From: Podarcis gaigeae
Lineage: Eukaryota
NCBI GenBank assembly: GCA_964106915.2
Contig: OZ066929.1
Strand: one strand, 5' to 3'
Length of the DNA: 64,000 bases
Every line of letters begins with the position of its first letter. Within the stretch, counting starts at the first letter, position 1. A program made the translations under genes and the position numbers. Under the pieces are notes generated by a model. The model had not been told where the DNA came from, did not search any database, and was given only the letters and a program-made list of their open reading frames with translations. Below are positions 1 to 64,000 of this stretch, one piece after another.

Positions 1-166
1 CTGAGGGAGCCGGCGTACAGCTTCCGGGTCATGTGGCCAGCAGGACTAAGCCGCTTCTGGCGAACCAGAGCAGCGCACGGAAACACTGTTTAGCTTCCCG
101 CCGTAGCAGTACCTATTTACCTACTTGCACTTTGACGTCCTTTCGAACTGCTAGGTTGGCAGGAGT
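1..166 (-). mobile_element. Sauria SINE, partial (head missing, tail beyond window edge)
   Basis: Near-identical to the internal part of the copies at 5010-5365 and 8196-8549. Confidence 0.9.
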
Positions 167-1759
167 TGTCCTTCTGTACCTCCCTCCATTGCTTCCATAG
201 TAACTGCCTTAGGAGCAGAGAGGGACCCATCCATTTTGCCTACATAACCCTGCAAGGTGCCATGCAAAGTGATCTTTGCGCCATGGTGATAGAACTGCCC
301 TCTGGGCAATGGCAGACCTCCCACTTCTGGCTGCTTCAATATCTCAATAATCGCAAGAGTGTGCTCTATGCCAGACTGTACAAGGCCAGCTCCAGATCCT
401 GTTCTGAAAATACCAAATGCTGCAAGCACCGTCACCACAAGCCTGGCAACACACACGTGTGTCTTCCCCTCTTCTAAAACTACTCAGTCCACCATGAGAC
501 AAAGTTTCCGGCTTTTCCAGTCAAAAAGAGGAATCTGGAAAGGGGTTGCTACTTCCCCTTCTCCCTCCTCCAGGCAGTGACCAGACAGACACTAGAGCCA
601 CAAATTAGTCCCCAGAGTTTTGTGTCTGGTGCATTATGGGGGCTCAAAGACCATCCTCCAAATCCTGCCCAAGCCTGCCAGCCACCAGCCTTTCCTGCCT
701 GATAGGGCACGCCGACATTTATAGTCAAGAGTTTTATTCCCAGTGTAAATAACCTCTAATAGCATAGGTCATTACACTAATTACAGGAGATAATTGATTT
801 CCTAATTCTTGTTAGCCCACTACATATCATTTGGAGTACACAATTCATTATGTTTCTGGGCAACTTTCACCTGCTTTCCCATATTCCAGACCCACCTTTC
901 TGATTCAACTGCTCTGGAGAGCTCTCAGGTATGCCTCCGGGGCTTAGCCCCAGTACTTATTTGCAATGCTGGGCATCCCCTCTCACAGAACAAATTTGTT
1001 TTTGAGCACTCTGCCTTGCCACTTAGTACCTAAGGAGTTGTGCTACAGTGGGGTCAGGGTACCCTGCACAGGGGCAAGAGAAAAACTTCCCAGCATGACT
1101 AAAAGCCTAAGACATTTATAACTCATTCTTGAACATCCTTGCGCATTCTTGACCTAACTCCCAAGGGGGCCTTCCCAAGCATCATACACTAAAAATACTT
1201 ATCTTCTCCCTCTCCCCTGTAATCTTATTCATATTAATATTATTATTAATAATAATAATCTCTATTAATTTCCTTATTAATTGCTTTATACAAAAAGTCA
1301 CAGGGCAATGTATCCCACAATCTATGTCCTAGTGTGATCTTTAAAAAGTGCCTTCAATTTCAAGGTCCATCTTCCTCCACATCTTCCGCGCCAGCATCTT
1401 CTCTCTCCCCTTGATTCTTCTGTATATCATCAGTGGAACTTACCGCTGTTAGCATCTCCCACTGACTTCATGCTTTATGCAGTCTGGCCAAGCAGCCGTA
1501 GCTGGATCCCCACCAGCCCACCATGCTCAGCAGAGCTTTACAGGGCGGATCTGTGCCTGGAAAGCATGGTGCAAAAGGAAGTCTGGATGAGCCCATGGAT
1601 TAATGTAACACACTCTACACACAGGCTCCACCTTTAAAGAGCCTTTGGAAAGATCAATGGTTCCAGAGTTCATCAACCAAGTGGCTAGTGGGTGCTCACT
1701 CCTGGGATCGTGCAACAGACACAGTAGTTAACAGTTTGTTTCCTGGTTCAATTCAGTGG

Positions 1760-1910
1760 ATTGATTGTCAATTTTGAAGCCCTACAGGGCTTGGGTCCAG
1801 CATACCTCAGGGACCACCTTCTCCCATACATGCCTGCTGTCTGGGATCTGGGAGAGATGCCCTTCCCTGTGTACCATCTAGGGAAGAGGCTCCTTTGACT
1901 GGCAGGAGAG
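1760..1910 (+). mobile_element. L2-like LINE ORF2 3' remnant
   Basis: gaagccctacagggcttgggtccagcatacctcagggaccacctt = (K/E)ALQGLGPAYLRDHL, typical of the L2 C-terminus. Confidence 0.6.
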
Positions 1911-4900
1911 TGAAAGCCCCCTAGGTTGCCACACCAACACTGTAAATCACCTTGCCTTAGCAACCCTGGGTTGCCCCTTCGCTTGTTCTCTTCCAATGAT
2001 TAGTGAATGCATTTTTATTTCAGCAGGTTTTTTGCCTTGCTGAGTAGTTGATGTTTTATCGGCAGATATTTTTTAAAATAACACAAACCAGTGCTGCCTG
2101 GCTCTGTTTTATTGCATTTGACTTTATTTTCTCTTGTTATTGGAGTCTCACTGTGAAATTGTGATCTATTTGTTGTAAGTCGCCTTGAGAAAGGCAGGGC
2201 AAAATATTCTTGACACAAACAAATAAGCCAGGCAGCCAGGCTTTGTTTCTGCCAAAGCAGAAGGAAGGAAGAACAGGCAGAGGAGTGTTTCCATCCCAAA
2301 TCCAGCACCGGCTGCTTCCGGCTGCCCTGCATGCCCACCCTGGTTAGGAAAGGACAACCCACACCACCCAGAGGGCATCCCTGGCAAGTAACAAGACCAA
2401 CGGAGAGATTAACAATCCTGGATACCTGGATAACTGTGCTATGTATTTATCATCTCCAAAAAGACACCCATCTTTGCTGTCTCACAAGTCTTCCTTTATT
2501 TTATATTCACGTTCTATTTTTATTTACGTATTTATATACCCCCTTTTCTTTCTTTCAGGAAAGTTGAAACCAGCTAACAAAATGAGAGAAGGCAAGAAAA
2601 TCTCCTTGCCAAGTCCTGGTTCAAGCCCACCTGCTACCTACACAGTACTGCTTGCTTCACCTCTGAACCCTTCAACACCTACAGCAGAACCAATGCATCT
2701 CAGCTCAGGTAGCCACACATTACTCACCCAGACATCAAACTCATGGGATATGAAGGTTGATCCCTGTGCAAGCTGGTACCCACCCCACCATTAAAGAGAG
2801 AGGAGGCTGGCTGACAAGGGAGCAATCTGGCAAATCTCAGTATCAGACAGGTTTTAGCAGTAATTGATCTTAACAGCATACAAGGATGGGTGATCTTTTA
2901 AGGAACAGCAGATGGAAAAGGGGTCCTTAATGCATCCCTGGAAGTTCTGGCGTCATCATGACATGCGTCAGCAAATAGTTAATGCTACAGCTTAAATACA
3001 CTCCTGCCCCCACTCTATTGCCCCCACCGCAGGAGGCAAGCAATTGGGGGGGGCAGAGAATGGAAGACTATTAGAGAGACTCTTTCCCACTAGACAGAAC
3101 AGCCAGGCCCAGAGAAAGCAGATGCTGGCATCCTTGACCTGTCTTGTTTCAAACGCTCACTGAGAAGGCTCCAAGTAGAGAGTCAGCCTTCATTCAAGTA
3201 CCAAGCCCACAGAGTGTGGGAGGTTTTACAGGATAATTTCCACCACTACAGCACCACTTGTGCTAGATCTCTGCTCTACTGTGGAGCAGTTCCAAGCCCA
3301 GATACATAAGGAACAAAACAAGCTTGCAGCCTGTTCCCAAATCAGCAGGCACTCGCGGCACCTCAGAGAGACCACAGCCCTTTCACAGGGCCCAGGTGAG
3401 ACCAGTGTTCAGGACAAAAGCATGATGCACTGGTGGGCACCCTCCTCCCATGGACAGCAATAGGCCAGGGTGACAGAGTTCCAGGACTCAGACCTACAGC
3501 CGTTTCCCATTCTTTTTCATTCTAATTCGTTTTTACTGTGCTCATAGAATTGCTGACTGCAACACCTGAGACACCCCATCAGCCAGCCACCATCTTAATT
3601 TGCCCAGAGGCACACTGCCATTTTTAAATACATGCAATGGCTGGATGGGGAAGAAGATTTTATGCGTGCAAGTATGTACACATTTTTTGGTTAAATATGT
3701 ACTTAAGCAGCAGTTCTCCGCCATAGATTACCATAGGGAAATGCAGAGGGTCCAATCCACAGGATACTGGGCCTAGACAATCCAGTTGTCACCCCATACT
3801 TTACAGTAAATCCTGACAGGAAGAGCCAGAGCTTCCCCCCCTCTTAAAGTTGCCCTGAATTTTTATCTATTCATATAAATTAGTATATTCCTTACTATTG
3901 TCATCACCCACAAAAGACAACAACATACAGTGACTCTCGCCAGCTAAGAGCCTTGGTTGGGCGAGCCCCAACAATGCAGCAGCAAACAGTTTGGTGCCAA
4001 AGCAATGGAGATGCAGAAGGGCAGCAAGCAGAAGGCAGCCTTCATGGGGTTAAAGTCGGCCCCTCGGCTCAGTTGTCAGCCTTAGAAACTGGGTTAAAAT
4101 GGCTCTGTCCTACCTCTTATCTGCTTTGCGCTAAAAGCCCTTGAGTGTGGCAGGTTTTCCCAGAGACTTTCCGTGGCTAATCCCCTTGTGTGAGGTCTGA
4201 TACCCGCACTGCACTACAAACCTTTTCCATGTGATTTAAGAGGGATTACGCGGCCTCAATCCTACAGCATGAGAGAGAGAAACATTTCCTCAAATCAAAT
4301 TTTACAGAAAGCGATATTTAAAAACAATCAAAGCACCACTCCACAGCCCTAGAGTGAAAAGGAAGGAGTCAGCAGAGCAGAGACTCACCACCAACGCTGG
4401 CAAAGCCAAGCTCAAAAAAGCCCCTGACCCCAATTCTGCTCAGACACAGACACACACCATGCCCAGGGTGGGACACTCGACTCCACTGCCCCTGTGTTTA
4501 CCTCACAGAGTAAGCACGGCTGGGCAAGCAGTCACTCAGTTTCCAAGTACACACACATGCACCTTGCCAACATATGTTCAGGCAACAGCTATGGAACCCA
4601 GCTGCAACCCAGATCCATCACAATCAGCAGAGGCAGACTAAGGACAGACTCTGGGCCAAGGGCTTTGCAGCAGGTGGGGGTCCAAAGCAGCTGGAGAGAC
4701 CAAACAGACAGGGAAAAGTAAAATCAACTCTTCACCACTTTCCAAGGTCTCTACAGCACTATTTGGGATGTTATTTTTGAGATAACGGGATGGGAAGTGC
4801 CTCTTTGGCCTCATCCACACTTACCTTTTGCCCTATGCTTTCTAGGCACAAGTCCAGGCTTTCCCAGACCGTGTCCGAGCACTTCTTTCTTGCCCTGCCA

Positions 4901-5009
4901 CTTTCCCCAGGAAGGTAAAAAAGCACTTGAACATGAATGGGAAAAGTGCAGACCTGTGCCTAGAAAGCAAGGAGGAAAAGTAGTGTATATGAGTTCTAAG
5001 GCTCAGCTA

Positions 5010-5365
5010 AAGGTAAAGGTAAAGGGACCCCTGACCGTTAGGTCCAGTCATGGCTGACTCTGGGGTTGTGGTGCTCATCTCGCTTTACTGGCTGAGGGAG
5101 CCGGTGCACAGCTTCCGGGTCATGTGGCCAGCATGACTAAGCTGCTTCTGGCGAATCAGAGCAGTGCACGGAAACGCCGTTTACCTTCCCACCAGAGCAG
5201 TACCGATTTATCTACTTGCACTTTGATGTGCTTTCGAACTGCTAGGTTGGCAGGAGCAGGGACCGAGCAACAGGAGCTCACCCCGTCGCAGGGATTTGAA
5301 CTGCTGACCTTCTGATTGGCAAATCCTAGGCTCTGTGTTTTAACCCACAGCGCCACCCGCGTCCC
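5010..5365 (-). mobile_element. Full-length Sauria SINE
   Basis: tRNA-like head (A box TGGCGCTGTGG, B box), (ACCTTT)n tail, TSD AGGCTCAGCTA at 4999-5009 and 5371-5381. Confidence 0.95.
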
Positions 5366-6254
5366 TGTCTAGGCTCAGCTAGACAATGTCAAATCCAGGT
5401 TTTGCACATATGCAAGGGCTATGCATGGCAGCAAAGCAAGAAAGAAGGGTTAGGGCAAGCCTATGGAAAAGAGCTAAAGAGAGTGAAGTCCCTTAAGAGA
5501 GGGAGGCAAAAGTGCCAGCTTGGCCCCATGACTATTGGTGCCTGGGGCTGTGGGTGCCATGCAGTGTGCATGTCCCTGAAACTGGAATTTGTGGGTGCGC
5601 AGCCCCTAGACAGGGAATTTTGTGGGTGCTCAGGCACCCAGGGCCCCAGGGAGTTGGCACCTATGGAGAGAGGAGGAAGTGGAGCCCTTAGAGGGGCTCT
5701 GCTCTCATCACCTCCTTGCAGCAGAGAAATAGTCAAGTCCCCATAACACTTGGCAAGAAATCTCATTATGTGTCCCTCAACCAGCTACTTTTGCACTTCA
5801 ACACTATCATCTCTGAGGCAGGGTAGAGGGAGATTTACTGTTCTGAAGGCCTCCCACTTCTCTAAAAACCCAATTCCTTACAGGCATTCTAAAGACGCGT
5901 GCAGAGAAACAGGTGCAAACAAACAGATAATAGTGAATTGACTGGCTTGATGATGCCCCAGCAAACTCTCTGGAAGCCACCAAGCTGAGCACATCTGGCT
6001 AGTTTGAAGCAGCAACACCATCACAAATATTATTCAGATGCACAGAGCAGAGAAAGAAATGTGAAAATCCACCCTGAATCACTCCCTCTACTGCTAACGA
6101 ATAAGCAGGAATTAGTTGCAGTAGAGCACTTTGCAGCACACAAGTCTGTCACGCCAAAATCAATCCTTGTCCCAAGCCTTGCCCCTGTTAATTCAGTTTG
6201 TCATCACTCAGTGAAGATCCCCATAACGGAGCCAACAAAAACAGGAAGCCAATA

Positions 6255-6350
6255 AGATGCCATGTTCAACTTCTTCGGAAATGACATGGATGAGGTCATG
6301 GAGAGGAAGCTTATCAGATTGGCAGTGGACATAGCCTGAGCCACAATGAA
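6255..6350 (+). mobile_element. Ancient CR1 reverse-transcriptase fragment
   Basis: Reads FNFFGNDMDEVMERKLIRLAVD, a degenerate form of CR1 FNIFINDLDEGIExxLSKFADD. Confidence 0.5.
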
Positions 6351-6479
6351 CCCCCTGGAAGTGGCAGCGACTGAAGTGAATAGGCAGGTCTATAGGTACA
6401 CTTCACAATCTCTAAGGTACACTTCATCCTGGAGAAACTACCTGGCTCCATTTTCCCTCCACCACCATCTTTAAGACAA

Positions 6480-6935
6480 CATTCGTTTTGACCTTTAAAG
6501 CCCTATGCAGCCTAGGACCCACGTACCTACAGGAACGTCTCTCCTGGTATGCTGCGTGGAGGACCTTAAGGTCCATCAATAGCAACACTCTAGAGGTCCT
6601 GGGCCCTAAGGAAGTCAGATTAGCCTCAAAACAGGGCCAGGGCCTTTTCAACACTGGCTCCAGCCTGGTGGAATGCACTGTCTCATGAGACCAGGGCCCT
6701 GTGAGATCTTATTTCTTTCCGCAGGGCCTGCAAGACAAAGCTGTTCTGCCTAGTCTTTGCTTTGGACTCAGTCTGAGCCTTATGTTTCCCTCCATTTATG
6801 TGATCTATGGGCTACTTTTAAAATGAGGCTGCATTTCAAATTGCATTTTAATCTGTATTTTAAATTGGTGTTTTTTTGTCGTCGTCCCCCCCCCAATTAT
6901 GTTTTTACTGTAATTTTTACTGGTGTTAGCCACCC

Positions 6936-6969
<34 letters not shown>

Positions 6970-6976
6970 TACTATT
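6480..6976 (+). mobile_element. L2-like LINE 3' end with (TAT)n tail
   Basis: TFKALCSLGPTYLQERLSWY then WNAL motif, AT-rich 3' UTR, (TAT)n at about 6936-6976. Confidence 0.75.
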
Positions 6977-7985
6977 ACGGTAAATTGGGAGTTCTGGAAG
7001 ATGACATTCTCTTTTTCCAGCTGTGCCTGCTTTTTATATAGGCATCTCACAGGATCTACACATGCTGATCCAGCAAATCTGAGGTTTGCATAGACACAGA
7101 CACACAACCTCCTTGCTAGTTCTTGAAACTTTCTGATACTTGAATGCTAATTCATAGATAATTGCAATTTCATAGTCAGTGCTACACACCAATAGTCCTG
7201 ATCCGATACAAGAAGTGATGCCACATAGCCAAATAAGCAGTGCACTGCACAATAATGACATGGTGCTGGAAATTTTGTTTTTAAAAGTGGTAGGTTAATT
7301 GCAGCTATGTTTTCTTAAGATTGTTGTATGCCGCCTAGATCCTTGGGGAAATGCCCAATAAATCTCATCACTAAATACAAGAAGTGGTGGCAGCACATCT
7401 ACCTTTAATGTCCGCAAAAGACACAGTCCAGAGAAGAAGTAGTTGTGCCACATCGCAGCCGTCTTCAGTCACACTTTGCTGGTGCCGTTGCAATAATATA
7501 AATGTCACAGCTATAACCTGGCTGTATCGATCCCGCACAGCGGCTGGGATATCTGTGCTGGGATTAATATGTTGGCATCTCCAAGGAGTGGGGGGGAGGA
7601 ATAGGTAAAGCCCATCTGACAGTTTCAATTAAGGGAGCGTGAAAAGCTATTTGCGTCAGAGACTCTGTCTTCCCAGGGAGAGCGGAGGGCAGCCCGAAGG
7701 CGGCCTGTCTGTACGCTTGGATCTGGCTAAGTGAAGTGATCGGCTACACGAAGTGATGGCCAACAGACCGATGCCTCCTCCACTGCCGTCTCTAGCTGAC
7801 GAACCCCTCAGCCTTGTTTCCTTTGTCCGCCAGCTGCCTCAACAAGGATCCGACCTGACAGTCAGAAACGAGCTCTCGGGATTCTGTTCACTGAGCCCAA
7901 ATTGGCAAATCAGCAGATGCTGAGACACACCCACTGGGTGTAGGAAAACACCAAGCTGCAAAGCCTAAGACAAGGCATGCCAAGC

Positions 7986-8730
7986 CATAAGAGGAGCCTG
8001 GCTGCTGGATCAGACCAAAGGGGGCCCATCAAGCCCAGTGTCCTACTCTAACAGTGGCCAACCAGATGCCACTTCTGGAAGGTACACAAGTAGGACCTGA
8101 GTTCAACAGCATTCTCCCCACTTGTGATTCCCAGAACCTGGTATTCAGAAGCATACTTCCTCCGGCAATGAGGACAGGGCATAGCAATCCTGGTTGGTAA
8201 AGGTAAAGGGACCCCTGACCATTAGGTCCAGTTGTGGCTGATTCTGGGGTTGCGGCGCTCATCTCGCTTTATTGGCCGAGGGAGCCAGCGTACAGCTTCT
8301 GGGTCATGTGGCCAGCATGACTAAGCCGCTTCTGGCAAACCAGAGAAGTGCACGGAAATGCCGTTTACCTTCCTGCCGGAGCAGTACCTATTTATCTACT
8401 TGCACTTTGACGTGCTTTCAAATTGCTAGGTTGGCAGGAGCAGGGACCGAGCAACGGGAGCTCACCCCATCACGGGGATTTGAACCGCCAACCTTCTGAT
8501 CGGCAAGTCCTAGGCTCTGTGGTTTAACCCACAGCGCCACCCATGTCCCAGCAGTCCTGGTTAGTAGTCATCAATTCCCTTACTCCACTAATGTTCTAAT
8601 CCTCTTTTTAAGCCATCCAAGTTGGCCATCTCTACATTTTTGGAGAGAGAAATTCCAATGTGCCTTCATACAACTTTGTCTGTCCTAAATCTTCAGTTTG
8701 CTAGATGGCCTTCAGCTCTAGTCTTAAAAT
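7986..8730 (-). mobile_element. CR1 LINE 3' end interrupted by a Sauria SINE
   Basis: cataagaggagcc..ctggatcagaccaaag..cagtggccaaccagatgcc is the reverse complement of a reptile CR1 3' UTR. The sequence resumes after 8550. Confidence 0.75.
8196..8549 (-). mobile_element. Full-length Sauria SINE nested in CR1
   Basis: Head, body and tail as at 5010-5365. TSD AGCA(A/G)TCCTGGTT at 8183-8195 and 8550-8562. Confidence 0.95.
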
Positions 8731-9999
8731 AAGTCAGGTAAATGTGGGGCAATTGGCTCCATCAAGGGATGGAATTCTTCCTTTACTGCCCAAAAAGGGT
8801 TCATATGGAGTCCCAGAAAGGCAACAGAAGTCCATCTCAACACCTGGGAGAAGAACGTCACTCATCAGCTTTGCAGAGTGAAGAAGGGCTGCCACATTCA
8901 GCTCCGTGGAGCGCAACAGCTGCCTCTCCCTTCAGGGCAGAGGTCCACACATTAGCTTGCCACACTGAGCATCCCTCCCCCTCTAGTATGCATGCCAAGC
9001 CCCAGCCCTCCTCCCCAGCTCTGAGCTGGGGAAGGGGGAGAGGAGGGGAGAATCTTCCTTGCAGCAGTGCTGTACTTTGCGTGACAGCAACCACAGCACC
9101 CCTCCCCAGCTCAGAGCATGGAAGAGAGCTAGGGAGCACCTAGGAGCACCTTGGAGAAGTTCCAGCCCACCCTCCTGCTGAGCTCAGAGTTGGCAAGAGT
9201 AGCGGTCACCTCTGACTTTCCCGCTTTTAGCTAATCATTGGGGTGTTGTTGTTTTTTTAAAAAAAGTTTCAAACACCTGTTTTTACTGATAATTTCATTG
9301 TTTTATTCCTTTTGTAAACCACTTTGATGTTTCCCCCCCCCCTACAATCAAAATAAAAAACATCCTCATGCATTCAGAATTAAACATCACCGCATAAAAC
9401 CATAAGAGGTGTCTCTGCCCTTTGGAACAACATTATCTACACAGATCTCTGCTAAATTGTCTCTATGTGTGGAACAATGAGTTGGACTGAAACAGCTGCT
9501 TTCACCACAGAAAAGCATGGACTAGATGAGACTGCATGGAGCTCCAGGGTGGCAGAGGACGAAAGACCTTGTTGACACCACAGACAGAGTAGCCCTTCAA
9601 AATGGGCTCTATTTGCACTCAAGATACTATTCCGGCAGACTCATTAACCACAACTCCTCAGTGAGCCAGGGAGATGCTTGACTAAGAGAAGCTTTTCTGT
9701 CAACTTCTTAAGTGAGTCCTAGCTGGCACTGTCAGCCCAGCACTTCAAGAGCAGGCCATGCTAACTCATCTGCCATCCGTATGGAGCTTAAAATGAACTG
9801 ACACCCCACAGCACCACCACCTTCACCAGCTGGTGATCCCCTCAAGATAAAAGGAGTAAGAAAAGACTCACCCATGGACCACTCCCACTTTGTCCAATGC
9901 AGGAAGCCAGAACAAGATCATGAGCTGCAGCAAACACTGGGACAAGTCTAGGATTGCCATGACAACCATATAAAACCTGAGCCGTACCTGTTAGGAACC

Positions 10000-10310
10000 C
10001 TTTGCTAATTTCCCCAATATTCTGTGGTGCGGGAGGCAGCTTTTGGGGTGAAAAGGAGAGGAAAGGCTTTCCTGCGGTGGCGCCACAGCTTTGGGATGCT
10101 CTCTCAAGAGAGATTTGCCTCCTTGACACCTACACCAATGCCTTTCCAGCGCCAGACAAGTACCCCCATTTTTATTTCCTAGGCTTCTTTACCACTTTAG
10201 TGGTTTAGATTTGTTGATCTGTTTTATTTGGATGCTGCTTTTATAGACTTGCTGTTTCTAACATGTTAGTTATTCCATTGTGTTTTCACATTTTAATTAC
10301 AAATAAATCC
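10000..10310 (+). mobile_element. L2-like LINE 3' remnant
   Basis: FPAVAPQLWDALSRE resembles L2 AFSVxAPxLWNxLP; AT-rich tail ending AATAAA. Confidence 0.55.
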
Positions 10311-13300
10311 ATAACAAATTAAAGGGAGGACTCCATGGGCATGCTGATAGTAATGGGGCTGGAGGAGGAGTCTTGAACGCCACCTAAGTCAGCTTAGTCA
10401 AGGAGCCTGTCAGGCTACAGGAACTGTCCTTCCCTCTTATCACAGAACAGCTGAAGTCAAAAGAGCTTGTATCTTGAATCAAACACCTGGAACTCCATCT
10501 CCCCTCCTAGAAAATGTTACCCAACCCCCCCAACCCACTCCTGCCCACTATTGCATGTTCCAAGCCTGTAATACACACCAGGTCAGCACTATTACACCTC
10601 TGTGATACACACCAGAGTCTATAAACAATGGCCACATTTTAACTGAGCTGGCATTAAATAGGAGCAGAAGATCTATCCATGGAAAGCTGACCAAGCTCTC
10701 CAGGAGCACAGAGTCTAGCAAAGTGAAATCTCAGTTTCTTTTAACCCCAACCCTTCCCCTCAAAAGGGACCAACTACTATGGATTTCTACCAGACAACTT
10801 ATTTATTATATTTCTTATTTATTATATTTATTTCAAGCTGGATAAGACTCCCAGAGCAGCTTACAAGTATCAGTAATATGTCCCCACAGAACCCTCTACA
10901 GCAAGGCTAGGAAGAGAGAAAATTGTCAAGCAAACAGCAATGATACCAGGCCAGGGCAGTACCAAAGGCAGAAAGATAATTATGGGCCAGTCAATCTAAC
11001 GACCCCATTCAGGTCACATGCATTTAACAGACAAGCTTAGCTGATCCCACTGGAATAAGCATAATCCTCCACTTGCAGGCCTAACTAATCCAGCCCTAAA
11101 AGGTCTAGAAGCCTTTGCCAGAGCACAGAGGTGTCTAAAAGGCACATGGGTTTTGCGCCCCATCCTCAATACACCTCTAGAAGATGACACTTCCCTTTAG
11201 AGCATTGTCTCACCAGTCCCAGCAGCCTCCAACCACCGGAGACCAGCTGAGTCGGTGGGAAGGACCCCAGTCTCAAAGGCAGGAGAGCTTTCAATGGGTC
11301 ACTAGCAGGCCAGTGGAGGGAGGTTCAAGCCAGGGGTAAGCGACCTCATGCCAGGAGGAAGGAGAGAGGAAAACCAACCAGAGAAAACCATTCGGACTGA
11401 ATGCAGACACCTGCTCTTTGTACATCTCAGCAGCACAGGGCCAAAAGATACTACTCTGTGCCCAGAGATCTTGCAGACCGCTTCCTCCGACTCAGCTGTG
11501 GACCTTTCCTAAGGCTGTCTCCCTATAAAATCTTCCCACTGCTGTTCTGCATTCTGATATAGGTAGCCTTGTACAGTTCTCCCACAGAGGAAGCTATGCC
11601 CGAATGGGAAAGGCTGAGCTACCCCACCCTTATGCATATGCATGTGTGGGTGTGCACATGCACACACCCACACATCTTGAGAAAGATCTGGGCTTAGGAA
11701 ATGAGGCAGTGGGGGGAGGACTCTGAAAGGGTGGCACCTGTCAAGCAAAATTGCAGCCACGTCCATCTGCACCACAGCCCAGAGGCAGAGGTTAAATATT
11801 AATGTGTTCTGCCTTTCACATTAAAAGGTTCCATCACAGTCTCTCACTTCTAGTCCTGCTCTGAACATTCACTCCTCAAACCAAACCAGGAAAAGGAGCT
11901 TCCAGGAGAAGTAAACAGAGCAGGTTTGATCCTGACTCTGAGCAGACCCCATGAAAGGAAAAAAAGAACAATGGGTGCAATAGAAAGAACACACACACAC
12001 ACCCCTCCCTGCTTTCTCAGTACGAAGCCAAGTCCCCAGGCAAGGCTGCTGGATGAGGGCTGGCTGGCTGGCTGTGGCACCTCCTTGAACATTCAGGGCT
12101 CCAAGGTTAGGCAGTGGCTTTGCAGTTTCAGGTCAGGAGAGTGGGCAGAAATGGATTCTGGTGATTAGTCAAGGAACAAAGTGTAAACGGTGGGAGAGAC
12201 GCAGGCCCTCTAGGACAAGGGTACACTTCAGCCCATCAGCCAACAAGAGGTAGAACAAGCAAGGCTACACACTCACCCCCTGTCCCATCTCAGCAGCAAG
12301 AGGGAGGCAGCAGCTGTGGGAAAGGAACCCAGTCCCCGCCTGCTCAGGAGTCCGCAGAAACCTGGCGTCCTGTCACAGCAAGGGCCTGGGTATCACACTT
12401 TGGGGTTATCATATTCTAGCAAGCTCCTTTTGAAGCATAAAGCCCATTGCCCAGATAACAAGGTCCCCCCAGGATTCAGTAGCAGTCTGCACAATGGGAA
12501 GGAGGAAGCACCAACTAGCTTAACCCACACCCTCTGAGCTGTTCCATATCCAGCAAAAGGATTGTTTGGATCCTTTCCTCTTTTTTGGAATTGTATGGAT
12601 TACACACACACACACCCCTCACCACCACAAAACAAAACAAACAAACATCCAGACTTTGTGCAAGCAAAAGAAAATAAACAAATGAGTGACAAACCCTTCC
12701 AATATGGCACTTTGGAGCTGAGGCAATGGAACGTATCAGATAAGGGGCATACAAATTGGCATTTTTGTACCAGGAGATGGCAAAAAGTGGGTGTTGTCGT
12801 CCCCCCATCCACTATGCATCTGCAGAGATGCTTGGTGCAGCACCGACACAGCCCCTTGAACCCAGGGTCCTACGCTGGGCGGAGGAATATTTAGATAAGG
12901 ACAAGATTCAGGCAACTTTCCCTAGAGAACCTTCTGTACTCTGTCCCCTGCCCTCCCAGCCATCCCCGGCAGCAGCTCCCCTCCTCCCCTTATAGAAGCC
13001 AAAGGATACAAAACTAGCGCAGGGCACTTTAAGGCACCCAGCTAGCTCCTTCCAGGAGGCGGGGCCTAATGTAGAAGAGAGCCATTATTTTCCAGCCAGC
13101 CTAAGTTCACTGGGACCCGCCTGGAGTTCTGTGCTATGGTTCCCTGAACTGGTACGAATCGATTCACTGTCATCTCTCTGGATGTGACTTTGCCTGTATA
13201 GGATGAGACCCTTTGCTTCACCAAGACACTACCTGATGAAAGGTTTCTGTCTCCCTTCCTGTGAGCTTGGCTAAACAGGATCAGTGTCCCCATTTCAAAG

Positions 13301-13436
13301 ACTGTACCAGCCTACTTTTTTGGTGCTGCAGTTCAAGGCTGGTAGAAGGCCAGCCTTTAAACACACCTATGCCTTCAGATCGTCAGGGTCCTCCTCCTCT
13401 GGAACTGAAAGGCTATATTGGTGGTAGCATAAAAGA

Positions 13437-13640
13437 GCATAGAAAACAACCTTATTCTTCCATCAGCCATAGCAGCCAGCACTGCAGAGTCAGAGATTAT
13501 GGGAATTACAGTTGCACTGACTGGCAGTGGCTCTCTATGGTTTCAGGCCTTTCTTAACCTACCTGTGGATGCCAGAGACTGATCCTGGGACTTCTTCTCT
13601 GGAAACCATGTCTTCTAACACCAAACTACAGGTCTTTCCC
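13437..13640 (-). mobile_element. Degenerate tRNA-derived Squam3-like SINE
   Basis: cactgactggcagtggctctc..ggtttcagg..cctacctg..gatgccag..cctgggac matches the recalled reverse complement of Squam3. Confidence 0.55.
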
Positions 13641-15734
13641 AGCATCTGCCCGGCTGCCAAACTAGGCAGATGTTCTGCTCTCTTCCCTACCACACAGCAG
13701 CTGCAACCAGGTCTTTTTGACAGACAGATCCTATTAAAAGCTCTTTGTGAGACCACCTCTCCAGAAGAACCTCCTCCTTCCCCCCCCCCTTCTGTGTTGG
13801 GCTTGGGCTCACCTGCTGTCTGAATATGTACCTGAGGATGCTGGTCAGGAGAGAATGCTGGGAAAGATGGCAACCATTATGTTCAAGCACAAGAAAGCTG
13901 GAGAAAATCTATGCATAGGATGCAAAGAGGCCGGGTAATCCCTCTCACTCACAAGCTGACTCAAGTGACTCAGGACAGCTGGTAGGTGAGGAGCTTTCAC
14001 AGGGTAGAAGGGCTGGAGAGAAGGACATTTCCCCATCCCAGCTCTTGATGAAACTCCCAACCGCAAACCAAATTTGGGCACCCTCTAAGTACAACAGTAG
14101 TAGCACAACCAGAAGAGAGGGGACCACACCAGGCAAAAGCCAAAACTCCTTGCTCTCAGCCAGCCCTGGCGCTACAAAGCCACAATGGGTCTCTTGTACA
14201 CCTTTGACACTTTTCTGTCAGATTGATGCACAAAATGGATATACCCTCTGGTGCCAGGGGAACTCTTCGTGACTGTTGTGGATCATATAGAGCTGCTTCA
14301 ACAGTTAGCTCCATGTCACAGATCCCTGGAAATTGTAAACTTTAATGGGCTAGTCCATTCTTTCATTATTATTACTATTTTGGAAATGTGAAGATACTCG
14401 GCAAACCGCAGGTCCCTATAATATGAACCCGCTGAGGAAAATTGTCCATGAGTCACACAACTCTGGTCCTCAAGATCTCCACAGGCAGACACTGCTTTTA
14501 CCAACAAACAGGCCTCCTGGCCTCAAGGGAATGGCTGGACTTATAGCCTTGCCTGTCCCCACCATGCCCTTACTTGCTCAGCTAAGAAAGCAACAGCAAC
14601 CCTGAGAATTGTCCTCTTTCCTATCAGGCAGGGAGGGGCAGAGGAAGGGACAAAAAGCTGCTTCCTTGGCCTCTAAAATGGATAGCCCTGACCTCAGAGG
14701 CCAGGCCACTGACTTCAGCCCTGCTGCAGTAGCTTGCTGCCTCCCCAACCGAGGTGTTGCTTTCCCATCAGTCCCCAGTGTGAAGCCTTCTGTATTGGAC
14801 TGGCGGGTGGGAGAAAAAGGTAAAACACAAGAAAACATACCTTCTGGCAAAACCCAGAGCACCACTTATACAACATCTTTACCCACTCCATTATTTATAG
14901 CACAACTGAAACATTTATTTCTCTGCTGCAACTACTGAGCACCCGGCTTTCCTGTTGAGGCAGAACAAGTACTATGGAGAGCTGCTAAAATGCTAGACGT
15001 CCTAACCCCAAACGCCACACAAATGATGGTGGAAGCACTGGGAGGTTGTGGGGAGGGGTAAGGAGAGGGGCAATCTGGTGGCACACACAACTGCCACAGC
15101 ACAACAGGGTGGATACAAAGCCTAATGGCCTGCCTTCATTTTCACATCTGTGGCCCTCCAGATGTTGCTCCCACCAGCATGGCCAGTGGTCAGGGATGGT
15201 GGAAGTTTCAGTCCAACAAAATCTGGAAGGTCATCCCTCCTGATGCAGACAAGGCTGAGCTACAGGTACTAACATTATAAGACTAATTCCATGCTTCACA
15301 CAAGAGAATCGCTATGCAGACTTGATGCCAAGTACAAACCTCCCACAGACCTTTGCAAGAAGGCCTAAGCAGAAGAACCGTCAGGAAGGACTCACCCTCC
15401 TCAAGCTAACATTTCTGTATATTGTTCAGAGATCTATTGTTGTTTGCTTACTGAAAAAATGGAACAAAAGTACAGAAATATCATTTCCAGAGCCTTGGAG
15501 ACAACTTTGTGGGGGTGCTGCTTTGAGGGTTATTGGGAACTCAAAAAACCATCATACAGGAACCAGGGACTATGGACAGGCAGAAGAATGAAGTTGGTGG
15601 CCATCCCTACATCTTGTGGACTACATGGTATGGGCAGAAGAATGAATGTGAAAAGCACTCAAGAAGAGTGGATAAATGTCTGAAATGTTAACAGAATCCA
15701 GACAAGTCAGCCTTTCCAGCGCCTCAGCATACAA

Positions 15735-16186
15735 CACTGGTGAACCCACCCGTCAGGGAACTGACATCGGAGCCAGAAGTGGAGGCAAGGCTCCCAAGTG
15801 ATGCCGGAGAAGGGCCAAGCAGGGAGAGAGGGAACTCATCAGCTGGGGAAGGAAATCAGTGTAACACCAGGGATAAAGGGGGGGCGGATGGGGGAATCGG
15901 AGAGGGGGCTCCAGGACTCTTCGCCGGAGACCAGCGGGGAGAGCACAGGTCCTCCGCTACCCACACACACCCTGCACAGAAGACTTCCGCACAGGGAAAG
16001 TAGGCGTAGACTTGGCGTCAAAGAACTTCTTTGCTGGAAGAAGTTCAAGAAACGCCCACTGACGGATTCTGCCAGTGACTGAACAGCCACGAAGTGAAGG
16101 GCTGTCCAGCCAGGAAAGGTTTAACCAGGCTACCTAGCCAGGAGTGGCGGCAACTTACGCACGAGCAACCCCATATAACCATTACA
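15735..16186. mobile_element. GC/CpG-rich interspersed repeat fragment, possibly LTR-derived
   Basis: Abrupt rise in CpG content; ends ..ataaccattaca (LTR-like CA end). No TSD found. Confidence 0.4.
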
Positions 16187-16349
16187 TCACCTTTTAGTGA
16201 AAACTTGGGAGGGCATTTTAAGGTGTTTTGTTTTGTTCTGTTTTTTACTGCAACATGCTTCACTGGGTGCTTTGAACCTTCAGCTGGAGCAAAATTCAGC
16301 TGACTTTTCAGCAATTACACCAGCTCTGTTTCATCACCACCAGTTCATT

Positions 16350-16812
16350 TCCAGGTACAAGTGCTTGTTCTTACCTATAAAGCCGTAAGCCATCTGGGGC
16401 TATGATATCTGAAGGACTGCTTCCTCCCATATGATCCTGCCCACCCACTGTGCTCAGCACCCAAGACCTTGCTGTGTGCCCCACAGTCTCATTCAGGTGA
16501 GGCATAAAACATGGCTGTTTCTACTGAGGCACCCATGTTGTGGTACTTCCACCCCAGGAAGATTTGGCTGGCCTTTGCCCTTCCAGCTTTCAGTGAGCTG
16601 TTCTGACCTTTTAACTTTATCTAGCTTTTTGTTTGGGGCTTAGTTGTTTTTTAATTGTGCGTGTGTCTCCCACCTCTTGCTTACCCTGTTCTTATATTAT
16701 TCTGCTCCAGAGGGTTTTTATTGTGTAGAAATTATTCTGTTATGTTTCAATTGCTTTACAGTACACCTTTTTAGGGCTGAAAAGTGGCAGATAAATCTTC
16801 TTAATAAATAAA
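16350..16812 (+). mobile_element. L2-like LINE 3' end
   Basis: VLTYKAVSHLGL.YLKD motif; AT-rich UTR ending (AATA)n. Confidence 0.65.
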
Positions 16813-17079
16813 ATGCAGACCACTGTTATGAAGAAATTTTACAGGCTGACAGGAAAGCAGCTGACAGGTCACTCACTTCCTAGGTCTCCTCCCATCTGTG
16901 GGAATTTAATTAATTAAGGCATCCACTTAAACTGTGACAAGGGCATAGCAAAGGCATTGTGTGCCGGGAGCTAAACTCTTAGAGGTGATAAGCCTGTAGA
17001 AACTTATTTTTCAGCTCTCCCATAGGAAGATTTGTATTGCAGCTTGTCCCAAGCATCAGCTTTCCGTACCTGAGGACTA

Positions 17080-19160
17080 GAAAGTTGCCAACATGAAACC
17101 ATTTTTTAAAAAAAAGTTATCCAGGGGAGATCCAGGAATTTACAGACTGTTAGCTTAATGTTTGTTAAGGAAAATGGCTGAAACACATTTTTAAAGATAC
17201 AATTACCATCCATACCAAAGACGCCTTGCTGAACCAGATGCAGTTTGGCTTCTAAAAGGGCAAATCCTGTCTCACTAACCTTGAGGACTTATTTGAAAGT
17301 GTCAACAAGCATACAGAAGTGATGCAACGTACATTTTGTGCTTAAACTTACAAAAAGCTTTAGTCCCTGAGACTCCTTAGCAGTCATGGAATAAGAGGAG
17401 ATGTCCTCTTGTGGATCAGGAACTGGTTAAGAAAGACACAGAGAGCAGGACTGGACAGTTCTCATAATGGAGGGCCATATGAAATGGCGCCTCCAGTTGC
17501 TTTTTATCTTGTTCATAAATCTTCAGGAGTTGGGGAACACAGTGAGGTAGCCAAGTTTGCCCAACAATACCAAATCCTTCAGGTTGGTTAAAACGAAAAG
17601 ATATTACAAGTTTCCATGAAAGGATCTCTCCAGAATGGGTGACTAGGGAGTCAAATGGCAAATGCAATTCAATATAAGCAAAAAATAGGCTTCCGGTTTG
17701 CTCGTGAAGGGGAATGGCAGCGCAGTGTGAGTCATCCGCTTAAGAGACGACCACTACCGGGGTTTCTGGGCGATTGGGGGTGAGTGCCAGGGTTAGACAC
17801 AACCAAAAAAAGCCCCATGGGTAGTGGGGTGTCGAGAGGACCAGCCGGGCTCGAACAGGCTCGCCGCAATCGCCGGAGCCCCGCCGCTGCATCGGCAGTG
17901 TGTGGGGGGGGGGGTGAGACAGCGGCTTGAGCCTGCCTGTGGCTCCAGCATGGCTCAGAAATCTGTAACCACAAAAAAAAGGAAATTGTAAAGCTGGAAA
18001 ATGTTCAGAAAAGGGCAACCAAAATGATCAAGGGGCTGAAGCAACTCTCCTATGAGGAAAGGTTACACCATCTGGGGGGCTTTTTAGTTTAGGGAAAAGG
18101 TGAGCCGGGGTGCACATGATAGAAGTGTATAAGATGATGTACAGTGTGTAACACTAGAACCCAGTGACTGGCAATGAAGTGGTACACTGAAGGATTCAGG
18201 ACAAACAAAAGAAAGAGCTACTTCATACAGTGCATAGCTGAACTGAGGAATTCACTACTACAGGGTCCATCATGAATTTGCCAAAGCCTCTTTTAAAGCC
18301 ATCCAAATTGGTAGCCACCACTATGTATTGTGGGAGGGAATTACAGGGTGGTATTCAAGCAGTGTTAGAAATTAGGACAGAAAAGCTATTTGTCACATAG
18401 CTCCTAAAACCTAGGTTATGGGCCCAAAAACAGAACGTTAGGCGCCATTTTGTCCTTTTTACAAGGGTGACTTATACTGCGGTGGGGGAAGCAGCATTTC
18501 CCTGCACGTGCAGCAGTGATCTTTCCTACTCTGGAGTTGGGTGGGGAGGCATTTCTCCTCCAGTGCCCTCAGCACCAGCAGAGGCAATTTTATTCTTGAG
18601 CCAGTGGGCCTACTATAAAGGAAAACCCTACTGAATACCAATCACAAAGTTTAACTATGCATCGCTGAGAATCACAAGTGGGAAGTCCACTGCTGCACTA
18701 GGTCCTGCTTATGGGTTTCCCATAAATGTATGGTTGCCCAGTGAGGTTGCTGGCCTAGCAGGCCTTTAGTCTGATGCTGCAGTTTTCCTCCCTTTATCAC
18801 AACACTAGAACCTGGGGGGTATCCAATGAAGCCAAATGTTGGAAGATTCAGGGCAGATAAAAGAAGACCTTCTTCACACAACAGATAACAGTGGCCCCCA
18901 ATGAATGGTTTTAAAAAAGACAAATTTATGGAGGATAAGACTATCAACAGCTACAAACCATGATGGCTACAATCTTCCCCCACTATTGGAGGCAGTATGC
19001 TTCTGAACACCAGTTGCTGGAAACCACAGGAGTGGGGAACACTGTTGCACTCAGTTCCTGCTTAAAGGTTTCTTAAGGGGATCTGGTTGGCCACCATGAG
19101 AACAGGAAGCTGGACTAGATGAGCCACTGGCCTGATCCAGCAGAACTATTCTTAGGTTCT
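17080..19160 (+). mobile_element. Decayed CR1 LINE ORF2 and 3' UTR, rearranged with nested inserts
   Basis: Motifs KVAN.KPF..KK..RGDPG.YR, KGKSCLTNL, WIRNWL, AKFA, KWQMQFN, KLENVQKRATKMIKGL, then 3' UTR ggactagatg..cctgatccagcag..ttctta. Confidence 0.85.
18346..18640. mobile_element. Putative MITE within the CR1 nest
   Basis: Inverted termini TGGTATTCA (18349-18357) and TGAATACCA (18632-18640) split a CR1 segment. Confidence 0.45.
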
Positions 19161-19267
19161 TCCCTACTCCCCTACAACACACATGCACACCTTCTCTAGA
19201 ATCACCACTGTAAAAACAAACCTCTTTATGAAATGACAGCAAGTGTAGCCTTGACGAAGGATTAGCT

Positions 19268-19629
19268 CAGGGGTCCCCAAACTAAGGCCCGCAGGCCGGA
19301 TAAGGCCCAAGGGACTCGTTTATCTGGCCCGCGGCGACCCCCGCCACCCGCTCTTACCGGTGCTGCACTGCACAGCTGCCCACTTCCGGGCCGGAGGAGC
19401 ACCGGAAATAGCTTGTGCGCATGCGTAAGCGTTGTTTCCGGTGCACATCTGGGCCAGAGGAGGCCCGTGCACATGCACACAAGCTATTTCCGGTGCTCCT
19501 CCGACCCAGTAGTGCGCTGGAAATAGCATGTGCGCAAGCGTATAGGAACACGCTCCCCCGCCCTCCAGCCCACCACGCAATCGGCACTGGAGACACCGGC
19601 CCGAGGCACGGTAAGTTTGCTGACCCCTG
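19268..19629. mobile_element. Non-autonomous hAT DNA transposon, 362 bp
   Basis: TIRs CAGGGGTCCCCAAACT / AGTTTGCTGACCCCTG; perfect 8-bp TSD GATTAGCT at 19260-19267 and 19630-19637. Confidence 0.93.
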
Positions 19630-22600
19630 GATTAGCTCATACAAAGCCAATTTAGCAAAGAATAGGTTGCCTGCATCTCAGCTACCTACCATACTTCTCT
19701 ATTTCACAAAGTCTGCAAAGCTGCAAGCATTAGGAAAGGGCTACTGTGGTGTCCCTTTTGCCCAGAGAGCCATGGAAGCAAGTGCAGAACATGTGTGAAG
19801 CACACCCAGCCCTCCATGGTGACTCTGTTCAGAAGCACCCAGCCCTGCAACCATTGTGTTGGAGCATGCACACACATGCATATATAGGCAAATAGAACAG
19901 CTGTGATGACAGTGCTGGCTGAATGAATCAAAGTACAGAAGCCTGCAAAGGTGCCTCTGGGAATTCATTTCTCTTTGTTGAAGGTCACTCGAATCAAGTA
20001 AGAACAGGGTCCAGGAACATGGTCTCCCCAACAGCTGCTGTTGCTGCTATAGCTGTGGTCTTACCCTACGCCTCCATGCCTAACGAGTGAACCTTATCTC
20101 TAGTGCCAAGCAGCAATAGCATCTATGCTGGTAGGAAGCAAATAGAGGTTTAAAGAAACACAGATCCTGGCCAAAGGATTCTGACATGGGAAGTGAAGCA
20201 ATGAAATAGAGACACCTCTGTTTCAATTTCCAAGTGGCATGGGGCACGCAGGGAGAAGAGACGGGAAGTGCATAAAAACTGCAAGGTCTTTGGCAGGGAT
20301 AAAATCAATGAGGTCTCCTCTTCCTAGTTCCACAGATGGAGGGAAACCGCTTGGTGGAGACGGCTCTTGTGGCAATGCAAAGTGATTACAGAGAGATTAT
20401 GCTCAAGATTCTGCCTAGCCATCCTCACATCACGTCGAGCTAATCCATTCCAATCAATCAATACACTGATCAATCACTTGCTGCCAGTAATTTAATTTCA
20501 AGGAAGCACAAACATAATTCCAGATGTCAGTTTGGTTACAAGCGATGTAGTGAACATGTGCTAAAATGGTGGCATCTGCCATTCATTCATTCATGCAGCT
20601 AGGCAGGCACTGCCTTTCTGCCTCCCCACCCTACATCATGACAAGCTTTGACCTTGTTGGGGTAGAGTGGGGAAGGGAACAGGCACAGGGACAAGCTGTC
20701 AAACCTCACCTGGATCTGCCTGACAACGACTACCATAAGCCAATCCCCCTCTTTGGTTTGGAGATGAATTACATTCTTGATAATGTTTGGGGGAGGCAGA
20801 AAAACATCTGCAACATCCAGGGTCATTGCAAGCAATCACATGACAAATTATTGTCTTTTGGCCATCACATGACCAATCTGGAGATAAGCCTGCCATGGAT
20901 GACTCACTATCATTTGAGGATTGGGAAGAGAAGTTCTCCTAAAGTAAAAGTCACTGTGGACTTCCCAGTGAAAGCAAAAAGTCCCAAGAAAGGTCCTGAA
21001 GGCCAAAAAGAAAGCCCAGATTCTTTCCCAGGACAGCATTTATACTCTTATTTGGGCCCTAATTCATCAAAAAAGGCAGGCTTCCAGAACTGTGTTGTTT
21101 GGTTTATAACCAGTCTGGACACTAGAGACCACAATGCCATGCCAAGCCCCACACACAGAGTGGCATCTACAAGACCAGGGCACCCACGGAAGTCCTGGCT
21201 ACTATAAAGTAGACCAGGGTGTGTCATGAGTCCCATGAAGATGTCATGGAGGGCATGGTTGGATCTGGAGGCGTTGGGAGATCTTGGGGAGCTGGTGCTT
21301 GAAGATCCTGGGGAGGCCACCAGAGGGTTAAGGGTCCTCTGAGTCACAGGAGGTGTCTGATCCCAGGGAGGAGTTAGATTGTAGAGAAAGCTCAAGTGGG
21401 CTAGCCAGAGAGCACTTCATCCTTCTCCCTTCCAAGACACCTAGTTCACTGCATTCCAAGGAGGAGCTGTATCCGCTGCCTTACCTTGTCATGCATGAGG
21501 CTTCCCCCTTCTGAGTGTAAATCTGATGCTGATCTGGCGTGGATTCATCCTCTGACACCACAGACACAGAATTGCCAGGGCGGGTGCAAACAAACTTTAT
21601 CTAGCCAACCCACTAGGAAGATTGCCCATTTACAGGTACTTGTCCAGTCCTGGGATTTCAGTGCCCTACCAGCACTTCAAAAGTGGGGGAGAGGGGCATT
21701 ACTTGTTGGATCCAGGTCTTAGGTCATGCTTAACCATGCATTTTACCTCTCATATATACATGCTCAGCTTTGTAACCTGTAACTTTCCCTATCATCTACA
21801 CATTAAAGACTTTGGCAATACTGGATCTGTAAGTTTGAGTTCTTTGTGTGATGTGGAGGGCCAGGACAAAATGGGGCACATCATGCAGCCTCTGCTCATG
21901 CCCCCCCCTTGCAAAGCCATTCTATGGGCTCCTTTAGAGAACATGGTGGGGCAAACCTCCCAAAACTCCAGACTAGATGGGTCTCCACATCAAAGCAGAG
22001 AGTGTACTATTCTCTAGCTTTTTTTTTTTTGTGGGAGGGAAGAGGAAGGGGCAGGAGGATTTACATTCAATCCAGGCAGGAAGTGTGTCGGAAGAAGCTT
22101 TCACAATCCCAGCACTAAGCCCCGGGGAAGCATGCCTATTGACTCAGGCCCGCCATGCCTTTAATAAGGCAGCTAACAGCCATGCCTTTATATTCATCCT
22201 TACAAGCTGAAGCTACAGCTACAAGCTCGCCAGTTCAACAGGGGGGATTAGCAGGCCTTGTAACTACAGGGAACAGCGCTTGCTTGGTGCAAGGTCAGCC
22301 TGGCTCTGCCCCCTCTTTTCTCTTGCGTTTTGCCATGGAGATCAAAGTAACATGACTTCTCAGGGCTCACATCAGCATCCAGCCCCCTCCCCTCTCTCTT
22401 TCACACACACACATCACTGGTCCTCTGCAAAGAATTCAAAAGCAAGAATTTGCCACCCTCAGCAATTCTGCGTTTAAGCAGAAGGTGCAGATCACCTGGC
22501 CGGGAGCTTCAAATGGTCTTACCAGGCACACCTCAAGGGCCATTAGCAGAGTCAACTCTCCAAAAAGAAGAAATGGGGCATGTATGCAATGGCATAGCAA

Positions 22601-23102
22601 TTGCTTTGCTCTGTGGCCACTGGATTGGTGGGGGGCTCCTTGGAGTCCCTTCTGGTGGCCATAATGCCACAGGAATAGAGCAGGAAGGGGCCAGTTTCTG
22701 TCTATTTATCAATCAACTGTGCACAATGCTCTTCAATTTAGAATTGTCAATGTAGTTTACAAAACAACAAACCAACAAAGCACAGTGAACTAAAGTCAGC
22801 TGTAAAAAGAGGTCTGATAGTAAAACTACTCAGATAGTAAAAGTCTGGGGAAATAGAAAGGTCTTCTTTTGGCTGCAAAATCAAATAACCTGTCAGGTAG
22901 ACCTCTTTGGGGAAAGAATGAAAGACAGGCCAAAACAGAAAAGGCTACCCTTTGTCTCCCCCCATCACCACAGACCTCCATTTAGACAGGGAGCATTATC
23001 CAAAGGAGACCCTTGGAAGATGATCAGAAGGGCATCAGCAGCAGGTTGAGATGGAAGCAGATTCTTCCTTCAAGTAGCTGGATCCCTGAGACGCATTTAA
23101 AC

Positions 23103-23238
23103 CAGGCATAGGCAAACTCGGCCCGCCAGATGTTTTGGGACTACAATTCCCATCATCCCTGGCCATTGGTCCTGCTAGCTAGGGATCATAGGAATTGTAG
23201 GTAAAAAACATCTGGAGAGCCGAGTTTGCCTATGCCTG
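23103..23238. mobile_element. 136-bp hAT MITE (CAGGCATAGGCAAACT TIR)
   Basis: Palindromic element; perfect 8-bp TSD ATTTAAAC at 23095-23102 and 23239-23246. Confidence 0.93.
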
Positions 23239-24164
23239 ATTTAAACTTCTAGTCTGAAATAAGAAAATCTACCAAAGGAAAAGAGAAGTGTATCCAGCTT
23301 GCACTTGGTTATTTTCCTCACTCTCTCTGCGTGCATTGATTTTGGATATTTAGTCCCTTGCAATTCAAGGCAGCAGTTTGAAATATTAAAACCGAGAGCT
23401 TACCCACACTTACTTTTTGCCCCATGCTTTGTAGGCACAGGTCCTCACTTTCCCATGCTGTGTTTGAGCGCTTTTTTCCCCACCACCACAACCACTTTCC
23501 CCAGGAAAACCTGATCTGCTGAATCGGAACAAATGGCAAGCCAAGTTTTCTACAGATTGTCCAGACAGCAGTAAAGAGTGAGTTTTCACAGGGAAAGCAG
23601 GGGGGCGGGGGACAACACTCACACTGACCTGGAAGGCTGGGATGTGTGCCTAGAAACGTGGAGCAAAGATGAGTGTGGATGAACCCTCAGTAACTGAAAA
23701 AAGGTTACAGATCAAAAGAGAGGATCAAGTTCCACCCTCCATTTTGCCCAGCCTTATTATAAAGCTGGAATTCTGGCATGATCCAACTGATTAGATAAGA
23801 TAAGCAAACAGGTAATCTCCTAAGAGAGTAGCTTGCTCTCTGTACTTTTTTGAAATTGAGCTATTTACTGTATCACAAACAATAGTAAATATAAAAGCCT
23901 CATTATCACTTCATTCACTTACCCGAGCCTATATGGAGGGCCTATTGCTATAATTTCCCTGGCCCAAGCCTATTGGGATATTTGGATATTGATGATACCA
24001 CCCCTTTCCTAAACCTCCAAGCAGTATCTCAAGGAGGACCAAGAACTACTGAAACTCTGTGCCCCAAACCACCAAGCAGTCCATCCCAGAAGGACAGCAT
24101 GGCTGGTGGTACTCTGGAGATTATCAGTCAACCCACTCTTGCTTCATGTTATGTAGGGCATGTC

Positions 24165-24500
24165 TAAGAACATAAGAAGAACCTGGCTGCTGAATCAGAC
24201 CAAAGGCCCATCTAGTCCAGCATCCTGTTCTCACAGTGGCCACCAAGATGTTCCCAGGAAACCAGGATCTGAGAGCACAACAGTGGTCTCTCTGCTTGTG
24301 ATTCCCAACAAATTGTATTCAGAGCCTTACAGCGTCCAACTGTGAAGGCAATAAACCACTATCATAGCTAGTAACCTTTGATAGCATTTTCCTCCATTAA
24401 TTTGTCTAACTCAATTTAAAAGTCATTCAAGTTGATGGCCATCCCTACATCTTGTGGACTCCCTGGTATGGGCAAAGTTTGAGCAGCCACGCTGTAAGCC
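24165..24500 (-). mobile_element. CR1 LINE 3' end
   Basis: taagaacataagaagaacc..tcagaccaaaggcccatctagtccagcatcctgttctcacagtggcc, same family as 7986 and 63170. Confidence 0.8.
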
Positions 24501-26445
24501 ACACTCCCCTAAGCACCTTGCCCATGTACTCAGACCACAGCAACTGGAAATCTTCCCAGAAAATGTAACTAGATGTTGCTCTGGACACGTTAATGATCTG
24601 CAAAAAGCATAATGTCCAAGTCGAGGTGGATACAAACAGCCTTAGCCTCGAAGAGTTTAGCAAACATGTCATTGTGCGTTTCCAAGTCTGCCTCCACAGG
24701 TACCTCCACATTATACTGTTAGCCAAGCTGCTATCAGGCCCTGGACTACTTGGGGTCTACTAGATGGAACTCCATGCAAGCAATGGTAGCAGATAATTTT
24801 TATTTTTTTTTGGTAGCAGTCTCCTCCACCCTGTAGGCTTAGTAATGAGCTTGTATGTGTACCTGTTCAGATTCACACTGAGTTTTCCAACACCTGCGTT
24901 CTAACAGCCTCCCCACCTGCTTCATTGTCAAGAGCTCAATAGGAAACCAAGGGGCTGAATAAGCTCTGCATTGCAGGAGAGGGTTCTAGGGAGTGATGGT
25001 GTCCCTTTTGTGGATCATCTTTGCATCCCATGGAGCAACTAGGTCACTGACAGGAGTGATATTCATTTGCTGATGTTCCTTCCATGAATGCAAGCTGCTC
25101 AGGGCTCTTTTTGGCCACTATGCAGCCAGCAGGATCCCAGTTAGCTAACCCTACAGTCGGGCAGAAAAGCATAGAAACCAAATACACCTAAAACAAATGA
25201 AGCCCCAGCCCCATTTAGAAAGGGGGCCTTTGGCACAGCCTGGAGCCTATTAATATTTATTGATGTGCTGCCTGTTAGGCTAAGGAGTGGCTGGCGGCCC
25301 TAAATGTGGGCTTCGTCTTGCTAATAACAGGGGGCCAGGCGCTCGGCAGGCTCCTTCAATGTTCTGTGCAGCCAATTTGCTCATTTTCAATTACCCTTCC
25401 CAGCATGTCTGTGGGCCTTCCTGTAACATGCTTCCTTTGCCGTCTCACAGCCAAGAACTGCTGCTCAAGATGATCTGTGGTAAAAGAAGAGCTCCCCCAT
25501 CACTACAGGTGGGGCAAAGGGAAGCTCAGTCTTGGTCCCCCACCCTTCTCAAACACACAGGGAGGGTGTGACAATAGGTAAAAGAGCCAAGAACTGGATT
25601 CCCTGCAGAGAAATCCAAAACAATAGTGGGCAAAACAACAAGTGACCGAGGCATCATTTGTCAGTCCAGCTCTGTTGAAAACATTCTGGTCCAAAGACAA
25701 GACAGGGAGGAATAGGTAACCAAAATCTGGTACAAGTCAAAGGGAGGAGGAGATGGTACAGTGGGTGGGAGTAACACCTGCAGCACAAGCAAGACTCACA
25801 AAGTTAAGAAAAAGGTGGCTAATGGTGACCATAATGGGTTGCCCATGTGCTATTTCCATACCAACAGTGAAACTTCTACAGGTGGGCCAGAGGCCGCATC
25901 AGGTTACAATGTGAGTGTGCACGCGCAAGCACACATACACTTGCATAGAAGTGTTTTGATGCTGCAACAACAACAGAGGAAAAGCCCCCCTCAGAATATA
26001 CCCCATGGGGGAGGATGACAACTCACAGAAAGCCTGACAGGCTGCTGACAGTGACAAAGAACTCCTTGCTGCCAAATACCTGCAAAATTCTGCTTTCTCA
26101 CCCGTGCCATCCAAGGGCAGACCACCAGTCCCTTGACACTTGAACTCCAGAGTCTGAGCTGATGAAACCCCCCAAGAATGTTGGGGGCCACAAGTCAGTC
26201 AGTAAAGACCCAAGAATTCAAATCATAAAGAACCCATAAACCAACAGACTGCAGCTTGTGAGGAGCAGATTCATTTCCTAACAGGTACATGTACAAAGGG
26301 CATTTCAGAAAGAACAAAAGAAACTGAATTTTCATAGCCAGAGACGGGTCAAGAAGCAGCACATCATCAGGCTATGGGGAACAAGCCAGCCCCCGACGCA
26401 GCCCATGCATGCACAGAGGAGCTGGAAGCCTCTGGTGGTGGTGGT

Positions 26446-26469
26446 ACTGCTGCTGCTGCTGCTGCTGCT
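26446..26469. repeat. (CTG)n microsatellite
   Basis: About 7-8 units, preceded by (GGT)4. Confidence 0.9.
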
Positions 26470-28269
26470 CCAGGTGATGGACATCCATCTTCCAACACTG
26501 ACAGGCTCTGCCCAGGAGCATGCAGCAGACTGCAATCCTCCGCCAGGCTGAAATACAACAGCGGGAAGTCCCCAACTGTTCTCCATGTAGCATTTAATCT
26601 TAATAACATTTCATCTTGGCTGACAAGCCCATGTAATGCGGTTTAAAAGCCACGACTGCCCTGACACCCTAACAGAGAGGAACAAAAAGGCTCTCTCCTC
26701 CCGTCTAATACATTTGCTAAGGTCACCGCTTTAAACCTTCTGACTGTATCTTACTTGCCAAGCTGGGAGGCTGCTTTATACAGCCACTCAGATGAAACTG
26801 CGGGAGCTGCTCGTGTCCCCCTCCTTTCTGTTCAGGATTTCAGCTTGCGCTCCCCACCACACATGCACACTCAGTCTCTCCGTCTTTTTTTCTCAGCAAA
26901 AAGCATGAAAGTTCTTTATGTAGTACAAGTGCAAAGCTTTGAAGATGCAGCTGCAGAGGAAACCACTCGCTTAGGGGGGAAAGCGGAGGCCAGACTGAGC
27001 TGGCAAAGGGGCAGCTGAGCCACAGAGAACCGAGAGAGGGCTGGGAGAGCCTTGCAGATCAGAGACTGGCTTAGACTTCATCCCTGCCTGTGACAGCCAG
27101 CCAAGCCTAGAGAGAAATTTTAAAAGTGAAATGAGTGCAAAAGATCCAGCAAGAGGTTATCCAGCCAACTGGCCAGCAGCACGGATCCAAGTCAATGGCG
27201 CTCATCCAACCCTCCAGCCTGATTTCAGGTCATTAGAAGATGATGAAGATGAAGCCCCGCAATGCCCAACTGTCAGGCATTCTAAGACCAAACAACTGGC
27301 AACTCAAGAACCTTTCCTCTTTGCACAACCAAGAGTTGTCACTATTGGTCTCACAGCCTGAAGCTGAAACATCTTTGGTATTTCATGGTCCTTGGTACTC
27401 TGAAGTCCAGAGCCTGCAGAAGAGGTCACTGTTACCCAAAAGCTTGCAGCTAATGTTTTGAAGGCTACATTGCCACCACAGGATTAGAATTTGTCCTGTG
27501 TGGTTAGAGGGACACACACAAACAGCTGTGAGAACCCATATGGAGACAGGCAAAGTTTTACTTTAAACTGTGACAATTTAAAGCCCAATTCAGTTTCCAC
27601 TCAGCTTCCATCCTCTGCCCTGACTTGCCCAGTGCCAGCAGGGTAAAGAATGTGCCATTTAAAAGGGTGCAGTTTCCTGAACTTCTGCTTTAATGCACCC
27701 CAAAGATATCCTTGCAACCGGGGTAGAGACTCTTCTGCCATCTGCTATTATGTGGGGTTGAGCATGTGGGTTTTGGGGACAGCATGTCTTGCTTACAGTC
27801 GCACCAGCCTGCAAATTCAATGGACTGGAGCCTCTGTCGTGTGAACCACAGAAAATGCAGACAACGCTCACTGGAAAGCAGATGCTGCTTACCATGCATG
27901 ATCACACAATTGCTCAATTCTTGAGGATGGCGGGGAGAGATGCAAAAAAGATGGTGCTGATAAGCAAACCCTGCAGCAGACCCATCATCCCTCTGAATAA
28001 CCTGCCTGCTATCCCAGATAGCCCAGGAAAATGCAGGAGCAGCAACAAGAAGAGATTGCCAGGCACAGCAGGGATTGTAAACAGTGCAAACAGAAGCTAG
28101 GCACATCCTCTCTCTCTCTCTCTGACGCAACACACACAAGTGTGGTGGGCATGCAACGTTTCCTACCATGCTCCAAGATAGGCATAGAAACCCCACTGGT
28201 TACATGATATTTTACCTCCCATCCACTCCATCCCACAAACCACCATCCCTTTGAAACCAGAAGAGGTCA

Positions 28270-28450
28270 AGATTAAGAGCTGTTCAACAGTGGAACAGGC
28301 TCCCTCGGGAGATTATGGACTCTCCTTCATTGAAGGTTTTTAAGCAGAGATTGGCTGGCTACATGTCATGGATGCTTTAGTTGAGATTCCTGAATTGCAG
28401 GGGGTTGGACTAGATGACCCTTGGGGGGGTCACTTCCATTCTATGATGTT
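28270..28450 (+). mobile_element. CR1 LINE 3' end
   Basis: QWNRLPRE..DSPSLKVFKQRL then ggggttggactagatgaccc..ttctatgat terminus. Confidence 0.85.
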
Positions 28451-28469
28451 AAACAGAGCAAAATTGACT

Positions 28470-29240
28470 GAATCATACAATATGCCACCTCATCCAACAC
28501 CATAACAAGAGCATCCTCAATAGATGGTTGAAGACCTCCAGTGAGGGAGAATCATCAATATCACTTGGTCCTTTTGTCCAATTGCTCTTACCAAAGAGAA
28601 TTCCTGCTTCATTCTTAACTGAAATCTACTCTCCTAAGATTTAAGTCCTCTGATCTAGTCTTTGTCCTTCAGAGATATGAAGGATTTTCTCATTTCCCAC
28701 CCCGTCTTTTTCCTCCAGGCTAAATATGCTCAGTTCCTTCAACCTTCCTCATTCTGGCATTGGCTGTTTTTGTGGTTTTTATTTTTTATGATTTTAAATG
28801 TACATTGTACTTAATTTATTTTTTAGGTTTTAGTAACCTGCCCTGGAACCATCTGGTAAAGGGTGGGGCTATAAATAAGTGAATAAAGCAAGCACCCTTT
28901 GCAGGACTCGTTTTCTCTACCATCTTCATTGCTCTCCTCTGAACCCATTTCTAATTTGTCTGCAATACATTCTTCTTAAAGTAAAATACCCAGAACTGGA
29001 CACAGGACTCCAGGTGAGGTCTGACTAATGCATAATAAAGCAGAACTATTCCCATGACTTGGAAATTATGGTTCTATTAACACAGCCTAAAATTGCATCT
29101 TGCAGCCACATCCCTGCTGACTAATATTTTGTTCATGATCGACCACAAATCCAAAGTCTTCTCCACACGTCCTACCGCTAAGCCAGGTATCCCCTATCCT
29201 ATACCTATGCATTTTATATTTTGGCTAAAATGCAGAACAT
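28470..29240 (-). mobile_element. Older CR1 ORF2 fragment, interrupted
   Basis: cccagaactggacacaggactccagg is the reverse complement of LEx CVQFW; ttgaagacctccagtgaggg motif. Confidence 0.65.
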
Positions 29241-32200
29241 GGCTCTTTTCCCTGACCTAAGATGAATATTAAGGAACCCCCTTCCCCCGTTCTTGTTACT
29301 TAAATTTGTTTTAAACTGTTTTAAACATTGTATTTTAAATTGTTGTGACCTGCCCAGGGACCTTAGGGTGAAGGACACATAAAATAATAATTAATAATAA
29401 AAGGTACAGCTCTGCAGAAAGGTTAGTTGGTTTCCCCATCTTGTCTTTCCCTGCACATGGATGTTAGAAAAAGGTCCAGAGGGACTCCATGGCCAAACCA
29501 AGTCCTTACATCGGCTGGGGCCATTATTTGTTTCTGGCTAAGAAAGGGAAAAGGTCAGTTCCCACAAACCACAGTGTTCCCAGCCACTACAAGGATATTC
29601 AGTGTTAATGCAGGAACCTGTTTATGAGAATCAACAGCTAGCCAATTCCAGCCTGGTTATGCCTTTGCAGATAGACCTCCACTCCACTGGCACCACAGCT
29701 GAAGTCTGTGCTGCTGACCGGAAGAGACTTCAGCCTTTTTCCATCTGCTCATGCTGGGCTGCGCAAAACGTCTCCCGCATCCCTACCCTATTTCTAAAGC
29801 CAGGTAGCAAACCTAGGACTTTGAGATGCAGGAGAGCATCACGTTCCCTCCTTATAGTAGTAGGATGGCAAAATCCCAACCAACGAAGGTCTCTGTGTCA
29901 CCACTGGTGACTGGGCGGCAGCTCCAACAAACACAGGTGATCCATTATTTACATATTCAGTTTCTAAATATTGATGCTAAAAGCACATTCCAAGGCCGAC
30001 CCCACACTCGGCTTCTCTTCAGATGGGCTTTTCACGCCATAAGGAGCCCCTTTCCAGAGGAGCTATGTGGGTCCAAAGCTCTTGCCAGGACGAAGCCATT
30101 ATGCACAAGAAATGGCCCCCTTTGCCCCCTCCTCCCCAAATCACTTAAAAGCTCAAGCAAGCTTAATCAGTCCAAGCCTGAGAGACCCAATGCACAGCGT
30201 GTTGCAAGCTAAGAAACTTCACTTTACAGCATTGGCAGGCTGATTCCAATATTTTCATCCTGGGTACACACACAATCTAGCATTCCCCCACTGACCCATT
30301 TTTACATTCAGGTAACTTAGGCAGCCAGTGTGCCCAGCACCTCCAGTGCCTTTCCCCTGCTCTCCAGTGCTGCTCACCCAAGGCTAACTGGGGGGCCCTA
30401 GACAAAGACAGCAACCACTAGGGCACTGCTAGTAGGCCAGAGGAAACACCCACTGACTCTGACACCTACCTCCAGTGGCAGAAGAATCTTCAAAAGCATG
30501 TTTCACGCACCAGCAGCAGAAAACTATTTAGGAATAAAGGAAGCCTATCAGAAGGAACATGCTGGATGGGCAGGTATGGTCGCCCTTTAACACTCAGGGG
30601 TTCCAAGACTTCCGTCCCTCCAAACAGAAGGAGGACATGCAAAGCTGTTCATGAAGGACACACAAAGTACAAATGGCACATGCCTCCAAAAACAGCAACA
30701 TTCAACCAATCAGCATGCAGCCCCTGGAGGGTTAGCCTCTGATCCAAATCACTGTATAAGTAGAGGGGATGCTTTCCTCGTGCACTACAATCCCAAGAAT
30801 TCCCTAAAAATGTCTGCTGCAGAAAACTACAGGTTGAGGAAAGTTCAGGGCACGGAAATGTGAGGAAAGTTGCCCTTGTCAGAATTTCAGGGCACAGAAA
30901 TGTTTTTGCCCCTCCTCCACGGTGTAATCCAGATCAGGGTTTCACAGCTACTACTAAAACACAAACATGTGAAAATGCATTTAACAGAAGGTTTGGCGTG
31001 GCCCTAAGCTCACCCTACAACACTCACACAGAGGGAGCCGTAGAGAAGTGGGAAGGCTCACATAACACTTTCTCATGTTGCAGTACTACAACTCCCCATC
31101 CCTGACCATTGGCCACGCTAGCTGGGACTGATTAAAGTTGTAGCAACATCTATAGGGCTAGAGGCTAGAGGCCTGCACTCTAAGGACTGCAGGGAGTCCA
31201 CAAGGTGCACTTGCTTTTTGCTCCTCAAAACCATCAGCGATAAATCCCCATATTCATTTCCCCTCCCTTGACAGCAATTTGCGGCTGCTTTATGGCAGAC
31301 ATCAAATAATCCACTTGCTTTCTCTTAGTTTATGCTGTCCCCTTGGGGGAGCAGCAGGTCAGTGGGTTAAAATCACCCAGGAAATACCCTTGTGGCGGAA
31401 CACAGATAAACATGTATTACAGATCTGGAAGCGAGCCACAAAGTTCACCTCTGCCCCACGTTCAGTACATCTCATAGCCAGCCAGGGAGAGTTGAGTGGC
31501 AGCTGGAAACCAACAGCACATCCCATGGCAGTTCCTGTCTCATTTGTCAATGTGCAGCCCCCCTTCCTCACACCATTTCACAAGATGGTGAGAGAGCACC
31601 ACAAGATCTTGCGGGGCTCTCGCAAGAAATCTCTGGAACCTGAAAGCCACAGCCCTGCCCCCAGTAAGCAAGGCCTCCACAGGGGCAGCAAGGTGGGGCA
31701 GGAAGGCATGGGGTAACACTTTCCCATTTCTCCTCAGGCAACAAAATAGGATAGGCTCCCCCTGGTCAGTGAGGATCTGGTTGCACTACACTGAGCAGGA
31801 TTCTGGCCCAAGAGATCTCATTGGAGTGGCACACACTATGAGCATCTGAGCCCTTTGAATGGTTCAAAAACAAGCTGGGCTCAGAAGTCATCAAAAGCCA
31901 AATTTAGAGCACCAGGCTTACAAGTATGAGGGTGCCAGAAGTGCAATGAAAGACCTTAATGAAGCAAGACAGTCTAGCACTGAAATTCACTAGTGCTTGG
32001 GGCAGTTGAAGCAGAAAAAAGGAATTAATGTCAATATGCACAGCAAAAATGAATTTTCTAAAAAGCCATGGAAGGTTAAGTGTGGGGCTTGTGCAGAAGT
32101 AATGGATCTCTGACTTTGGAAGTGGGAAATGGGTCCTGGAAAAATCAGTTCTGCCTCAGTTCTAGACAATACTTAGGTGTCTTGGGCTGCTTCCTTCTTA

Positions 32201-32639
32201 TCCCTTCCAGCTTTATATGGCCTTGTTTATTCCACTGATACTTAAGTCCTGCAAGATTTGGCTTGGATCACTGTGAAGGCTCATTCCCTGACTTGCTGAA
32301 ATGCCTCCACTTATCATAAAAAGCTATGTTGCAATTTTGAATTAATTAAAAGCTATAAATTTCAAAAGGTAGCTGCGTTAGCTCATACCCGCACCTTCCA
32401 AAAGAAAGGATGAAAGGAAGGCCACAAACATTTGTACACTATGGCTTAACATGTCCTTCAAGACAGCACATTCAGCCCCTGCCAAGCTCCCCTCCATGCT
32501 CTGGGCTGGTGCAGAGAAGTGAGAGCCCTGAAAAATAGATTGTGTGCCTAAGGTAACAGAATCACAATGTTTTGCAGGTATTCCAACAAGAGTCTCAAAC
32601 TCTGAAGTACACAAAACTGGTGCCGGAAAACTAAAAACA

Positions 32640-33180
32640 TGTGCTTGAGTCATAAAATACTTTACTGCACCATCAACAGATCTTCACTCACAGATATAAG
32701 TGACCAGGGTGGGAATATAGGTGGAGAGGCAGCTTCTCAGATACCCTGGTCCATAACCCTACAGGACTTTATACACAAGTAGTAAAACCTTGAAACTAAT
32801 TGGGTAGCAAATTGGCAGCCAGCACAACACTTTCAAAAAAGGAGTCACATGTCGTCAGTAGGTTGCCCCAGAGAGTAAGCATGCAGCAGCATTTTGCATT
32901 AGCTGCAGCTTACAGAGCATATTCAAGGACAGCCCCTCATAAAGCATATTACGTAACCAAGTCTACAGGTTACCTATACAATGGGCCACTGTCGCCAAAC
33001 TATCCTTGTCAAGAACAGCTGTGGCTGATGAACCCTCCAAAGCTAGTAAACACCACTCCTGGACACTGAAGGCACTTGAGGCTCCAGTGACAACGCTCGA
33101 TCAAGGATATTTCAGACCAAGTTCTGAGAAAACACAATGCACACAGCTGTGGAGCTCACCTAATTGGCATGTGCCTCTTG
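32640..33180 (-). mobile_element. L2-like LINE remnant
   Basis: gcagcagcattttgcattagctgcagct..ttcaaggacagccc is the reverse complement of GLxLN..LQLMQNAAA. Confidence 0.6.
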
Positions 33181-33198
33181 TCCTCTTATCCTCTAGAT

Positions 33199-33334
33199 CA
33201 GTGATGGCCACATTTGGCCCTCCAGCTGTTTTGGGACTACAATTCCCATCATCCCTGACCACTGGTACCGTTAGCTAGGGATGATGGAAGTTGTAGTCCC
33301 AAAACAGCTGGAAGGCCAAGTTTGGCCATCACTG
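33199..33334. mobile_element. 136-bp hAT MITE (CAGTGATGGCCA TIR)
   Basis: Same body as 23103; perfect 8-bp TSD CTCTAGAT at 33191-33198 and 33335-33342. Confidence 0.93.
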
Positions 33335-35682
33335 CTCTAGATCAAGGGGTGGAGAGGGAAGAGCTTCCATTCAAAGGGGTGATGGCAGGGATGGTGGGTC
33401 TCCAAAACCTGCCTCCTTTCCCCCAATGAATGAGTCAACAACTTAAGTGGAGTCAGATGCTAGCACTAACAACCCCTCCTTCTAGGCAGAGGTCCATCAG
33501 GGACAGCTCCCAGACTCCAATTCTACTCCTTTTCCCTACCCCCAATCAAATGTGGAGTGATGCCTGGGCATTTCTCAGTCACTCTCAGTTTAAGAAAGAG
33601 TCACCTTCCCTTACACTGAAGGTTCTGACAAGGTCCCTTTTTGTACAACAAACACGTCCCTATCCCACTGCTAGCATGCATGCAGGAAGCAAAGCATTCA
33701 TTCCAGGATGCTCACCTTATCCCCTTATGGCCTTGTCATAAGCACAACAAGGCAAGCAGAGCTCGGAAACACATTGCAATCTATCCCCTATTTTCTGAGC
33801 CAGCTCACAGCTGGTTGGCTATGAAGGTTAATGGGAATCCGATTATTTTCTCCTCTCCTCCTTTATTCCTTTATCCATTTGCATCACAGAAAACTGAAAC
33901 AAAAGCTGTGTTTTGCATCTCCACTCATTACTCCCTTACATTTATCTTTAAGCCAAGAAGAGAAGAGTTATCAGGGTGCATGGAGCTTCAAGCATTACAG
34001 TGCGCATTTAGGAACCTGCTTTCCTGAGTGAAAGCCAAGTCATAGGCCACCGGAAGCAAGTTGCAAAGACCGTTTCATTACCTGTTGCCATTCCTCACAC
34101 CGGGTGACAAGTGTAAGTTGAACACTCAAAATATAAAAAGGTCCTGGGCAATGACAACTTCACCATCATATTCAGCTCTTCTTCTATACCTGCCCACAAA
34201 CTAAAAGTATAGAAGTAACAGGGCGAACCACAGGGGCGAGCACCAGCAACGCCTGGAGTTCAGTGGGAGGGCACCTGTTTTACATGCCTAATATCCCCAG
34301 GTCAACCTCTGACATCTTAGGCAACTAGAGGGATCCTGAAGAGTGCTGCCAGTTGGAGACCATCCTGGCTGAGAAGGAAGCATCTTCGTAAATTCACACT
34401 ATCTTCATGTTTCTCAGGGTTTAACAAATCACCATATAAACTTGTAAAATGTGAGAAAATAAAAAACATGTACTAGGAATGTGGGATTCCTTTTGTGGAA
34501 CATACTTCCAAGTGAAAGTGCTCAGAAACAAGACATTCCATTAAAATCAAGAACATTTTAATCCCAAGAAATCTGGACTTCAGTATTATGAATGCTCTGC
34601 CATTTGTTTAGCTACATAGGCCCTGGGGCTCTTCCCTACAGGAAGAGGACCTGAGGACTCACTTAAGGAAGGCCCCTTTCCCTTATGAAGACAACAGCAG
34701 GAACTAAAGATGTCAATAGCTCACTGGGATTCATACATCAGTTAACAAAGCACAAACAAAAGTTTGTGTCTTCTGTCATTGGGCCAAGCTCCACCCAAGT
34801 CTCCTGGCATGGTGGCTGAAACAGCCAAGCCATAACCCTGATCCCAGTTGGGATAGACTGGGATCATATGCAGAGGAAGAGGCTGACTCCTGGACAGAAC
34901 CATGTGCAAGAGATAAGTTCACCATACATGGTGGGGGCAATTCCAAATGAGTGGTTTCCTAAGAATTCTCTCCTCTTCTGGTGTATGCCTTGTCTTGCTA
35001 GTAGCAGTCTTTCGTATCAGTTCTTAAGAGAATCAAGCAGTCAATAGAGGCCTGTTGTTATCCCTTGCAATGACTCACTCACCATTTACCCATGGTCAGT
35101 TATAGAAAGACAATCTTAGATTTAAAAATATGTGGCCATCAACAAAGAAAAAACATATTCAGTAATGTGCTGTAATTTATCCTTAGTGACTCTGCTTGAT
35201 GTACTTGCTTGAGTTCCTGATTCTTTTGTTTTATTTTTTATTTTGTTGCAAATCAGAAATAAAACTGTTTTTAAACGTTTTAAACTAGGTTTCACAGGTT
35301 CTTGGTTTCAACTGCTACCCAAAACCCAGCCAGTGCTGCAAATCACTGAAATCAGCCATGAAGCATCCAAATGATGCAGCTCCCCAAGGTTGGGGGATAT
35401 ACCAACTAGTAGCGCTATGGATGGACTTCCCACTACACCCCCTGTGAGTAAGGACCCCAGAGCAAGTCAAGCCCCCCACCCACCCAACTGCTCACAGACA
35501 CTGTTCACAAGGGCCTCACTCAGGACAAGAAGCTGGTTAATTATAGGATAATGAAGGCCCAGCCAGAGGATTTTGCTGCCTGCATCACAGTGGGGCAGAT
35601 CAGTGCATTAGTGTCATGCTTCTTTCTCTGCAGGATCAACAACAATTTCTGACGGGGTGGCAGCCGTCTCACCCACTCTCTT

Positions 35683-35863
35683 GCAACAAAAACAAGGAGG
35701 AGTCTTGTGGCACTTTAAACTCTGATGGTTTTATTTCAGCTGAAGCTTTTGTGGGCTACCCTATCAAATGCATCTGGTGAAACAGAATCTAGTTCACGAA
35801 AGCTTATGCCATAATAATTTTTCTAGTCTTTAAGGTGCTGCAAGACTGCTTGCTGTTTTTGCT
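35683..35863. mobile_element. Penelope-like palindromic remnant with a degenerate hammerhead core
   Basis: Inverted arms gagtcttgtggcactttaa..aagcttttgtg / cacgaaagctt..ttaaggtgctgcaagact; core CTGGTGA..GAAAGCTT. Confidence 0.7.
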
Positions 35864-36816
35864 AGATTTAGGCTAGATCCATGCACTGCAATTAAATTCT
35901 GCGGGACTCTATCAACACCAAGGAAAAAAGGGCTTTTCCTAGAGAAAATGGGCTTGACAGTCTGGATCCAAGCATCAGAAAACAAGCTCAAATGTGTGAA
36001 GACTGGAATCTAAGGGGGAAACCAATGTGTCTTGTTTACATTGGTTCAGAAGTGATCCATTGTCACCTGGACTGGAAGAGAGGGTCTCTGGAACAGACAG
36101 ACCTCTTGAGTTCCCTCCCCCACCTGAAAGCAGCCTTAAGGAAATCCACCACTAGCCCAACACAAGTGAGTTGGTTGTACAATTTCATAGGAGACCAGTC
36201 AATGCCACTCCGGGTTCCTGAGTGGGCCATGTTGCAGCCATCATGGGTCTGAGCCAGGGAATATGCTGTGAATCCATCTATGCCAAGACCATTTCTTCCA
36301 AGAATGTTCCAGGTATGGTGGTGCACAACCTGCAAGAAGCATCCGGTTGGACCTAGGAGGACAACAGCTGAACACCTTAGAGAAGAAGAGTGGCTTTACA
36401 TGAGAAGTCAGAAATAAACCTTGCTCTTATGGAATAGCACCCATGTCAGCAAACAAAGGATAGAGGCAGAGGCCCAGCACCTTGCAGAAAATGATCCCAG
36501 AGATTGTTCTGAGGCTCATTACCAGAACTGCTCTCATTACAGGGCAGGGGGGAGGACACAGAGGCCTCAATGTGCACTGAAGCAAGGGCAGTGAGCATTC
36601 TCTCTCTCTGGCATCACCTGTGGTTGCAGCGCATTATCACGCAAGGCCTTGCGAGGAGGCTGGAACAAAGTCAAAACTGCAAGACTCAGCCAGAGGAAGG
36701 AAGGTAATTTCTGCCAAGGGAGGCTAACTGTCTTACAAGGTAAACAAAGGTCAAACGCACTCCAGACTGTCATATGCAAAGTGCACTCAAGCTGCCTCAT
36801 CAACGCTCTCCTCCTT

Positions 36817-37325
36817 TTTTTTTCTTTTTTTAAACACAAAGAAAAATTATTTCTTCAAATACCTAATTCTCATTACCTTGATAACTGACTTCCTCGAATC
36901 CCCTCTTACTGAATCTCATTATATCACCTTTATAGAAGGTCTCCAAATTCATATTTCTACTAATATTAACTCCTTTCATTTACTAACCTCTTCTCCTTTA
37001 TTAATTTTCAAATCCTTAGTATTTACTACCACATATTCTTATTCTACCCCTAAGCCTATTTATCATTTCCAAGAATTTTCTATTTAATTTATATCGCAAT
37101 ATTTAGCTAAATATTCTTTAAATTTCTTCCAATTCTCTTGTGTCTCCTCCTCTTTCTGGTTGCGGATTATTCTAGTCAGGTCGGCCAGCTCCAAAAAACC
37201 TAACATCTTCATCTGCCATTCTTCATTGTTGGTATTTCTTGTGATTTCCAGTTTTTGATTAAAAAAAGTCTTGCCACTGTAGTGGCATACAAAAACAGTT
37301 TAGCATCTTTTGGGGGGTATTTCCA
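36817..37325 (-). mobile_element. L1-clade ORF2 C-terminal remnant plus 3' UTR and poly(A) (family A)
   Basis: Reverse complement reads KDAKLFLYATTVARLFLIKNWKSQEIPT..EWQMKMLGFLELADLTRIIRNQKEEETQENWKKFKEYL, with a frameshift; T-tract at about 36815-36831. Confidence 0.75.
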
Positions 37326-37599
37326 GTCCTGGTATCTCTGGGAAATCTAGAAGAGCAGACCCCATACTAACCAATCCACATCTGGGAGTTTCAATGGCAT
37401 CATTGGGTTCTGTCAACGAAAGTGGGGTTTAGTGGGCAAGATGAGTATGGGAGGGTATACTTGTATGCCATCATAAATTGCAACTTCAGTGTCCAGCCTT
37501 TTTGGGAGAGGGGAGATGGCAGGCAACTTTATGAGTCAAGGCCTTTCCTTCGCTCCCGCAAAGGATTGTGGGAAGAGAGCTCCTTCGTTCGACTCACCT

Positions 37600-38749
37600 C
37601 TTTCTCTTTTCTTTTTAATATTTTTTATTAAGGATTTTCTTGTTTTACAGAAGTGTAGTGCCTCATATTTTTTCTTCTTCTTCCATGTAACGTTTTTACA
37701 AATCCGTTCCATTTGTTGAGGCATTAGGGGGAGAAGAAAAAAGAAATAAAAAAGAAAGGGGGTGGAGAGAGGGAAGATGGATGGGGGTGGGGTCGGGTGG
37801 CGGTGTTTCTATTATGTTTAATGTATGTAGAGTTTGGTGTCAGCGTTGCTTGTGTTGTTCACTTGTGTTCCTTTGGTGGTGAGAGAGGTTGGGGTTGGCT
37901 TAGGGTGTGATTGTTTGCTTGTGATTGGCTGTGGTGATCTTTGTTTTCGTGTGTGAGTGAGCTGGGTGGGTGTTTTGGATCAGGTTAGCCATATTGATTT
38001 GTATGCTGTTGGTGGATTAATGTCATTGTCCTGTTGGGCTGTGTATGTGATAAAGGGGAGCCATACCGGGGTGAAGGCGTCTTCTTCTGTTTGTCCCCAT
38101 GTCAGTTTCAGTTTATTAGTTAATTTTTCTAGTAGGGCTGTTTCCCATACTATTTGGTACCATTGGTCCATGCTTACTCCTGACAGGTCTCTCCAGTGTC
38201 TGGTTATGATGTTTCTGGCTGCTGAGAGCAGGTGGGTTATGAGTTCTTTGTGGTGTAAATGGGCATTGTTGTCTTGGAAGATGTTTAGTAGGGCCAATTC
38301 TGGGATGATGTCTATTACTTGCTTAGTTGTTTTACATATTTCTTGTATGGCTGTTGTCCAGAATAGTTGAATTTTGGGACACTCCCACCACATGTGGAGG
38401 TATGTGCCTGTGGAGGTGCACCCTCTCCAGCATTTTGGTGAGGTTCCTGGGTGTATTAGCGCTAGTTTCCTTGGTGTTAGGTACCACCTGTAGGTGAGTT
38501 TCAGTGTGAGTTCTTTTCTTTTCGTTGATATGGATTTAAAGGGGGGTTTAGACCACATTCTGGTCCATTGAGTGGGGTTAATCTCATAGCCTATGTCATT
38601 CTCCCATTGTTTTTTGATTGCGTCTAGGGGATTTGCGGGATTTTGGAGTAGTATTTTGTATATTGCGGATACCGTCCCTTTACCGTTTCCCTTTGTTGTT
38701 AGGAGGAGGTTTTCGAAGGTTGTCAGGGGCCTAGTCACACAGACCATGC
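37600..38749 (-). mobile_element. Young 5'-truncated L1-clade LINE (family B): intact ORF2 C-terminus, 3' UTR, poly(A)
   Basis: ORF 37980-38831 contains WYLTPRKL and CWRGCTSTGTYLHMWWECP (cysteine-rich L1 domain). AATAAA on the minus strand at 37624-37629 followed by an A-rich tail. The first ~27 aa of the computed ORF are flanking DNA. Confidence 0.92.
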
Positions 38750-41700
38750 TCAACGCTCTCCTCCTTAACAAAGGGCTGCAATTTGTCAAATGGGGGACCT
38801 TCTGAACAGCCAGTTTCTTTTCTCCACACACTCCTATCTCAAAGACAGTAATTCACATTAAAGAGAATAGATGAGCTACACAGTAGGAACTGAACTACCA
38901 GCTTCCTAAGTGGACAGGACGTGGCTTGGAGAACTGAACCCCTTCTTCCAGCTCAAGCTTGGAGGCCCAAGGGGATGCTAAATGCAGCTTCCTCTCTCTG
39001 CCTTAGCTGCAACAGCCACCACCAGCATGGACTGGGCCTGCAGAATCTACCATGATCCAAATCTGAAGACAGGCCAAATATCAGGATACTTCCACATGCA
39101 ATCCCAGTAGAAAACCAGCTGGTTCCCATTAGAACTATTCCCCCACCCATTTATTATAATAAAATATTAATTAAAGAAGAAGAAGAGCCATCCCTTCACC
39201 CAGGCAGGAGGTGCCTGACAACAAAAACTGCATTAAAGAACAGGCTCAGAGGGGAGAATGGGGTTTGAGGAGGCTAAAACATAGCAAAGGAGCAACAGGA
39301 CTACAAGAACAAGCCCCAGTTATCCAGAGCAAGCTTTGTGCCCTGGAAGGAACCACACCCAACTGCTCCTGTACACAAACCAACACACACCCAGCTATGA
39401 CAGCTGTATTTCCATCTCCACTCCCTACATCCTGGTTCCTGCCTCTGACACACAGATCTGCCGGGCCAAGGGCACCACCGCCTACCCATATGATGTGGAT
39501 GTTGCTGATACCACCATTACCCCCCCCTTGCTTATTTGTACAGCTCCTCCTTAGGCATACAGAGAGGCATAAAAGCCTGCAGTGAATGTTGGCACTTCAT
39601 TCTCTCCCAGATGATGTTAGAAAGCACTTGCTGCTCCACCTGTGTGGAGCTAGAGAGGGGAAGCATCAGGAGGAGGAGAGGGCAATGATTGATGTTCCAC
39701 GGAAGGTGGGGTCCAACTTGCACCAAAGTCTACAAGTTCTGTTAGCTTTCAGTGAATCTGAAAGCGCTAGGACAGATCTGGAGATTGACCAAACCATTCA
39801 ACCCCTCATTCAAAAAGCACATGAAGTTAGGTTAGCAGCGAGAGGAGATAAATGGAAGATTTGCATCCAGAGAAGGAAGGGGCAGAAGTTGATGTTTATG
39901 AAATATTACTCTGAAGCACCGATAACTAAAGACTTGCTTCACTTACAGTGATAGCTCCTAGATGCAGCACAGAAGCACAATCACGCGCTCCTCCCTCCAT
40001 TTTATATGAGCAGCTGTCTCATTCCCCCATTCGGTTCTTCTTCAGACATAAGAATTGAATTGGAATCACCAATTCAGAAAGAGATACCCTTTCTCGCTTT
40101 TAAAGTTTTCACCTAGAAGCACATTCAAAACACAAACACATGCACACACATGATCCAGCCCACACCAAGAACCAGGAGAATATGAGATCAGCTTTGGTGA
40201 GGCTTTGCCACCAAAGTTTTCTCATACATGGAGAAAATGGACAGCTGCTAAGGGAGTGATGCTGAAACTAGGTTGGCAATACAAAGGCAGAGAAAGAACA
40301 ATTGGCGGAAGGAGCCAAAAAGGGAAAGGGGCAGATGTCACACATGCCTCTGGGCTCCGGCAACACACCCCTGGCCAAGCACACACTCATCCAATGGACA
40401 TTCAATGACAACACGCAGCCAGCGATTCTGCTGGTGTCACCAATTTTCAAAGCCTGCAGCAGAACATGCCTCCTAACTGCAACTGAAATCTACATTTCAG
40501 AGAGAAGCTCTCCCCACCCCCGCCCTGCATCAGCACCAGTCTGAAAAGAGGGTCACTCTGCTGGGATGTAACGCAAGCACCAGCACAAAGTGTTAGGTGC
40601 CAGTAAGAGAAAAAGAGAACAGTCACCCCGACACGTCACCTTGTTCTCAGGTCACATCTGTCCCTGCAGGCTATCAGCCAACAAAACCCAAACCCTAAAC
40701 TGTATTGTGCTTTCAGGATGAACACCTTCACAACAAGCAGATTTTGCATGAAAAGCTTTAAAGAGCAAGGGAGGGAAACAAGCTATATAAAGCCATACAG
40801 CAAACACCCCAGAATTCCAAGGTGCCGCTCCATTTGGAAATGTTGCAAAAGGTTTCATGCTTTGTACACAAAATGCAGTTCTCCACAAGGAAGCAAGAGC
40901 ACAATTTCTGCAACGTATTACCAAAGCTCAAAATGAAAGTGCTGCCATCCATGGCTTTCACCTGGTGAAAATCCTTTGCTCAGGGGGCAGCAAGGTTTTC
41001 ATGGTCCAGGGGAACAAGACTTTCGTTTGGAGGCTAAACTGTGTTCGAAGGGTCTTGTGCTACCTTAAAAATGTTAACAAATTAAGATAAAAGCTTGCAG
41101 GGACTAGAGCCCATTTCATAAAAGGGAAGTTTGGCCAAGGCCTCCCAGCAAACGGACTCTCAGCAGAACCGTCAGGCCCCCAGAAGCCTAGGTGCGATGC
41201 TGCTGTGCCTCAGCCATGAGGCCACTCCACATGTTCTCTCCTTTCCTTCTTCAGCAGCAGCATCTAATAGCAGGTGGCCCTACCAGCCCTACTGCCAGCC
41301 AAGCCCACAGAGAGAAGGAAAATTAAGAAACAAGCAGAGCTACCAAGGATCACCAGGAGTCAAGCACCAAGCAGCTGGCTAAGCACCTTTTAATGTGCTG
41401 CTGCCCCATGAACAAACTTTCCGCTGAATTTATTTCACTTTCCTACACATGAGAATGGCAGGAGCTTACGTGAATGGATGGAAATTCCACCAGACTTGGC
41501 TGGCACTTCCCAAAGTCATCCACTTCCCCCCTCCCATAGAAAAGAACTGTGCCACAAGCACTTTGGATTAGCCCAGCTGCTGCTGCTACTGCTGCTGTCC
41601 CTCCTACACACTCAAAGTGTTGTCAGGATCATTTTTCATGGAAGGGACAGGGGAATAAGAGGCACAAGTGTTAACAACTCTAAAGTCCACAGGCCTGCTG

Positions 41701-44310
41701 TAGCAGCAGCAGGAGGAGGATTAACTCTTTCGCCCCAAAGGTCAACCAATGAGATACTTGCCAAGAGATGACAAGGGGCGGCGGCAGCTGCACAGCCCCT
41801 TCAGATCAGCTTTTCAAACAGCATTGCTCACCCCACAGTGGGTGCTCATACCTGGTTCTGAAAATTTAGCTAGTGCAGCCATGGCAGCATGAGCAGAATT
41901 GTGCACCTTGATGGCAATGGTGTCAAGGGCATGGTGGGCCAGATTTCATCTGCAAGGCCAAACGACCATTTGAGGGCTGGGCAATGGAGGCAAGGTTGAC
42001 TGGGAGACGCCTGAATTTGCCCACAACCCAAGCGCTAAAGAGCACAGTGATTTAGCCAGGAAAGTTCTGCTCCACTGTTTATGATGGATGCAGCTGTTTG
42101 TTTCTCTGCCACACAGAGAGACGATTCAGTGGCAAGGAAGCTACTGCATTTCCAGAGCAGAGTACTGAAGGGCAGCTGCAGAGAGAAGGGATTGCTCAAG
42201 AGGAAACATAACAAGGCTGGAGCCCAGCATGGAGCTGCTTCAAATGAAATGCAGATGAGATTCAAATGAAGAGCTCTCTCTTAAGGGAGCCACTGCCATT
42301 TCAAAACAAGAAGGGAACAGTCGCCTCCTCTCCCAGCCTCGCCACCTGGGTGCCACGTAAGGTCTTGGAGAGGCACTCTCCAACACCCTGGAGGTTCTAC
42401 TCTGGGGCCATGGGCAGCCAGGCCATGGGCAAATCCAGGCTTTAATCCTCTGTATCCACAAAGCCCCTCTTGTGCAGCACAGTTGTAGGGACGGGAGCAG
42501 TTGTGAAAAAAGTATTAAAGGTAGACAAAAGACACCCACATTTCAGATTACATATATGGGCATATATGTTTGATTTTTGCCGTGGATTTACAATGTGAGC
42601 TTTACACAGCAAAGTATTTCCTTTCCACTTTGGAGAAGAGCACAGATGAGCTATTATGGACAATTCAGCACTTGTGCAAATAATGGTGATTTTAACGTCT
42701 TTACCCAAAAATAAATATCAGTGCAAATCTCTAACTTTGTTCTTGCCTGAAACTTTTGATTGAAGAATAGAAAGGTTAATAATGGGGCATAATTTACTTC
42801 TTCAAAAGTAGAGCTGGACTTTCATTCAAACTGGGAGCTTGTTACGTGGAACTGCTGCATCCCACAGCTGATTCATACGTAACAAGCAGCTTTGAAGCCT
42901 GAGAATCACTGCTCACAGCAGTGCCCTACTTGTCCCAGCAGTGCCATGTCGGCAAGGCATACTCACAGAAGATGCAGCATAGGGACAAGTCAGCCCTGTG
43001 CATGGAAGCTGCTGCGCCTTCTGCGAGTCAGCTGTGCTAGCATGGTACTGCTTGCAGAAGTAGAGCACCGCCATGGGCAGCGATTCACACCTTTCACAGG
43101 CACTCCTCCATAACACATAATGACGCAGCTCCCAAAAGTAAAAAGGTCTTGGGGAGATTTTCTGGATTTTGCATTCATACAGCACTCATCTGTAAATGCA
43201 CACAAGCACAGCATCTGAACAGTCCATCCTATGTCCTCAGTTGTCTACAAAACAAAGCGGCAGAGAAGAAATCCTACACTAAAAGGAGGGCCTTCTCCCA
43301 GATTCATCAGAATGACAAAAGAAGCAATAATTATAAGTTAGAAAACCTGCAGCCTGGTGGTGCCTTGTTCTTCAGGCCTTATAGAGCCGCAGCTCAAAAA
43401 CACACACAAAACAAGCAATTATTTAGGCTGCAATTAAAAGATGAGAATTTTTATGTTTGGAAGTGGGAGTATCAAAAGCACAAGTGAAATGTAAGGGGCA
43501 ATGAGGAGGATTTGAGAGAGCTCCACAAACAAGCAGTTGCTTCCCAGGCAGAAGAGGCTCCCCAGAGGAATATCAAAGGACAGGCAGAGGCCCCAATCCA
43601 AGATCAGCAGGCAAGTGTTTTGGAACTGCAGTCACGGGACAGCTCAGTTATTTTAATTTCATGGCCTTTATTGACCAAAGTCTACTGCACAAAGAACATA
43701 CTTCTAGAGAACATAGCACCCAAAACAAAGCCCTTCCCAGCCTCAATCTAGCTGAGAAAGAATGCAACAGAAAATTAACTCTGATTCAGTATTGGCCTCC
43801 AAAAGCTCGCCAACCACTGGCCCCCAATGCTGGTTGTCTCAAGAGTTGAAGACCACCAGGGAACAGTAGGCACTTCCTGCCTGTGACCTCAGTTTCCTTC
43901 CTCACGCCCCTCCTCAAGAAAAATGTCCACCAAAGGAAGAGTGATGCTCTCCATAGCTGCTACCCAAGCAGTGCTCTTCAGCTGGAAGCTACAAAGCAGT
44001 ACAGTAAGCCCACAACATACGCACATTTAATTTGTACACATTCAGGTTTACATGCATCTGGGGGAAATGACTTTGGCAATCCCACCTGCCATTGAACCCA
44101 ATGTGTTTTGGCTATACGTCGTTTTGGCTTTAGGTGCAATCCCCAGAACATAACCCACACACAAGTTGAGAGCTTACTGTACTGCGATTGACTGTCCACG
44201 CTACTAAGAGTACTGAGCTCTTCCTAGGGGTGTGCCTCAATATGCTCTGTCCACCCTAGCTGCTATCCAATTCACCTGAGCAACCACCTAAGCACACATT
44301 CACTATAGCC

Positions 44311-44446
44311 CAGGCATAGGCAAAGTCAGCCCTCCAGATGTTTTGGGACTACAACTCCCATCATCCCTAGCTAACAGGACCAATGGTCAGGGATGATGGG
44401 AACTGTAGTCCCAAAACAGCTGGAGGACCGAGTTTGCCTATGCCTG
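44311..44446. mobile_element. 136-bp hAT MITE (CAGGCATAGGCAAA TIR), opposite orientation to 23103
   Basis: TSD CT(A/C)TAGCC at 44303-44310 and 44447-44454. Confidence 0.92.
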
Positions 44447-44614
44447 CTCTAGCCTTTGCAGTGGGCACCATTTTATCACCCTTTTTATTCTTTTTTTAGG
44501 ACAGTATATAAATTTAATTAATAAAATAATAAAATAATAATCTTTTTATAAAGCAGAAAAAACATTTTCTGGTTATATTTTAAAATATTTTTATTGACTC
44601 AACAATTCTGTATT

Positions 44615-44731
44615 GTTGTTGTTGTTGTTGTTTAGTCGTGTCCGACTCTTCGTGACCCCATGGACCAGAGCACACCAGGCACTCCTGTCTTCCACTGCCT
44701 TTCGCAGTTTGGTCAGACTCATGTTTGTAGC
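44615..44731 (-). mobile_element. RTE-BovB LINE 3' end, heavily 5'-truncated
   Basis: (GTT)n tail plus agtcgtgtccgactcttcgtgaccccatggac; TSD TTCTGTATT at 44606-44614 and 44732-44740. Confidence 0.85.
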
Positions 44732-45364
44732 TTCTGTATTCTGTATTTCTTTGATACTAAAAAAGCAAAATGGAACTTAAAGAAAAGAGTGTTACTGCTC
44801 CATCAGGCCTTCCACTAAACTGCAGACTGGTCATTATGACAACAACTGCTTAAGAATCAATGTCAGAGCTTGATCCTCCTACCTTTTTTCCCTGCCTGTC
44901 CCTTTCCCTTTGCATGCCACGTTTTTAAGACTGTAACCCTGCAGACAGGAATGGTCTTGTTTTAATTTATTGTAGACTGGCTGCCTAAAGCTGAGAACAA
45001 ATGCTATAAATAAATACATTTTAAAATGACAATCTTGGGGGAAACAACTTTCTGGTCCCTATAATTTTAGCAAGGTGGCTAATGGCAGTGACTGGAAAGA
45101 TTTTTTTTTAATTGATTGGCCTAGTTTTATGGCACTATTAACACTCTTTCACTTAAGTGGAATTCTGCTGTTTTAATTACTTTTCGGGGGGCGGGGAATT
45201 ACTGACTTACAGTCATAACCATATCAACTCAGCAGTAAGCTCTACTGTACAGGTGGTACTTAACCCCCAGAAAGTTGACAATGATCCATCCTGGCACAAC
45301 ATTGCTGGAGGGACCCCCTCATACCCAGTTGAAATTTCCACATGGAGTCCCTCCCAATTCTATG

Positions 45365-46170
45365 ATTCGATGTGGTCGGAATGTAGAAAAATCCAGCCTT
45401 TCCGGAATTTGATACTTCAAGAAATGAATAAAATAGCAATTGGAAGTCAAACCAGAATTAGCTTTATTAGATATATTTCAAGGCAACAATCTGGAAATGC
45501 ATAATAAAGAATTAATAAGCCATTTATTACAAGCAGCGAGACGCAACATAACCTAAGATACTGGAAATACCTTTCTGGCACAAAGAAAGACAACTGGTGC
45601 AAAACAGTTTCAGAAACAGCTCTCCTTGAGAGATTAACAAATAAACTATATGGTTGACATGCAGACAGATCAAGAAATATGGCTTTACCCTGGTGTGGTT
45701 TAGTTTTATAACATTGCCAAGATTCCAGAAAATGCACAACCACAACCCCATCATTTGGCTCAATCTGGTTGATCTAAATTTAAATTTAAACATAAATTAT
45801 TATATTCACTATGAACCCCCCTCCCACATTCATCATGGGTAACATAAGAGGGAAAATGACTATTATTCATACTCAATCTAAACACAACCACAAGGGCTCC
45901 TGATTAGGCGTTTAACTATGCAATGTTGAATGTTATCTGCTAACTCTTTTCTATCCTGTTTCCCCTTCGTTATTGTTATTGTTTTTATTTAAACCACCCC
46001 ATGAACCAAGAACTTGTACACTGACCATTAACAATTAGCCATATGCTGTAGATATTGCTGCCTATTTATTATGCTATTATTGTGATGTACAAAAGACATG
46101 AGAAGACTTGGTCTATTTATTCATAGCATTTATTATTCCTATGTTCCTGGTTTATAAGATCCAATAAAAG
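45365..46170 (+). mobile_element. Older L1-clade fragment related to family B
   Basis: PELALLDIFQGNNLEMHNKELISHLL..AARRNIT..ETALLERLTNKL aligns by eye to the ORF at 37980-38749; frameshifted; AATAAA near 46164. Confidence 0.85.
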
Positions 46171-46979
46171 TTATTTAATTAAGTCCTACTGAGTTCAATG
46201 GGCCTCACTCCCAAGCAAGTAAGTTTAGGACTTCAGCTTTACTCATTTTCTATGGTCATATGGCCACCCGAGAACATAGTCGTCTGGTTCACAAAAATGA
46301 AAAGGTGAAAAACGCAATACAAAACCATAAAAGCAGTATAAAACTTGGTTCTGGCAGATATACACAAATCAATAAAACTGGGGTGCCACCAGCCCAAAGG
46401 CCTTCTAGGAACCACTTCAGCCTCCCTTCATTTGGCACTCAGGACAGGACTTGTGAGGAAGAGTAAGATCTTAAGTGTCAGGAGAAGGCAATATATCTAG
46501 TAGCCTGGTCCCAAGTCATTTAGTGCAATAAAGGTTAATACCAGCACTTTAAATTGGGTCAGAAACACATTATAGCTGCAAAAGCATTTCAGCACTAATC
46601 AGCTTATTGACTAAAAAAAAAATTGAATGGGGTGATAAAATAAAACCCATTGTAAAGGTTACTGGGGAAGCGGGCAGAGCTGTAATAGGTTTATCACCTG
46701 ATACATCTTTGACCAGATCAAAGCCCAAACTGTTTAAAATAGTGGCAGAATAGTACTAAGGGCAACTACACCTGTAGAGATTTGTGCAACTTGTCTTTTA
46801 TCAGAAAAATGGCAGACTTTCTGAAGTCTGAGAAAAGATGGAAGAAAACAATGGGAAAATTCAAAATGATAGTATCATGAGGGTGCCCCATAAAGAGTGA
46901 ACGAAGAATGACAATTCCACACTCAAGGCCTAGTGTGGAAGCCCCACACGTTACCAGGCACCCAAGAACATCAACGGGC

Positions 46980-47255
46980 TGAGAATTCCAATGAGTTCAC
47001 TACAAGCCATATCAAACAGCTGCTCTCTGCTGCTCCAGAGAGCGGGACCAGATTTGAGAGGCTTAAATTACAAGAGGGTCCTTCTCAGTCAAACACTAAA
47101 TGCACTATTGTCAAAAGTTGTTCAGAAATGAAGCCAGTCACCCTGATGGGAAGGCGCTCCCTCCCTAGAGTTCTTCAAGCAGAAGATACTGCACAGCCAC
47201 CTGTGGGAATTGAAGAAGTCCTACATTCCCTGCACGAGACAGGAGATTGGACTAT
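46980..47255 (+). mobile_element. CR1 LINE 3' fragment
   Basis: LLSAAPE..TR...LKLQE motif; ends ggagattggacta and resumes after the hAT insert. Confidence 0.6.
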
Positions 47256-47542
47256 CAGGGGTGGACAACTCCAAAGAGACTGCAATCTACTCACAGAGTT
47301 AAAAACTGGCAGTGATCTATCCCCTTTTTGGGGGTTCAGGTCAATGTTGTTCAGCTTTTTTTAGGGAGGAGGAAAGCCCCATTTTTTGGTGGTACAGGGC
47401 AAAAATGTTGAGCTTTTTTTAGGGGAGCCAAAAAAGTTGTTGAGCTTCTTGGGGGGGGGGGGAGCGTGTGATCTATCAATGATCTACCACAGACGTCCAG
47501 TGATCTACCGGTAGATCACGATCAACCTGTTGGACGTGCCTA
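47256..47542. mobile_element. Non-autonomous hAT element nested in a CR1 3' UTR
   Basis: Ends CAGGGGTGGACAAC / GTTGGACGTGCCTA, subterminal GATCTAC repeats, degenerate GACTA(GA)T target duplication. Confidence 0.65.
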
Positions 47543-48803
47543 GACTAGATAGCCCTCTGTGCCTTCATTAGCTCTCATGAAAGGTAGTGCAGTGACAAAT
47601 AAGCTGCTGAAGCTCATCGTGGCATTTTAGGGGGCAATTTATAACTACACCTCTCTCTCCAACTCTTTTGAGTCTATGATTTCAGCTTACAATTGAAAAG
47701 CAAGAATGAAGCCACCCCCTCTGGGAAAGAAAATTAAGTGGAGAGTCTCTCAAGATGGGCAAACTTGAAAACTAAACTATCAAGGCTTGGAGCACAATAG
47801 GTTCTTTTGGCTACAGAGTGTCAAAGCCACAGACTGAAATTTTAAGTAGGAACCTGGGGCCAGCTGACTGTGTGATGATGCTGAAGGGGCTTTCGCATAC
47901 ATCTGCCACACGCATACCCCACCTCAGAAGCCCTTTACAAATCTGTCAAGGTGGCAAGGAATATGTTTCTGTAGCATCCACAAAAGGACATCTGCCCTTG
48001 AATGTTGCAGCTTTAGCAGGTACCTAACATGGGTCTGCAACAAGGGCTCATTGAACTCATTGAAGCGTGGGAAGCATCCCTTAGTCCCATCATCTGATTC
48101 CTGCACCCTCACACCAGGACAGAAACCTACACAGGCATCCTGGGTCAGCTTCCTGCCCAGGAGAAAGTCCCTTCTTACTCGAGGAAGAGGGTGCATTTCA
48201 TGAGACAGACAGAGAAAGGGCGACCATTGTCCCCAAATGTGCAGAGATGAGGATGTGAACAACCAGCCTCTCTCTTTGGGGACTAAAAGGCCTGCAGCCT
48301 TTCACATCTGTCTCTCATGCAAAATGAAAGAGAATTTGAAAGCAGAGGCTTGGGAATAAAGCACTGCCTGTTCTGGGGGGAGGGAAGGAGGCTGGCATCA
48401 CTGTGCTTCTGCTGCCACCCATGTCATGCTCACTAACAACCAGGGTGGGGAGGAATGAGCATCCATCCAGCAACTGCCTCAAAGTCCCCAAACACCTGCC
48501 TTGTCCCATCACAAGCCCAAGTCTTCTTTGCCCATCTAACACAGGAGGAAAGCATCCCTGGACACAGAAACACCCTGTATAATGCATGTGCTGCGGCATG
48601 TGCTGCTGTTTATTTGGTTGCTGTCAGGAATGGCTGCAATTAGCATTGCAGACTTACGAAGAGAGCAGAAGCCATACAGGTACTGTTGGAGGTAGAAAAG
48701 CTCCTCCAGCAAGAACCTGGCATGAGGTTCCAGAGCAAAGGCCCCTGTTTACCTCCCATACCCACATATGCTGCATACTGCCCTGCAAAAAAGGAAGCAA
48801 GCA

Positions 48804-48845
48804 AGGAAGGAAGGAAGGAAGGAAGGATTGAAGGAAGGAAGGAAG
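48804..48845. repeat. (GGAA)n microsatellite, interrupted
   Basis: Direct observation. Confidence 0.9.
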
Positions 48846-49509
48846 GGCCAACAAATGGGGACCTCACTCATTGGTTGTCCCCCAAAGTTCCTGTCTGTGA
48901 GTGGCCAAATGCCACTGAGCACAACGTTCCTCTGCGTCTACACAGAGTGCACAGACGTAGCGCATTTGGGCCACTGCAGTTTCTCCTGTCATCCCAAGAG
49001 GATACATATGCTCAAATCCGCCTTTCCGCACAGCCATTAAAGGCACAGACCTTCCCCCCACCCCATATGGAACCTGGCAGGCTTTTGCTGAGAGTTGATG
49101 CCATCAGCTGAAGCCTGCTAGGCAGATTTAGGAACTACTCCTGAAGAGGGCTTGAAACATTTCGTCTCCCCTGCAAGACAGGCAGAAGGTGGCAGACAGG
49201 AGATTTACCGGCTGCTTGGCTTTTGCTTCAGCTCCCTACAGTTCCACTAATCTATGGCCACCTGTTCCTGGCTCAGCATGTCACTCCCCTCGCCATCACT
49301 CTCCAGCCCCTGAAAGATTTACACACACAGGAATTAAGGGAGCCCAGCAATTGGCCTTTAAGTGCTCGGATTGGTGAGGGCAGGAGAGAGCACTAAGCTT
49401 ATCTGGTTGGCTGCTGTCCCTCGCAAATGGCAACGCTTCACACATGCACACACCCAGCCCCTCTCTCTGGCTGACATATAGCATGGAGTTTGCTCAAAGG
49501 CATTCAGTC

Positions 49510-49666
49510 ACAGGAAGCTGCCTTATACCCATGTCAGACCTTCAGGTCCATCTAGCTCATATTGTCTACAGCTCTGCAGGATGTTAGACAGGGGCCAGTC
49601 CTAGCCTTACCAGGGATTGAACCTGGGACCTTCTGCATGCAAAGCAGATGCTCCAGTTTGGAGCTA
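49510..49666 (-). mobile_element. Squam3-like tRNA-derived SINE
   Basis: ccagggattgaacctgggaccttctgcatgcaaagcagatgctc (B box GGTTCAATCC on the minus strand) and aggaagctgccttatac tail. Confidence 0.8.
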
Positions 49667-50751
49667 CTCTCTCAGCAGCCAATAATCCGTTGGCTGAAAA
49701 CCTCAGCCTCTCAAGAAAAATCACTGATCCCTGTAACTGCCACAGGAGGACAAACTCCTAGCAAATGGTGAATGAAAAGAGAATCCATGCACCATTTATT
49801 CCAAGCCGCACACTAGTTACCAGCAAGTGCCTCACCTCACCCTTTCAAGCATGGACTCTTTTGGACATAGACTACAAGGAAACTCCCATCATTCCAGGAT
49901 AGTCCATCTCTTCTCCTCTCTACATACACTGGCCTGGTTTCTGGCTTGGAGAAGGAGGCCTCCTGTGGTCCCTCATCATCTTCATCATCTGCAGCTCACC
50001 ACAGGAAATATGTCCAATTGACCTGACAGGGCCTCTCAGCAGCATTGGGCGCAAAGGAACAGAAGATACTCAGGTTAAAATGCCAGGAGAGAGAGATGGA
50101 AGGAGCCTCAGATTGTCTTTTCTATGGTGGAACCACTCACATTATAGGCAAAGATAGGCTTCTTGGCTTTTCAAGCATTATTGTTCTTGAATAATGATTT
50201 GTTGAGCTTTTAAACCATGTATTTTAAATCATACTGAAGGTCGCCTGGAGTCTCCTAGCAAATAAATACAACAACAGCAGAAACTGAGTAGCCTTTCAGG
50301 GATTACACAAGACGCAGCTTGAAACCACAGCTTCAATGCTAACAGAATGAATGGACAAAATATAGCATCATCTGAGGAAGCAACAGAAACTAGGGGAGGG
50401 GTAAGACCCCTGTTATTCCAATACTTCAAGGTCAGAGGGACAATATTGTCACTGTTTAAGAACCATGGAAGGGCTGAGGGGAGAAATAAATGTGAGTGAA
50501 TTGTTTAGGTCTAAAGATAGCCAAACTCTGATAGGGAAACAGTATATACTGTATGTTGGGTATACAGGGGAAATGACAAAACATTTAGGCGGGAATCAGA
50601 CCAAGGCAATGGAATTGAACTAAAATTATATTGAATTTAGTAACAGCAGACTTTTCTCAAAAAGTCTTTAAAATTCAGTATCAAGGCTCATCCACACTTT
50701 GTGCAGCAATTTCTAGAGGTCCATCATTTGTAGCCATGGGTCTGAGTGGTT

Positions 50752-50798
50752 GTGTTGTTGTTGTTCTTTTTGTTGTTGTTGTTCTTGTTGTTGTTGTT
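50752..50798. repeat. (GTT)n imperfect microsatellite
   Basis: Direct observation. Confidence 0.85.
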
Positions 50799-50989
50799 CT
50801 GTCCTGCTGTGTTCCCCAGGAAAACCCGCTTGCTTACCACTGAATCAGAATGAACACGTCAATCCGCAGAAAACTTGATTAACATTTCTTTCAATTCATC
50901 AGTAAACAGCAGGTTTTCTCAGGGAAGGTGATGGGACAAAAAAAAAACCCCTGCTTGGATCCATGCTACAAATCAATGACCTATGCCTA

Positions 50990-51560
50990 GAAATCGTGGC
51001 ACAAACAGAAGTATGGATGAGCCCTCAATGGCATTTAACACCATACAGATTGAACCACATTTACACAATAGTACAGGCAAATTTTTTAACATATATTTTG
51101 AGAATACTCTATGATCTGGACTTTCTGAAGTATAATTCTGAATCTAATCAGAGTAATGACTGGATATCTTTTTACCGTTAGATCCAAATATATTGTTATT
51201 AGGCTATCTAAATTATTGATGTGGACTTGGAATTGGTAGTTAACCTTCTTATAGCTAACCTTCTTATAGCCCCAAAGAATAATACTGACCCTCGGATTTT
51301 GTATTGGTATTAAAATAACTTGAAATACAGCAATACTATCTAAATTAATATACTACAGAAAAATGAGTAACAAACAGCTTTCAAGCGTATTCGTGAAAGA
51401 CGGGTTTCAGTTGTGATGTTTTGGGTTAACAAGCATCAGGATACTATTCAACCCTATACTTCTTTTGTTTCATTGCAATCATGAATATGTATGATTCTTT
51501 TGTGAATATAAATATGTACTGCATTACTTCTTCTTTTATTTAAATGCAGGAAAATAAGTC
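50990..51560 (+). mobile_element. Ancient L1-clade ORF2 C-terminal remnant
   Basis: QWHLTPYRLNHIY resembles the L1 WYLTPxRL motif; AT-rich. Confidence 0.55.
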
Positions 51561-51956
51561 ACTGTTCTAACAATGTACTGTTACCAGACATTCATTTTAT
51601 TCCTTATTTCATACTTCCACCAAGCAGCTTATGGCAGCAAACACACTTCCCCTTTTCTCCTCACAACAACCTTGCAGAGAGCAGAGTATCTCAGTAAGCT
51701 TTGTAGACAAGCAAAGATTTGAGCAGGTTAAAGCCCAACATTCTAACCACCAAACCAGTGATAGCCAACATAGTAGCATCTGCAGGGAACCATGTTGAGC
51801 CCAGAGTGAGAATCAACATTAAAACTAATAAATACAGAAATCCCAGAAGCAGAAGGGGCCCTTTACACGTGGAGTGGACTTGTAATGCCTGGCCCTGCCA
51901 TAGGAAAGCTAACAGGAGTTAATTGCCAATTAAAACTCTGGGAGCAGGAACTACAT

Positions 51957-52320
51957 GGGACGCAGGTGGCGCTGTGGGTTAAAGCCTCAGCGCCTAGGAC
52001 TTGCCGATCGGAAGGTCGGCGGTTCGAATCCCTGCGGCGGGGTGCGCTCCCGCTGCTCGGTCCCAGCGCCTGCCAACCTAGCAGTTCGAAAGCACCCCCG
52101 GGTGCAAGTAGATAAATAGGGACCGCTTACCAGCGGGAAGGTAAACGGCGTTTCCGTGTGCGGCTCTGGCTCGCCAGAGCAGCGATGTCACGCTGGCCAC
52201 GTGACCCGGAAGTGTCTGCGGACAGCGCTGGCCCCTGGCCTCTTGAGTGAGATGGGCGCACAACCCCAGAGTCTGTCAAGACTGGCCCGTATGGGCAGGG
52301 GTACCTTTACCTTTACCTTT
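51957..52320 (+). mobile_element. Full-length Sauria SINE, second subfamily
   Basis: A box TGGCGCTGTGG, B box GGTTCGAATCC, (ACCTTT)3 tail, TSD AGCAGGAA(C/G)TAC at 51943-51954 and 52322-52333. Confidence 0.95.
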
Positions 52321-54394
52321 TAGCAGGAAGTACTAATGGGGGACGGCTCTCTCTACAAAGGACAAGAATGGGTGGCCAAGGAAAAGGAGCAAGATGGATT
52401 AGTCGGCAGGAAGGAGCAGAAGATACTGGCTAGCAACAACCACCTCTTACTTCATAACACCTGCTCCAAACAGGTTCTCTTAAACCCTTCCAGACCTTTC
52501 AAGAAAGGTTGGCTGCTGTCTAGCATCTAGAAGTAGTAAGCAATCCCTCCCCGAGAATGCTAACATGCATTTTATTTAGGTTACATTTCATGTTTGCATC
52601 AAAAATGAAACTGGATTATCAGGGCACATTTGACAAATTAATTATATTTCAAACACACCAGCAGGAAGTATGTGTGCATCCCATCCTCCAAAAGGGCAGG
52701 ATCATCACACACCAGGGCCCAGAACAGCAGTCAACATTCTGTTGTTCCTCTTCCATTTGAAATCGCCATCTTCAATCTGATCTGAATATCTAAATCTGAA
52801 TTATCACAGCAGAGAGAGAGGGAGATGTGGTGCTCACACCTTTTTTTATCTGTTGCCATGGTGATTAGATAAAATTCACACCAAGACTCCGGGGAAGGAT
52901 GGGATTATTTCAGACAGAATCTCACCCCATTTGGTGAGAACGACGACAACACCTTCAGCTCCTTCCCGCTGCCGTAACTGGCCTGAGCACAATTTCTCAG
53001 GGGGCTGGGAGGGAACTTGGCAGGAGGCAAGATGCCTCAGGAGGGGTGGGTTTTGTAGGAAGCAGGTGGAGTGACGAATCAACCAATCAGCGCAATACCA
53101 GGGAATATATACCTGGTACGGAAACAGCTCCCATGCAAGACCCCAATGAGATTCCTTTAATGCATCAAACACAAACAGGAATTCCCAAAGAGATGTGCTG
53201 AATATATTCAAACAAAGGGAGCTGATCATTCACATTGCACATCACATTCACCACGCTCTTACACCAAGGACCAGAAGAGCTTTTTTTTACATACATGTCA
53301 AGACTTACAAGGTTTGGCGGGAAGGGAAGCTAAATCAAAAGCTGCAGGTTGCCTCCAGACTTCCAAAACACTGACCTCATTCAAAAAGTGCAGCTTGCAT
53401 GCTCGTGGCAAACATTTGAAAGAAGTCCCTTCGGCAGAGTAACCTTGGCCAGCTCACAGAAGATCCTAGCAAAAACTAAGGAGGGAGACTGCTCTGTGTC
53501 ACCTTGCAGGACATGCTGTGTGTTCTCACATCCTACAAGTCTCTGATTCCATAGACATGCTCTCCATGAGGTTTTAAGTCCTGGCACCCCAAAACTGCTT
53601 CCCGTCATTATTGGGTAGGATCTTTCCTCTTCTCCAAGCCAATAATCTTTGGCCTAGACCAGGCCTGGGAAATCTGTGACTCTTCAGATGTAAATGACCA
53701 ATGGTCAGGGATAATGTGATGGAGTTGATCTTGATAGTGATACTTGAGTGACAGGAGGGAGTCTATCTGATGTCTTCACAAAAGCAATATGGTTATGTTG
53801 TAAGCTTTTTGGGAAAGAGTCACAGGTATTGCTTCCTGCAGAGGTCTCTCCCTTTTACACCAGAGCACAACAGTTATTTTGTGAAGAGGCAGAGGAGAAA
53901 AGCCAGGCAAACCTGTAGCAAATGCTCACTAGGACAACACACCACTAGTACCAATGTCACCAAAGAGAACATTCTAGAAGGAAGCCTTTATGTGCAAACT
54001 TTCCCCCACCCAGCAAGCAATGAATATAGGTTCCTTGCTTGTGCGAGACACCCAGAGATGGGTGGGCAGTTTACCTGCTGCTGGCAAGTGAGGTTGGAAG
54101 TCCTTTTCACTTTCTCGGCTGTTTACATTTCCCAATGCACCTGCTTTCAGCTGGCAGCTCCCAAGAGGAAGCTGCAGTTGCCTTCAACACAGCCTTTGTA
54201 AACTGCCTAAGAATGTTAATTTGCATATTTATGGCATTTCTGTCCACCCCATAACCAAAGCTCTCTGGACAGCAAAAATCTGCAGTTGAAACCTCAGGAT
54301 CCCCAACAGCTAGAAGAGGAAACACCTTCTTTGGTGTTTCCTTCTCCTTCACCCCGCCCCACCTCCATGCCTGCATCACACTGAACAGAAGAAT

Positions 54395-54600
54395 TTAAGA
54401 CAAGCTATGCAGCTGGATCAGACTAAAGGCCTATGTAGTCCATTATCCTGTTTTCAGAGTGGACAATGAGATTCCTATGGGGACCTGAGTACACAAATGG
54501 CATTCTCCATACTTGCAATTCCCTGCCATGGCAGTGGAGGTAAAACAGAATTATCATGGCTAGAAGCCCTTGATGGCCTTCTCCTGCATGAAAAGGCTGC
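54395..54600 (-). mobile_element. CR1 3' UTR remnant
   Basis: gctggatcagactaaaggcctatgtagtcc..atcctgttttcagagtgg. Confidence 0.6.
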
Positions 54601-57464
54601 TGCCCGTTCTCACTTGCTCTCTTCTCTTGCAAATGCAAAAAAAAAATCACAGGCACTCTTGGGAGCAACCTGGGAAGGCATGCAAATTTGCTGCTCATCA
54701 TCCTGACATTACAAACCTCAGGCAGCAGCTCGCCACAGAAAATGATTTCATTAAGCCCAACTAGTCCTGTTCGGCAGGCAGGCAGGCAAAGAGTTATAAA
54801 GCCAGCAGCTGGAAATGTTCTGCCACAGATTGATGCCTGCCCCCTCCCTGAAGACATGCAAACAAGAATCATCTTTCAGCCCCCATTGTGGTGTCAGCAC
54901 CCCAGCCTTTTGTGGTAGCAGGAGATCACTGCCCTCTAAAGAGAATGCTCATTGAGGAAGGACAAAGCGGAATTATCTGTGCCCAGGCGAGGCCGTGCCT
55001 TGGATCAGCTTTCAGCTCTGCCCGCTAGGCTGTGCGTAGGCATTGTTTGGGGGCCTGTTGACACCACCTGGCTGGGGCTGGCAGCCAAGCCGCGATGCAA
55101 AGGCTCAGCGCAGGCAGCTGAATATGAATGGGAGCGCAACAACCATAAATATTCCTGGTAGCTTTAATTTTGGGTAGCCTCACGCTGAGTCTCCAGGCAC
55201 TCATTATATTTGCAGAGAAAATAAAATGATTTTTTAAAATATACAATTTCATTTGCTTCCAGATTATTAAAGACTAAATGTTAGCACATGGCAGAGACAG
55301 TAAAGAGAGTGCAAGAAGTGCTCATGCAGAAAAAGGATTTTTCTTTGTGAAATTATGGGTTAACCTTACCCCTCCACCAAACACACGAAGATGAGCCAAA
55401 TTAACTGGATCAATCTTTCACCTCATAGGAGGAGAGCAGACAGGCACTCCTATACTATTTATTATAGTGAGGTTTATAATTAAAAGAGCGGAGGGAGGGA
55501 GGGGGGAACTCCACAATGGGGTACAAGAAGGAGAAAAAAGCTCTGACAGGTCAAAGGCTCCAAGCATGCTCGGTGTCTGAGCAAGGATTCTGAAAGCCCA
55601 CCTCAACCAATTTCCAATAAAAGCTCCTCACTTTCACTGAGGCTTTTATTCTGCTTTCCTCACATGAAGAAGTTTTCAGATTCACACAATTGACCTTTTA
55701 TCCATATCTGACTCCAAAGCGCATTGTTGTTCCAGACCCAAACAACCTGCTCTCTGTTCATAACAAGTCAGTGACGGACCATTTACTTATTTCATTATTC
55801 TAAGCTTTCTACCTAACCATTCTCATGGCAGCGATGGAGGGAAACAGTGTGCAGGCTTGCCCTGTGATGTCCTCAAATTGGTGATCAATGGTGGCAGAGG
55901 GCACAATCCAGCATGCGACTAAACTTCACGCTCCTGACCTTCAGTACCAAAGCAAGCCCAATTCTGACATTCTCACAGGGGGTTGGAACAAAGAGTGTAT
56001 TTTTCAAGCTGTCCACTGACATCTGGGCATATTGAGGCCCACAACCTCCTACAATAAAAGATCCACAGCCTTCCCTTTCAAAACTGGGGATCAGGAACCT
56101 CCTGACTCAACCACACTTAGCCAAAGCACTGCCTGACAAAGGGACAGAGCCTCAGCTCAAAAGATCCCCCTTTTTTGCAAGCTGAAAATGGCGTATTTCA
56201 CAGAAACGGAACCTCATTCCCTTGGGGCTTTTGAAACAGGAAAATAAAAAAATTCAGTTGAATACATCCCACTCAAGGTGGAGAGCTGACCCTAATATAA
56301 ATAACGGATTTTTAAACCACAACAGACCAAGATCCATAGCCAGCCACAAAGTTCAAAACCATAACCTTAAAGCGCAGGCCAGCCTCACCAAAGGCCCACC
56401 ATTCTGTAAGTGCCACTGGCTTAATTTAGAATTAACATGACCCTTTATTAAATGCCAGAACCGAGGGAGTGGGACCTTATATTTGTAGGGGGAGGGGAAC
56501 TAACAGGAAGATTGATTTTGATGTGAGGACCTACAAAGCAAATGGCTTTTTGAAAAACCTATAATTTCTCTGCAACCCTTGACTTGACTAAACACACATT
56601 TTTAGACAGCAGCACAGTTAGGCAGGCATTAAACAAAAACGAGGCAGGCTAATGGTGATTTATGTATAGGATAACCTTCTATAAGAGAATTTATATTTGA
56701 TTTCAGGGTAAATTTCAATGTTACCAAGTTAACCAAATAATGCAGCCAGCAATTTAACAAATGCTGGGGTGGGGGAGAGACCGTTGCAGCTGTAGCAGCC
56801 TGGAACCAATGCAAAGCAGGCAGCTGCCACTGTGCAATGATGGGCTATTAAAGACAGGTCCTCAGTGGGTTCTCCACAATATTCATACTTCTAGGGAGCT
56901 AAAGAAGAACAGCCACCCACACTCCCTGCAGAGGCAACTGGGGAAGCACATGGTCTCACAGCAAATCACATTCCAAAGCTGATCTTGGAATGGAAAGCTG
57001 AACTTGGCCAATGAACTTCATTAAAACAGACCATGTACTGCCTTGAAAGACAAAGGGCTCCTCTTCTGACAAACAGCCTGCTTCTCACCCACACCTGAAC
57101 ATCACACCTGGTGCACGATTCACTATTTGGCAGGTTTGTTCTAATTTCCATTCATGCCGTGATATGTTCCTTACAGAAACCTTACAGAGGCCCAAAGGTG
57201 ACCCAAGGAAACTTGAGCAGGTGCAACCAAGAAACCCAAAGGCAAGAACCAGCCTTCATAGTGGCCAGGGACAGCCTGGGCCACCAGGAGTCTCTATACT
57301 CGGTTGTGGGGATCCTCCAGATGTTGCTGAACTACAACTCCCACCACCCCTGAACATTGGCCCTGTTGGCCAGGGAGTTGGAGTCCAACAACCTCATTGT
57401 CAGTCCCAGGTTGCCCTAGACACTGTTTCATCACACAAGTTCCTGGGAATAGAGCCAAGCATTT

Positions 57465-58800
57465 ATTTGTTTTAAACGTATTTATACTGCCCTTCATTCT
57501 TTTTGATTGAATGTACAAGGGCAATGTGCAATCAATAAACATAACAGTACAACCGTAAAGCAATAAATACAATCCATAAAATTAATTCACAGCCGATTAA
57601 AATGCCCAGGGAGAAATAAACATTTTTGACTGGCACTGAAAAGATAGCAATGTTGGTGCCAGGTGAGCCTCTCTAGAGAGGATGTTCTGCAGCCGGGAAC
57701 CCACTGCAAGAAAGGCCTTTTCTTTTGTTGCTGAGTTCCAGATCTCAGAGCAAGGAGGTCCCTAAAAGAGAGCTTTGGCGGAAGTTCCCAAGACACAGAC
57801 AGGCTGATAGGGGAAGAACCACTGCTTCGCGTCTTTGCATTGAATTGCATTGAAAGCCATTTAGGACCTTAATAGTAACCACACCACCTTGAATTAGGCT
57901 CGGAAGCTAAAAGGAAGCCAGGGAGCTTCTTACAAATTAATGTAATGTATATAAGTCATTCAGCCACATTCTGCAACAGTTGAAGCTGTTGTGTCATCTT
58001 CAATGGCAGCCCCATATAACAAATTGCAGTGATCCTTCCAGAAGGTTTCCAGAGCATGGATGAGATGTGTTCACAGTTAGTGGACCAACCAAAGCTGGCC
58101 AAAGCACTCTGTGTCACCAAGGCCACTTAGGTCTCTAGTGACAACATTGATTCTATGAGTATCCCCAAACTGTGCACTTGTTTTTTTCATGGCCAATGTA
58201 ACTCTGTTCAAAAGAAGGTAACCATGGATCTCCCCAGCCTGAGAACCAACTATTTACAGTGCCTCTATCATATCAGCATCCAGCTTATGATGATTATTTA
58301 ATTGATTTATATACTGCCCTTTATCAAAAGATCCCGGCTTCAGTTTCTTACTCCTCATCCAGCTCACTACTGCACCTAGGCACTGGTTTGGTATATTCAT
58401 AGCCTTCACCCAACAAGAAGGAACAGAGTTGAGGGCCATCAACATACTGAGAGCACTGCATTCCAAATACTTGAAGCACAGAGGCTTCACACAGATATTG
58501 AGGAGTGTGTAGGATAAGGTGGATCCCTGCAGAACCCTCATGATACAAGGGTCATGGTTTCAAGCAGGAATCCTCCATCACTAATTTATAGAACCTACAG
58601 TGCAGGTAGGAGCACCATGCCTTCCACATGGTATCAAAAGGTGCTGAGACATCATGGAGAATTCACAAAGTCACACTTTCCCTGTTTCTCTCCTTACAAA
58701 GATCATCCATCAGGGTTTTGGCACTGACGTCAATCCTGAAATGAAACTGAAATGGATGTGTAGGTAATCCATTGTATACATTTAGAAGTTTGGTAAACCT
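57465..58800 (-). mobile_element. Decayed L2-like LINE including RT motifs
   Basis: VLQGSTLS..LLNICVKPL and CSQYVDGPQL resemble GVPQGSxLSPxLFNIYMKPL..YADDTQL; GLPLKMTQQLQLLQN; TTTA-rich tail. Confidence 0.75.
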
Positions 58801-59569
58801 CTATGAGCGAAAAGTGATCCAAGCAGCATACAACAAAGCCTTCTACTACCCACTCAAGCACTTTGCCCAAAAGTAGATATTTGTGAGTAGGTGATAAACA
58901 TTGCAGTCTTCTGGGTCCAGAGAGGGTTTTTTAAGGAGAGACCAAACAACTTCCTCCTTCAAGGCTGAAGTGACTGCTATTTACAAGGAGGCATCAATCA
59001 CCTCCTGGACTCACATAGTCAGTCTTCTCCAGCTACAAGTAATTAGGCAAGAACCAAATGCACACTTATTTGAACCTCCTGCAACAACCGAGTCTACTTC
59101 TTTTGGCCACAAGAAAAGACACGAATCCCAAACAACCAAACTAGATCATGCCTATGTACACATGTAGGAATGCATGAGGCTCTTTTTTTCACAGAGCCAT
59201 CTTATACATAGGGCTTTGCAATTGTGCATACATTCACGTAATAAAGTTGCTAAAAACAGGAATTACTATTTGTTTTGTGTGGCCGAGTTTACATAGTAGT
59301 GTGCATCAAATGATCTCAACACAAAATGGATTAAAACCAATCCTGCAGAATGTGCTTAAGACAGCTAATAGTGTGGAACAAGGATGGCATGGAGACAATG
59401 TCTTGGGTACAGCTTCCCCAAAATGTGTCTGCACCTAGCAATGAATGCATATTATCATGCAATGAGTACATTCACACTCCATGTTCTGGAAACTTCATAC
59501 TAACTGCTCCAACTGTTTACAGGTCTTACTAGATATGAGTGGTTTTATCTTCAAATAGACACATTAGGG

Positions 59570-59647
59570 CAATACCCTTTATTTGGCCAAACAAAATGTC
59601 ACAAAGTTGTGTGCAAACTTTCAAATTCTCCATAATTCTACATCGAG
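59570..59647 (-). mobile_element. Penelope-like terminal remnant
   Basis: Reverse complement ctcgatgtagaattatggagaatttgaaagtttgcac..ttggccaaataaaggg resembles squamate PLE ends. Confidence 0.5.
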
Positions 59648-59675
59648 TTAGATGGTAAACACAAGGATGGGGATG

Positions 59676-59678
<3 letters not shown>

Positions 59679-59718
<40 letters not shown>
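59679..59718. repeat. (GT)~20 microsatellite
   Basis: Direct observation. Confidence 0.97.
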
Positions 59719-59720
<2 letters not shown>

Positions 59721-62064
59721 TGGTGGTGAAGTCCACTACTCCTGCATCTTGTAAAAGTCTTAAGAAGGAGTAAGGGATTGGAAAGACAGCATTCAAATAA
59801 ACCTGAATTAGGTGTTTCTCATGCAGAAAAATGCAAACATACATAGGGGAGCAGCCACTGTATGTTTCTGCTTCCAAAGAGGTTTCAGAGCAACCCAATA
59901 GCAGACACTACAGTATGATGTCACCCCTTCTACCACAAGCCCCTCTTGCCATCCCACTGCTGCTTGGAACATTGAGGACCCCAACAACTGTGAGAAGCAC
60001 AGCCCACCCAGGCATAAGGAGATTGCTAGCAACTGCTCAAGTTTACTGAGCAGAGGAAAGAAAGCAGGCTTCTCTCTCTGCAAGGTCTGTTCACTCCCCA
60101 AGAACAGGAAAAACCTGAGTACACTGCCTGCCCATGGAAACACCCACAGTTTAGGTCTCCAACAACAAAAAAGTGTTGAGGTCTCGGGCATCACATCCAA
60201 TACTCTCAGCTTCCACTGTAGGCTTCTGCAAGGCAGCTTTGAGACCAGAGGCATGTCTTGACCCTTGCAAGGACAAACATCCAGCAGCAATGAACAGGCC
60301 TTGGGGCAAAGCCCTTGCCAAGTCTTTGCAGGGTTGGCCAAACACTACTGGCTTACAAAGGCAGGGCTCTCTGGATAGCCTGTATGGCCCTATCATAGTC
60401 TCAGGTCTGCTAGGGTGCAGCAGCCCATTCCCCCAGGTCCTTCAGGCTCCTCTGAGTCACCAGTACTCAAGGCTCACAACAGCAGCCTTAAGCACTTCAG
60501 CTTAGGAAGATCTAGCAGGGGAGTCGAGAAAGCAGCTTCACAAGATGGTTTCACACTAGAGGCAGCATCAGATAGCACCTCAATGTCTGTAGCTACATCA
60601 TCCAGAAAGAACAGTCCTTATATAATAAGGGAACAAATGGACACAAAGCAGTCATGAAACACAGCGACAGAAAAGAGCATTTCAGCTGCCCTCTCCTACC
60701 CACTGTCCTTAAGTCCCTCTACTCAAATGGCAGCCTTCTCAAAGGGAAGATGCAACACAAGGTATAAGATGAGAACTTGCTGGTGAATCTCACTGCATTT
60801 CTAAGGCTTTGAACCATGGCTAGGTGGTTCTTCCATCAGAACAGATCAATAGTTTCTCTCTCTCCCAGTTAGTTTTTGTAGTCATTACATGTTCTGCACT
60901 CTGGAAATCAGGGCACAGTTTCTATGCCTGTTCTCTGATTGGGTTAGTCTTCTAATATGGAACCTCAACTCCAGAAATACAACCAAAATAACAGCATATC
61001 ACCACATGGTGTGTGCTCCCCAGAAAGCTCATCCCAGCTTTCGGGAGCCAACACAGAAGCTGCGCAGGAGAATTATCCAACAGACCAAAGCAGACGCTGC
61101 CTCAGGCAAGCACTGCTCTCAAATCAATGAGCAATTTATAAAATCAGTTTTCTTTTCCTTCTAATAATACAGAGTGTGCACTGAAAAGGTCAAAGAAGGG
61201 GAGGAGGATCTCCCTTCGCAATCCTTGGTGCACCCCCCCCCCTCCATCTTCTGGGTCTGCCCAAACCCTGGCAGTCTCTGCAGAAGTAGGGCTTTGAGGC
61301 AGGCTGGTCAAATGTTCTCTCCAGATAGCCTTTAAAGACCAATTAAAGTCTTGCAAGACACAAGTCAGATTCTTTGATTTGAGTGTTTACTTCCAAGAAC
61401 AATTCAAAGTAACATCCCCAACCATTTGATGGATTTCATTCTAAGGCACTTCCAGGCTAAACACAATCTTTGGTTCTGTGTGGCTCCTGTTTGGCTCAAG
61501 GGCTCTATCTTGAAGGGAGGAAGGCATCAGCCAATGCATGTCTCAGTATAATAAGACCAGCTGCTGGGAAGCTCAGGCAGGGAGAGGAGCTCAAGCTGCT
61601 GCCTTTGGGTCCTGCCTGCAGGCCTCCTCCCAGAGGCATCTGGTTGTCTAGTCTGAGAACAGGATGCTGGCCTGGATAAGCAGCCAGTCTCTTCTAGGTG
61701 GTCTGAGCAAGACTATCACCTCCTCACATTCCCCTCATCTCTCGGCATGAGCGTGACACCAGCTAGTCCACAACCATAGCCCCCAGATCCAAGCTCTAAG
61801 GGGCCTTACAGAGCTGACTAAATGCAGAAACAGCCCAGCTCTGGGAAGGAGGGAATCCACCCTGGGGCCCTGTTCCTAAAAAACATGGGGGGGCACCACT
61901 CTTTGGCATTGGGACTTGGCAAAAGGGCTGACAATCCTCAGCCAGCATCCATTGTGCCCCTTGGCCAGGGATCACTAGAGAGAGAATGACAACAGATATC
62001 ATGTGATAGAAGAAAGGAAGCAGCAGGACCAGGGGGTGAGGGGCAGCAATGCCTCCTGTCTTAC

Positions 62065-62211
62065 CTGGGATGATAGAAACCGTGTCTTTCTCCCAGGACA
62101 CAACACTGACGTATTCTTGCACCGAAGAAGGGATGAGGCACTTGAAAACAGCCACATTTCCACGCATTGACCTTTGATCCTCCACCCGGACTGTGTAAGG
62201 TTCCCTGAAAA
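62065..62211 (-). CDS. DSCAML1: DSCAML1 internal coding exon (exon 3 equivalent, start of Ig-like domain 2)
   Basis: Translation (V)[48 protein letters not shown] matches recalled DSCAML1; paralog DSCAM reads VLREP..QKTM..SVEAYITVV..SLVS. Acceptor cctccctgtctctttctccccAG, donor CCAG|GTAAGA, 147 bp, phase 1/1. Confidence 0.96.
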
Positions 62212-62679
62212 CTGGGGAGAAAGAGACAGGGAGGTGGTGATTGGGACAGAGTGGCAACCAGAAGCCATTGCTGCACTTCAATAAGAATTTCATCCCCTTT
62301 GTTCACAACCCTGCACAATCATCCATCCTCCAGCGCACATGACACCAGGTTCGTACGTGGCTTTCAATTGGGAGCACTCCTCCAAGAAGCGCCCAGAGAC
62401 TTTGGCCTGCATTGTGCATTGGGGCAGCCTGTATTACCAGCTGTTTTTCCAGAGCCAACAAACCTCCACCTAGCCTAACACACAATAAACCCAGTAAAAC
62501 AAACAAGAGCCTCAGTAAAACAAAGGCAGAAAGTATCACAGTGCAGAAAATAAATTATCCTGTCATATGCTGAAAGCTGGTCGAAGAACGAACACCAGCA
62601 GTTAAAATTTATTTTAAGTATATAATGCCCTACAGCCAAGTTGCAACAGGAGTAAAAATTCAAAACACATAAAATAATA

Positions 62680-63160
62680 ACTATCAGCCACAAAACATAT
62701 TAAATCAGCATAAGACAACGGGGGGGGGGGGAGGATAAAAAAAACACAATTTGAATCTAGAAGAGATTAAAAGGCCTGGGGAAATAAGACCAGGAGCCAA
62801 AACAATAACAAAGTAAGGTGAAGGCAAGACTCTCTGTGCTGCTGTCTCCTTTCCTCAGGAACCACCTGCTGCACCTCACTCAGCAGGAGGACCAGAAAAA
62901 GACCTCCTGCAAAGTCCTTGGTGTGCAGACTGGTACATGGGGAAACAGTTGATCCTTCAGGGATCCTGGTCCCAAGTTATCAAGAGGTTTAAAAGGTGGA
63001 AAACAACACTCTGAATAGGGTCCAGAAACAGGCTGAGAGCCAGTGAAGTACTAGTGTGGGACCTGTTCCTACTACAGCTCATGGGCAATCTTGCAGCTGT
63101 ATTCTGAAGTTTTCAGACAACCTTCAAAGGCAGCCTACATATAATGTATGAAAAACATAA
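62680..63160 (-). mobile_element. L2-like LINE remnant
   Basis: aaggcctggggaaataag, ccttcagggatcctggtcccaag, accttcaaaggcagcc are reverse-complement L2 motifs. Confidence 0.6.
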
Positions 63161-63169
63161 TAAGTGTCC

Positions 63170-63740
63170 GGCAGAAGCTGGATCAGACCAAAGGGGGCCT
63201 ATCTAGTCCAGCATCCTGCTTCTCACTACAGCCAGAAAATGCTCCAAAGCAGAGATGTACCTGGGAGGAGGGGGCTAGATGGGGTTTTTGCCCCAGGTGA
63301 AGCCTCCAGAGGGGCACCACTGACGTTCCCAGCCTGTGTGTATGTGTTTACACAAATGTGCATGGCGGGGTGTGGCAAACTGGGTCTTTGACCCAGGTGA
63401 AATAAAGGCTACAAGGAGGCCATAAACGTTACAGCCTCCTGCTGATGCTGTGCCCCAGAAACTGGCATTCAGAGGCACACTGCTTCCAATACTGCAGGTA
63501 GAATATAGATACCGTTACTTGAGAGATTTATGCTGTACAAATATATCTAATCTCCTTTTGAAGACTTATGTGTTCCAAAGTTGGTGGCCATCTCTACATC
63601 TTGTGGCAGCAAAAACCATAGTTTTAACGATGCATTGTGTGAAGAAGTGGTTCCTCTTGTGCCTGTCCTCTGTTCAGCTTCAATGGATCCCCTTAGGTTC
63701 CAGTATTATATGAGAAAGAGAGAAAAGCTTTTCTCTTCAT
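63170..63740 (-). mobile_element. CR1 3' end, interrupted
   Basis: gctggatcagaccaaag..atctagtccagcatcctg, then tgtgtgaagaagtggttcctc. Confidence 0.7.
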
Positions 63741-64000
63741 ACCTCACGTAATTGTATAATATGCCACAGGGAAAGAGGGATATTTGACCCTCAAGTTAGC
63801 CAGAAGATATAACTGGTAACAAATGTTAGAGGAGTTAAGGGTTCAAAGCATTCAACCCTTCCCCTCCCATTGGGAAATATGTGTTGGAATGCAAATTGAT
63901 ATTTGGCATTCAGAAATGGGTGGATTTCCCCAACAAGGCCCCTTAAGATATTCAGAATCCAAATCAGTCTTCTAGAAAGTCATACATTACAATGCTGAAG

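What the first reader, a model, noticed from the sequence alone, without database searches (positions are those of the whole stretch)
36800..38766. Composite 1.9-kb L1 insertion with a perfect 17-bp TSD: candidate L1 3' transduction in a lizard
Seen: TCAACGCTCTCCTCCTT occurs at 36800-36816 and 38750-38766. The right copy is followed by AA (TT/AA, like an L1 endonuclease site) and the left copy by a T-tract. Between them, read on the minus strand, lie a young L1-B 3' end with its own AATAAA and A-tail, about 270 bp of unrelated sequence, an older L1-A remnant and a second poly(A). L1-B has no TSD of its own. Inference: a source L1-B read through its poly(A) site and mobilised about 780 bp of downstream flank. 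This is well known in mammals and, to my knowledge, little documented in squamates.
Basis: partly seen in the sequence, partly recalled or inferred. Interest (0 to 1): 0.72.

Follow-up and report, generated by a model that had tools for sequence, protein, structure and literature searches.

The report
Parentless L1 transduction in a lizard
A lizard LINE-1 jumping gene landed here together with about 780 bases copied from an intron of the proSAAS neuropeptide gene elsewhere in the genome, most likely because a parent copy that is now missing from that intron read past its own end; the process is well known in mammals, and such cargo would mark where lost parent copies once sat.

Summary
Observation confirmed. 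The 780-nt cargo (spacer plus old L1-A) has one other copy, on contig C30, 96.6% identical. It lies antisense in the last intron of proSAAS and starts 15 nt from the splice acceptor. The insert also has a 14-nt twin-priming inversion with 4-nt microhomology to the TSD, which ties L1-B to the same event. Among 63 other L1-B copies, 3 carry transductions and 3 carry 5' inversions. All 3 traceable donors, this one included, are empty. Best reading (0.85): 3' transduction from a full-length L1-B allele that never fixed, a 'parentless' transduction as in dogs (24 of 27). The source element is inferred, never seen; a template switch is the main rival (0.10). Four organisms (four runs, one study) carry the insertion; the empty allele was not seen. 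Eight searches found no squamate report. The scan has a related BovB note from this genome. Verdict: known mechanism, new clade.

The parts
36800..36816 (.). Target-site duplication, copy at the 3' (tail) end of the insertion, 17 bp
   Evidence: family TSDs are mostly 15-18 bp (30 of 41)
36817..36831 (-). Second poly(A) tail, not templated by the donor, which continues into a GU-rich tract
36850..36855 (-). Likely poly(A) signal used, AAGAAA (a variant hexamer, recalled), 18 nt upstream of the cut; the donor now has AATAAA here, probably a later change
   Evidence: (18 of 18 other L1-A copies share the window base)
36832..37335 (-). Old L1-A 3' fragment (ORF2 end and part of the 3' UTR), carried as cargo; 97% to the C30 copy, at most 91% to other copies
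37336..37349 (-). Copy of L1-A's own upstream TSD; at the donor both copies flank L1-A (L002 1752 and 2376)
37350..37608 (-). Single-copy proSAAS (PCSK1N) last-intron DNA, antisense, starting at position -15 of the splice acceptor; includes a branch-point-like CTCAC (37593-37597, + strand; motif recalled) and half of the pyrimidine tract
37609..37629 (-). L1-B's own AATAAA (37624-37629) and short A-rich tail, the read-through point
37630..38735 (-). 5'-truncated L1-B body (from position 7285 of an 8424-nt full-length copy): last 250 codons of ORF2, still open, and the 3' UTR
38736..38749 (+). 14-nt inverted L1-B piece (positions 6996-7009 of the full-length copy); 271 nt are missing between it and the body; twin-priming structure
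38750..38753 (.). 4-nt microhomology shared by the TSD end and the inverted L1-B piece (positions 7010-7013), the inferred second priming site
38750..38766 (.). Target-site duplication, copy at the 5' end of the insertion; followed by AA (minus strand TT/AAGG nick site)

Best explanation
This is a single L1 insertion whose 3' part is a copy of proSAAS intron DNA from contig C30, most likely made by 3' transduction from a full-length L1-B parent that once sat in that intron and is absent from this assembly. Steps: (1, inferred) A full-length 8.4-kb L1-B inserted antisense into the pyrimidine tract of proSAAS's last intron, 14/15 nt from the acceptor, on one haplotype. (2, inferred) Its transcript ran past the L1-B poly(A) signal through 273 nt of intron and 504 nt of an older L1-A, and was cut and tailed in L1-A's 3' UTR. 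(3, shown by structure) The RNA was copied into C28 with a 17-bp TSD. The second target end primed internally on the same L1-B RNA through 4 matching bases, leaving a 14-nt inversion and a 271-nt deletion. (4, inferred) The short offspring spread and is shared by four organisms, while the long parent allele was lost by selection or drift.
For: Donor found, single copy, 24 substitutions and 3 indels in 787 aligned bases. L1-A has its own TSD at the donor, so the spacer plus L1-A unit pre-existed there. The A-tail is untemplated and lies between a hexamer 18 nt upstream and a GU-rich tract downstream. The twin-priming microhomology joins L1-B to the same TSD, which argues for one event; chance of the 18-mer within the element is about 2e-7. 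The donor junction scores like an L1-B target: 4.9 bits, rank 29 of 39 among real sites, top 0.8% of donor positions. The family transduces: 3 of 44 other TSD-bearing copies have a distal TSD after a second AATAAA and A-tail. Both other traceable donors are also empty and score 2.9 and 4.9 bits. Older-subfamily copies are all short: 0 of 11 reach 6 kb against 9 of 32 younger ones, Fisher p=0.08; lengths differ, Mann-Whitney p=0.011. Donor branch (5 of 511) and L1-B branch (0.92%) give a similar age. Parentless transductions are the rule in dogs, 24 of 27 (PMC13141329, passages). Long LINEs are under purifying selection in Anolis (PMC5389967, passages).
Against: The source element was never seen, and none of the 3 traceable transductions has a living parent as a positive control. 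No sibling carries the same cargo. The target-site score is partly circular: A's next to a poly(A) tail are ambiguous, and a microhomology-guided template switch predicts an A-rich junction too. The signal at the time was probably AAGAAA, not AATAAA, and a canonical AATAAA about 170 nt upstream was bypassed. The cargo's window branch carries 10 of 511 derived changes against about 10 of 1113 on L1-B, a twofold excess that is not significant (p=0.09). The L1-B sample is the top of three similarity searches (40 scored of 2897, 1281 and 2039 candidates), not random, so it cannot show that full-length older copies are absent.
Confidence: 0.85

Rival explanations
1. Template switch or RNA join with no parent at C30: L1 reverse transcriptase started on an antisense proSAAS-intron RNA tailed in L1-A, reached the pyrimidine tract, and its T-rich cDNA end re-primed on the poly(A) tail of an unrelated L1-B RNA.
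For: The donor has no L1-B. The junction is an A-rich microhomology. Template switching by lizard LINEs is documented for U6 (PMC4476161, passages). An earlier scan note reports a likely template jump in a BovB copy of this genome (not checked).
Against: The chimeras in the passages read place the cellular RNA at the 5' side of L1, not the 3' side. It needs an antisense intronic transcript for which there is no evidence, and the same again for two other non-exonic donors. 5' inversion is described as nearly exclusive to L1 copied in cis (PMC2912911, passages). The bases just upstream of all three junctions fit the family's Y/A target pattern, a weak non-circular signal.
Confidence: 0.1
2. Serial insertions: a retrocopy of spacer plus L1-A landed first and made the 17-bp TSD; L1-B later inserted exactly at its 5' edge without a TSD.
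For: The cargo looks somewhat more diverged than L1-B (10 of 511 against about 0.9%, p=0.09).
Against: L1-B has no TSD of its own, and its inverted 5' piece shares 4 nt with the very end of the outer TSD. All four organisms examined have L1-B at the right junction.
Confidence: 0.03
3. Same transduction, but the parent had fixed at C30 and was later removed exactly by recombination between its TSDs.
For: It leaves the same empty donor sequence.
Against: It would have to happen at 3 of 3 donors. Precise excision is rare (recalled).
Confidence: 0.02

Closest known systems
Parentless L1 3' transductions in dogs (PMC13141329, passages read)
   Same: 5'-truncated L1, internal tail, unique flank, second poly(A), one TSD; donor traceable but with no adjacent L1 (24 of 27 there, 3 of 3 here).
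   Different: The dog cases are dimorphic young insertions whose parents are thought to still segregate. This one is shared by four organisms about 1% apart, so the parent is probably extinct. The host is a lacertid lizard and the L1 family is 8.4 kb long.
Human L1 3' transduction (about 15% of full-length L1 as quoted in PMC13141329; about 25% of tumour insertions, PMC13009371, abstract start in listing)
   Same: Read-through of the L1 poly(A) signal and use of a downstream signal.
   Different: Rate here 3 of 44 TSD-bearing copies (95% interval 1-19%), non-random sample; no living source traced.
L1 5' inversion by twin priming (model as given in PMC2912911, passages; Ostertag and Kazazian 2001 not read)
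   Same: Inverted piece abuts the 5' TSD, microhomology at that junction, deletion at the inversion point.
   Different: The inversion is only 14 nt and is combined with a transduction; it is seen in a lizard L1 family (4 of 64 copies).
U6/LINE and mRNA/L1 chimeras made by template switch, ligation or splicing (PMC4476161, PMC13174262, passages)
   Same: Two unrelated RNA-derived parts inside one TSD.
   Different: There the foreign RNA lies 5' of L1. Here it lies 3' of L1's own tail and is unspliced intron DNA.
Lizard L1 clade 1 (PMC5381506, passages)
   Same: The 5' end of full-length L1-B matches the clade's GACTTCCGG...ATGGCG start; long 5' UTR; APE plus RT ORF2.
   Different: 8.4 kb against 5.2-6.8 kb for Anolis L1, with about 740 nt between ORF1 and ORF2, where clade 1 is said to have little or none. 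No tree against named families was built.

Membership tests
L1 3' transduction | L1 3' end and cargo enclosed by one TSD | tested here: met
   17-bp TSD
L1 3' transduction | Cargo in sense orientation after L1's own poly(A) signal and tail, ending in a second untemplated poly(A) | tested here: met
L1 3' transduction | Cargo maps as one unspliced block to a donor locus elsewhere | tested here: met
   C30:36957681-36958460, 96.6%
L1 3' transduction | Poly(A) signal 10-30 nt before the second tail | tested here: inconclusive
   AAGAAA in the copy and AATAAA in the donor at 18 nt; polarity suggests the variant was the one used
L1 3' transduction | Source L1 directly upstream of the cargo on the donor haplotype at the time of the event | tested here: inconclusive
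   Absent from the one assembled haplotype; other haplotypes not resolved; absence is expected for parentless cases
L1 3' transduction | Empty pre-insertion allele with one copy of the TSD | tested here: inconclusive
   The four closest organisms carry the insertion; no empty-allele joint among the 15 of 58 joints shown; more distant organisms not examined
Twin-primed 5' inversion | Inverted L1 piece at the 5' TSD, from upstream of the truncation point | tested here: met
   positions 6996-7009 against body start 7285
Twin-primed 5' inversion | Microhomology between target end and internal priming site | tested here: met
   4 nt; 2 nt in L066
L1 clade LINE (L1-B) | ORF1 plus ORF2 with APE endonuclease and reverse transcriptase, poly(A) tail, variable TSD | tested here: met
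   355-aa ORF1 (no Pfam hit) and 1287-aa ORF2 with PF03372 and PF00078 in a full-length copy; TSDs 10-19 bp
L1 clade LINE (L1-B) | Reverse transcriptase groups with L1 rather than Tx1 or other clades in a tree | not tested
   Assignment rests on structure and on the clade-1 5' motif
Template-switch chimera | 3' part derives from an independent transcript | tested here: inconclusive

The most novel reading that the evidence does not exclude
A lizard L1 family uses the full mammalian toolkit (3' transduction in several percent of copies, twin-primed inversions), and nearly all its transductions are parentless because full-length parents are purged. The cargoes are then a genome-wide map of extinct source elements, including one that sat in the proSAAS splice-acceptor tract. 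That map would directly test the turnover and purifying-selection model for L1 in non-mammalian vertebrates.
Probability: 0.55. Interest if true: 0.62.

Novelty: new member of a known kind. Interest (0 to 1): 0.45.

Why it matters
Transduction and twin priming are usually discussed as mammalian L1 traits. Seeing both in one lacertid family suggests they are older properties of the L1 machinery, and that L1 copies host DNA between loci in squamates too. Because cargo outlasts its parent, parentless transductions record where full-length elements once sat. Comparing those sites with surviving insertions would test whether selection removes long L1s by place (near splice sites, in genes) or by length alone. 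The single locus has no known function: no Pfam domain was found in the 174 reading frames scanned around it.

Tried and rejected
Source L1-B at the donor: none within the 25 kb read; the upstream DNA is single copy. Sibling transductions: none, 2 hits for a 24-mer with up to 2 mismatches. First guess that the GC-rich donor flank was a mobile or viral relic: wrong, it is the last exon of proSAAS. First reading that the donor's AATAAA was the signal used: revised, it is probably a later change. L018 as a transduction: rejected, no A-tail and no donor. Donor of L128's 33-nt cargo: not traceable, the sequence is in a 385-copy repeat; 0 of 12 fetched copies had L1-B nearby. 16 of 64 L1-B loci gave no usable TSD and 3 had their 5' end off the stretch; they are left out of the 3-of-44 figure (3 of 60 with the 16). 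Host gene at the landing site: no convincing Pfam hit in 80 of 110 and 94 of 107 frames scanned (one weak DUF7546 match below cut-off). Expression: no RNA holder listed. Logan contigs could not phase donor and copy in relatives. Literature: eight searches listed no paper reporting L1 3' transduction or twin priming in squamates. I opened passages of eight papers, no supplements; listed papers such as PMC6007223 and PMC8232201 were not opened; most subscription papers are outside the library. Kojima and Okada 2009 is not held; I recall that it found 5'-inverted retrocopies only in mammals, unverified. A word search of earlier scan notes found nothing.
Full report
Observation. The 17-bp repeat is exact at 36800-36816 and 38750-38766. 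Read on the minus strand, the insert has 14 extra bases, an L1 ORF2 end that is still open for 250 codons with its 3' UTR, AATAAA and a short A-rich tail, then 273 nt of non-L1 DNA, a second and decayed L1 ORF2 end, and a 15-nt A-tail. The first L1 (L1-B) belongs to a large family, 2897 candidates with 96-98% identity among the 39 other scored hits. The second (L1-A) belongs to an older family whose other copies are at most 91% identical.

Donor. The spacer has one other copy in the 1.5-Gb assembly, on C30; a 24-mer with two mismatches allowed also gives only these two places. The match covers spacer and L1-A as one block, with 24 substitutions and 3 indels in 787 bases. At C30, L1-A is a complete separate insertion with its own 14-bp TSD, one copy of which travelled with the cargo. 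The copy stops inside L1-A's 3' UTR, where the donor continues into a GU-rich tract, and an untemplated A-tail begins. The hexamer 18 nt upstream is AAGAAA in the copy and in 18 of 18 other L1-A copies at that base, and AATAAA only in the donor, so the variant was probably the signal used. An RNA intermediate follows from the tail and the TSD.

What the donor is. The opposite strand encodes proSAAS. Pfam PF07259 matches two exons (E 2e-14 and 8e-11). The closest protein is a Lacerta agilis proSAAS at 98%, so the host is a lacertid. Homologues show the two exons abut at residues 216/217. The cargo begins at position -15 of the last intron's acceptor, inside the pyrimidine tract, and runs antisense into the intron.

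The missing parent. No L1-B lies upstream of the cargo at C30; the upstream 941 nt are single copy. A 9-base target model from 39 L1-B TSDs gives pyrimidine at -1 in 35 of 39 and A at +1 in 33 of 39. The donor junction scores 4.9 bits, rank 29 of 39 among real sites and in the top 0.8% of donor positions. Part of this is circular, because A's beside a tail are ambiguous.

One event. The first 14 bases of the insert are L1-B in reverse, from positions 6996-7009 of an 8424-nt full-length copy; the body starts at 7285. The next four L1 bases equal the last four bases of the TSD. This is the twin-priming structure described in PMC2912911 (passages). It shows that the template RNA was longer than the insert, and it ties L1-B's 5' end to the same TSD, against serial insertion.

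Family context. I examined 64 distinct L1-B loci taken from three searches (extended). 41 have an adjacent TSD, 4 have a distal TSD after a second A-tail, 16 gave no usable TSD and 3 ran off the stretch. The three other transductions are L043 (848 nt, 15-bp TSD), L163 (93 nt, 17-bp TSD) and L128 (33 nt, on a full-length element); each has AATAAA about 20 nt before the tail. Without the window this is 3 of 44 TSD-bearing copies (95% interval 1-19%) or 3 of 60. L043's donor on C9 (98.9%) and L163's on C25 (94.8%) have no L1-B in the DNA fetched upstream (about 1.1 kb and 1.5 kb); L128's cargo lies in a 385-copy repeat and cannot be traced. Three other copies have 5' inversions (L066, L154, L132). 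The sample is similarity-ranked, not random.

Age. The window's L1-B groups with an older subfamily (support 0.98) and has a terminal branch of 0.92%. In the L1-A part, 5 of 511 changes fall on the donor branch and 10 of 511 on the copy's branch; the excess over L1-B is not significant (p=0.09). Contigs of four coded organisms from one study bridge the right junction, and two of them also the left. One of these runs may be the assembly's own sample. Their flanks differ from the window by about 1%, so the insertion predates their split. No empty allele appeared among the joints shown; more distant organisms were not examined. Among copies found by 3'-end queries, 0 of 11 older-subfamily copies reach 6 kb (longest 1.6 kb) against 9 of 32 younger ones (Fisher p=0.08; Mann-Whitney on length p=0.011). 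This fits loss of long copies with time but is a small, biased sample.

Mechanism. Best reading (0.85): a full-length L1-B on one haplotype of the proSAAS intron read through its own signal, was tailed in L1-A, and produced this twin-primed, truncated offspring; the parent allele was later lost. Shown: donor, tail, TSD, inversion, sharing among relatives. Inferred: the parent, the read-through, and why it was lost. Whether the parent harmed splicing is untested; a 15-nt TSD could have left the branch point and tract next to the exon, and the two other empty donors show that loss needs no special gene. Rival (0.10): template switch from an antisense intron RNA onto an L1-B tail; it predicts the same junction but needs three unrecorded transcripts and the reverse order of the chimeras described in PMC4476161 and PMC13174262 (passages). 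Serial insertion (0.03) and exact excision of a fixed parent (0.02) fit poorly.

Comparison and novelty. Parentless transductions are known: 24 of 27 in a dog comparison (PMC13141329, passages). PMC5381506 mentions 3' transduction for mammalian L1 in the passage read and notes AATAAA ends in all species. Eight searches listed no squamate report of L1 transduction or twin priming; the library lacks most subscription papers and I saw no supplements, where such cases could be listed. An earlier scan note describes a twin-primed BovB copy in this genome (unchecked). Verdict: a real and well-resolved case, a new member of a known kind, whose value lies in the clade and in the testable map of lost parents. 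Interest 0.45.

Noticed in passing
window 38747-37983 (minus strand): The 14-nt inversion supplies an ATG in a good start context, in frame with the last 250 codons of ORF2, giving an open 254-codon frame. Probably incidental; no promoter is known.
   Followed up: no
window 37593-37632 (+ strand): The captured branch-point-like motif and half pyrimidine tract now run into L1-B's T-tract and an AG at 37631-37632, a possible new cryptic acceptor if the + strand is transcribed. An exon-like stretch with canonical ends lies upstream at about 36630-36703; it is unverified.
   Followed up: no
L139 and other full-length copies (e.g. G000:C2:121.06-121.07 Mb): Full-length L1-B is 8.4 kb, longer than the 5.2-6.8 kb given for Anolis L1, with about 740 nt between ORF1 and ORF2; 11 of 13 extended copies reach the 5' end.
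   Followed up: partly
L043 (G000:C2:62.85 Mb) with donor L090 (C9:75.865 Mb): Second parentless L1-B transduction, 848 nt, 15-bp TSD, 98.9% to an empty donor.
   Followed up: yes
L163 (G000:C24:20.96 Mb) with donor L193 (C25:2.7876 Mb): Third parentless transduction, 93 nt, 17-bp TSD; the donor has a short tandem duplication of about 30 bases, 46 bases apart, just upstream of the junction.
   Followed up: yes
L128 (G000:C3:76.34 Mb): Full-length L1-B with a 33-nt cargo from a 385-copy repeat whose copies often come in pairs 6-7 kb apart, like LTRs; the parent probably sat in such a repeat.
   Followed up: partly
L066, L154, L132: L1-B copies with 5' inversions of 792, 289 and at least 645 nt.
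   Followed up: partly
window 37318-37161: 5 of the 10 changes on the copy's L1-A branch are G to A on the L1 sense strand, 4 outside CpG; possibly cDNA editing, too few to test.
   Followed up: no
G000:C32:24.8-26.9 Mb: At least six L1-B matches of equal length and score lie within 2 Mb, suggesting a segmental array.
   Followed up: no
window 45452-45714: Another, much older L1 fragment, 67% identical to L1-B ORF2.
   Followed up: no
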